64,000 bases of DNA from Bugula neritina (taxonomy: Eukaryota > Animalia > Bryozoa). Shown one piece after another: positions 1 through 64,000 of this stretch (position 1 is the stretch's first letter; each line of letters starts with the position of its first letter). The position numbers and the translations under genes are program-made. The stretch spans positions 2,695,751 through 2,759,750 of the forward strand of contig OZ037773.1 of NCBI GenBank assembly GCA_964035545.1, written 5' to 3'. The notes under the pieces are model-generated. The model worked only from the letters and a program-made list of their open reading frames with translations, was not told the DNA's origin and searched no databases.

Positions 1-409
1 ACATATGTGAATGCAGTTCTACTGCACTTGATTGGTAACAGTTATAATAGGAATTTTGGATTACACAGTAAACAATAAATAGGCTCTAATAACTTAAAGT
101 TCAATTGCACAAAGTAACTCAGCAATAAGAAAATAATTGAACTGAAAACATACAAAACACTAGAAAAACTTATAGCTGAAGAAAGTTTGATAAACTTACG
201 CTAATGATAACAGGGTCTATAAGCACATTTGAATTACTAATACAATAATTTGACATCCACTTCAATTTGTTCTAAATCCTATACAACTGTTTAAAAACAT
301 ACTTTTGTTTATAAAAAAAGTTATTGAAGATTATTTATATAAATCTGGAAAAACCGAAGAAACAGAAGGAAAAACTGTTAGAGAAAATTAAATTGTCCTA
401 TTTACCTAC

Positions 410-3400
410 CAACATATAGCCATATGTAGCTGTTTGCATCAGACTTGAAAGGGTTTAGCAATTCTAGCACGCTGTCCAACTCTGCCTCTGATTTCGCAGT
501 AAAGAGACGTGCTCTATGCTGCTTGCAAGTCAATAAAGCCTTTTCCATGGTCATCAGCTCTTGTGAGCCAATGAAGAAACAGCGGCAGCCGTGTACACAA
601 AACCGAGGGGTTTTTCCACCATCAACAACTACTGGTTTTAAAGTGAAGTCCGGGTTTGCCAAACAGTTTCCTGGGAGAGCCAAAAAAATACCAATAGCTC
701 TAACACTTATAAGTACTTTAAAATAAATTAGGGTCATTTAGCTTAATTTAGTACACACTAATTATCTCTAGTTTTTAGCTGTTTTTCACAGTTTAGCTGC
801 TAATGTATGTAGTTTCTTGCATTAGACTGACAATTTTAATTTTAACAAATACAGCTGAATAAGCAAAGTTTTTCTTTTTAATTTTGCTTATTTTTTATGT
901 TTTACCCTAGTTTTTTAGTTAACTAGAGATATATAATTAGGTAAAATGACCCTTTAGTAATTAACTACAGGTTTTTAGCGAAACGTTTACTAGCTTTAAA
1001 AATGTCAAAATATTTGCATTTATTTCTATTCAAGCTTTTATCTTTGTTTATAAATGACATGCAGAGAAAAAGATACTTTAGACTGAGAGCACAAATTCTA
1101 CCTGCTTCGCACTTTTGTTTGAGGAGACAATGATCTTGCTCTGAGCACTTCCGTCTGCAAATTGTGGTTCCTGAAGAAATCTCAACACACTGTTGGTCAG
1201 GGGGACAGTTGAAGAGGCCCGAACGACATCTGAGGACGCAGAAACAACATTTATAGCAAACATCAAGAGACAGAACAAATTGGGAAAGCAACACACACCT
1301 AGTATGAGTTGAACCTTGAAGCATATTACATTACCAAATTAAGCATCAATAAAAAACCTGTTTAGTTTTGTTTTATATAACAACATGAAACTATTGAGCT
1401 ACACGTGTATAGTAGCATCTTCAACCTTTCTTAGTAACCTAGATTTCCCACATTAATAAGCTGAATCTCCAATAAAATGTTTTAGTGAACATGATAAATC
1501 ATGGAAATAGAATTTATATAAGACATTGGAAAACTATTACTATTCTTTCTATTTCTTCAAAACGTTTTTTCAGTATTTTTTCATATAGATTTCAATTGCA
1601 TACGCAGTGGTGCACTGGTTGAGTTCAGGATCACATGCTAAAGGAATGTTAGGATGGCAGTCTAAGCTTTTTCCAGGTTTACAGAATCCTGGACAGTCTG
1701 TATGGTCAGTACATTCTGCAAATAGTGACATCCTACATAGATATAGTTTTTATTATTGTTTAACTTTCTCTAAATTAATACATTATATACTTTAAAAGAA
1801 TAGTAATTGCTGGTATAAAACACCATGGTTTAATAAATAGAGATCTGCTATAAAATTTTGATCCAATCAACCTTCTGCCAAAAACAAAGTTTGAACCAAG
1901 TTGAAATGTCACTGTAAATAACCACACTGTTTGCAGCATGAATATGCATTAACAAAAATGTATTAAGGTGCCCTTTTCTTATTTTCAGTAACATAATATA
2001 ATGCAGCATATTTGTTCAAAAAAGTATAACCAGTCATTTCAAAGTTAGTTGTAAATAATTATTGCATCTATAATATAGTCTGTGGCATGCTTGCATAAAA
2101 CTTATGTATGAATTTTACTCAATTGTTAACATTGCAGTATCATAATTTTGTTGACTTTAGGTAAAAAGGGCACAGGTAAAAATTTCAAAGGTAAAAATGG
2201 AACAGGCAGTAATAACACAGGTAATAATGACACAAATTGAAAAGTAGGTAAAAATGACACAACTGCAGTTAACTTTTCCCTAATTCCCAAACGCTAAATT
2301 CAAACCCCCAACCCAAGCTTAAACCCCTCATACCAAATCCCCAAACTCCCACCCCAAACCCTAATAACAAATTTGTGCCAGTTTTACCTAATTTTCCATT
2401 TGTGCTATTATTACCTGTTACTTTCACTGACCACCGATATTGTTAGTAAACAAATAAAATAAACTGTTTGATTTATGTCAAACACTTACTGTTTTGGTAA
2501 AATGCTGTCTGCACGCTTACTATGAAATTTTTTCCACCTAAAATCATATTCCCTGTTTCTGGTAGCATCATCACTGATCTCAAGCCTTGGAGATGGCAGG
2601 TAAAAAAATTGGCTGTGTTTTTAAAAGATGGCGTTGCGATGTTCACAAGTTTTGTTGCCCCGCACAAAGATGTGACTCCGTTTTCCTTGATATTGTAAAG
2701 TCGCACAACTTGATCAATATGATCAGTGGCTATCAACATGTCATTGCTATACCAAAAGGCATCATAAATATCGTTATAACCGCTGCCTTGAAGTGTTCCA
2801 TCAACTGTGTAGTTTGCAACTCTGTTTCCAAGCACTTCCAGACTTTGACCAGTTGCCAAATCAATTTCCACCAAACTGTTTGCGAAAGTAAATAATTTGT
2901 TTCGAAGATCGTTAGTAAATATAACTTTACAGGCGGGGCATGCACCTATCAGTGAAGTAGTGTTTGTAGCAAAGTTTACTATCCGCAAAACATGTTTGTC
3001 AACAAATTCGGAAATAACAAGTGTGGTAGCCGTTAGCAAGACTCCTGATAATATTTGAGTAAACTGAGTTTGACCAAAGGCACCATTTACATACCCGCCA
3101 TCGGCGCACTTTCCAACTAACGTAGCCACGACTCCCGATCTACGGTTTGCATGGCGAATACAATGCGCTTCTAAAATATATAGACGGTAGAACTCGGGCT
3201 GCACCATGTCAACAATCTGTTTGAATCGGGCATCAGCTGTGACACCATCAATTGGCTTATCCGTTGAGAACCGACTGCCATAAATGTATCTAGGTACATT
3301 TTCACCTAATTTTAAATTTCCAACTGCCTTAGAATTTGCAAAGAGGATTTTTCCACGGCGATAGGAATCTCTCTGTATTGACACAATGTCTTCTGAAGGG

Positions 3401-3423
3401 TCATAAAACTGCTGATTAATTGA
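410..3423 (-). CDS. Multi-exon gene (5' start unresolved, 3' end probably runs off the window): NHL-like beta-propeller, Cys-rich modules, then a C-type lectin domain
   Basis: Phase-compatible GT-AG exons: 3423-2490 (NHL-like motifs DGVTADARF, GKCADGGYVNG), 1715-1604 (KCTDHTDCPGFCKPG..C..C..C), 1229-1102 (CRSGLFNCPPDQQCV..CRRKCSEQDHC) and 670-~410 (CFFIGSQELMTMEKALLTCKQHRARL..E..YIWL, start of a C-type lectin domain). A possible signal-peptide exon near 4302-4367 could not be joined in phase. Confidence 0.75.
2158..2425. mobile_element. Foldback/MITE-like non-autonomous repeat with 15-bp subterminal units and a C-rich telomere-like core
   Basis: Left arm of ggtaaaaa(t/g)ggcaca-like units; right arm is their reverse complement (tgtgccagttttacc, tgtgctattattacc); core of cccaaa/cctaa-like repeats. 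Related left arm and core at 29340-29580. Confidence 0.55.
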
Positions 3424-5446
3424 CTGAAAATGTAGGCTACAAAAAAAAACATACACCCTGAATAATCAATTAAGAAAATAGTACTCCCAATAGTAATATG
3501 ATGTAGTATAACATTAATACAACAGTGACAACATATTATAATGATGAAGATGTAATATAGTAACAAATTAATACAATGTAACTGTTGATTTAGGGTAAAC
3601 TCTCTTACTAACACACTGCTCATGCTCACAACATTTCTAGGCCTCTAGCTCATTTCAGCGAAATAAATTATCTAACCGAATCTCTAACTTACAATTTCCT
3701 CTCCTACTATTTCATTCCAATAAGACACTCAACAAAACATTATGTTCTGTTTTATCTTCAAGCTTGGGTTTGTTGATATATACTGAGAAAAAATTGATAG
3801 CAAATAATTTGCACAGATGGGAAAAGAAAGTTGTTTGGTGCAAATCTCATTACCATTAGCAGGATGAACTTGAATACTTAAAAACTTTCTTGTAGTAACT
3901 TCGGTTTCACAATTCTTTATTTCAATCAATTATGCAATATTAGGAATTGGGTGACAATTCAAAATGAACTTATTTATACTACATGCAATAAGATCATGGG
4001 AAAATGCTCGTACAAATAACTATTCAAGTTTCATTCCTATTGCCAAGGTATTGCATGTTGCAGGTAATTCTACAAACAGCAAACTCTGTTTAATGTAGCA
4101 AAATCCTTACTTTTCCCACCCTATTGATAAATTACTTGTGAATAAATGGTGCCTTATTGTTGCAAAAAAATGTTCTAACCAAGTCTAAAATAATTTTTAT
4201 GAGAAAGAAACTTTCGCTATTATTGCTAAATGTTCTGATATACAGACAAATCAATTTTTCGTACCACCAATAAATTTAGTTTTGCTGTTAATTTGACCTT
4301 ACCTGTGAACTTGTGTTTTAATCACCAATCCAAAGTATATACTATGCATTATGATCGTGTGCAGCATCTGCAATATACAATCACAAAACAAATCTTTATG
4401 CTTGAAACATAAAAAATCTTTGTTTAACCGACTGAATCTTTAAGGCAAGAATAACAACCATCTATATACTCTATAGTGTGGCAGTTTGACCAACTTTCAT
4501 TCAAGAAATTGTCATTCTATTTTAAGACTGAACGACTGATAATTTTATAGCAAAGTTTTGAATCTCACAAATTCTTTCAAACAACACAATACTATCCTAA
4601 ATTTTTTTTTAATACATATGTTTGAAAACTTATTAGTGCTTTATTAAAAAATTAAATGAATATAAATGAAGCAACTACAAGCTTCTATAAGATATGTTCA
4701 TTATAAAGTTATTTTTTGCCTAGAAACATGGGTTATTAAAACAAAAAGATAGTATGAGAATTTCACAAATATGTCGTCTTACCAAAATATGTAGCCACTT
4801 TGTGATAACAGACATTTATATCCTTCTTCTTATTTTCAAACTCATTTCTTTTTGCACAAAAATTCATTACTCCACTCATTCACCGATTCATGATTGTCAG
4901 TAATTAGTAACTGTACAACAGTGACTGTAATTCTCACATTTGATTATGTCATCAAAACATTGTTATTCAGAAAGTTTTCATGTATAGACGTTATGATGAG
5001 CACAACATTGGTATTGAAGTGATTAAATATGTGTAACAATTTTAAAGTTTATTAAAGCTGATATATTTAAAAAAAAATCTAAGCAAACTTTTACATTGGT
5101 AGAATAATTATATTGAAAAAACCTAAATTATGGTGTCAGGTTTGCGTAGTAAAAGCAATATCTTTATTAAGTTTATATTGTAGAGAGTGTTTTATTGCAG
5201 TTCCAAATTTGATAACCTAATCTCAAAGTTTTGCAGTTCAAGTTTGTTAAAAATCTGCAATAAGTGTGTCATACACAAAAAATTACTGAAGTATCGATTT
5301 ATTACATAGTAATATAAAGCCAAGACATAAACAAAAAACCAGTTATTATTTACTAACACATTTTCAAGCATCATGATATTGTGGAGCTTTATAATAATAT
5401 TTATTATTAACTATTATATATATGTATTGTAGGTTCAGCAAAGACC

Positions 5447-5644
5447 GAGCAGCTGTGGTCTAGGGGTTAGAGCGTTTGCCTAGCAAACATGAGGTCATGG
5501 GTTCGAGCCCGGACAAAGGCCATTGGTAATGTTAGGAAGTGCATTCAGTCATAATTGCTCCTGTACCTCATTTAAATAAGTCCTTAGCTCGCTTTAACAA
5601 AAACCTTTTCCATCACAAGGATAGAAACGATAAACTTGCGTGAG
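5447..5644 (+). mobile_element. tRNA-derived SINE (possible Meta-domain SINE)
   Basis: Pol III A box (tggtctagggg) and B box (ggttcgagccc), then a conserved body ggccattggtgatgttaggaagagcatcc..cataattgctcctgt. Five copies in the window. Confidence 0.8.
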
Positions 5645-7078
5645 ATTTTTTTATAAGTTCAGCAAAAAAGAAAAACGATATAGTGACCAATTTACATTAG
5701 AAATATTGACGACTTGACACATACGAAACATAAGATTACTCCTGAAATTGAGGCACCAGTTAGCCATGGGTATCAACATTAATAAGAAAATGCCTGTTTA
5801 GGGTTAGGCCACCAGGGTCCTCGTACTTGTATAGAGAACTTGGCTTTATTATTCGGAGATTTGAATTTTATAGCCAGTAAACTCGGGTACAGGTCTCTGG
5901 CATTTGAGTAGAGTTTCTAGCTCATGTTAACTGGTTCCATTATGAGAATGAATGCTAGTATGAATGGATTTTTGGTTGACATTCAAATGAACTTACAGTA
6001 TGGTTGTGGTTTCAAACATAGAATAAAAATCTATCGGAATAATGAGATGCTTGGAAGCATAGTGATTGTTACAGATCACATTGCTGTAGATTTGCTCATC
6101 ACTATTATTTTTAGGAGGAGAAGTAGGAGAAGTCATTGAGTAGAAATGTCTCTTCCTAGCTGATGATGTACTAACAATATATATAGTAAAATGTTCACTG
6201 CTATAACAGTAGTTCAGTATCTACCAGTTCTGATTTAAGTTTCGCACAAGCTATCTCGGCTGTTGTAAAGATAACTCCTGTAATTCAAACAATAGACTTG
6301 TAGGTTTCACTTGTAGGACTGTCTATTCTTAAATGAATCTGCTAAAACCTCAGTTAACATCAGTAGGAATTAAACAAAGCAGTTATAGTTCCTACTTTTA
6401 GATTTTCCCAGTTTTTAATGAAAGGACAACTGCTATTCATCAGCACATATGATAGTTTGTTGCATATACTACTTGTAAGGTCTATGTTTTAAAAACTGAT
6501 TCTGAAAATCAATTTAGATCTTACAGAGATTAAAGTGCTAATTGCTCATTGTTAATTGCATGTTGATAATTGCTAATTATCCTAGTTACTTTATTTCAGG
6601 ATGGGAAAAAAGTCTGGGAAGAAATTCAAAACAATAACTCACATAGATTTAAAGCTAACAGATTGTGGTAGCCTACTGAGGCTGAGTACTTCTCATTTAC
6701 ATTCAGTATAGAGCATATATGCTAGCTTTATGCGATAAGTTTATATGAATTTGCTTTTTTATTAATAACTCATTATTTTCATTTTATATGTGCCTTTCTG
6801 TATTATCTATATAGCATTATTTAAAGAAAAATATTCATAGATACCTAAAATCTACAATTTTTTATATTTTCAATTTTTTTTTTTAATTATCAATGATCAT
6901 AATATATTTTTGATATTTATTATAGTTGCACCACCTTACTTGTTTTAGTTAACATATTAAATTATCAAGCAAATGTTGCCTATTTTATGAAAATCTAACT
7001 ACATATAAATATTTTGCCCCAGGTAATAGAATAGTAACAAATAAACCTAACAATTGAGTCTGTTTTAAAATGTTGCTT

Positions 7079-7183
<105 letters not shown>

Positions 7184-7578
7184 TTTTCTTGAACTAATTT
7201 TCAAAAAAATTAATTTGCAAGCTTACTTTGTGAGACTATAGCTAGACATCTACATTTTTAAAACCAATAACTTCAACAATAAGATACATAAAGCTATAAA
7301 TATTTTTTAAATTGAGAAAGGTTATACACTAATATTACCATTATTGTATAAAATGAATTTGTTTTCTGTTTAAATACTATTGAATATATATAGGAAATCT
7401 ATTTCACACTCTCAAAAACTTTACCAGTCAGTTAGTATTTTAAAAGCAGAAAATTAAACATCAATTTCACAAAATTAAGATACTGTATTGGTTACAATAA
7501 CTGTTGAAAAAATTTTATATAGCAGAAAGAAAAAGAAGGAAGGAGTAAAAGTAAAAGTGGTTAGAGTTATATATCACA

Positions 7579-9122
7579 TCATCGACCGGTTGGTTGCTCT
7601 GGCTCAACTATTACTAAACCCCTAGGCTGTTGTTGTGATGGCAAAGTAGTAGAAAGGGTAGTAATGGTTGTCAAATTTTCTTTGTTTTCCTGAAACAACA
7701 AACAGCATCTTTTAAAACTTTTCATAAAATTTCGAAAATTGACATTATAGCAATAAAACATTAAAGTTAGCACATTTACAACTTTGAATATTAGCTAACA
7801 ATGCAAGTAATCTCTTGCTATTTGTGTGTTTTATGCAGTCAAAATTTGCAAGAATACTACAAAGTGAAATACTTTTTATAAATTTTGCTATATTGTTAGC
7901 AGCCATACATTTAATAAAATTGATGTGTTTTTAACTATAAGTCAAGTGTTGGGTGAAAAAAAGGAGATATTAAAATTTTAAAAAGAAATAATTATTGATT
8001 TTTTTCACAGGATGGAATTTTTATCTTTCATAAACTGTTAGGAAGCAAGTTTGGTTTACAGCACTATAAACCTGCCCTACTTTTTGTATACTAGTGCTGC
8101 TATAAACTTTTTCTTACATTAATTGCAGTTTGTGGAATAGAGTATTTCATTTTGTTAAAAGCAGTTGAAATTAGTTGCAGTTTGCATATTTTTATCCTGC
8201 AATGAATTATATATTATGTTGAATTAGTGCAAAATGTAGTCACAGTAAGCTAATTTTTTTGTTTGATTTATCAAAAGATATGATGCAATGCTGTGCAGTT
8301 CAAAGTAACTTGTTATATAAAAAGTTTTATACAATGTTGAAATAAACGAATCACCTGTGACCGAATGTAAGCATATTTTAGGTGGCCGGAGGCAGGACAA
8401 GGACTATCAGCAGAAAAATTTGAAGAGTAGATAAAGCATTTAGAACTCAGCTGATTGTAAACAACAGCTTTGCAGACGGCAATCTTTGTTAGACACTCAC
8501 CAACACACCTAGTAAATGCTTTGCCTGCAATAATTAGTATCAGAATGTTAAAAGTTCTTTGGTGATGAAAAATAACTCAATAGTAGATGACTTTTAAAGA
8601 AGGAATCATAAGCCAAAATTGAGAAAATTTGAACATAATGCATTAGTAAATTATAGAAAGTCAATAATTGAATGACCAAGATACATCATTGCTCTTAAAC
8701 CTGCAAATAAACAAACAAGAGTTCACTTTCAGTCGTATTCACAATAAAGTTATGTATATTCCATCATAAACCACCAAGCTGGTTTTTAATTTAAGGTGAA
8801 CTGCTTAATTTAAAGTATTGCTTTATGACAATTTACCGTAGTTTGAAATCTGCTTTTGTTGAACAAAGAACAGAAAATAAAAATTATTACGGTGACTCAA
8901 GGTTTGGTGTTCTAATGCTTACACAGGGTCTCAATAAAAAGAATAGCAACACATAAACTGCTTACAATCCAAGATGGTGTGAATAGCTAATTGACTGTAG
9001 TTGGCAGGTAGGTGAATGTGTGATGTGATGGCAAAGGAAGAGCTCATCGTAACCAGCCTAGAACTAGTGGCTATAATGTTCAGTGCCACCAGATAGAGGT
9101 AGAAAAACCTTCTAGCTGCCAT
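7579..9122 (-). CDS. Small secreted PAN/apple-like domain protein with a Thr-rich tail (internal small exons unresolved)
   Basis: Signal-peptide-like start MAARRFFYLYLVALNIIATSS (9122). Exon 8524-8355 reads RCVGECLTKIAVCKAVVYNQLSSKCFIY (PAN-type C-x3-C...C..YN...C.Y) and joins in phase 0 to last exon 7689-7579. Confidence 0.55.
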
Positions 9123-9186
9123 TTGCTAAAAAGTCTAATATAATGTAATTATATAATGTAACATTGTTGTATATATTTCCTTTTAA

Positions 9187-9430
<244 letters not shown>

Positions 9431-10282
9431 TATTCAAAGTAAAAAAAGTATAAAAATGCAAAAACTTACTTTGAAGGAAGCACTGGAGAAGGTTTTTAAT
9501 CAAGCTGTACGTGTGCATGAAGCTATCAAAAAATAAGTTATTAATTTTAATAAAGAAGGCTAAAAGACAAACCTCTAAATTTTAAAAGGTGCTTTTAAAA
9601 TGTTGACTCTGAGTAAATAGCATGCAAGTATGAAATAGTTACACTGGAGTATGACATCACGTGCTGCCAATACTTTCACTGCCACTTCTTTAAAGATTTA
9701 TTGAGCTTTTAATGCTTTATAACAGAATTGGTTCAATTAGCCTTCATAAATATAAAATGCAAGGAGCTACAATATTATAATGCAAAAACCCTGTATTTAT
9801 CTTTAGTTTTATTTTAACAATCAAAGTTACATATTGATTAGTTAGCAAGTATATAATCTGCATTTCACAGGTAATAAGTTTCACGTTTAAAAACTAATTA
9901 AAAACTAATCAAAAACTCTGCTAACTTTTCACCTGTTAACAGAATAAGGTTCACAGATGACATTGTGGTATAGTTAGAGTGTTGTATGGAGCTCTTTTCT
10001 ACCTGTGACAGGTGGTCTGATAGCCTTAGCTCTGCAGTTCATGTAGTAGGAGTTCAAATCCTGTTGCAGGCAAATTAATTAATTAACAATGTGCTGTGCT
10101 GGATGCAAGTGAATATTACACAATTTTAAGCTAAAAAAACGTTGAATGTGAAGCATATATCAAGAAACATTTTTTTCAGTTGAAGTTTATTACAGAAGCT
10201 ATAAAAATAAATACAATTGAAATGTAAAAATAAAAGCTATATTTTTATGCTAGTAGTAGAATAATATCATCCAAAATATTCA

Positions 10283-13200
10283 TTATACGCGACTATTACC
10301 ACGTATATCTGGTAGACGAATGTAGTTTAATTTGTTTGTTTTCAAATTCGGTGTTAGTTTATTTATTGATTCTCTCTCAGTCTCAACAACTGGTGTAAGA
10401 CTTTTTGTATTGGCTTTAGCTGGTTCAACCTCAACTTTTGCTGGTTCTACTTCCGCCTTAGCTGGTTCGACCTCGTTGTGGAATGCATGGTGGTTAGCCT
10501 GGCTTCCATTAAATTTTTTCAGCAGCATGTGAACTGCAGCAGTGGCTCCCACCAATAACAACAGAGTCATGATAGTCGCACAGGCTATAAAGCCAGCCTT
10601 GTAGTCTAAAGTCTCTACAACATACAACTTTATGTTAACACAACTTAGCTGTCTTAAAATAAGTGAATCTGCTGTTATTTATGCCCGAATTGTAGTAAAT
10701 AAATTTCATAAAGCCATCCAAAATGCTTCCTTATTTGAAAACTAAAATTTTCTAAATATAAACGATGAAAGCAAGTGGTTGTTAAATACACATCGTAGTA
10801 TATTTAGTGTATTGTGATGCTTGATATAAGATACGACACTAGTGTTACTTACTCACCACATTTACAACTCAACGTCCCATCCGTGGTGCGCTTAAAACCC
10901 AAAACACAAACTTCCTCACATATGGCTAAAATAGACAAGCAAATTTATCTGCACAAATTATGTAAAACTTTGCGTGCAAGTATATATCGTCTTGGAGTTG
11001 TCATATCATATGCACATGTTAGAGTTTTCATATCATGTAAACATGTTGATGCTGTCTACTATAAAGTTCCATAAAAATTTAGATAGCAACTGACTTGATA
11101 TCAATCACACATGCAGTCATTGAAATAGAAGTCATAATTATAATTCATTGCGTGCATGAGTCATCACAACACCAAAGTACGAGTCCACTTTTGACCTATT
11201 TGAGCTCATTGTAAAGTCGGTACTTGTAGCTGCACCCCAAACCAAGCATGATAAATCCAGACATGAAGAAAGCAATGCCATAGTTACTGAAGTAGAACGC
11301 CATGGTGAAATATATATAATTGAAAGACAGTTAAACAGTGATAAGTAGAGGGCCCAATATTTGGGGCCAGGGTTTGAGATTTTGAAAATCTTCAAATCTC
11401 AAGATCAGGCACTAATCACCTCATTGTGTGGCATACTTTAATGTGTATGAAAGTCAGTTCACTAAAGACAATCTCCCAGTTTCTAAGAGTTACAGGAAGT
11501 CTAAGATGCATACTTTGTCTGGCTAACTATTTCACAGAGAGAATTTCAACTGCTCATGGGTGAACAGCTATATAATGCAGAGTATATAAGAATATAATAA
11601 TACAGTACCTGTCTTTATACATTCACAAAGCTGTGTTCCATCTGCACTGCTTCTGAAGCCATGCTGACAATTCAAGATACAGGGCTCTGCGGTAGTCAGC
11701 AGTGAAATATCTACAACAATGAAATATCTCAATGTGTAATTTGTGAGAACAAACTTGGCAGTTGTAAAAACCTCTGCCGCTACCAAAAAATCCAACCACA
11801 GACCACCAGCTTGCAAGCCAACGATCTAACTATTACACTATGAGGACTACGGGATAATTTCAACACTACATTCTACCCAATTATTCAGTACTCTACTGGA
11901 TCTTCTACTACTCTGTCAGTTTTTGGGCACCTCTGGCATCTCAATTCTCTAAGAGTTCTACTACACTACACTCATGGCCGAAATAGCTTGTAAAATAGCT
12001 TCTCCCGTCAAAAATAAAACTGCAGACTTCTAAATTGCAAGCCAGCGTGCTAAGCATTACACTATGAGGGCTGTCAGACTACACTATGAGGACTATTGGG
12101 AAATCCCTGCAGTTATGACTTGTTTAGCACTTGAACCATAAAATAAAATTGAAAGACCCAACAAATCATCACCATACTGAATTTACTTTTGTGTACATGT
12201 GGAGTTGCAGTTTTAAAATAAAATATCCTTTAAAATAATAACAGCCATGTTCAAAATAAAAAAATCTGGCGAGGAAAAGACTACTGGCAATTTTTATGCT
12301 CAAACCTAGTCAACTGTGCCTAAAATTGGAAATCGCTTTAGCTGTGTATGCATTGTTATTGGATAATATATTTTAAGAAAAAAGCTTTTGGTAAAAGTTG
12401 TCAATGGTTTAATAAAATTAGCTGATATTTTATTATCTTTCTTAAGTGCTCGGCATTAAAGCTTATATCAGTAAATGCAGCAATCATAGGTGTACTTGAA
12501 AGTCAAGGTCAAAGCAACAGAGGACGGTACTACCTGTGTCCTCCAGTGATTCAGTGAGCAGTGTGTGGCTGTATGCATATGGTTGTGCAGTAAATGTATC
12601 TCTTTTGATTGAGGATGCTTTAACACTTGCGGTAGTCGAGCTAGTAGTTGGGACAGCTTGCTTGGTAGACTTAGTGGACAGAGTAGCAGTGGGACTACTA
12701 GTAGTAGAAGCACTGGTAGTAGGAGTTTGAGTAGCAGTAATAGTAGTAGAAGTACTGGCAGTAGAAGAACTGGCAGTAGAGGTACTGGTAGTAGGAGTAG
12801 AAGCACTGGTAGTAGGAGTAGCAGTAGTACTAGTAGCAGAAGTACTAACAGTAGAAGTACTGGCAGTAGAGGTACTGATAGTAGGAGTAGAGGTACTAAT
12901 AGTTATAGGAGTTTGAGTAGAAGTACTGGTAGTAGAAGTAGAAGTACTAGTAGTAGTAGAAGAAGAAAGAGTAGAAGTACTGGCAGTAGAGGTACTGACA
13001 GTAGAGGTACTGGTAGTAGGAGTAGAGGTACTAATAGTAGGAGTTTGAGTAGAAGTACTAGTAGCAGTAGAAGGAGAAAGAGTAGAAATACTGGTAGTAG
13101 TAGGAGTAAGAGTAGGACTAGTGTCAAGAGTAGTGGTGGTGCTGGTGGTAGTACTGGTAGTAGGAGTAAGAGTAGTAGTACTGGTAGTCACCTCTCCTTC

Positions 13201-16200
13201 AGCCAATAGTACTAGAGAAACAAGAGACTACTGTAATAAATAAAATTTGGGCTGTGAAATTCATATAATAACCAGTTTTGTCCTAATCCATTAATAAAAT
13301 ATATAATGAATAAAACCTTAGCAGAGTTTGTCACAAGGAACTTGAGCATAATTACACATTTTTCAGGATCAAACCATTAGCATATTAAAGAAACTGCATA
13401 TTGCTAGCAGAATCTAAGACAACTTAATTCTTATCTATTATACTGGTAGTATAAACTTACTGACGCGTAGCACCCCTTTCTCGTAGTCATTCACCACAAT
13501 GGTGCTGCTGTCCAACCAGCTTATAGAGCCAATCTGATTGAAGGTACAGTTACTGATAGAATAATTAACTATTTCATCAGATTTCTCACAGTAAAACTCA
13601 ACACCTGTAAAAAGAAATATTTTTCAGAAATACCCTTTTTCTAACTAACCCCAATATACAGACATATAGTTTTTTGCAAACAAAAAATGGTTCAATATTT
13701 TGAAAAACTACTCAATAGTGTTTACACAGAGTTTTACATATAAAGATATCAAAGAGACCATTGTCATTTTTATTTTGTAACTTATAGCAGTTTCATCTTT
13801 AGATTTTAAGAAGTTTGGGGCATTTTGTATTTCCTTTTATTACACAACACTTCACCAAGTTGAGTGTAATTAATTTTGGGCTTGAATAGTATATAGGAAT
13901 TATTTTTTTTAACAAAATCTAAAAGCTGCTGCTGGAGAAATGAGATATTTATGACTCGCAGAGTACTGCACAAAGTTGTAAGTGAAAAAAAAGAATGAAA
14001 ATGTGAAAAATGAAGGATAAATACCTATTCAAGTAATTTTTGTAATTAATATTTTACAAGTCTAAGATATTACATAAACTGATATATGCAGTCTGCAGCT
14101 GGAGGTTGATACTTCACAGTAACCAATTGTGGTAGACTATGGCAAGGCTAGACTATGCTTTAGCTTTAATCTCAAGGAATGACAACTCCATTCACACTTG
14201 TATACAGCTTGCACTGTAGGCATGAAATTATCATATAATTAAATATGTTTTAAATGAATGAGTATGCTGTTCACATTGAAACATGTCATATTATTGACTG
14301 AGTGATACACAGCTGTGTTCAACTAGCCACTGTGAGAGTCATCAACAGTTACCATAATTTATATATCTTGGAAGTCATCTAACAGAGTTGATGACCTCAG
14401 AAAATGCATACGGTGACTCAGAAGTGTATGACATACCAACATCTGAACTGTCTCTCAGGTCATCTAGCAGAGTTAGAAACACGAGCCGCCCAAACTCAGG
14501 GTCCGCCATTGCCAAGATTCTTCCGTCTGGGGAGGCGGTTAAATCAGCACTCTGTTCTGCAAGCCTTGGCTCAGCTTGCTTAGCAAACACAGTTCTATCT
14601 AGGTGGGGAGAGTTTGAGCTGCCACTGTTGGTTCTAAACATTATTTAAAGATTTTTTATCACTTGTTGTATCATGATTATAAAAAGTAAGTAAAGTAGTA
14701 ACTTGTACACTGTATGAATCTAATATATATTATACAGTATATGCAGGGTGACAAGAAGAACATGTGTGTGTATGTGTGTATGTGTGTGTATGTGTGTGTT
14801 TGTGTGCGTGCGTGTGCGTGTGCGCGTGTGTGTGTGTGTGTGCGTGCATGCGTGTGTGTGTGTGTATGTGTGTGTGTATATGTGTGTGTGTATGTGTGTC
14901 TGTGGGTGTCTGTGTGTATACATGCTATATGTACATACACACATACATGATTACTCGCAGTGTACAGGAAATGCTAAGCTAAAAATGCTTACATTTATTC
15001 TAGATAGCAAATTGCAATTTTCTTGTCAATGAGTGAGGTGTTAGTGCATTTGAAGTTACCAGTATTTTTATACATCTAATAACCTTTTAGTATGACAGCC
15101 AAAATAACACTTGTGCAGCATGGTCCTATTGGGGTGTATTGCTCTTAGTTTTGTCCAAAACTTTTTAACCTTTCACAGCCTGCATAACTGCATAACTTAC
15201 ATATCAAGTCATCAAACATACACATACAGTGTTTTGTAAAGGAGCAGTATCTATGAAAGTGCATCTCGATCTGCCCTGTAACCATGGAGGATGTAACAGG
15301 TAAGAAATGCTTTAAGTTTTAACACAATTGCTTTTATAAGCAATGCTTTTTACTGAATACTATACAAATATCAAGCACAACCACTGCTAACTCCCCTTCC
15401 ATGTGGAGATGAGTAGTGTTGAACCATTTGGGAACTTGCAGGCTCACTACTACTACACAAATACAATAAGAAATCTGCTTTTATAATATCTTAACTCACT
15501 TTGCCAAGATTTAAAAACAAACGCTTTTAGGCGAGCAGTCAAGTTTAATGCCAATATCATTAGCTAATAAACTTTTGCACCCACAACCAACGCACTGTGT
15601 GTGGCAGGTTGTTTCCACAACAGATTTTCACGCTTTTGGATTCACATGCAGAAATTTGTGTCATATGGCCCTGCGCTTAGTCTCCACATAAGGGTGGGCT
15701 GGGAGTATGAAGTGGACTCAGTGTTTTTACAAGATATGCATATTTGCATATTCACATTATTCAGTCTTTGCAATTATTGTAGATGCTAGCTGCATGAGTT
15801 TCCTGGTCTATAGTTACTTCACTTCAAATCTTATAAGCCATAATGCTTAAACTTTCCAAGCATTGACAGTAAAATAGACTGCACATCTATCATATTGCTA
15901 GCTGCTTCAAACTTTGTTACAAAACATCTTCTTGCAATTTTTTAGATTTAAAAATTACTAACGCCAATTCTACACTAAAAAAACTGGTAAAAACCGGGAA
16001 GCTTCAAAAGTTAAAAGTACATAGCAAAGTAGTTGTAAAAGAATTAGTGCCCATTTTTAATGTTGTTTATTTAGGCTACTTTGTATTTGTATAAGAGTGG
16101 TTTTATATTTAGATCCGGCTGTTGAACCAGAAATACTTTGGATCTTGTGTTTTCTGGGAGCCCTGGGTGAGAAAATATTATATATACGCTGTGTTTATTT

Positions 16201-19200
16201 AGTAGTTATAAGATAGTAGAAGGTTATCATATACTTTAGTAGTGAATATGTAATGTAATATCAGCATTCATAACTCTAATTTCTTTTTATTTAAATAAAT
16301 ATTTTGTAAATTTTTTAATATGTGAAACTAACAATATATTCTTATAATTATTCCAAGGCAATCAGACTAAAACTACTGAATAGTTATATGTTTCAATATT
16401 TCAAGACAAATACTATTTAAAATAAACAATTGTAATTTCTTTTAAATTTAAACTGTCCATACACCACAACACTAGAACTTCATTTTTAAATTTATAGTTT
16501 AGAGTTGAAGAATTTACAGATAACATGCTTAATATATGCATGGTTGTATTTGATAGTATAGTGCATACTATTTTACTAGATCACCTTACACGCATTCATT
16601 ATATGGAACTTAATTAATAAAACTATAAGGCTTACTCTTCATCTCTGTTGTAGGAATAATTTTCAACATACTAAACATTGTCACACTTTCTATGTCGATA
16701 GAACAGGTTACATATAAAATACTTCTTGGAATGGCTGTTGCTGATTTATTGGTAGGAATTACTGGCTTTTCTCAAATAATTGTATTGTTTGTGTACATTT
16801 AAATAATACTTAGGGTTGTTGGTTGTAGTGTTAAGTTTACCCAGTGGTCCCCGTGGTATAATAGTTAGCACACTTGCTTGCAAGCCGGAGGCTCGGGTTC
16901 GATTCCCAGTGGGGGCAAAATGCATTTTACATTGGTCATCGAAATTTTAGTTTCTTACTAATAAAAAATTAAATTATGTGAAAACATTGTGAAAATGCCT
17001 TATTATTTCAACTTTTCACTACTGGGTCAATTTCTTGTCAACTTAATAACTACAATTTTCCATCTATGAAACCCTAAAACTTATCTATCATTGTGTTATA
17101 TATGATTAATCCAAACCTATTCAACAAGCTAGTCGCAGAGTTTAAAAGTATTATATCAATAGAATCAGCACGTAAACTAATTTATGTAATATTAAACCAC
17201 CTCTAAGAACTCTTGAGTAGGGTGAAGTTACAATCTTTTGAATAGTGTCGTTTTTAACAGATATAATTCGTGGTAATAACATCAAATATAATAAATATCA
17301 GACAGTTTATTGCTATTATTGAAGCTTTTTGGTGACATCAACTGCCTTAAAAAATCTTTATAACTCAGCTGACCTTAAATATTGAGCAAGTGCACAGAAA
17401 CTAGAAACAATGTTAAAAGAGCTATGCCCTGTGCCATTATTTATATGCATGTAATTATAGCAGAGAGTATACCTAACATCTAACAGGGAGCAGCTGTGGT
17501 CTAGGGGTTAAAGCTTTTGCCTAGTAAACACGAAGGTCATGGGTTCGAGCCCTGACAAAGGCCATTGGTGATGTTAGCAAGAGCATCCGGTCATAATTGC
17601 TCCTGTGCCTCATCTAAATAAGTCTTTAGCCCTTTCTCACAGGGATAGTGACTCTAAACTTGCGTGAGTATACTTAACATCTAATGATGCTAGTCATAAC
17701 ACTTTTACTTCTGTTATTATTCAAAGTTGTATTGTTTATTTTAGGTAAACATTACACTTTTCTGTTTATCTATAATTTTCCTGACACGCGCATACCCTGT
17801 CACAATCCAAGAATTAATGCAGTTTAATTTAACGGCCATTGTGATGAGGCTATTTGCATCCGTAAGTGATAATTTCTTACAAATCTTGAACAAGTTGAAA
17901 GCTACCAATTATTATTTTTCTAGTTCTTATACTACCACAAAGAAATGTTTAAAAAGCAAGCTTATTGAACACATCTATTTTACTAATCTATTACAGCAAA
18001 ATATTATTTTCTAGCATGAATAATTGCTAATAGCATGATTACTGTAGATATCTAACTGGAGTGCAGTGCTGATGGTTACCATTAGATTGCTAGTGGTTAC
18101 TTTCCCTCTAAAAGCTGCTATATTTGCCAGTCCCAGAAGAGTGAAAGTGTCTATTGGTTTGATTTACATACTCTGCATAAGTTTGCAGTTTTTGCTTTAT
18201 CCAATTGCAGTGTGAGTTTACTCAAAACTATAAATATGATGAAAAAATGAGTTAATAGACTTTATTTTGTTAGCAAATTTATTAGCTGAAGTACAGTTTT
18301 AAGTTATAGCCTTACAATATTTTTTTCATAAAATTTGTGAATTTGCAATCTACATGATTTCTAAAGCTTATACAAGTAAAATCTAAATAATAGTATTTAC
18401 ATTTTTAAGCAACACTGTGTAAGCTACTGCACATGTCTTTACCTGAATATTCATTACAAGGTGCAATTGCTGCAATTATACAATATAAAGTTTGCGTTAT
18501 TATAGATTTGCAAGTCCTTTAATTTTGACATGGCTGTTATATTTCCTTCCAATCTTATTTGAGATTTTACCAATGGCTGTGTGTTTGGTGCTGACGGTAA
18601 TGTTGCTAATACAGTTTCGTAGAAACCATGTTAAAGTTAAAGATTTAGTAAATCAGTAAGTATTACTCAATATATGATATGCTATATCGTCTTTTAGCTG
18701 TTTATGCAATAATATGTCTGCATTTTAATAATACTTTTCATTTATTATCAGAGCACATCTGGGTAAACGAGTAAAAGAACAGAGGATGTTGACCTTCACC
18801 TTGCTGCTGACCTTAACATTCTTCATTATAACCTACCTACCATTGGTAAAAAATTATTAAATTCCAAATTAAGCTTAAACATGATATGTGCATAAAGTAT
18901 AGGACAAAATAATACTGATTTCACTGTAATTATTACAAGTATCCCGCATATGCATAGAAAATCCACTATAATATCTGTTTTTTATATCAGTGTTGATTCA
19001 AATTGTTGAAATATATAACAGTTTCACTTTAATTATGTTGACTTTACTTTTACATATTATATGCAGCAGAAAATTATTTTTTAAAAAACTATTACCTGTT
19101 CAATGTATTGTTAAGAATGAGCTTTTTGTATTTTAAGTTATACTATTTACAGGTAATCTATAGCTTGATTGACCTTGCTAATATGAACATTATGAACGGC

Positions 19201-19713
19201 AGTTATCTCTCTCTTACATCCACGCATATCCTGAGAAAAGTTACACTCATATTACAAAGCTGTAACCACACCGGTAACTTTTTCATTTATATCATTGCCA
19301 ACTCAAAACTAAGGAAGAACTTTCTACAGAGATTTGTAAAAGTCAAGACGGCAGTTTCTTCTGGTAGAACAACTCCTTCAGATACTTTTTTCAGGTAAAC
19401 AAATTTTATGAACTGTAAAACATGCTAATAGCCCTTTTGCATTTTGCATTGGACTGCATGAGTTTCTTTCAGATTATATAATAAGTCAATTGAGTCAAAT
19501 ATATTTTTGAAATGCTACACTACAGAGTGTGAAAAATAATAAAACCATCTGGGCTCATCATTAGATCTTTTAATTGCTTTTATAAATTTATAAGCTAAAT
19601 ACCATTTTTAGTAAGCTCAAAATATATTTTTGTTCTAGTGTCACTTTTATTTCCTGATATGAGAGATGCAATCTGATTATATTCAAAGTTTTCTCTTTAT
19701 AATGTCTTTTTTG

Positions 19714-19758
<45 letters not shown>

Positions 19759-20033
19759 AATCTGTGGACAGCAGCTGTTTCGGGATTTGTCCCCTCATCA
19801 GCACAGAACAGAGTACCATGGCCCACACCTTCGCAATAGTAAAACTTATAGTTTTACTAAAGCATATTTAAAAGGTGTGTAAACTCAAGCCAGAGTGCTC
19901 AAGTGGCTCTAGGGGTCCCCTAGGAGTCACGAGCATTGCAAAATGCTAGCAGCTTGAGTTTGTGACCATGGTGAGAGTGCTCAATCATTTAATGTTATTG
20001 CTGAGCATTAAATGAGAGCGTAATATCTCAATC

Positions 20034-20119
<86 letters not shown>

Positions 20120-23100
20120 CTTACACATTGGCATTTTATCTTGCGATAATGCACAAGATTATAGCATATAATACAATACATCAATATATTAGTATATTAT
20201 TATTGCTGCTGCTATTGTTGCTGAAGAACGACAAACTTACCCAAAATATCTGATAAAAGATGTCCCATACAAGGGTTCTCCATCAGTGCCAGTTATATCA
20301 CTGAGATTATACATGTTTACACCTGAAATAATATTAGTTATCCATTGAAATACAATATCTTAAAACTGGCAGAGGTTCATTGGGTTTAATAATAATTTTC
20401 AATTATAAACACTACATTGAAATGTTGAAGGGTTTGCAAACTATTCACAGTAATAAAAAAAAATATTTTAAATAGTTAAATGTTATGAGTAATATATGTA
20501 TGTAAAAACATTAATAAACTAATATATTACCAAGTAGATGAGAATAAATTGCTGTAAAAACTAGAACTTTCTTTAATATGATTAAATGCATTTAAGTTTA
20601 GTATTTAATTTAAAAAAAAACATGTTATGCTAGCATATGAGAGTTTGGTAACAGAAATATTTGCCATATATTCATAAAACTACGTGAAGTTCAATGTACA
20701 ATAGCTGGTGTTAGTCATACCTGCAGTCACCTTGTGCCAAACTACTTGACTGGGAGATTCGTCTGGAGTTATCCCTCTTTCTAATCCAAAGGTTCCATCT
20801 GTCACAGAGTTCTGCAGATCAGATAATGTGATTATCCTACGAGGTTGAGACATTCCTTCAGCCCACACATAAATACCCTGTATATATAATAGAAGTACTG
20901 TATATCAAATCATGTACTTTATATATTTTATAATAGATATACTCTATATAACATAAGTGACTTTACATATTATATTTATTATGTGATATATATTACATAA
21001 TTATATGTGTACTACGCATAATACATGTAATATAAATTATAGAATATGTCTTTTATATTAGAGAATATAATTTATGTGTCGTATATATTACAGATTAATA
21101 GAAATCTGGCATATTATAAATATGAGAAAATTTTCCTATTTTCAACTGCATATCAAAATAGAAAAAAATATATAACACTGTATAAATATGTATATTGTAA
21201 GGAAAGCCATATGTAACAATATGTAGGCCTACTGTAGAAATGGTAATAATAATATCTACTGTAGAATGAGTTGCAATATGTGCTGCAAAAAGAGTATGTG
21301 ATAATATGCGCTGTGCAAAAAATATGCAATGATGTGTACATATTAGTAACAGCTTATGTGGCGTAAGCTGTAAGACTAATAAAATTTTATAGCTCAACAA
21401 TGGTTATCTAATCAAAGCCCTTGTTTGACTCAATTTAAAAAATAAGCAAAACATTACTGCACATAGCAAGCAATTTTCAAGTAGAAACAACTAAAAATCA
21501 GGGAGAAACCTCAATCTACTCCTTTATTCTGCAGAGCAATAACTCACGTGACCTGCCACACTAAACACCCACAACTCTCCCTCTTCTCTCTCCAAGACAA
21601 CCATCCCTAGGACTTCTGTGGTAGAGTCTGTAGATCGTATGTTGAGGGCATTCTGACCACAGTCACCTGTAGCAACATGATTCTACTTTCTAACTGTAAT
21701 ATACATTCTATAGATTTGTATTATAATAAACTGAAATGTAGTTAAGAAAATATTGCTTGAGGGAGCGGCTATGGTGGAGTGGCTAGAGACACTAAATGTT
21801 TATGACACGCAGGTGGTAGGCTGTTGGAGTAAGCTCCAGAAAGGTTATTGATGATGTCATACTAGACAAACCATGTGTCAGTATATTTTGAGGGAAAAGC
21901 TTAACATCAAAGAAAAACTCATGCCCGTCTATATAGTCACTATCCCTGTGAGAAACTCCTTTTTTAATGCCGGCTCAAGACTTTTCATAGTGGCACAGGG
22001 GCAATTTTCACTGGATGCTCTTCCTAACATCAACAATGGTCATTAATGGGGTTTGTATTCATGACCTCTTGCTTACTATGGCCCCTAAACCACGGCTGCT
22101 CCTTAAAGCCTTACCACCAAAGCATTAAAAATATTATATTTATAAACAAACATTAATTAGCGTGTGCTAAACTAAGAGACTTTTATACATATGCCTCTCA
22201 GTATCCAAGGACTACCATTTGTTTTTATATGTGAGATTTAGCTAATTAAATTTATAAAGTTATAGAATGTGAAGGTGCAGATGATTCATATAATCCTTCA
22301 CTTTTTGTAACTTGTACCACCCACAAGTTTTAGTAAGCACCACCCTAGAGATTTAGTAAGCACTGCTCACAACGTTTATTAAAACCACCCACAAGCTATA
22401 GTAAACACTGCTTACAAATGTTTAAAATTATAGGAACCAAGACAGGTTTAGAGTCATGGTAACAAATTGGTAAAAAAGATGTGCTGAATCATTCAATGTT
22501 GCACAAACTACAGTAGCTAGTAAACCTGCCCACTAGTTCACATCGAGTATTTACTATATAAAAGAAATAGCTGATAACTCCCACTTAGTAAACCCACCTA
22601 ACACAGTTTTGACTTCATTTGTTGTCCTGTTGGCCACCCTGGCGCATGACCTGCCGTCTAAGAAGTAGATTTTATCTACGGTATTGTGAATGTGCTCAGG
22701 ACTGCTAATTCTAGCTTCATTGCCAACTCCATCCCAATATGATACGCTGCCAGTTGGCCTTGGTGCTGTCAGGTTACCATAAAGCACTGCCAATAGACAC
22801 AGTAATGTATTAGACATAGTCCTCAATAGCACATCTTACGGTGTGTGCTCGTGTGTGTGTGTTGTGTGCTCGTATGTGTTCTCGTGTGTGTGCTCGTGTT
22901 TGTGTGGGTTGTGTGTGTGTTGTGTGTGTGTGTGTGTGTGTGCTCGTATGTGTGGGTTGTGTGTGTGTGTGCTCGTATGTGTGGGTTGTGTGTGTGTTGT
23001 GTGTGTGTGCTCGTATGTGTGTGTTGTGTGTGAGTGTGTGTGTGCGTGAGTGCGTGTGTGTGTGTGTGTTGCACAAATTAAAAGGTGGCAAAAAGTTTCC

Positions 23101-23809
23101 AGGTAAAATTGAAAATTGGATGTTGTATGCTTTTAAGGGTCAACATTAACAGGTAGTTGTAGTAAAAAGATGTTTAACTCTTGTAGGTGTAGATGTTACA
23201 AAGTATATTACTCATCCAACCACAGACATTCACAGTTGCTTCAGCTGTTTTCAGTTTTTTAAATAGTTATTTGCAGTAGAAAGGTATTACAGTGTTTCTT
23301 ATCGCTTACCTCGCGAGATGCTGACTCTGGTTGTATTTGAATCTCTCAGAGTTTGTGTAGGTAAGGCAGCAATGCAGGCAGACTTGTCTGCTTTCTCCCA
23401 AAGTCTGATCCCAATAAGAAGCTCAGAAGTGTTTCTGGCATTCACCTTGCAAAGTAGTATTCTAGTTGAGAGTAATGTTTAAAGAAATTAAATAATTGAA
23501 ACAAATAATATGAAGTTACATTTTTTTTCCTGGCTTTAGAATACAGCAGAGGCAATCAAACATATTTTGCTGCACCAAATAATCTTGAACAAATTTACAA
23601 AATTCGTGGTTTACTTCACTATGTAACTATTTTACTTATAAAATAGGATTAGCCAGTCTACAAGCAATGAAGTCTTTCCCGCTTCTTTCACATACACACT
23701 GACCTGTATGCTAGAAGCCATTGCATATACGAGATCATTCTCATAACCTGGAAAACTCAGTTCAACAGAATCTATGAAAGAAATATTTACTAGCCCAGCT
23801 CTCGTCAGT
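10283..23809 (-). CDS. Single-pass membrane protein: NHL-like beta-propeller ectodomain, Thr/Ser mucin stalk, two antistasin-like Cys modules, TM helix, cytoplasmic tail (5' exons beyond ~23.8 kb unresolved)
   Basis: Twelve phase-compatible GT-AG exons: 23809-23636, 23461-23310, 22786-22598 ([13 protein letters not shown]), 21666-21548, 20877-20721, 20322-20241, 14633-14437, 13604-13461, 13211-12534 (T/S/P-rich), 11710-11609 ([21 protein letters not shown]), 10925-10857 ([21 protein letters not shown]), 10614-10283 ([27 protein letters not shown]). Confidence 0.8.
14763..14920. repeat. Compound (GT)n microsatellite
   Basis: Degenerate GT/GC/AT dinucleotide array. Confidence 0.9.
16654..19398 (+). 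CDS. Class A (rhodopsin-like) GPCR, peptide-receptor/chemoreceptor-like, nested antisense in intron 14634-20240 of the NHL/mucin receptor gene; N-terminal exon(s) unresolved
   Basis: Exons 16654-16781 (GIIFN..MAVADLL, TM1-2), 17745-17861, 18048-18211 ([21 protein letters not shown]3-4), 18506-18655 (TM5, ILP), 18752-18845 ([10 protein letters not shown]6), 19153-19398 ([12 protein letters not shown]7). Splice phases are consistent. Candidate start exon MEDVT at ~15284-15299. Confidence 0.8.
16847..16917 (+). pseudogene. tRNA-like sequence (pseudo-tRNA or head of a second tRNA-derived SINE)
   Basis: Acceptor stem gtccccg/tgggggc, A box and ggttcgattccc B box, but anticodon and T stems are mispaired. 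Degenerate relatives on the minus strand near 11.78-11.85 kb and 12.04-12.07 kb. Confidence 0.5.
17486..17668 (+). mobile_element. tRNA-derived SINE with target-site duplication
   Basis: Same family as 5447-5644; flanked by tatac(c/t)taacatctaa direct repeats. Confidence 0.85.
19753..20034 (-). mobile_element. Non-LTR retrozyme monomer (271 bp plus ~12-bp terminal redundancy) inserted in (TA)n
   Basis: Nearly identical to the 270-bp tandem units at 42953-43685; contains an intact hammerhead; (TA)n on both sides; terminal repeat atatctcaatct. Confidence 0.85.
19761..19807 (-). ncRNA. Type I hammerhead ribozyme (retrozyme), intact core
   Basis: Sense strand UCUGUG-CUGAUGA-GGGG ACAAA UCCC-GAAA-CAGC U GCUG-UC|CACAGA: 6-bp stem I, 4-bp stem II, short stem III containing the palindrome CAGCUG, GUC cleavage triplet. 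Confidence 0.9.
21932..22102 (-). mobile_element. Degenerate tRNA-derived SINE copy
   Basis: Reverse complement of the family body (ctggatgctcttcctaacatca..) and head (cccctaaaccacggctgctcc). Confidence 0.7.
22840..23070. repeat. Compound (GT)n/gtgtgctc microsatellite
   Basis: Degenerate GT array. Confidence 0.9.
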
Positions 23810-25237
23810 CTAAAGGAAAAGCAAAAATATAAGCATACAAAAACAATTGATATGAATGTATAACACATGGTTTATACTCTCAAAAGATCAAAACTTACTA
23901 AGTACTGCAGTAATAATGGTTTCTATGCAATGTTTAACTGACCTATATACTGATTATATCTTCTTAGCTGTCAAACCCTTGAAAATTTAAATTGATTTGC
24001 AAAAAATGCTAATGTGTCGTGTTAACGGCTGTTGCCCATAGAAACTGGACTGCATATTTATTTGTTTAAATATTATGAATATGCTAAGCTGATCCCCTCT
24101 TTGTATCTTATAGACTCACAAGTAGCTTCTCAACATAAGCTTATTTAGTTTCCACCCTTTTATTGTTTCATCATAACTTTTGGCGCCATAATCTTGTCAG
24201 ATTTTACAATAGCTCGTTGAGTTTATTTCTTGCAACGGCTAAAACCTTTTTAAATCTTATTCAGTAAATCTCAGCTGAAATAATCTTAAATGTATAAAAT
24301 ATACACCTGACATGTGCAGTTCTATAAAAACTCAAAGTAAAATTATTTCGACCTATGTCTTATGCTTTCAGCACAAAAGATGCAAGTATTTCGTTGTGAA
24401 TACGGTTAGGACATGGTAATTGGTGCATGTGTTGGCTTCCACATTGACTAAAAGCAGCAAAGTCAAAAATGAAAAACTAAAAAGTTGCTTCTACAAACTT
24501 TAAACTGATGAAACTCTAAAATTTTCCTGACAGTTGAAGTTGCATTCCATGAGCAGCAATAAATTGACTATTCAAAACCTAATCAAGTCCTTTCAGGAAG
24601 AACGTAAATGGATGTCAATTTTACTGATCGTCAGGTTACCATTGATGTCTCTTGCCACTTAGTTTGAGTCTCTAATCAGTATAAAATTGTGCACATACAA
24701 ACTTATTTCTTCAATATAAAGTTCTTTATAAATGTAGTACTATCTGTTTTACATGTTTTATGAAAGATCTGACTTTGGTAGAACTATATGTTTTACAGCA
24801 TATAAAATTGCTTACAATATCAAGTTTTCTGATAATACAGCAAAGCTCCAAGTGGCAAGGAAGATGCTCAAAATTAAACTGGAAACCTGCACCTTTTCTA
24901 AAAGTAACCTCTTGAAATTTAAGTAAAATATACCTTAGAAAGAGAGATGTGAGCAAAATAGACATCACTAGAAAATTCTCCCGTGTCTGCATCTGTCAAG
25001 TTGTTTGTTTTGCAGTTTGATCTAAAAATGCAAAGATCAGCTTTTTTCCAAGTTCGAACCCTCCTACTGAGAATGTTACTTTCATATCTCTATTCAGCTT
25101 TTCCACAGATTGCTGTGTGTCTTTGTAAACATTTATTTAAACTTTAAAATTACAACATGTAATATGCAAGAAAAGATTGTAAGTTTAATACTGAGTAACC
25201 TGCAAAAGCTCATTTAATAACACGATGTTAACATTTC

Positions 25238-25307
<70 letters not shown>

Positions 25308-26336
25308 ATACATATGTTTATTTATTTATTTATACTGTATATATGATTTTATACCAACCTTATTCTGTCGTGACTATACACGAGTTAGAATGTGTGACAG
25401 CAAGTGCAGTGATCTGTAGACTGGTTACTTGGTGCAGGCAATGAAACATTCAATTAGTTGTTATATGCATCAGGATTAGAAATTAAAGCAAATATTGCAT
25501 GAGGTCACATGACTAGTGCTTTTTATTCACCCAATTGTTATAAATGAAATTACAATGTGAATAAAAACTTTACCAGGTCAATTTTGTTAGTTCAAGAATA
25601 CAATGTGATTATTATTTATATCCATCTTCAGTTCTTATTGCACGTCTTGTAATAACTATTCAAAAACTAATTCTAGATTTATTGCATCTTGAATGGAAGT
25701 TCTCATGAGACAAAGTGACTGCTGTTTACTTTGTAACCCAATACTTGAATCATCGCACTGCACCACTTCCCTTCTTTCAACTATGTACAACAAAGTATTA
25801 AAGAGCAGTGATTTATCTTATATATGCATTCGCTCTGAGATTTACATGTTGAAATTTTTGTCCATGAGTATAGAATTACCACCAAATATGAACTAATTTA
25901 TGTTCGTGTCTAATTCAAAACACTCTAATTGATATCTTCAGAATTCACTTAACCCACTCATAAGAATCTGAGTAGAGCTCAGGGCCCCCAATAATGAAAT
26001 TCGTTGTGATATTAAATCAAGTTATTATTTTGTATTTGAAAATTGTCAACAGACATTGCCACAAAAGTAACTGCAATTTACATACACAAGCATTGTATTC
26101 CACAAGAAGGTGAGATACACAGTGGTAAAAATTGAATGCTCCTTCATAACCATTAAAATTATAAAAACAATCATTAATACTATAACTTTGGATATAAATT
26201 TAATTCAAACTCATCCACTCAAACAAGTGTACAAAAATTATAAAAACATAAAAATAATAAACAGCCGTCGAAAAAACACATCGCCAACACAAACTATAGC
26301 AATTAAACACCTCTCTTACATTAACACTATTATATC

Positions 26337-26415
<79 letters not shown>

Positions 26416-27289
26416 GTTACCAACTTACATTGATAAGATAACTCAATAAGATAGCAAACTATAATAACCAGAGAAATAACATACAGGTATTACATCATAT
26501 TATATTCCTATCCCAACACACTATGCTACTACCATTTTCTGCCTTGTCAGAAGGCAGAACTTATCTACATAATTCAGCTAAGTTCACTAACAAATTTTCT
26601 TGCATAATTTTATATAAATATACTACTGCAATCTAACCAGATTTTTTACAGCCATTTTCTAAATGCTCTCTGTGACAAATGCATTTCCAATAACTCAAAT
26701 AATACTCTTGGGTAGTAACTGGAGCGAATAGAAGCCCTTAAGAATAAACATTCAGACAGTAAACAATGGAATCCCAGCCTAACATATTGCTAAAAAAAGG
26801 GACTGCAACGGTCTAAAATAGACTGCAGCAGTCTAAAATTGGATAGCTATGGCTGAAGTAACAGGTGATAACTTTTAACTGCAGTATAAACAAGGCACCA
26901 TACTAAACAAAGAACCTCTAAAACACTTTTAAGGGTAAGAAAAAAATTGAGCTCCATCACCAATATATAGTAGCAGTACAGCTTTAGCATAGTGCATCTC
27001 AACACCTTTTAACCCATACCAGTTTCAAAATACTATATATGTGCAATTTAAATTGCAACTTAAATATAAATAAAATCAACTTCCAATAATTTCAAGATTT
27101 GGTCTAAAAGGTAACAGCACAACAATCACAATGAATATAGAACTAAGATAGGAAGTCTACAAGAATAGTCAATAACTTATAGCATCTCACTACTAATCAC
27201 ACATAGAACAGGGATACAGTAAAATAAAAGCAAAATAACAATAGAAATATAACATTTTATAAAAAATAAATACTCCGCTCATCTTGCAT

Positions 27290-29073
27290 CTAAGCAGGCA
27301 GTTTTGCCTGTTTAGGTACCAGCACAGTATCTAAAAATTCAGGAGTTGCCCATTTATTGTCTTTATCTTGCTTCTTTAGCACAATCTCTAAACTTTCACC
27401 TTTGTTGACAGTCCACTTGGTTTTCTCTGAGTCTATTTTATATGGGAGTGGATCCAAGGTGAAGGCATGCTTCACTTCAGATTTTCCCTTTTCCTTTACA
27501 GTTACGAGCACGTCTAGTGACCTACAAACATATCAAGGTCATGTAGTGTTGTGTGCTCTTTATACTTGATGAGTCAGCTAGCTATCATGTAAATTTATTA
27601 TGCAGCTAGAATAACATGGAGTTGTCTTACGCCAAAATCAAATTTGAGAATCACTGTGATTGGAGATCAGACCTGACCAAATAGGGCAAATTAAATAAGA
27701 CCTAGTAGATCTCACCTGTCTGTGGGTGTCACCTGGATTAGACACTCTTCAGGTTTATTCTTTATTCCTTTAATATCCAAAATAATCATAAAATCTCCTT
27801 TCTTAGGCTTATCATCTGTATACTGACCTGTAAGAATAGTATACTTTATACTGACCTGTAAGAATAGTATACTTAATACATATTTTTATATATTAATTTA
27901 AAACTAATCAACTTTTCAAACTTTTAAAGACATGGTTGAGATTATTCTAAGAAATGTTGACAAGTGCACAAATGTACATGAGACAGGGAGAGCTGTATCA
28001 ACTGGATAATTTATATTCTATGTTTATTTAATGAAAATATAACTCCGAACATGAGTTATTCCACTCTCATAAAGACTAGTTATGAATGATTCCAGAACTA
28101 TACTACAGCGATTCCCTGTAAGGTATTGCGTCAACAAGAGTTGAGAATTTTAAAAATGCACCTATGCATCACAACAGATACTTGTGAGAATCAAGCTCTA
28201 ACCTTATCATATCATTTTATTATTGCTATCAGTATAAGTAGGGCACCTAAGTGTTAGTGTAACAACTCTACAAGATATGTTTCCCATAATACGAAGATAT
28301 GCAGATACTACCCTTATAACTTGTTGGTAAAATAGGTACACGTATAGCTGAGTGATTTAACAGCTGCAGTTGACTCAATGTATTACTTATAGAACAAACT
28401 TCAGTCAGCTAGAATTTAGCTACGATTAGTGGAATATAGACAGCAGCACCCAAGAGAGTGAACAACTGTCAATATGAGTGACAGTGATTGACAGGTTTAT
28501 GTTATAATCACTTCATCAACCAGAGTAGTCTTGTTCCAGCTACATTACATCTATATTTGTTTACTCCATGTACAACAGCTTGCAACTAGTTCAGGAAATA
28601 AGTTAGTGACTTGGCATAAAATTTTCAGTTACAGCCTCACTACCTGAGCAAGCATAGTACATCTCTAGTTGCCCGTATTGGGAATGCTAAAGATATTTGC
28701 TAAACCTGGTATATTAGTATTTCAATATTTTCTATTTCAGTATCAACTTTTCATTTCATTTAGCAATGTTGATATTGTATGTGTAACTTGCCCATTAATT
28801 AAGTATAATATTCACTCATCACTGGAAGAAGTTTGATGTACTCTGAAGATATGCAACATATAGAACACTCAAGAAAAACACCAACTATCACAAATACCAA
28901 CAATAAAATACCAAACTAATACTCAAAGCAAATACCAACACTGAAGGTACATTAACTACCTACTCAGTACTAAGATTACTATTATACTGCTAGCATTAAA
29001 TCTGGACTACACTACCATAATAAATTATGATTGCTATATACTCACGATCTGGAGGTGGGATATATTCTGCCAT
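27290..29073 (-). CDS. Small (123 aa) CS/p23-HSP20-like domain protein
   Basis: Exons 29073-29046 (MAEYIPPPD), 27827-27716 and 27521-27290 join in phase. The pattern FMIILDIKGIK..C.IQVT..SLDV..F.L..LPYKID.EK.KW.V....LEIVLKK....W is typical of CS domains. Probable 5'UTR exon ends at ~30179. Confidence 0.7.
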
Positions 29074-29339
29074 TAGAATAGTCTACACTTTGCATAGAAC
29101 ACTTGTTCAGTTCAGCTTATCTCCTCATCTGCTCCGGGATAACCCTGAAGAAATAATATTGGAGGTTACCACAATCTCCTTAAAATATTTTACATGTGCT
29201 TCAACATACTAAATAAAATTAAATATGAATCAACAGCTTACAAATATAACTCAAAGTGTGTAAATAAGTGAACAGTGACACCAGAATTTTCAACTCTGAT
29301 ATCAAGTTGATTTTAGTGATGAATTTAGGTATAAATCAA

Positions 29340-29580
29340 AATGGCAAAGGTAAAAATGGCACAAGTAATAATGGCCCAAATAGAAAAGTAGGTAAATATG
29401 GCACACTGATATTGAATTTGCCAAAAACCAAACCCCAAACCCTCCACCCCATGCAAACCTCTGCACCCAAACCTCCAAACCCTAACCCCCACCCTATGCA
29501 AACCTCTACACTCAAAACCCCAAACCCCAATCCAAACCCAAACCTCCCAAATCCAAACCTCCAATCCAAACCTAATGCTG
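29340..29580. mobile_element. Partial copy of the foldback/MITE-like repeat at 2158-2425
   Basis: ggtaaaaatggcaca..gaaaagtaggtaaatatggcaca units followed by a cctaaccc/ccaaaccc core. Confidence 0.5.
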
Positions 29581-30694
29581 ATACCAATACTAATACTAAG
29601 TCTAATAGTAATACTATTACTTATAGTAATACTAATACTAATACTAATACTAATACCAACAGTAATATTACTACTACTAGTACTATTATTATTTCTCTTA
29701 CTATTACTATTAGTCTTAGTATAACTAATAGTAACTAGTAATTAGTATTACTATTATTATTACACTTGCAGTACTAGTACTGAATTAAATATCAATCATG
29801 AATTTCATATTTTTAAAGAAAAATTCATAGTGGGTGTTACAGTAAAACTAAATGCAATTATTATAATCATAATAATAAGACACTGACAGTGATACTTATA
29901 GCCATAGTCATAGTGACAGTCAGTGTCACTGTGACTGTCAGTGCTAGATATAAATAAATAATTAAACGGTAAACCTGAAGTTCAACTATATCACTATTAA
30001 TATGAACATCAAATGATCAATAGCAACATCGTAAACTTATTTCTAATTTAAAAGCAAATTAATAAGTTCAACTCCATGTTATAAACTTATACTATACTTA
30101 TAGCTATAGTAATAAAGGTAATGTTATAACTATAAATTATAAAGTTAAACTTAAACTTAAAATATAAAATTAAACTACCTTTGGCGTTACCTTTGTCCTT
30201 GTTAGGTGCTTGTGCGTTTTGAACCAGCTTCACACTCACTGCACCAACTTTACTAAAACTATTCTCTGGTAATCATTATTATCATCATATTTACTTTTAG
30301 TTTTACCATGTAATGATGTATATTAAAGTGGGCGTCACAAATTACTACCAGCCAGTACCACTACTACCAATACTATAGCAACGGCCTCGGAATTACTGAA
30401 CTTGTCATTAAAGGGTTAAAGGTTGAATATATCACGCCAATGACAACAAGAATAGCTAAAAACAGCGCAAGGTTAGGGGCCAGTGGGTGTAACGTTTGTA
30501 TAAGCATCGATGTCCGAACCAATGAACTGAAACTTCCTAGTTATAGGTTATAGTTCAATGGTCCGAGTTATAAACCTAGTGGTCACCACACCAGTTGTGA
30601 GTGGCTCTGTCTATAAGCAATTCCAAGTTGAGAGTGAGTGCAGTAGTTTGGGATTATTTAGTTTGGCGCCAACTCCGAGCTCAAGAATTGTATA

Positions 30695-30726
<32 letters not shown>

Positions 30727-30876
30727 CGTGCGTGAGTGTGTGTGTGCGTGTGTGTGCGCGTGCGTGCGTGAGTGTGTGTGTGTGTGTATATATATATCTT
30801 TACGAGCTAGTAATTTGATTATAAATAGGTATACGAGAAACATTGTTATTTATTACTTTATTAGGTAAAGTAATTA

Positions 30877-30916
30877 CACTGATATTTCGGGTACCACTGT
30901 ACCCATCTTCAGAGTA
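30877..30916 (-). ncRNA. Minimal type I hammerhead ribozyme in the PLE-A pLTR
   Basis: Reverse complement of 32287-32326. Confidence 0.75.
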
Positions 30917-31163
30917 GCAATGAATGAAATTCAAAAATTATTATGTTACGTTAGACGTTATGCATGACACAAAGAATAGAGAGTGGCAGTTACTGTAAAT
31001 TATTGAAACTTAGGGAGATAATCTTATTTTATATATTACGCAGGTCAAAAATTATACTGATTTTTTTGCATAAAAAATAAATTAGAGTTGACAAAAAAAT
31101 AGATATCCAAATATAAAAACAGCAAGAATTAGTGAAACTATGTGAGAGTTGAGTAGTGTGGAG

Positions 31164-31654
31164 CTATTGATATAGTTTTAGTGGTATGGAGTAATTTTGT
31201 TTATTGAGTTGCGGTTTTATTTGTTTAATGTAGAGAGCTTCGGCTACTTTTCGATGGTGGATTCCTTTAAATGAATGATTTAAAACTGTTACATTGTCTA
31301 TTGATATGTTTCCATGATTAGTGGTAGAGATGTGTTGATAAATTTTGGAATTGATGTCATTGCAGTGTTCATGTATCCTGTGTGATAGGCGACGTCCGGT
31401 TTCGCCTACATATGTTTGTTGACAGGTAGCTTCAGGGCAGGTTATTTTGTAGACTAGGTTGTGAATGTGTTCTTTATTGGTTTTATCTTTGAGATTAAAA
31501 TGTGAACTTAAGGGGGTTCCTTTAAATAAAATACGGGCATTGAGTTCATTTGAAAAAGAGTCTGTAATTAATTTATTGAGGGAGCGGATTAGTTTTTCTC
31601 CTGTTACTCCTTTATAAGGCAGCTGAAGTAAAATGTGTTTCCTGTTGTCTTTTT
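31164..31654 (-). pseudogene. PLE-A C-terminal fragment (RT thumb end plus GIY-YIG endonuclease)
   Basis: ORF 31164..31736; residues upstream of 31655 are read-through into the inverted arm. Confidence 0.85.
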
Positions 31655-31655
31655 C

Positions 31656-32037
31656 ACTCAATGCCCGTATTTTATTTAAAGGAACCCCCTTAAGTTCACA
31701 TTTTAATCTCAAAGATAAAACCAATAAAGAACACATTCACAACCTAGTCTACAAAATAACCTGCCCTGAAGCTAACTGTCAACAAACATATGTAGGCGAA
31801 ACCGGACGTCGCCTATCACACAGGATACATGAACACTGCAATGACATCAATTCCAAAATTTATCAACACATCTCTACCACTAATCATGGAAACATATCAA
31901 TAGACAATGTAACAGTTTTAAATCATTCATTTAAAGGGATCCACCATCGAAAAGTAGCCGAAGCTCTCTACATTAAACAAATAAAACCGCAACTCAATAA
32001 ACAAAATTACTCCATACCACTAAAACTATATCAATAG
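31656..32037 (+). pseudogene. PLE-A GIY-YIG endonuclease fragment (inverted duplicate)
   Basis: ORF 31633..32037; one amino-acid difference (T/N) from the minus arm. Confidence 0.85.
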
Positions 32038-32286
32038 CTCCACACTACTCAACTCTCACATAGTTTCACTAATTCTTGCTGTTTTTATATTTGGATATCT
32101 ATATTTTTTTTGTCAACTCTAATTTATTTTTATGCAAAAAAATCAGTATAATTTTTGACCTGCGTAATATATAAAATAAGATTATCTCCCTAAGTTTCAA
32201 TAATTTACAGTAACTGCCACTCTCTATTCTTTGTGTCATGCATAACGTCTAACGTAACATAATAATTTTTGAATTTCATTCATTGC

Positions 32287-32326
32287 TACTCTGAAGATGG
32301 GTACAGTGGTACCCGAAATATCAGTG
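32287..32326 (+). ncRNA. Minimal type I hammerhead ribozyme in the PLE-A pLTR
   Basis: UACU-CUGAAGA-U-GGGUAC AGUG GUACCC-GAAA-UA-UC|AGUG: 6-bp stem II, U insertion after A9, stem III reduced to a palindromic AUAU, as in minimal PLE hammerheads. Confidence 0.75.
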
Positions 32327-32471
32327 TAATTACTTTACCTAATAAAGTAATAAATAACAATGTTTCTCGTATACCTATTTATAATCAAATTACTAGCTCG
32401 TAAAGATATATATAATGTAGTGTGTTCAGATTGTTAATGATACATATATATTTTTTTATTTAAAAAATCTC

Positions 32472-32516
32472 ACACGACTATATAGTTTCGTACAGTAAAC
32501 TGCACTCGTCAGGTGT
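32472..32516 (-). ncRNA. Type I hammerhead in PLE-B pLTR (intact)
   Basis: ACAC-CUGACGA-GUGCAG UUUA CUGUAC-GAAA-CUAUAUAG-UC|GUGU; palindromic stem III. Confidence 0.88.
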
Positions 32517-34426
32517 TAGACGAAAAATAAATAAAATCTATGAAGCATACCGATTATTCAAATTTTTACATAAAGAAAACTATATCATGCTAAACACAAC
32601 GTAAAACGAAATGCAAACATAGTAGTGGATTTGGTGTTATCTATTAATTAATTAAATTGCTCTTTTTCTAAAGGATTAGACTATAAAAGCTAGACGTTTG
32701 ATGGAAAGGGTAATTTATAATAGGTAGTACTACGGTTGAGAATTGTTAGTATTGTTATGTGATGTTGCCCAGGTAGTGCTTACGTGCATGTCTGCATGTG
32801 AATAGAATCTCATTTCTGTTATTAAGGGAAGATTTGCTGGGCTGGTATATTATGAAATATTTTTCCCATAGGCAGAGGTTGCACCTTTTAGTGACTTTGT
32901 TGTATGAGTTGGTCTTTTTCATAATTTTCCATGTTATGTCAAAATGGGTGTTCTTGTCTTTTAGTTTCCAAATATATTTGCTCAATTCAGTATGGTTCTT
33001 TTTTGTTTTGTTGTTAAAAGTTGATTTGTGGTTATACAATCTGGTTTTGAATTCTGTTTCTGATGTTCCCACGTAAGTCTGTGGTTGGCTGCCATCTTTG
33101 GTTGTAACTGTAGCTTGGTATATGATGCACTTTGTGAGGCATTTTCCATCTAGTGGGCACACTGTGCTGTTTCTGCAGTTACATTCTCGAGGAGGTTGGT
33201 TTGCTGGGTTGAGTAATCTTTGATTGTGGCTGTTGATTATGTTGTTTAAATTTCTGCAGCAGCTGTAACTGAGTTTTATGTTGTTTTTGTTGAAGATTTT
33301 GTAGAGTTTGTGATCTTTGGGTATTTCTTCCTCCAGGATTTTAAAAAAATTGTTTTCCCAGGTTGCTTGTTACACTTTTGGAGAATGGGGGGTTATACCA
33401 TGTGATGTTTCGTCGTCTTTCTCTTTTTGGTCTACTAGTGGTGTGTGTTGGCTGGAATGTTAGGTTATGTGTGTATCCACTTTTACTTAGAGCTTCTTGG
33501 TGTATTTTTGTTGTTTGACTGAAGACTTCTTCGTTAGATGAGAGATTGGAGAGCCTGTTGTTTATGGCATGTGGAATGTTTCTTGTGATATGGGGTGGAT
33601 GGTTGGATTTGGAGTTTACATATAGGATTTCGCTGTTAGGTTTTACATGGGGTTTGTGTGTTCTTTTGCTAATGTCAAAATTTATATCTAGATAGTTGAC
33701 GACCTTTTTGTTTACTTCAATGGTGATATTTAGATTATGTTTTTGGAAAATTTTGCAGATTGATTTTTTAATTCTATCTATATTTTTTGCAGTGTCGTTG
33801 ATTACTCCTAGGCCGTCATCACGGTATAGACCGAAGGTATTTCCAAACTTCTGGTTGATTTTATATAGTAAAAATATGCCGACCAGAGTGCAACATTCTG
33901 CACCGTCATAGCTGCCCATTGTAATGTCAAATAATGAGCCACATTTTTTACTCCAGGGTTGGCCGGAATGGTATAACAACATTTTTCTGGCATGGAAAAT
34001 CACGGTGCGGACTGTGTCTGTTATGGTGGTATGCTCTGCTGCGAAATCAATTGCAATGTGGAGTAATTTATTAGTTATTGACAGATAAAAGTCGACAATG
34101 TCAAATACAATAAAAGATAAGCATTTGTTGTTATCTAAATTTGTGAACCATTTAATTACCTCGGAAGTAACATCACATCACATCACATAACAATACTAAC
34201 AATTCTCAACCATAGTACTACCTATTATAAATTACCCTTTCCATCAAACATCTAGCTTTTATAGTCTAATCCTCTAGAAAAAGAGCAATTTAATTAATTA
34301 ATAGATAACACCAAATCCACTACTATGTTTGCATTTCGTTTTACGTTGTGTTTAGCATGATAGTTTTCTTTTTGTAAAAATTTGAATAATCGGTATGCTT
34401 CATAGATTTTATTTATTTTTAGTCTA

Positions 34427-34471
34427 ACACCTGACGAGTGCAGTTTACTGTACGAAACTATATAGTCGTGT
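34427..34471 (+). ncRNA. Type I hammerhead in PLE-B pLTR (intact)
   Basis: acac ctgacga gtgcagtttactgtac gaaa ctatatag tc gtgt read directly. Confidence 0.88.
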
Positions 34472-34616
34472 GAGATTTTTTAAATAAAAAAATATATATG
34501 TATCATTAACAATCTGAACACACTACATTATATTAGCTCTGTCACCTGTGATATCGAGCACTTTACTTTGCTGGAACTCCAACTAGATTGACAATCAGCA
34601 TACATTATATATATAT

Positions 34617-35132
<516 letters not shown>

Positions 35133-35141
35133 TGTATATAT

Positions 35142-37331
35142 AATGTAGTGTGTTCAGATTGTTAATGATACATATATATTTTATTTAAAAAATCTCACAC
35201 GACTATATAGTTTCGTACAGTAAACTGCACTCGTCAGGTGTTGGACTAAAAATAAATAAAATCTATGAAGCATACCGATTATTCAAATTTTTACATAAAG
35301 AAAACTATATCATGCTAAACACAACGTAAAACGAAATGCAAACATAGTAGTGGATTTGGTGTTATCTATTAATTAATTAAATTGCTCTTTTTCTAAAGGA
35401 TTAGACTATAAAAGCTAGATGTTTGATGGAAAGGGTAATTTATAATAGGTAGTACTATGGTTGAGAATTGTTAGTATTGTTATGTGATGTGATGTGATGT
35501 TACTTCCGAGGTAATTAAATGGTTCACAAATTTAGATAACAACAAATGCTTATCTTTTATTGTATTTGACATTGTCGACTTTTATCTGTCAATAACTAAT
35601 AAATTACTCCACACTGCAATTGATTTCGCAGCAGAGCATACCACCATAACAGACACAGACCGCACCGTGATTTTCCATGCCAGAAAAATGTTGTTATACC
35701 ATTCCGGCCAACCCTGGAGTAAAAAATGTGGCTCATTATTTGACATTACAATGGGCAGCTATGACGGTGCAGAATGTTGCACTCTGGTCAGCATATTTTT
35801 ACTATATAAAATCAACCAGAAGTTTGGAAATACCTTCGGTCTATACCGTGATGACGGCCTAGGAGTAAACAACGACACTGCAAAAAATATAGATAGAATT
35901 AAAAAATCAATCTGCAAAATTTTCCAAAAACATAATCTAAATATCACCATTGAAGTAAACAAAAAAGTCGTCAACTATCTAGATATAAATTTTGACATTA
36001 GCAAAAGAACACACAAACCCCATGTAAAACCTAACAGCGAAATCCTATATGTAAACTCCAAATCCAACCATCCACCCCATATCACAAGAAACATTCCACA
36101 TGCCATAAACAACAGGCTCTCCAATCTCTCATCTAACGAAGAAGTCTTCAGTCAAACAACAAAAATACACCAAGAAGCTCTAAGTAAAAGTGGATACACA
36201 CATAACCTAACATTCCAGCCAACACACACCACTAGTAGACCAAAAAGAGAAAGACGACGAAACATCACATGGTATAACCCCCCCATTCTCCAAAAGTGTA
36301 ACAAGCAACCTGGGAAAACAATTTTTTTAAAATCCTGGAGGAAGAAATACCCAAAGATCACAAACTCTACAAAATCTTCAACAAAAACAACATAAAACTC
36401 AGTTACAGCTGCTGCAGAAATTTAAACAACATAATCAACAGCCACAATCAAAGATTACTCAACCCAGCAAACCAACCTCCTCGAGAATGTAACTGCAGAA
36501 ACAGCACAGTGTGCCCACTAGATGGAAAATGCCTCACAAAGTGCATCATATACCAAGCTACAGTTACAACCAAAGATGGCAGCCAACCCCAGACTTACGT
36601 GGGAACATCAGAAACAGAATTCAAAACCAGATTGTATAACCACAAATCAACTTTTAACAACAAAACAAAAAAGAACCATACTGAATTGAGCAAATATATC
36701 TGGAAACTAAAAGACAAGAACACCCATTTTGACATAACATGGAAAATTATGAAAAAGACCAACTCATACAACAAAGTCACTAAAAGGTGCAACCTCTGCC
36801 TATGGGAAAAATATTTCATAATATACCAGCCCAGCAAATCTTCCCTTAATAACAGAAATGAGATTCTATCCACATGCAGACATGCACGTAAGCACTACCT
36901 GGGCAACATCACATAACAATACTAACAATTCTCAACCGTAGTACTACCTATTATAAATTACCCTTTCCATCAAACGTCTAGCTTTTATAGTCTAATCCTT
37001 TAGAAAAAGAGCAATTTAATTAATTAATAGATAACACCAAATCCACTACTATGTTTGCATTTCGTTTTACGTTGTGTTTAGCATGATATAGTTTTCTTTA
37101 TGTAAAAATTTGAATAATCGGTATGCTTCATAGATTTTATTTATTTTTCGTCTAACACCTGACGAGTGCAGTTTACTGTACGAAACTATATAGCCGTGTG
37201 AGATTTTTTAAATAAAAAAATATATATGTATCATTAACAATCTGAACACACTACATTATATTAGCTCTGTCACCCGTGATATCGAGCACTTTACTTTGCT
37301 GGAACTCCAACTAGATTGACAATCAGCATAC

Positions 37332-37333
<2 letters not shown>
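35142..37333 (+). mobile_element. PLE-B copy 2 (core on plus strand); hammerheads at 35197-35241 (-, intact) and 37155-37199 (+, U16.1C)
   Basis: ORFs 35667..36395 and 36509..36916; same 5' junction as copy 1; extra C in the C run near 36280. Confidence 0.92.
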
Positions 37334-37378
<45 letters not shown>

Positions 37379-37382
<4 letters not shown>

Positions 37383-37653
37383 AGGTATTATGCTCTCACT
37401 TAATGCTCAGCAATGACATTCAGTGATTGAGCTCTCTCACCATAGCCACAAACTCAAGCTGCTAGCATTTTGCAAGGCTCGTGACTCCTAGGTGACCCCT
37501 AGAGTCGCTTGAGCTCTCTTGGCTTGAGTTTACACACCTTTTAAATATGCTTTAGTAGAAACATAAGTTTCTACTATTGCCAAGGTGTGGGCCATGGTAC
37601 TCTGTTCTGTGCTGATGAGGGGACAAACCCCAAAACATGCTGTTCACAGATTG

Positions 37654-37658
<5 letters not shown>
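37379..37658 (+). mobile_element. Retrozyme monomer, subfamily 2
   Basis: As 34787-35065. Confidence 0.85.
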
Positions 37659-37719
<61 letters not shown>

Positions 37720-37728
37720 TGTATATAT

Positions 37729-39917
37729 AATGTAGTGTGTTCAGATTGTTAATGATACATATATATTTTATTTAAAAAATCTCACACGACTATATAGTTT
37801 CGTACAGTAAACTGCACTCGTCAGGTGTTGGACTAAAAATAAATAAAATCTATGAAGCATACCGATTATTCAAATTTTTACATAAAGAAAACTATATCAT
37901 GCTAAACACAACGTAAAACGAAATGCAAACATAGTAGTGGATTTGGTGTTATCTATTAATTAATTAAATTGCTCTTTTTCTAAAGGATTAGACTATAAAA
38001 GCTAGATGTTTGATGGAAAGGGTAATTTATAATAGGTAGTACTATGGTTGAGAATTGTTAGTATTGTTATGTGATGTGATGTGATGTTACTTCCGAGGTA
38101 ATTAAATGGTTCACAAATTTAGATAACAACAAATGCTTATCTTTTATTGTATTTGACATTGTCGACTTTTATCTGTCAATAACTAATAAATTACTCCACA
38201 CTGCAATTGATTTCGCAGCAGAGCATACCACCATAACAGACACAGACCGCACCGTGATTTTCCATGCCAGAAAAATGTTGTTATACCATTCCGGCCAACC
38301 CTGGAGTAAAAAATGTGGCTCATTATTTGACATTACAATGGGCAGCTATGACGGTGCAGAATGTTGCACTCTGGTCAGCATATTTTTACTATATAAAATC
38401 AACCAGAAGTTTGGAAATACCTTCGGTCTATACCGTGATGACGGCCTAGGAGTAAACAACGACACTGCAAAAAATATAGATAGAATTAAAAAATCAATCT
38501 GCAAAATTTTCCAAAAACATAATCTAAATATCACCATTGAAGTAAACAAAAAAGTCGTCAACTATCTAGATATAAATTTTGACATTAGCAAAAGAACACA
38601 CAAACCCCATGTAAAACCTAACAGCGAAATCCTATATGTAAACTCCAAATCCAACCATCCACCCCATATCACAAGAAACATTCCACATGCCATAAACAAC
38701 AGGCTCTCCAATCTCTCATCTAACGAAGAAGTCTTCAGTCAAACAACAAAAATACACCAAGAAGCTCTAAGTAAAAGTGGATACACACATAACCTAACAT
38801 TCCAGCCAACACACACCACTAGTAGACCAAAAAGAGAAAGACGACGAAACATCACATGGTATAACCCCCCATTCTCCAAAAGTGTAACAAGCAACCTGGG
38901 AAAACAATTTTTTTAAAATCCTGGAGGAAGAAATACCCAAAGATCACAAACTCTACAAAATCTTCAACAAAAACAACATAAAACTCAGTTACAGCTGCTG
39001 CAGAAATTTAAACAACATAATCAACAGCCACAATCAAAGATTACTCAACCCAGCAAACCAACCTCCTCGAGAATGTAACTGCAGAAACAGCACAGTGTGC
39101 CCACTAGATGGAAAATGCCTCACAAAGTGCATCATATACCAAGCTACAGTTACAACCAAAGATGGCAGCCAACCCCAGACTTACGTGGGAACATCAGAAA
39201 CAGAATTCAAAACCAGATTGTATAACCACAAATCAACTTTTAACAACAAAACAAAAAAGAACCATACTGAATTGAGCAAATATATCTGGAAACTAAAAGA
39301 CAAGAACACCCATTTTGACATAACATGGAAAATTATGAAAAAGACCAACTCATACAACAAAGTCACTAAAAGGTGCAACCTCTGCCTATGGGAAAAATAT
39401 TTCATAATATACCAGCCCAGCAAATCTTCCCTTAATAACAGAAATGAGATTCTATCCACATGCAGACATGCACGTAAGCACTACCTGGGCAACATCACAT
39501 AACAATACTAACAATTCTCAACCGTAGTACTACCTATTATAAATTACCCTTTCCATCAAACGTCTAGCTTTTATAGTCTAATCCTTTAGAAAAAGAGCAA
39601 TTTAATTAATTAATAGATAACACCAAATCCACTACTATGTTTGCATTTCGTTTTACGTTGTGTTTAGCATGATATAGTTTTCTTTATGTAAAAATTTGAA
39701 TAATCGGTATGCTTCATAGATTTTATTTATTTTTCGTCTAACACCTGACGAGTGCAGTTTACTGTACGAAACTATATAGCCGTGTGAGATTTTTTAAATA
39801 AAAAAATATATATGTATCATTAACAATCTGAACACACTACATTATATTAGCTCTGTCACCCGTGATATCGAGCACTTTACTTTGCTGGAACTCCAACTAG
39901 ATTGACAATCAGCATAC

Positions 39918-39919
<2 letters not shown>
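37729..39919 (+). mobile_element. PLE-B copy 3; hammerheads at 37784-37828 (-, intact) and 39741-39785 (+, U16.1C)
   Basis: ORFs 38254..38916 and 39095..39502; near-identical to copy 2; period 2587 bp. Confidence 0.92.
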
Positions 39920-39962
<43 letters not shown>

Positions 39963-39966
<4 letters not shown>

Positions 39967-40237
39967 AGGTATTATGCTCTCACTTAATGCTCAGCAATGA
40001 CATTCAGTGATTGAGCTCTCTCACCATAGCCACAAACTCAAGCTGCTAGCATTTTGCAAGGCTCGTGACTCCTAGGTGACCCCTAGAGTCGCTTGAGCTC
40101 TCTTGGCTTGAGTTTACACACCTTTTAAATATGCTTTAGTAGAAACATAAGTTTCTACTATTGCCAAGGTGTGGGCCATGGTACTCTGTTCTGTGCTGAT
40201 GAGGGGACAAACCCCAAAACATGCTGTTCACAGATTG

Positions 40238-40242
<5 letters not shown>
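39963..40242 (+). mobile_element. Retrozyme monomer, subfamily 2
   Basis: As 37379-37658. Confidence 0.85.
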
Positions 40243-40299
<57 letters not shown>

Positions 40300-40308
40300 T
40301 GTATATAT

Positions 40309-42497
40309 AATGTAGTGTGTTCAGATTGTTAATGATACATATATATTTTATTTAAAAAATCTCACACGACTATATAGTTTCGTACAGTAAACTGCACTCG
40401 TCAGGTGTTGGACTAAAAATAAATAAAATCTATGAAGCATACCGATTATTCAAATTTTTACATAAAGAAAACTATATCATGCTAAACACAACGTAAAACG
40501 AAATGCAAACATAGTAGTGGATTTGGTGTTATCTATTAATTAATTAAATTGCTCTTTTTCTAAAGGATTAGACTATAAAAGCTAGATGTTTGATGGAAAG
40601 GGTAATTTATAATAGGTAGTACTATGGTTGAGAATTGTTAGTATTGTTATGTGATGTGATGTGATGTTACTTCCGAGGTAATTAAATGGTTCACAAATTT
40701 AGATAACAACAAATGCTTATCTTTTATTGTATTTGACATTGTCGACTTTTATCTGTCAATAACTAATAAATTACTCCACACTGCAATTGATTTCGCAGCA
40801 GAGCGTACCACCATAACAGACACAGACCGCACCGTGATTTTCCATGCCAGAAAAATGTTGTTATACCATTCCGGCCAACCCTGGAGTAAAAAATGTGGCT
40901 CATTATTTGACATTACAATGGGCAGCTATGACGGTGCAGAATGTTGCACTCTGGTCAGCATATTTTTACTATATAAAATCAACCAGAAGTTTGGAAATAC
41001 CTTCGGTCTATACCGTGATGACGGCCTAGGAGTAAACAACGACACTGCAAAAAATATAGATAGAATTAAAAAATCAATCTGCAAAATTTTCCAAAAACAT
41101 AATCTAAATATCACCATTGAAGTAAACAAAAAAGTCGTCAACTATCTAGATATAAATTTTGACATTAGCAAAAGAACACACAAACCCCATGTAAAACCTA
41201 ACAGCGAAATCCTATATGTAAACTCCAAATCCAACCATCCACCCCATATCACAAGAAACATTCCACATGCCATAAACAACAGGCTCTCCAATCTCTCATC
41301 TAACGAAGAAGTCTTCAGTCAAACAACAAAAATACACCAAGAAGCTCTAAGTAAAAGTGGATACACACATAACCTAACATTCCAGCCAACACACACCACT
41401 AGTAGACCAAAAAGAGAAAGACGACGAAACATCACATGGTATAACCCCCCATTCTCCAAAAGTGTAACAAGCAACCTGGGAAAACAATTTTTTTAAAATC
41501 CTGGAGGAAGAAATACCCAAAGATCACAAACTCTACAAAATCTTCAACAAAAACAACATAAAACTCAGTTACAGCTGCTGCAGAAATTTAAACAACATAA
41601 TCAACAGCCACAATCAAAGATTACTCAACCCAGCAAACCAACCTCCTCGAGAATGTAACTGCAGAAACAGCACAGTGTGCCCACTAGATGGAAAATGCCT
41701 CACAAAGTGCATCATATACCAAGCTACAGTTACAACCAAAGATGGCAGCCAACCCCAGACTTACGTGGGAACATCAGAAACAGAATTCAAAACCAGATTG
41801 TATAACCACAAATCAACTTTTAACAACAAAACAAAAAAGAACCATACTGAATTGAGCAAATATATCTGGAAACTAAAAGACAAGAACACCCATTTTGACA
41901 TAACATGGAAAATTATGAAAAAGACCAACTCATACAACAAAGTCACTAAAAGGTGCAACCTCTGCCTATGGGAAAAATATTTCATAATATACCAGCCCAG
42001 CAAATCTTCCCTTAATAACAGAAATGAGATTCTATCCACATGCAGACATGCACGTAAGCACTACCTGGGCAACATCACATAACAATACTAACAATTCTCA
42101 ACCGTAGTACTACCTATTATAAATTACCCTTTCCATCAAACGTCTAGCTTTTATAGTCTAATCCTTTAGAAAAAGAGCAATTTAATTAATTAATAGATAA
42201 CACCAAATCCACTACTATGTTTGCATTTCGTTTTACGTTGTGTTTAGCATGATATAGTTTTCTTTATGTAAAAATTTGAATAATCGGTATGCTTCATAGA
42301 TTTTATTTATTTTTCGTCTAACACCTGACGAGTGCAGTTTACTGTACGAAACTATATAGCCGTGTGAGATTTTTTAAATAAAAAAATATATATGTATCAT
42401 TAACAATCTGAACACACTACATTATATTAGCTCTGTCACCCGTGATATCGAGCACTTTACTTTGCTGGAACTCCAACTAGATTGACAATCAGCATAC

Positions 42498-42499
<2 letters not shown>
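40309..42499 (+). mobile_element. PLE-B copy 4; hammerheads at 40364-40408 (-, intact) and 42321-42365 (+, U16.1C)
   Basis: ORFs 40834..41496 and 41675..42082; period 2580 bp. Confidence 0.92.
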
Positions 42500-43799
<1,300 letters not shown>

Positions 43800-45769
43800 C
43801 ATATAACATATGACAGATAACAGATGACAGATGACATATAGTATATGTGTAGTACTATGTATATGTACTATTCATATGACCAATAAGGATTTCATCACAC
43901 CAGCTCCTGCCATTTTCACAATTGACTATAGTAGGCAAGAGCAAGAGTACAAAAAGATTATATAAAACGTTGTGATTCCAGATGACATGGTTTAGACTGT
44001 TTCCTCATTGCAATGTTAGCAAAAGCCCAATTAACTTTTTCCTCTAATATTCAAGCTTTGCATATGATATATTACAAACATGGTTTCGTAGCAATGCAAT
44101 AGGGAGTTATGCTCTTTTTTACACCTAGGACAACTGCCAACTAATGCAGCAGCTTTGAAATTGCAATGATGTTGCAATGTTCGGAGTTATGTTTCCTCCA
44201 TCAACTGCAATTGAACACACCTCCCAGTAAATTGGGTATATACTGTGAGTACTAAGTATGCCTGTGTGTCTATACACAGCTTTCACTGTAATTACTAAAA
44301 GCATGAACTTAGCTGATTAATAAAACTAATGAGATATTGAACTTGGCTGGCACATGCAAGCAGCTCCTACAATAACAGCATTTATTGCTATTGTATATAT
44401 ACATAACTCCCAAGGCTCTGCTGCTATTATTAATCAGCTAAGGCCATTGCTGGTAGCTCAGGATACAAAGCTTGTTCATTAATTAGTAACTAGCAAGATA
44501 TTCAGCGTACTACCAGCATTTCAGCAAAGGTAAGTGAATAATATACTACATTACTAAAGTGAGGTGTGCAGCATACACATAATAATATAGTTGTAATGGG
44601 CACTGGTATTTTTATGTGTTTGACAAAAAAATTATATTTGACATATCAATTTTAAAAGGCTGGTGTAATAGGTATTGTAGTTTAGGAAACTATATTATAT
44701 ACATTTGATTAGCTGCTGAAATACTCAAACAATTTAAGTATATAAAGGTTCATCAGGATTGCATAATATATTTTAGAGCTAAAATCTAAAGCCAAAATCT
44801 ATGTGATTTTAATTTAACCTTAGAGCTATAAGCTTGCTTGAGCGAGGGTGTATTTGAATTGTTACTAAGACATTCTAGTATAAGTATAAAGATTATTTTG
44901 CGTGCAAATATAGTCAAAATATTCTATAGATTTACCCTTCACTTCAATTCACCATTGATGAGCTTGGTGTTAGTGTAATCCTCATATTCACAAGTCAAAT
45001 ATAAAAATAGTAGTAAAATTTCTCCAAAAATATGGATTCTAATGATTTGAGCAGCTATACCATTTCTTAATGAGACTGTACACGCAGAGTCTATACAGTT
45101 ATTGTGACTGCTGATAGCTGATATTTACTAACCCTAATATGATATTCTAAAGAAGTGTATGTTAATGACTCATATCTACAACTGCAGATGATAATTAAGG
45201 AATGTAATTATTCTTTGTGCATGCTGTAAGTAATAATTAACACTTGGTGAATATACAAAGACATATTAGCACTCTATAAGCACATTAATTAATCTACAAA
45301 TATTTTATATGACTCAATCAAAATGAAGCAGTAGCATTAATATCCTTTACTGAGTCAGAACTTGGACTAACAAAGAAATGATAAGATAATTCCTCGATCA
45401 ACAAACATCCTTAGGGAATCTAATCAATATTGTAGACTATGATACCATTAGGATAATACAGTGTGTATCTTTTACTATACAATATTCTAAACTATATATT
45501 ATCACTGTGCACGCTACAGAACACCCTACACTTGGTAACTAATAATATTTACTGATAGGTTATCAATGTTTTAATGAACTTGTGATGATATCTAACTGGC
45601 ATGTGTGTAACTGTTTGCCTGTTGATACAACAATCAAGCCTAAAGAATTATGGATTTTACAAGCTTGAATCATGTAATTCCACAAAGCTTGTAGTTGCAG
45701 AAATTATTTACATTTGTGTGTCTTAGACTTATTGAGCTGATGTGTTGGGTATTTTCAACTAAGCATATG

Positions 45770-46081
<312 letters not shown>

Positions 46082-49000
46082 CTAGGTCAGTAAAACTGTC
46101 ATGCCTGTGTCTTTTCTTGCATCCAATGATAATATATATCTAAAACCTCAATGTAGTCCATGAATAAATATTTTTACTGCATGGCAAGCATGTGTAACAT
46201 ACAAGAGTCAAACAGAATTTGCTTCCCGTCATCACCATATTTTTAACATGGTATATGGAAAACCTCTGGTTGCTACTGAAATTGGCTCTCTGCCTATACT
46301 CTTTTTAGTTTAGCAAAGTCTTTCATGGTTCTGCAAGCCTAGAATCTAAGAAAAACATCAAAAGTTTTATTGTTGGACAGTTGCTATTCCAACAATGACT
46401 TTGTCGAATGTCGCACACTCATAAAAGCATATCCAGGTGTTTGTGAATTAGTTTTTGCATGCAAGAAATTTTGCATGATTGAGAACTAACTGTAAGCTTG
46501 ACCAATGTAAGTGATTGGTCGAAGAAAATGATAAAAAAATAAATTAAATAAATTAATGAATAAATGGTAATTGATGCAAGGCTCACGAAACTGAACTAAA
46601 TCTTGTGTATTTAGCCTCAAATGTCTGCAAGAATATATATTGCCATAGGCAAATTGTCAGGAACCTTTGCTCCCTTGTCATCTAGGATATGGTACAAACA
46701 ACTGCACTAAAAGAAAGTCAGTTTATCATTTGTATACTACACTGTTAAGGGAACTTGGTCAACAGCAAAGAGACAGCACAAGAAGTGTTGGTTGGGACTT
46801 TACATAAGCTAGGAAAGCTTTTCCCTAATTCATGATAGCTTTCACATATCATCGAAGCTATAATGCCAGCTATATTATGCTGTTTCCACACTCGTTATGA
46901 CTACTATACAATATCTAACCTTTTTGACTAGTATAAAAACCCAGCATTCTTACTTATCTACACACACTTGCGTCTCACACTTGTAACTTGCAACTTATAA
47001 CTTAACCTTTTCACATTGGTACTTTCTTTCAGTCTACGACGATATTTATATCTGTCTAAAACAAAACAAGAAGGTAACTACTTCTATTTTCATTGTCTTA
47101 CCTATTGCTGGGTATTCTGTGTGAACGAGACTACCAACTGTAAAGTTTTGAGACATACTCGGCTCACAACCAGCTATCTCTCCTAATGCAAGATAAGCTT
47201 TGCGGAGTGAGTAGAGTTAGTCGTATAATTGATTATTTTGTACTGAAAGAGCTGGCTTGCGGTGGACTATGGTAAGCAGAATGCGCAGAGCTGAGCACAG
47301 AACTACCATGTGGTGTGTGTGGGTTCAGAATCAACTTCACTGAGTGGGGAAAAGTTGCAATAGACAAGTTAACGTGAATATATTATGAAATAATCGAGCA
47401 TGCTTAGGTAGAAGCAACAAATGTAAAGTGTCAACTAATATGACACAAGCCCCACAACCTGCCATGTTATAATGTACGCTATAAATTGTGCGTACTTGCA
47501 CAGTAGCTTGTATTGTATCGTCTAGGTCTACCCTAAGTATTTTCAAGGCAGACCTATAAGACTATTGCTATTGCTACCATTGCTGTAATATTTTAAAGTA
47601 AAAAGCAGTGTGAGGAAGCATAGAAATTGCTTAGCGCAGTGTGACTAAAAGTAGTCGGTCAAGTTGCGTCAAAGTCACAGACAGATTGCTTAAATGCATA
47701 CAACTGCTTACAATGATACGAGATGTTAGGCTTGACTGAAGTATAATCTTATTATATTTGATTACATAGATCAGCTTTTAAATATAATATTACAAAAATT
47801 ATGCAGCTTTTGTATTGCAAACGATGCGATAACAACACATTGTTGAAAGTATGCGTAGGATGAATGTTTGATTTTGCTGAGCTAATATTTCTCGGGACGT
47901 GGCGCCACAATCAGCATCTCCGGGTGGTTATCTTTCTATCTCTATAGAAAATCAACATGAGACATCTTTAATCTGTAATCTTACACTCTGATTACCTCAT
48001 AAATTCTTCGAGAGTAGCTGTCTTATACGTTCTAAGTCTGCACAAATATACCCTATTAGATTGCGTTTGGTACGTGTCTATGTGCTAGATAAAGTAAACT
48101 TCAGGTATCATTTCGAAACATGTTTCATAAAATGACAAGCCAGTTACATAGTTAAAGACAATATTTATCTAAAAAACATATTAAAATCACTCAATCTGCT
48201 CCTTGCATTTCCAAATGTAACTCATAATACTTATGCAAAACTTTCAGCTAGAGAGAAGACAACTCCAAATTTTAATATAAAGATATAACTAGAGCCTGGG
48301 CAATTCTAAGATTTTGATGTGGATTATGAATTATGAGGCTATGCTGCGAAACTTATATTATCTGCATGCTTATAATATCTTAAGTCAGGCCTTATTGTTT
48401 AAAACGCTTTGTTCAAGGGTGATTGTACAAAACGAATTCTGAGTTTCATTAGATTAAACTCTCTAACCATGCATATATACATGCATTAGTTAATCAATAA
48501 TTATAGAGTATACGCTATATCAACACTTGTTATAAAGGTTTATAGAATTCAATTTAGAGTTTCACTTTTGAAAACATTTTAATAAATAAGAAACAACACA
48601 ATCGCAAGTTGAAATAACATACACCTATAGGGTATCAAGTTAGAAGCGATTAGCTTTAAAGAAACAAGCGATTGTGTTAAACTTGCTCAACAATTTAATA
48701 GAAAACACTGTACAACAATTGACCTAGTCTAACTAAAATAATAGTTCTTTAGCTCTAATTTTCTTTTTTTATTGACAGATTATGGTCTCCTTTTTTATCA
48801 AGCCTGCTCACTAGTAACAATATGAATTATAAGTTCTATAAATAATTATAAAAATTTGAAAAAGTAACAAAATGTATTTAGTTCAAAATCCAATTTATGA
48901 CTTAGCATATTAACCAATAATAAACACCACAAACTTATGTATAGCCACAAGTTTTGATAACTATACTTGTGTTAAAATTTCTTATAAATTTTATGTTGAT

Positions 49001-49133
49001 GTAAGTTAGATATGTGTCACAAACTGTAAAGGCACTTAAAAAAAGCTCGCAAATTCAGAAATAAAGTTATAGGCACTACCTACGTCAATAATTGTTGCAG
49101 TGCATTTTACTTATTTTCTCACTTTGCAGAAAC

Positions 49134-52100
49134 ATGTCAAATTTTCTTGATTTGGAAGAGTTTGTGGAGGAATGGGCGTGGCAGATGTTTGATGCTGTGA
49201 AGGGAAAAGATGAAGCAAAAATACCCAAAGATCATATTCGTCTGGAGATAAATTGGAAGAAAGTCAAATTCCAGCATGGTAAGCAAATATGGCCTTAGGC
49301 TGTCTTTTTAACAAATTTGGGTTTATCTCAATATTATCAAAGTTAAGAAAGAAATTGCACTCTGCAGTCACAGTAATAAGTTTTCAAGAAATGTGCAGTT
49401 TTCGGCAAAGATTTCACTTTGGGTTAATAGCTGACAAAACAAATCATATTTAAATTAGATAGCTGCACATTTTACTTGAGCTAAAGTTATTGTAAAAACA
49501 AATAAACCACAAAACGTTTAGCCAGAGCTCAATGTTTTAAATAGTATTTCGAACCACACATATCTCATCTGTTGAAGTTTGCTCATCATTACATGGTATA
49601 GTTATGGCTAGTTCTTAACAGTACAATCTATTCACTATCTATTCACTGTTTTTTAATGCTACTATAACAAAAAAGAGGGTGTGAGAGGTTTTTCGAAGTA
49701 TTCTTAACTTATTAATCAATTATATAACTATTGATTAATAATTTCAAGCTTGTTTTCAAAGTTGAACATCCAGTGTGATTAGACGAATTTTACATGATTC
49801 AAAGAACAGTTTTACTAAGCAATTTTTGTATTAATACAAACCAAGCATGTTTGAAGAAATATTGTAATCAACTTTATATGCATGCAATACATTAAGATCT
49901 TTCATTCTGCTTCTATAATATATGCATCCTTATCATAAGATACAGTGGTAATTAATTCAGTACTATATACTATACTATATACTATATACTATATACTCAA
50001 TCTGTGGCATGCAGCAATTCTACCATTTTGGCATATAGAAAGCTAATGTAAATAGGAAGTGGCAGCCTCCAAAGATTTATTTATTTTACCATAAACTTTA
50101 AACATGGTTGTTGATTGTCAAAGCTAGTTCTGCCTGTACAGGTGAACCAGAATATTCTGACAAGGTGATCCCCGCTGAACCCAAAGGTCAAGTCATCTTT
50201 TCCACGTCTTTCATTAACGACACAGAACAGGAACACGAGTACAGCTTCAAGACTGAGAGGTCAACAAAATCCACATGTGAAATAGAGATGTTTAGGGGTG
50301 TCACCATGGGGGCCTCATTAGAACTGAGTGTGAAGACACCATGTGAGGTATGCGGCTAAAGTATAAAGTATTTAGGCAGATATGTGCATCTAATGTGCCA
50401 TTGGGAACACCCTTCAATTTTAAAAAGTTACCTTCATATCTGAGTAATTTCAAAGCTGAAGGTCAGCTTGTTCGGTTATTGAACTCTAATTGGCTGCCCT
50501 AATTAATTTTGTCTAGTTGTCAATTTTTCACTAAACTGAGTTTCTAAATGATCTCTCTTTCACTCAGCTAAAGTTTCCAAACAATATTTCTGTTTGGAAC
50601 TGTATTTTAAGGGCAGGCAATTTCTCAACCTGTAATTGTATGGACGTATATCAAATCCTACATACCATGGGCAAATCATATAGACAAAGCATCACCAAAC
50701 TATTAAGCATTTTAATTTCTAACCATGCAACCATCACCATAGTAAAAATCAGTCACTAAGGCTTATTAAGGTCTCAATTAATCTACCTTAGTTCACATAT
50801 GCTGTGTTGTAAAGGAGTAGCAGAATACTGGCAGGCAACCTTCTATCTTGAAGCTTGTGTAATTATGGTTACCATGGTGATATTGCCTACATTTAGTCCA
50901 TAAAGTAAATTTCGGTAACTCTATCAACATTATTTGGTATAACTGAAATATTAGCTATCTAAATAACCAACGGTTAATCAACTCTTTATAACTGTAGTAT
51001 GATTGTATGCACTGGTATTGTGAGCTGCCTTAACTGTGTAGAGACAACCCTTTCAGTTAAAAACAGAATATAAATAATTATATTCAATAACTGCATTAAC
51101 AAGAACATGTTACCAAAAGTGTGTTTCTAAATACTAACCTAAATATAGATTCGAAGCTTGATCCAGTTTGATTTCACTTTGCAACGTATATTTGAATGCT
51201 AGTTATGATCGTGAATATAGAAACCTCATCTATACGTAACCATTCCAACATCACCCACCACTCTTCCACCCACCATTGAACTATAGTTGGTCTTCCACCA
51301 GCTTATTGTTAGTTCTGAGTCATGCAGTATTCATGTCTGGCATAGCAAGCAGGTACTATAATTCCTGTTTGCAGTTTTTACCTGCCAGACATGTACAAAC
51401 ATATAGGTCACTATCTATTTTCGTTTTCTAAACTGTAATTCATACATAAAGGAGACATAACTACACATGTATGTGATGTGTTCAGTTTAAGAACATGCTA
51501 TTTTAATTAGTTTTAGCCAATGTAGTACTTCCTATTATAATTTGTATACAACATGCTGTACTGCTTTATTCAAGATTAGGTAATATCTAATTAAATCTAT
51601 TGTAGATTATACAAAATGAAAAAAGTTATGTGATTTTTGTTCACAAAAGTGTATTATAAAAGTTCCAGCTTTGGTGAAAAACTAATTTATTTTGAAACCT
51701 GTAAATTTAGAGGTTTGTGCTGTACTTGTCCATGCAATATGTAACAGCTTGCATTTATTATTATGTTAGAAATCACACCATGCAGTCACGAATATAATAT
51801 ATAGATACACAGTGAGCTCATATATTGCTGTTTCAAACATGAAACTCAACTGTGCAAATGTGTGGAAGTAGCTTTTCAAACTAATGACTTCTCAGCAACA
51901 CACTGCCAGACTGAAAGTATAATTAAGCTCTCACGCCCACCCTTCCAAATATTTGAGGAAAACTACAGAACTTATACAGATATTCTAACCTGCATAGTAA
52001 TAGGAGAATATAGGAATGTGTTCCTCAAAGGGATTGCACTCAAGTCTCTGGATAATCAATTATAAATATTTGTCCTAATGAAATGTTTTCCCATGTAATT

Positions 52101-52548
52101 CATTTCCTTCTAATTTACCTGCCAATTGTTTTAGGTATTTGAAATGAATGCCGGGTTTTCCAGAGAAGTCGAAGTTTCAAAAAGCGAGGGGCAGACAATT
52201 GAGAAAGAGCTGATCTGGGCTGTAGACAGCAACATCAAGCTACCCAGTATGTCTAAAACACAGGCTAACCTTGTCATTAACCAGCAGGAATTTGATGGCA
52301 AGTTCAAGGTCAAAAGCAAATTCTGGGGGCGGGTCATAGTAAGTTTTCACAACAAGAAGGATAACAACAACTTTATGAGATCTATAGAAGGAGAGATGAA
52401 AGAGATTTTCAGAGGCAAGGATGGGTTTACAGTGACTAACAAAGTGGTTAGCTACGTGAGTGAAGGGCGCTGTCATTTCAGATACGGTATTGATCAGCAG
52501 GTACATTTGAAGCAGTTTCCTCTTAACAACAATGCTCTAAAAAATTAA
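49134..52548 (+). CDS. Aerolysin-superfamily (ETX/MTX2-like, LIN-24-related) beta-pore-forming protein, 254 aa, no signal peptide
   Basis: Exons 49134-49278, 50142-50347 and 52135-52548 join in phase. Motifs FINDTEQEHEYSFKTERSTKST, alternating amphipathic hairpin GVTMGASLELSVKTPCEVFEMNAGFSREVEVS, and W.VDS.I.LP..K.QA.LVI. Confidence 0.8.
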
Positions 52549-53967
52549 CTTGACTTTATTTAAATATGCACAGTACACTGTAATGATACAGTAATCTGTT
52601 GCATTGCTTGAGTTGTGAAAAATCAATTTTCATTGATCATGCATTCTGTTAAAGAGCAACTCCATAAAACAGTACAATATTTTTTATATTTCAATCTGAC
52701 TATAACATTATATTCTATATTGTTTGTGCATTTAATAACTAATAACTTTCACTGAAAGAAACTTTCCATCTTTAATCAATCATCAATTAACTTATTTGTT
52801 ATTCCTACTAATTTTTACCACGTGGTATATTTACCACCATATCTATATATTAACTCAAAATAAAATTGACATTTTGTTAGGGCTTTTTCTAATAAACTTT
52901 CTACATATTATATACAGAGACTATTGCTGCACGCACAAGCTTGCCATATTTAGCTGCATAAAATACAGTGACATACATGTAGATACAAGATATAATTGTG
53001 GAGTAATGAGTAGTGTGTCTTTTTCAATGTAAGAGTTTAAACTCATCAACATTGACATTATCACTGAACTGAAGCTATAGGTTATAGTTCAATGGACATT
53101 ATATTGAGAGCAACAGTTGGAAAAGAGAAGATAACTCAACACTACAGATTGCAATAATATTTTATTCAAGAGAAGAAAAATTTCAACAAGAACATTTTTG
53201 AGCTACCTTGAATGACATAAGTATTAACCGAGCCAATGAAAAATTTAACTAATTCTCAATTCCCAATTCCAGAAAAATACCAACATAAATTACAGCATGC
53301 AGAATTGAAAAAATGCAATTGAAATTGAAGTAAACTGGCAATTATAATGTAAATGAAGCAAAATTAAAAATATATAATAATGGAGCATTGTTAGTATAGT
53401 TGAAAGGAAGACAAAGTTAGTTTTATTCTGAGATAGCTTACAATTCTTTTCGAGTTGATAATTATAAAATGGCAGTGGGTTGTTGTACCCTGACACATTT
53501 ACAAGATTTAAGCCTGGAAAATTAGATATATTACATTACTTGATACGTAGTGATGAATGATAAGTAGTGACTAACGACTAGATCCATAATCAATGCATAG
53601 CTGGAGTACCTATACAATAACACAACTGGCTAAGCAATGCAGAATGCTCTTGCTCGTCCCTATACCTCATTTTATTGTTATCTGAGAGAGTTAATATGTG
53701 TGAGATATGCAGACCTCTAGTTGAGGCCCTATAGCCGGCTTAGTATTTCATCACCTAGTTGAAGCTGGCGATTTTCAACAAGAGAAATGAAGAAACTTGA
53801 GTTGTGAAAAAGTCTACCTAACCCAATAGGAACAGAGTAGCACACATAGTGATTGACCCTAAAATAATGCTCAGTTGATTTGTATCTGGTGTAAATATAA
53901 AGAAAAAGAAAGATCAGGTTTCAGAAAGGAATTCGTTAACAGCACTGGGAGACCATCAGCTGTTCCA

Positions 53968-56900
53968 CTATTTTGTCTTTTTACTCTCTTGGTCTCCCTG
54001 ACCTTCCTGTGCCACGTCTACATGTTCCACCGCACCTGATTGGCTGGTTTTTTCAGCAGTATCCAATAGCTGCAGGGTGAAGAGCCAGAACTTCTCAGCT
54101 TCCTCGTCACTTGCAGCTGGTCCTTCTATTGCTTTCTCTTGCAAATCTCTACAATACAGTGTAACATTGCAATACTATTTCTGCTGCACATGCATAATAC
54201 ACTGTAACTATTCAATACCGTTTCTACTGTACCTGCATCATACACTGTAACATTGCAATGCTACTTCTACTATACATGTATCATACACTGTAACTATGCA
54301 ATATTACTTCTACTGTACATGTAAGGCAAATCACATGAAGATGTAACATCAACCAAACAAAAACCACCAAGGCTAAAAAATCCCAACAGTATGTATTTCC
54401 TCAGAGCACAGTTGAATTCTAATATTTTAGTAGAGTGTCTATTGATCATCTTCAAAGTGTCTATTGGGTGAAGTTGTGTTACCTCATTGAACGTTCATGT
54501 CCAATAAGGTAACGCAATACCAAAATGCTGAGCAGACACTGCAGAACGTCTCAGCAACAGTGATTTGCTGATTGCTATTTACCGAGCGTACTTTTTGTGG
54601 TTAATTTTCATATTTTTATACTTTTTACTTCAATTACAAAACCGTGAACAAAAAGCAAGCAAATGGAAAATTCAATCACGGTCGGAACATCTCAATAGAA
54701 CAATGTAGCAAATTCCACAGGTATCCTAACAATAGCCCAATCTTGAATAAAATACTTTAGTTTGTAAGAGTGCTTTAGATTTGATTTCTAATACAAGCTA
54801 GGCATAGTCATCTTTTAATAATAAACAGATCTCCAAACAAAGGATGGAGCTTTACGCCCCCTCCTCCCCCTCCCCCTCCTCCCCTCCTCCGCAGAGCAGT
54901 GAGTGATTTACCAAAGTCTTTAAAAATACCCTCTACCCCTCTACTGTTACCTACTGTTATCTACTCTATATTTCTATACTTTTTATTTACATACTTACTA
55001 TTAGCTGAAACTACTACTATGTGGGGGCCTTAAGAGTGGCTGTGACTCAACAGCTATACTTACACATAATACTTTCCGGTAACTTCATTGAGGCTCTCAT
55101 CAATGCAGAGGAAGTTGGGAGTTTGAGCGCCGTCATTGGCTGTTTTCATGAGGTACCAACATATCAGATAGGTTGACACGTACAGAAACTGAAAGAGTAG
55201 AAATTAATTCCATAACTCCTAAACATATATGCAAGTACAAACATGAAACACAGTCTAAAGAAATCGAGTAGCTCTAAAAATATACGAGCTAGTCCTAAAA
55301 GATTTAGTTAATAATGAAGAATATACGAGCCATGAATTAAAATATCTATCAGTAGTAAACTGAAGCCTTTACTTTCGCACTCAGTAAACTAGCCTCTGTC
55401 TAGAGCTGACGAGGCAAAAGCTGACGTACCTGTGAAGTGCAGATGGGCATGTACCTGTGTATCTGGGTACGAGCCACACCAGGGTGGCAGGCATTGACTG
55501 TAACTTTAGTACCTGAAACAGAGGGCCAAGCAAATTACGCTGCATTCGGTGATTTATTCAACTAAAACAGCATAGCATTTGATATGTTGAGTAGAAAACC
55601 CTTTACAGGCGATAGTTACTGCCAAAAGCTTTGAAACAACTTCTACATATGTTAGGTAGTTGCTATGATAACACTATAAGCATTTGTCCATGAAAAACAG
55701 GGCTATTTGAAATGATAGTCTGCAAAAGAAACGAAATCAAGATGACAAGATGCGTTTTGAACAGCTTTGACCTCAACATAGTAATGTTGTTGCTAGTAAA
55801 AAATAGAGCATTGAATGGAAGAAACATGTTATGAAAAATCTGCACAAATATCTAGTCTGTAAAACGCTCAGCCAATCAGAGAGGCTGCTTTAAGAAATGT
55901 CAGTTTAGTCAGATATTGGATGTGTAAAATGCACTATCTTTAACCCCCCTCCCCTCAGTTCACTGAAAATGGCAAGATCCTAATATTAACAAGTTTTTTT
56001 AATTTAGCATTTTTATATAGACTGGTGATTATGATTTTATTCGCTGTTGATGAGTATACAGGAGTAAAATCATATAAACCGGCAAGTATTAGTATTTTAT
56101 GGGAGCAATTGTGGTCTAAGGGTTAGAGTGTTTGCCTAGTAGCACAAAGGTAATGGGTTCGAGCCCAGACAAAGGCCATTGGTGATGTTAGGAAGAGCAT
56201 CCAGTCATAAAATTTTGCTTCTGTGTCCCATCTGAATATGTCCTTAGCCAGTTTATCAAAAACCCCTTTCATCAAGGGTTTTCTCACAGGGATGGTGACT
56301 ATAAACTTGCATGAGTTTTATTAGTATTTTATGAAATACTAATGATTTAAAGGTCTTTGAACATATGTGGAGTTATCTCCTCACCTTCTAGTAACTTAGT
56401 TAACTTCCTCATCATCAACATAAGAGCCAATTTACTCTGGGTAAAGCATTCTGAGCCATTTCCATACTCTGCCTACAACATATCACAATAAACTAGCAGG
56501 AACATAATATACCAAGTATAGCTAAACACCTTGCATTGAATCTAAGGAGTCATGTCCCTAGCAACTACAAGCAGGACAATACATCTCTATATTCTTACAT
56601 CGACATGTAGGATAGAGTCATCACCTTTCAGCTATAATAATGTGCCAGCTACTGCTTAAACTATTGAACAGAGTTATGTGGCATATAAATTGCTGGAAGG
56701 AGTTAATTTATTTCTCTCCAGCATAGACAAGTTGAGAGTTATCATCTCTATTCAACTAAATTTTAGCGACAGTTTAGGCACGGTATTTGAAGGTATGGCC
56801 TTGGCATCCAACAGTTAAGAGAGTTTTTTCAGCAACCACCATGACTTTTGCTCACAGAAAGCAGTTCATCTCACCTTCTCGAGGTTGATGTCATCGTAAT

Positions 56901-59816
56901 GAATACTGCCAAGGGAATAGGCAGCAGAAGTCATTAGAACCACTCTACTAGGGGCTGTCGTCTTCAACAACGGCAGCAGTTCATTGACCAAAACATAGTG
57001 ACCTGAGAAAATAAAAAACTGATTGGTCGAGAGGAAAAACCCATTTTCTAATTTGAAAAGTTTTAATGTCTAAAAATATAAAGTCTCATTTTTATACTGG
57101 AAGAAGTAAAATAAAATATTCATCTAAATTCTAGAAGATATTTAGCAAAAGAATGTTTGTAATCTACACCTAATCACCTACCCAGGTAGTTGACACCTAG
57201 GTGATGTTCAAACCCATCTATAGTCTTAGACGGAGGGGGTAGCATAACCCCCGCATTGCAATACAGGATGTGCAACTTATCCTCTCCTACAAATAGTCAG
57301 TAAACATACATAAGTGACTCCTATAGCTAACAAGTGGTTCATATATCTTATGGTTAGTAAGTGGTTCATATATCTTATAGTTAGCTAGTGGTTCATATAT
57401 CTTATAGTTAGCAAGTGGTTCATATATCTTATGGTTAGCAAGTGCATCTGGCAGAAATACACCCAATGTAGAATTACAAAACCTCAGTTTTTAAAATTAG
57501 TCATAATATAAAAGAACAAAGCAAATTGATTCCAGAAAGGGAGATAATTTTCATCAAAATAATCTTGTAGAACAGACAACTTCTAAAATTTAAATACAAA
57601 AATAAAACTCCCAGCTGCTTACTAACTTTTCTTAAAATCTTCACAGAACCTCTTCACGTCTTTAAGGTCGTTGAGGCGAAGGGGAAGGAAATGGATTTCT
57701 TTACTTCCTGTCATTTTCATAAGTTGTGCTGCAGCTGCTTTGCCCAGTTCGCTGTCTCTGCATGCTATATACACCTTAGCACCTGGATAACATAGTCTCG
57801 CACTAAATACAAGGTAAAAACAGGCTGGAGGACAATCCAAACAAAAATGACTCTGCTTATTCTATACCATAACCAAAATTAAATGAAATACACTCAAAAC
57901 ATTTACATAAAGTTCAAGAAAACCAATTCGTTGTAAACAACCTTTGTCCTCACTTGAGCAAAATTAAGCAGCTAATTTGAAACAAAACGAACACTAGGTG
58001 CTAGGAATTTCTTCCAGATCAATCAATTAAAATAAATTATGAATATATATATTTCTTATCTTTCTTCAAAGAGCAAGAAACATAACTATTAACTATATCA
58101 TATCAGATGTTATCTCCACCTTCAACTGATTGCTTTTACCAGAACCTGGTGAGTGACAAATTAATCAAGTAATACCGTAAGTTGCACACTACCTCTTTGA
58201 GCCAGTTCCTTGGCAGTATAGAAACCTATTCCCCTGTTTCCACCAGTAACCACTGCCACCTTGTCATCTAGCGGCGTTTGACTAAAATACTGGGGACCTT
58301 TCAAATAAGACCTGAAATAAAGAGAACATACACTTGTACATGTTGTTACACACAAATTGAACAACATAGTTACACAGGTACACTTAAAAGTAGGCCAAGT
58401 AAGGAAAATATGAATTGATATTGAAATTCCATTAAATAATGCAATTCACTAACTTGGCAATTATTGTAAAAAATTATTCTACAGTATCAGCTATGAGTCA
58501 TTGCTCTAGGGCCTAGGCTATTAATTAATAAATCTACATTGAATGGTAATAATAAATACTTAAAAATATATAATTTATTTAGTTGATTTGTGTTACTCAC
58601 TGATAACTAAAATAAAAAATAATACATAACGATGATCAAAATCCAAAATTGATGTGAACAAACTTGAATGTCTAAGGTTTCAAAATCAAAATATTAATAC
58701 AGACACTAACATTTACAAAGCAATGAAACTAAAACTCAACAAGTAAATATTCAGCAAAATTGGTAACATCATAACAATTGCCATTGGTTTTACCAATATT
58801 GTTAATGTTTGTGTTGATATGAGTTAATTCAGTCAATAATCATTATGTAACTGTTTCAACTGTTGACATATTCATACTCTACACTCTACAACCTACTGTT
58901 TTTGTTTAAATTTCATGTCTGATACAGTATATTTACTATTATAATATCCATTATGTTGCTCTTTGTTCTACTTTTATTTTAGAAATAAAATTAATTTATT
59001 TTTAATATCATTACTATTAGTATTAGAATTTTGCATATTGCTATAATTTAGTACACTGTCTGGCCTAGAGAGTCAGACCGAATTCACATCATGCTAAAGG
59101 GCTCTGCCCATGAATGATAATCGCTGTAATTGTCCAACTTCTAAGGCAAAGAGTAATGTTTAAGCCTTATAATAACAATTAAAATTAATATCACAGTATT
59201 CACTAGCAGGGACCATACCATTGGCACCACCAATTATAAATAATTTAATTTTATACCATTATAGTATGATTACTTTTATTTTTAGTACTAGTTCACTACG
59301 TCTACTAGTAGACGTAGTGAACTAGTACTACTACTACTACTACTAGTAGTAGTAGTATAACTATAAGTATAAGCAATGCTATCAGCATAAGTATTACTAT
59401 TACTATTAGTATCACTATTAAACTTGATTTGGTCTGATCAATACCATAATCATAATGATTTGATAATCATAATTATATCTAAATCAGTATCTCTTAATGA
59501 GCTAATCATAATGATTATGATAATCATAACCAATATCATTATGATTATCATTACACATTATCATTACTCATTACTGATTACAGCTACCATTCTGATTCTG
59601 AAAGTAAATATCAGGTTTTTTGGACTAAACCTCTTATTTGAAGTTTTAATTTCACACACAGTGATATTCATATTGGCATCAACAGTAGCACTAATTCAGA
59701 CTGCTAGTGCTACTGCCCAGTGGGAGTGTCAACACTTACCTAAAACCAGCAAGTACTGCTGTAACAAAGATTGCTATCCACGTATACCAAGATTCAAAAA
59801 AAGGAGGAGTCTCCAT
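53968..59816 (-). CDS. Short-chain dehydrogenase/reductase, RDH11-14/DHRS13-like, with YxxxK changed to FxxxK
   Basis: N-terminal TM exon [26 protein letters not shown] (59816); [12 protein letters not shown]; [10 protein letters not shown]; LYCNAGVM; [10 protein letters not shown]; SRVVLMTS; [10 protein letters not shown]; VNACHPGV; GAQTP; last exon AEKFW with stop at 53968. Confidence 0.88.
54155..54322. repeat. Intronic minisatellite, ~43-bp unit x ~4
   Basis: Repeats of atacactgtaac..caata..ttctactgtac.tgcatc. Confidence 0.75.
56101..56316 (+). mobile_element. tRNA-derived SINE with target-site duplication
   Basis: Same family as 5447-5644; flanked by tattagtattttat-like direct repeats. 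Confidence 0.85.
57332..57444. repeat. 27-bp minisatellite x ~4
   Basis: agtggttcatatatcttat(g/a)gttagca units. Confidence 0.85.
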
Positions 59817-61018
59817 TAATTTTGAAAAGGGGTTATCTGTAGGTTCCATGATCATCGTGAGAATGTGGTGAGTAAAATAATATTGAGAGGAAAATGTTAA
59901 TCAAACTTTCTGGGTTATTCAAATTAAAATCTCATCAAATGGGGGAAACTTTTTTCCTTTCAATGACGTCCACTTATTGCAACATCAGTTTTGAATGTAA
60001 AACCACATAGTCAAAACTATGATAGGTGACATCAGTGTGTAGTCTGAGTCGGACTATTTCACAGTATAGTAGTCACATCAACTTATGACCGAGATAAGCC
60101 TGCGAATAACGGTCGACGAAAGTATGTGGCTATTAATGCAACTCTAAGCATAGGTTTCAGTTGTCCCCTCATGCAACCCGAAGGGTTAAAGGTCAAAATA
60201 TCACGCCAATGGAGAGCATTGGTGGGCATGCCTTGCTACCTACATGTAGACTCTATTTTCTCTGTAACTTACCAGAGGTGCCGTAGGACCGGTCGAGAGT
60301 TAAAACTCCTCTGCACCCAAATAACTGACTAATTCCTATATTAAAACTCAAATCCCTGAAAACTTGAACTTCAAGATGGTAGCCTTAAAAGGGTAAATTC
60401 GAAAAAACTAAGAAATGAAGTGTTTCTTGTACGTTAAATCATAATATTAGGAGGAATTTTTTTAGGTATATACTATAAAAAATACATTTGATGTCTTGCT
60501 AAATAGTTCCAAGAATGAAGTCAAATTGTTAGCTGAATATAAAAGAAACATAATGATAATGAGACTACAGCTCCTACTTAGTAAAGCAACCAGTCCAGTT
60601 ATTAGTTAGACTACATACACACTATATAATAGTTCAGTATGAAATGCACCTCATCCATGACTAACTGAAATCTGATGGTACAAAATTTACATTAATACTA
60701 AAAATAACAGGCAGACGATCCTAAATATAATGGTTTGCAAATTAACTGGGTATAACCTTAACAAATGTGAATAAATAACAGTATATATAATATATATACA
60801 CACATCATAGAAAAGTTTTTAGCTAACAGTATCCGTAATGGGAGGGGAATATAGCCCATAGTGACTAGTTTCATGTTCTTTCAAGAGCAAGCTTATACAA
60901 TCATTGTGCCAAGACACAAATTGTTTTACAAAATACTATATAAAATCCAATATTAGCAATAATACAAAGCTGGGAAGTATGTCTGCGAATGTGGGAGTTG
61001 ATTGTGGTATATAAGATG

Positions 61019-63157
61019 CTAGTTATTGCCAGCTGTAGCCTCAGGGTCTGTTTGCTGATCTACAGTATCTTGAAGAGCTACGGGTGTCAACCATTCCTTT
61101 GGTAATGCTCTCTCCACAAAGGGTAGAGTGTCTCCTATGTTAGCCAATCTGTTCACCCACTTAGGTAGCTGCTTTCCGGTGAGAATCTGAAACAGAAATC
61201 ATTGTTAGAGATCAATTGATGAGCACCAGAGAGAGGCTAAAGCAGGAGCGTCCAACCTTTTGGACAGCCCTGGGCTAGAGGATAAATACAGACAGCTTGA
61301 AGTGATTTCTAGAAAAAAAGTTCTTTTACATTATGAAATATAGAAGACAATGCAAAGCCTAGAGTTTTGGTGAATTTATTTGTTGAATATTTCAAATTAA
61401 TCGCACAGTACACCGTCATTGCAAGACACTACATGCCAGGAGCTTCTATTCAAGTCACGTATCAATACAACTGAATGGATTGTTAACTGGTCATGTGACT
61501 TCAATGTAACAGAATAACTATAACTAAAACTGAGCTACAACAGCTCCAAATTTAATAAATTTGGTCATCAAGCAATTTCAAACGTACTTACATTAACTTT
61601 GCTTTAAAAGCAAGCACAATTATTACAAAAAAAACAATTAGTTTCACAAGAAGCTGTATTCTCAAATAACACAGCATTAGAACTTTCAGCATTTACCTCT
61701 ATAAAGGCAGACGTGAAATGATTACAATTTTTCTTGAGCAAGTGATACTGGTCGCCCCTGTACTGGTCACCCAGCTGTTCTATAATTCCTTCTATTTCCG
61801 GTTTGGTTAAGTCAGTGTAACCTATCTCTATTGATTCCCTGCATGCAGAATACATGGCATGTATTCACAATCTTAAGATTATAAATGCATTAGACTACCA
61901 GTTAGTTGTGCAGCAAATAACCGATGATATGACCTAAAATTCAATGAACACTAAGGGAGAAGGTACAAAGCATTATCACTAAGCTATGTATTGCTACACA
62001 TTGCATTACAGAAGCTGTATCACTACTGATTTTATTACTATGAGTTGCTACATGGTGCTATTACATATTGCGTGTTACTACGCTGTGTACTGCAATGTTT
62101 TGCAACATTACATATCGTATGACCGTTTATTGTATTACTATGTACGGCAGTACTTTGCTCTGCACATCACTAAACAGTACATATTACTAGATACTGAGTG
62201 CTATTTTGCTACACTCACTTAAATTTAAAATTTTCTCCTAATTCTTCAGAGTCTTTCGGTGTTATTTCAAATATGCCTGAGAAAGGAAACTGGTGGCCGC
62301 CATATGCATACTCTAAAAAAATGTATATAACATATATATATTTAAATCATCATAATAAAAAACTCACACAAGTTTATAGTCACTATCCCTGTGAGAAAAC
62401 CCCTAACGAAAAGGGTTTTTGTTGAATCGGGCTCAGGACTTATTCAGATGAGGGCACAGGAGCAATTATGACTGGATGCTCTTCCTAACATCACCAATGG
62501 CCTTTTTTGGGGTTCGAAACCATGACTTCGTGCTTACTAGGCAAACACTCTAACCCCTAGACCACGGCTGCTTCTTTATCACCATAGACCAACAGAATTT
62601 ACCAAGACAATTTCACCAAACACTGCTTACTCTTAAAGGACTAGTTTCAATAAGTTCACCAACACCTTACCCACTCCGTTAACTTCAACACCTGTGTGGT
62701 AAACCCCAATACCCAGCTTGGTTGTCCATTCATTTGTCCAATACTGAAAGAGCACAAAAGAGAAAAATGAGCATGCGTAACCAGAGTCCTATTATCAAAC
62801 TGATGGTACTATAAACTGAATAAATTACAGCTAAAAGAAACAGTTTAATCTGTATATAAATACTATGCTGCGCCATAACAGATCCAAAATTTGTTTATAA
62901 TTACAGTTTCAATTACCTCAGTAAATGACAGCAACTGAGAAACACAAAACAAGTATTTCAATTGGCTCTCACAGCTAAAGTACAGATATTGAATTACAGA
63001 TGTTGGCTAATACTAAAATTTATTTTGTTGAATTCACAGCTGAAAGCACTTCGTGAAAAAAATAGTAAAACCTATTTTTTACGTGACAAATAAATGCGTC
63101 TATTGCAAGTAACCTACTAACCATGTCATAGACATGCACTGTCACTTTCGTTGTCAT
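61019..63157 (-). CDS. DESI2: Desumoylating isopeptidase 2 / PPPDE peptidase
   Basis: Exons give [12 protein letters not shown]|[25 protein letters not shown]|[18 protein letters not shown]..|..[11 protein letters not shown]..|..[16 protein letters not shown]. Catalytic His (YHTG) and Cys (NCNHF) are intact. Confidence 0.92.
62375..62572 (-). mobile_element. tRNA-derived SINE
   Basis: Reverse complement of the 5447-5644 family, inside a DESI2 intron. Confidence 0.85.
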
Positions 63158-64000
63158 CACCTCAACAGGTGGCTTTGAGTTTTTTGGCCCAATGATGATG
63201 ATTTCCCAAGAAGTCGGAGAGTGTCTATAAATATATTGTGGTTTAATAAATAGAACTTTGAAAATTATGCCTGCATCCATTTACAACATGGCTAGTGGCT
63301 ACACAATCATAGTTTCAGTAAAAAATGATCAATCAAGAATGTCATTTCATTAAAAAATAATGAATGTAGTTTTGAGTTTAGAAAAAAAGGCAATATGTTG
63401 ACAGAACTATTTTTAAAAAAAGATGATCATCAGAATCAACTCATACCACTGGCTGCCTTGGTCAACGTTAATGAAAATTATCAACTAGTAAGTATAGTTT
63501 CAGGCTAATAACGTTATAAACATGCAGTAGTATTTGGCCACGGCTGTCATCAGATTACATGCAAATACATAACACGTAAATTTGTAGCCGAATACATAGC
63601 TATAGAAACTTGTACTTTCAGTTACTATCAACTATAACCAAGACTAACATTACTGGGTTGTTAGTATTAGTACTAAAATAATGCTCCAAGTTTATCAGTT
63701 TGTGAAAGTATAGCATATCAGATTGAACAGATCCGATATAACTTAGGTTGACAGTTTAATATTAATACCAATAGTAAACTATGTAATAGTGAAGTAAGTA
63801 CTAATACTAATATTATTAGTTATTTATATTAACAATAAAGTAGATGCAATACTTACTAGTTTAGTTTTCTTTATTGAGCTTGTCTTATTAAAATAAATAA
63901 TAATTATTATAATACTAATCAATGAAATCATGAACTGATCAGTTAATCACCTAAAGTTGTTTGTAAAATTGGAGTAAATATTGAATTTAACACTCATATT

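Follow-up and report, generated by a model that had tools for sequence, protein, structure and literature searches.

How the hammerhead ribozymes of animal retrozymes and of Penelope-like elements (PLEs) take part in retrotransposition is a question for which circular RNA templates have been proposed but remain unproven. A single retrozyme insertion in the 64-kb stretch of Bugula neritina DNA that was analysed here (hereafter the window) raises this question in a concrete form, namely what kind of RNA was copied into the chromosome when the inserted DNA reads straight through the predicted cut of its own ribozyme. The metazoan non-LTR retrozymes were defined by Cervera and de la Pena (2020, PMC7229834), who reported circRNAs in three phyla, proposed that a primed circRNA gives rise to tandem cDNA, and named PLEs as candidate mobilisers; that study came without mapped insertion ends, and the target-site duplications, when present, were longer than 4 bp. 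Pseudo-LTRs, 30–40-bp tails and (TA)n targeting have been described for PLEs, with the role of the hammerhead being called unclear (Craig et al., 2021, PMC8557442), and a 2026 preprint derives animal retrozymes from PLE pseudo-LTRs and likewise proposes PLEs as their mobilisers (bioRxiv 10.64898/2026.07.22.740005). A full-text literature search found no paper mapping retrozyme insertion ends. Rolling-circle copying of retrozyme circles is known already, as a hypothesis (PMC7229834); the new element of the present work is the mapping of the ends in this family, where more than 400 young insertions have ends that are readable to the base. These insertions point to cleaved linear RNA not being copied, to one fixed start at the foot of the ribozyme with (TA)n DNA as the primer, and to 5′ ends that are formed via microhomology. 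The question can now be reduced to defined experiments on which enzyme, which form of the RNA and which start-site nucleotides are involved.

Retrozyme copies in the window

Unit numbering in this work starts at the first base 3′ of the predicted hammerhead cut. The insertion at positions 19752-20034 of the window (minus strand; locus L001, 1500-1782) is a single copy of 283 nt that was read from the sequence as unit positions 4-270 followed by 1-15. It consists of one 270-nt unit with a repeat of unit 4-15 (AGATTGAGATAT) at both ends, the second copy of which forms the 5′ terminal redundancy at 20023-20034 (minus strand). A minimal type I hammerhead was predicted by direct reading at 19756-19808 (minus strand), with its cut between 19767 and 19766; the sense 3′ end lies 15 nt beyond this point. 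Tracts of (TA)n, the target sequence, lie on the 3′ side of the element (19716-19755) and on its 5′ side (20037-20119). At the 3′ junction with (TA)n stands the AUAU of unit 12-15 (19752-19755, minus strand), the putative priming site as judged from 407 genomic 3′ ends and from the predicted fold, in which it is single-stranded at the foot of helix I.

Four copies of an older subfamily (91% identical) are present on the plus strand. The first of these, at 34787-35065, comprises unit 6-270 plus 1-15; the duplicated copies 2, 3 and 4 are located at 37379-37658, 39963-40242 and 42551-42831, and all four carry a 10-nt redundancy, ATTGAGGTAT. They ride a 2.59-kb segmental tandem duplication with flanks that are 99% identical, and are therefore non-independent and were counted as one event. 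Copy 4 stands tail-to-tail, across a 118-bp (TA)n, with an array on the minus strand at 42951-43686, which starts (5′ end) at unit 90 and has predicted cuts at 42965|42966, 43235|43236 and 43505|43506. Its units are mutually identical, with 0 differences in 662 compared positions. The initial annotation had described this array as 2.7 units long at 42953-43685, and the present reading of 2.73 units agrees with it. All six copies in the window have one common 3′ end.

Two further features of the window were recorded. The region 33500-43000 is built of about four tandem repeats of the 2.59-kb unit at 98-99% identity, with some segments inverted, and this repeat unit includes the older retrozyme copy together with the (TA)n flanks of that copy. 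At 16847-16917 (plus strand) there is a weak tRNA match of 29.7 bits, barely above the gathering score.

A predicted type I hammerhead in a non-coding unit

Read in the sense direction, the hammerhead is ordered as the 5′ strand of helix I, CUGAUGAG, helix II, GAAAC, helix III, GUC and the 3′ strand of helix I (unit 1-11). The GUC is followed by CACAGATTGAGATAT and then by (TA)n. In the 19752-20034 copy the core CUGAUGAG ... GAAAC ... GUC, including a UH cleavage triplet, can be read intact, and the 3′ half of the motif is kept in 490 copies of the genome, in keeping with the earlier claim that the hammerhead is preserved in the DNA. Helix I has 5-6 bp plus 3 bp, unit 2-6 and 9-11 pairing with 225-234 in the predicted circular fold. 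Helix II is GGGG/UCCC, in which the substitution U252C of the older subfamily converts a G.U pair to G-C. Helix III has just 4 bp with a 3-nt loop, is palindromic (CAGCUG), and is weak as a monomer. Neither the gathering score nor E values up to 10 brought a match between the hammerhead of the window and the Rfam model (RF00163), and no hammerhead was found when the genome was scanned with this model, 73 of 16,234 candidates being scored; it is the conserved core and the helices that support the ribozyme call.

The unit of 270 nt has a GC content of 43% and is non-coding, the longest stop-free stretch being 44 codons. Its predicted circular fold has an energy of -98.2 kcal/mol (z = -7.8), with 68% of the positions paired. 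It occurs both in tandem, in arrays of up to four units, and dispersed, and it combines a type I hammerhead and a low GC content with the lack of LTR, PBS, PPT and ORF that is characteristic of metazoan non-LTR retrozymes. At least 470 copies bear the hammerhead, and the element very probably belongs to this metazoan type, as a young and non-coding retrozyme with a unit of 270 nt.

3′ ends across the genome

Genome-wide pattern counts were made in the 216-Mb assembly, and the reversed-pattern controls gave 0 throughout. The 3′ half of the hammerhead was found in 490 copies, of which 465 continue with the 15-nt tail CACAGATTGAGATAT. A total of 407 copies show the 3′ half, the tail (CACAGATTGAGATA after the cut) and (TA)3 in succession, while at 65 internal junctions the tail runs on into the next unit. 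None of about 110 inspected copies terminates at the cut. Among 20 hammerheads that lack a perfect tail and were examined as exceptions, 10 are 2 nt shorter (CACAGATTG followed by ATAT...), and the remainder differ by point changes, except for L035, which has an internal deletion; a 3′ end at GUC occurred in 0 of the 20. All 70 of the whole-unit matches that were scored extend to the 3′ end of the query. Two further TA tetranucleotides occur in the unit, at 171 and 188, and serve as the 3′ end 0 and 1 times, respectively, as compared with 407 for the AUAU of unit 12-15. The 3′ end is fixed and highly specific genome-wide. The initial annotation had proposed such a fixed end past the cut, as opposed to ends at the cut or at random, and this proposal is upheld at a distance of about 15 nt beyond the cut. 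The choice of one AUAU (407 against 0 and 1) goes beyond what microhomology would give, and needs either a recognition step, which is hypothetical, or an inherited 3′ end.

A 2-nt shift in register is seen at about 15% of the 3′ junctions. Locus L021 is instructive in this respect: it carries a private CATAG variant at either end, in the 5′ redundancy as well as in the 3′ tail, but the shift is confined to the tail. The shift was hence made at priming and not inherited, which argues against a simple inherited (UA)n tail.

Two unusual ends were noted. The sole copy found with its 3′ end at the TATA of unit 188 is located at G000:C2:22503338-22503364 (minus strand). In L035 (372-560; G000:C1:13636471-13637290), the hammerhead plus 6 nt is fused to unit 152 at an AG microhomology; this joint is an internal deletion or a template switch.

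5′ ends, lengths and junctions

The first 30 loci were obtained with a whole-unit query and over-represent full units. For the 5′ ends, 60 places were picked by the 3′-end pattern only, in genome order, resulting in 65 arrays. Lengths in this 65-copy sample are continuous from 22 to 548 nt: 46 copies (71%) are shorter than 262 nt, 12 measure 262-290 nt and seven are longer. There are peaks at 1.0 and 2.0 turns, and three copies of 542-548 nt are almost exactly two units long. The expectation of the initial annotation that lengths would as a rule be n x 270 nt plus a fraction is contradicted by this distribution, and its description of a single insertion as one unit plus 10-12 bp holds for the single copies of the window (12 or 10 nt) but not as a rule for the family. 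A fixed 3′ end combined with a variable 5′ end is what target-primed reverse transcription characteristically leaves behind when its products are truncated at the 5′ end.

The upstream (TA)n is clean at 42 junctions. Microhomology of at least 1 nt was present at 38 of them (expected 28.5%, p = 6e-17) and of at least 2 nt at 21 (expected 6.7%), and at the microhomology junctions the first bases of the element keep the TA phase of the upstream (TA)n. The hot spots for 5′ ends are the three TA tetranucleotides of the unit. Among the molecules that arrive at these sites, the rate of stopping is 59% at the one-turn site versus 5-9% at the other TA sites. Stubs of 22-23 nt are recurrent, with their 5′ ends at unit 263-264 in the loop of helix III, which suggests that the folded ribozyme hinders the enzyme.

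Insertions are flanked by (TA)n, inside which target-site duplications are unreadable. The 12-nt redundancy was considered as a candidate target-site duplication and was rejected, its sequence being identical at every locus and belonging to the unit. Dispersal purely by DNA duplication was also rejected, as the flanks are unrelated except in the four plus-strand copies of the window.

Locus L102 (G000:C2:33416992-33420159) has two one-unit copies, at 1246-1521 (plus strand) and 1588-1862 (minus strand), which stand tail-to-tail 66 bp apart in one (TA)n and have two rare variants in common (37T and 115T). A single template may have given rise to both insertions, or the pair may result from an inverted duplication. 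A different small hammerhead element lies between (TA)n tracts at L113 (703-990, minus strand; G000:C9:2978000-2979700). Its ribozyme is central, and this second hammerhead family is uninformative on the 3′-end rule.

Probable target-primed copying of RNA continuous across the cut

We consider it highly probable that (TA)n microsatellites are the sites into which the retrozyme is copied by target-primed reverse transcription, on a template RNA that is continuous across the cut. For the priming chemistry, we infer that the 3′ end of a nicked (TA)n would pair with the single-stranded AUAU (unit 12-15) immediately 3′ of helix I, and that cDNA synthesis would then proceed 3′ to 5′ back over the cleavage site. 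A template on which synthesis crosses this site would have to be uncleaved or re-ligated RNA, and never the cleaved linear monomer. Synthesis may stop anywhere, whereupon the end of the cDNA would join the upstream (TA)n via 1-5 nt of TA microhomology. Stopping would be strongest where the enzyme, having completed exactly one or two turns, meets the AUAU/hammerhead region again, which would produce the class of insertions with a unit plus 4-12 nt. A primer that reaches 2 nt further, with G11 mismatched and A10 paired, would produce the 2-nt-shorter junction.

As read from the DNA copies, the template is covalently continuous across the self-cleavage site, because GUC|CACAG is seamless in 465 of the 490 copies and because 5′ ends at unit 1 and run-off stubs are lacking: in 338 kb of inspected sequence there was no 5′ end exactly at unit 1 and no stub starting at the cut. 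A cleaved linear monomer cannot produce 407 identical 3′ ends 15 nt past the cut together with a seamless GUC|CACAG, and on this point the initial annotation was correct. Its further claim, of a circular or multimeric template, stands with regard to the continuity across the cut. The picture of reverse transcription running once round a circle goes beyond what the insertions show, since most copies are 5′-truncated and shorter than one turn, and stopping at the AUAU/helix I region, where TA microhomology meets the folded hammerhead, accounts for the one-turn class.

Form of the template

Two physical forms of a continuous template have to be weighed, and we regard them as about equally probable, each at somewhat less than an even chance; both may be used. 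In the first, the main template would be a monomeric RNA circle of 270 nt, the product of double hammerhead cleavage followed by ligation, which would be copied for a fraction of a turn, one turn or several turns. In the second, uncleaved transcripts of genomic arrays would be the main templates, with initiation at the AUAU after any hammerhead and with no circle. It should be cautioned that circularly permuted DNA copies alone are no proof of circles.

A rolling circle accounts well for the homogeneity of the arrays. Young arrays are internally identical (0 differences in 981 compared positions in L012, in 870 in L005 and in 662 in the array of the window) and differ among themselves, the divergence being 0.94% within arrays versus 2.26% between them, and lineage variants are common to all of the units and the tail. 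Linear multimers fare less well in this regard, because arrays copied from them can only shorten in each generation, and homogeneous arrays of three to four units with private variants need another process. The copies form a star-like tree in which siblings are very rare, as would fit if truncated and single copies were dead on arrival. The small number of sibling sets counts against the copying of genomic arrays, as does the finding that none of 30 non-TA upstream flanks showed a 5′ transduction of the flanks of a master; the same 30 flanks contained no longer element sharing the 3′ module of the retrozyme. The predicted circle is very stable, as given above, and the lack of 5′ ends at unit 1 and of stubs from the cut also agrees with it. 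Furthermore, circRNAs of such elements have been shown in coral, mussel and axolotl, and the model itself has been proposed before (PMC7229834). The peaks at exactly 1.0 and 2.0 turns speak for circles too, although pausing at the folded hammerhead, together with the AUAU microhomology, explains the one-turn peak just as well.

Direct support for linear multimers came from a pair of sibling copies. L070, which is only 57 nt long, has the rare variant 249C in common with L014, an array of 2.2 units that carries it in its first, incomplete unit; among about 115 sampled hammerheads, 2 had this variant. The two loci also have one 5′ end in common, and their unique flanks are unrelated. Judging from these variants, the simplest reading is that a linear transcript with heterogeneous units, such as one resembling L014, was primed at its first internal AUAU to give L070. 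In addition, the arrays L016, L027 and L014 have unit-specific patterns of variants that are impossible to obtain from one circle. The weakness of helix III, with 4 bp and a 3-nt loop, predicts poor cleavage of single motifs, and minimal hammerheads with a palindrome of the CAGCUG kind are reported, for amphibian motifs, to be efficient in cleavage only as dimers (PMC7229834). A 3-kb PLE of the same genome, which is described below, has equivalent ends past the cut, and by analogy this favors the linear form over the circle. The uncleaved linear multimer had been named by the initial annotation as the competing template; L070 and L014 give it substance, but they do not decide against the circle.

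The four-unit array L016 (G000:C8:7936530-7937617) deserves separate mention. Its three internal junctions all have 263G/10T/19A, and its terminal tail and 5′ start are of the consensus type. This pattern is predicted neither by copying of one circle nor by simple inheritance, nor by any simple model, and template switching or later recombination may have produced it.

The RNA evidence consists of assembled Logan contigs, in which ends, strand, circularity and level are not readable and DNA carry-over is possible. With that proviso, RNA-labelled runs contain the unit. One contig of 220 nt from an oligo-dT library spans the cut 43505|43506 and can be counted on the side of the linear multimer, and one random-primed run has a very high summed word depth for the unit. 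RNA that spans the junction is not diagnostic of circles because every DNA copy already has the junction. The loose end of one RNA contig maps to a locus without a nearby retrozyme, and is probably due to a polymorphic insertion or a contig chimera. Among the sequencing runs X1-X4, X8 and X20, the unit was also encountered in runs labelled as symbiont metagenome and biofilm metagenome.

A SINE-like linear master is improbable. According to this alternative, the RNA would naturally end with the hammerhead plus 15 nt, followed by a (UA)n tail handed down through read-through transcripts, priming would take place inside the (UA)n, and the redundancy would be a feature of the master. Its merits are that the 407:0:1 choice of site would be explained without a recognition step, and that the tail is always followed by (TA)n. 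On the other hand, about 15% of the 3′ junctions are shifted by 2 nt and the internal version in L021 is without the shift, some copies (L021, L081 and those on the plus strand of the window) repeat their private variants at both ends, arrays reach four units with peaks at whole turns, and L070 needs initiation at an internal junction that no (UA)n follows. Cleaved linear monomers that are primed at AUAU, run off at the cut and are extended by a jump onto the 3′ end of the next monomer, in the manner of the end-to-end template jumping that is a known property of non-LTR reverse transcriptases (the R2 enzyme), are extremely unlikely to have been the templates, as 465 of 490 junctions are seamless, the 338 kb of inspected sequence held 0 run-off stubs of 15 nt ((TA)n-CACAGATTGAGATA-(TA)n) and 0 5′ ends at unit 1, and even the shortest stubs extend across the cut, as far as 263-264.

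Comparison with known systems

Among known systems, the element is close to the metazoan non-LTR retrozymes (Cervera and de la Pena, 2020, PMC7229834). Both have a non-coding low-GC unit of about 270 nt with a type I hammerhead, occur as monomers to short tandem arrays and coexist with PLEs, and a model in which target-primed copying of RNA gives tandem cDNA is proposed for both. They differ in that the ends have been mapped here, with a 3′ end 15 nt past the cut, strict (TA)n targeting, mostly 5′-truncated copies and microhomology junctions, and in that circRNA was seen in the earlier work whereas the Bugula neritina element was read from DNA and contigs. PLEs with pseudo-LTRs and a tail (Craig et al., 2021, PMC8557442) are similar in having a hammerhead near the 3′ end, a (TA)n bias, a short extension that repeats the sequence after the unit, and head-to-tail partial tandems. 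Unlike these PLEs, the retrozyme is without an ORF, and its tail is only 11-15 nt with a single site.

Insertions of the L1 type and the partnerships between SINEs and LINEs also have a fixed 3′ end, a variable 5′ end, microhomology at the 5′ junction and a non-autonomous element that depends on the enzyme of another. In the retrozyme, however, initiation is internal to the RNA and not at poly(A) or the 3′ end, and the template is repetitive or circular, so that products can exceed one unit. The plant LTR retrozymes (PMC4918200) resemble the present family as non-coding RNA retroelements that are bounded by hammerheads; they differ in their type III hammerheads, LTR/PBS/PPT, Gypsy-type mobilisation and 4-bp target-site duplications, none of which is found here.

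A Penelope-like element as candidate mobiliser

The mobilising enzyme is most likely the reverse transcriptase/GIY-YIG endonuclease of a PLE. A candidate in partial tandem was located at L119 (G000:C3:12294500-12301500), with ORFs of 624 and 707 aa, the latter at 3663-5786. The 707-aa ORF has YRDDG, a cysteine-rich CxxC linker and a C-terminal VIY...YIG motif. This ORF had no Pfam domain in a local scan, even with the threshold relaxed to E = 10. A search of the genome with the Pfam GIY-YIG model retrieved an SLX1-like gene only and no PLE. Its Atlas neighbours and 2,403 homologues, the nearest named of which is from the bryozoan Watersipora, carry PF26215, PF28514, GIY-YIG and sometimes RVT_1. 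We read the L119 element as an intact PLE of about 3 kb, an identification that is based on motifs read by eye, on the Atlas neighbours and on the domains of the homologues.

The internal junction of this PLE is seamless through the hammerhead cut. The element terminates at TA-rich sites 45 or 126 nt downstream of its own cut, which are followed by (TA)n and once by (CA)n. Locus L116, from the same family, which counts about 290 first-look candidates, has a hammerhead, about 41 nt and then (TA)n. An intact PLE with the same anatomy as the retrozyme, that is with a (TA)n target and a 3′ end past the hammerhead, is therefore present in this genome. With regard to descent, a blastn comparison of the unit dimer with L119, the one PLE family compared, gave no match at E values up to 1. 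The two elements share only the short motif TTGAGCACTCT, which is of doubtful significance, and their hammerheads differ.

Rather tentatively, and as a possibility that we would at present bet against, it can be proposed that the hammerhead and the adjoining AUAU might form an initiation module that is read by a Penelope-like reverse transcriptase. Self-cleavage would part the priming site from the body of the RNA, re-ligated circles or never-cut RNAs alone would be licensed for copying, and arrays would be rolling-circle products made at a chromosomal nick. If true, this proposal would assign a definite function in retrotransposition to the hammerheads that PLEs and retrozymes carry, which have long lacked an explanation.

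Some minor observations were made on the PLE sequences. The string TTGAGCAC(T/C)... is present at 3556 and 3635 of L119, in the 5′ region of the PLE, and at unit 54 and 136 of the retrozyme; for a match of 12 nt the chance expectation is about 0.1. In the inverted pairs of the PLE family, each arm uses one of the two alternative end sites. One copy of the family, at about position 993 of L120 (G000:C2:17722500-17729000), ends in (CA)n rather than (TA)n.
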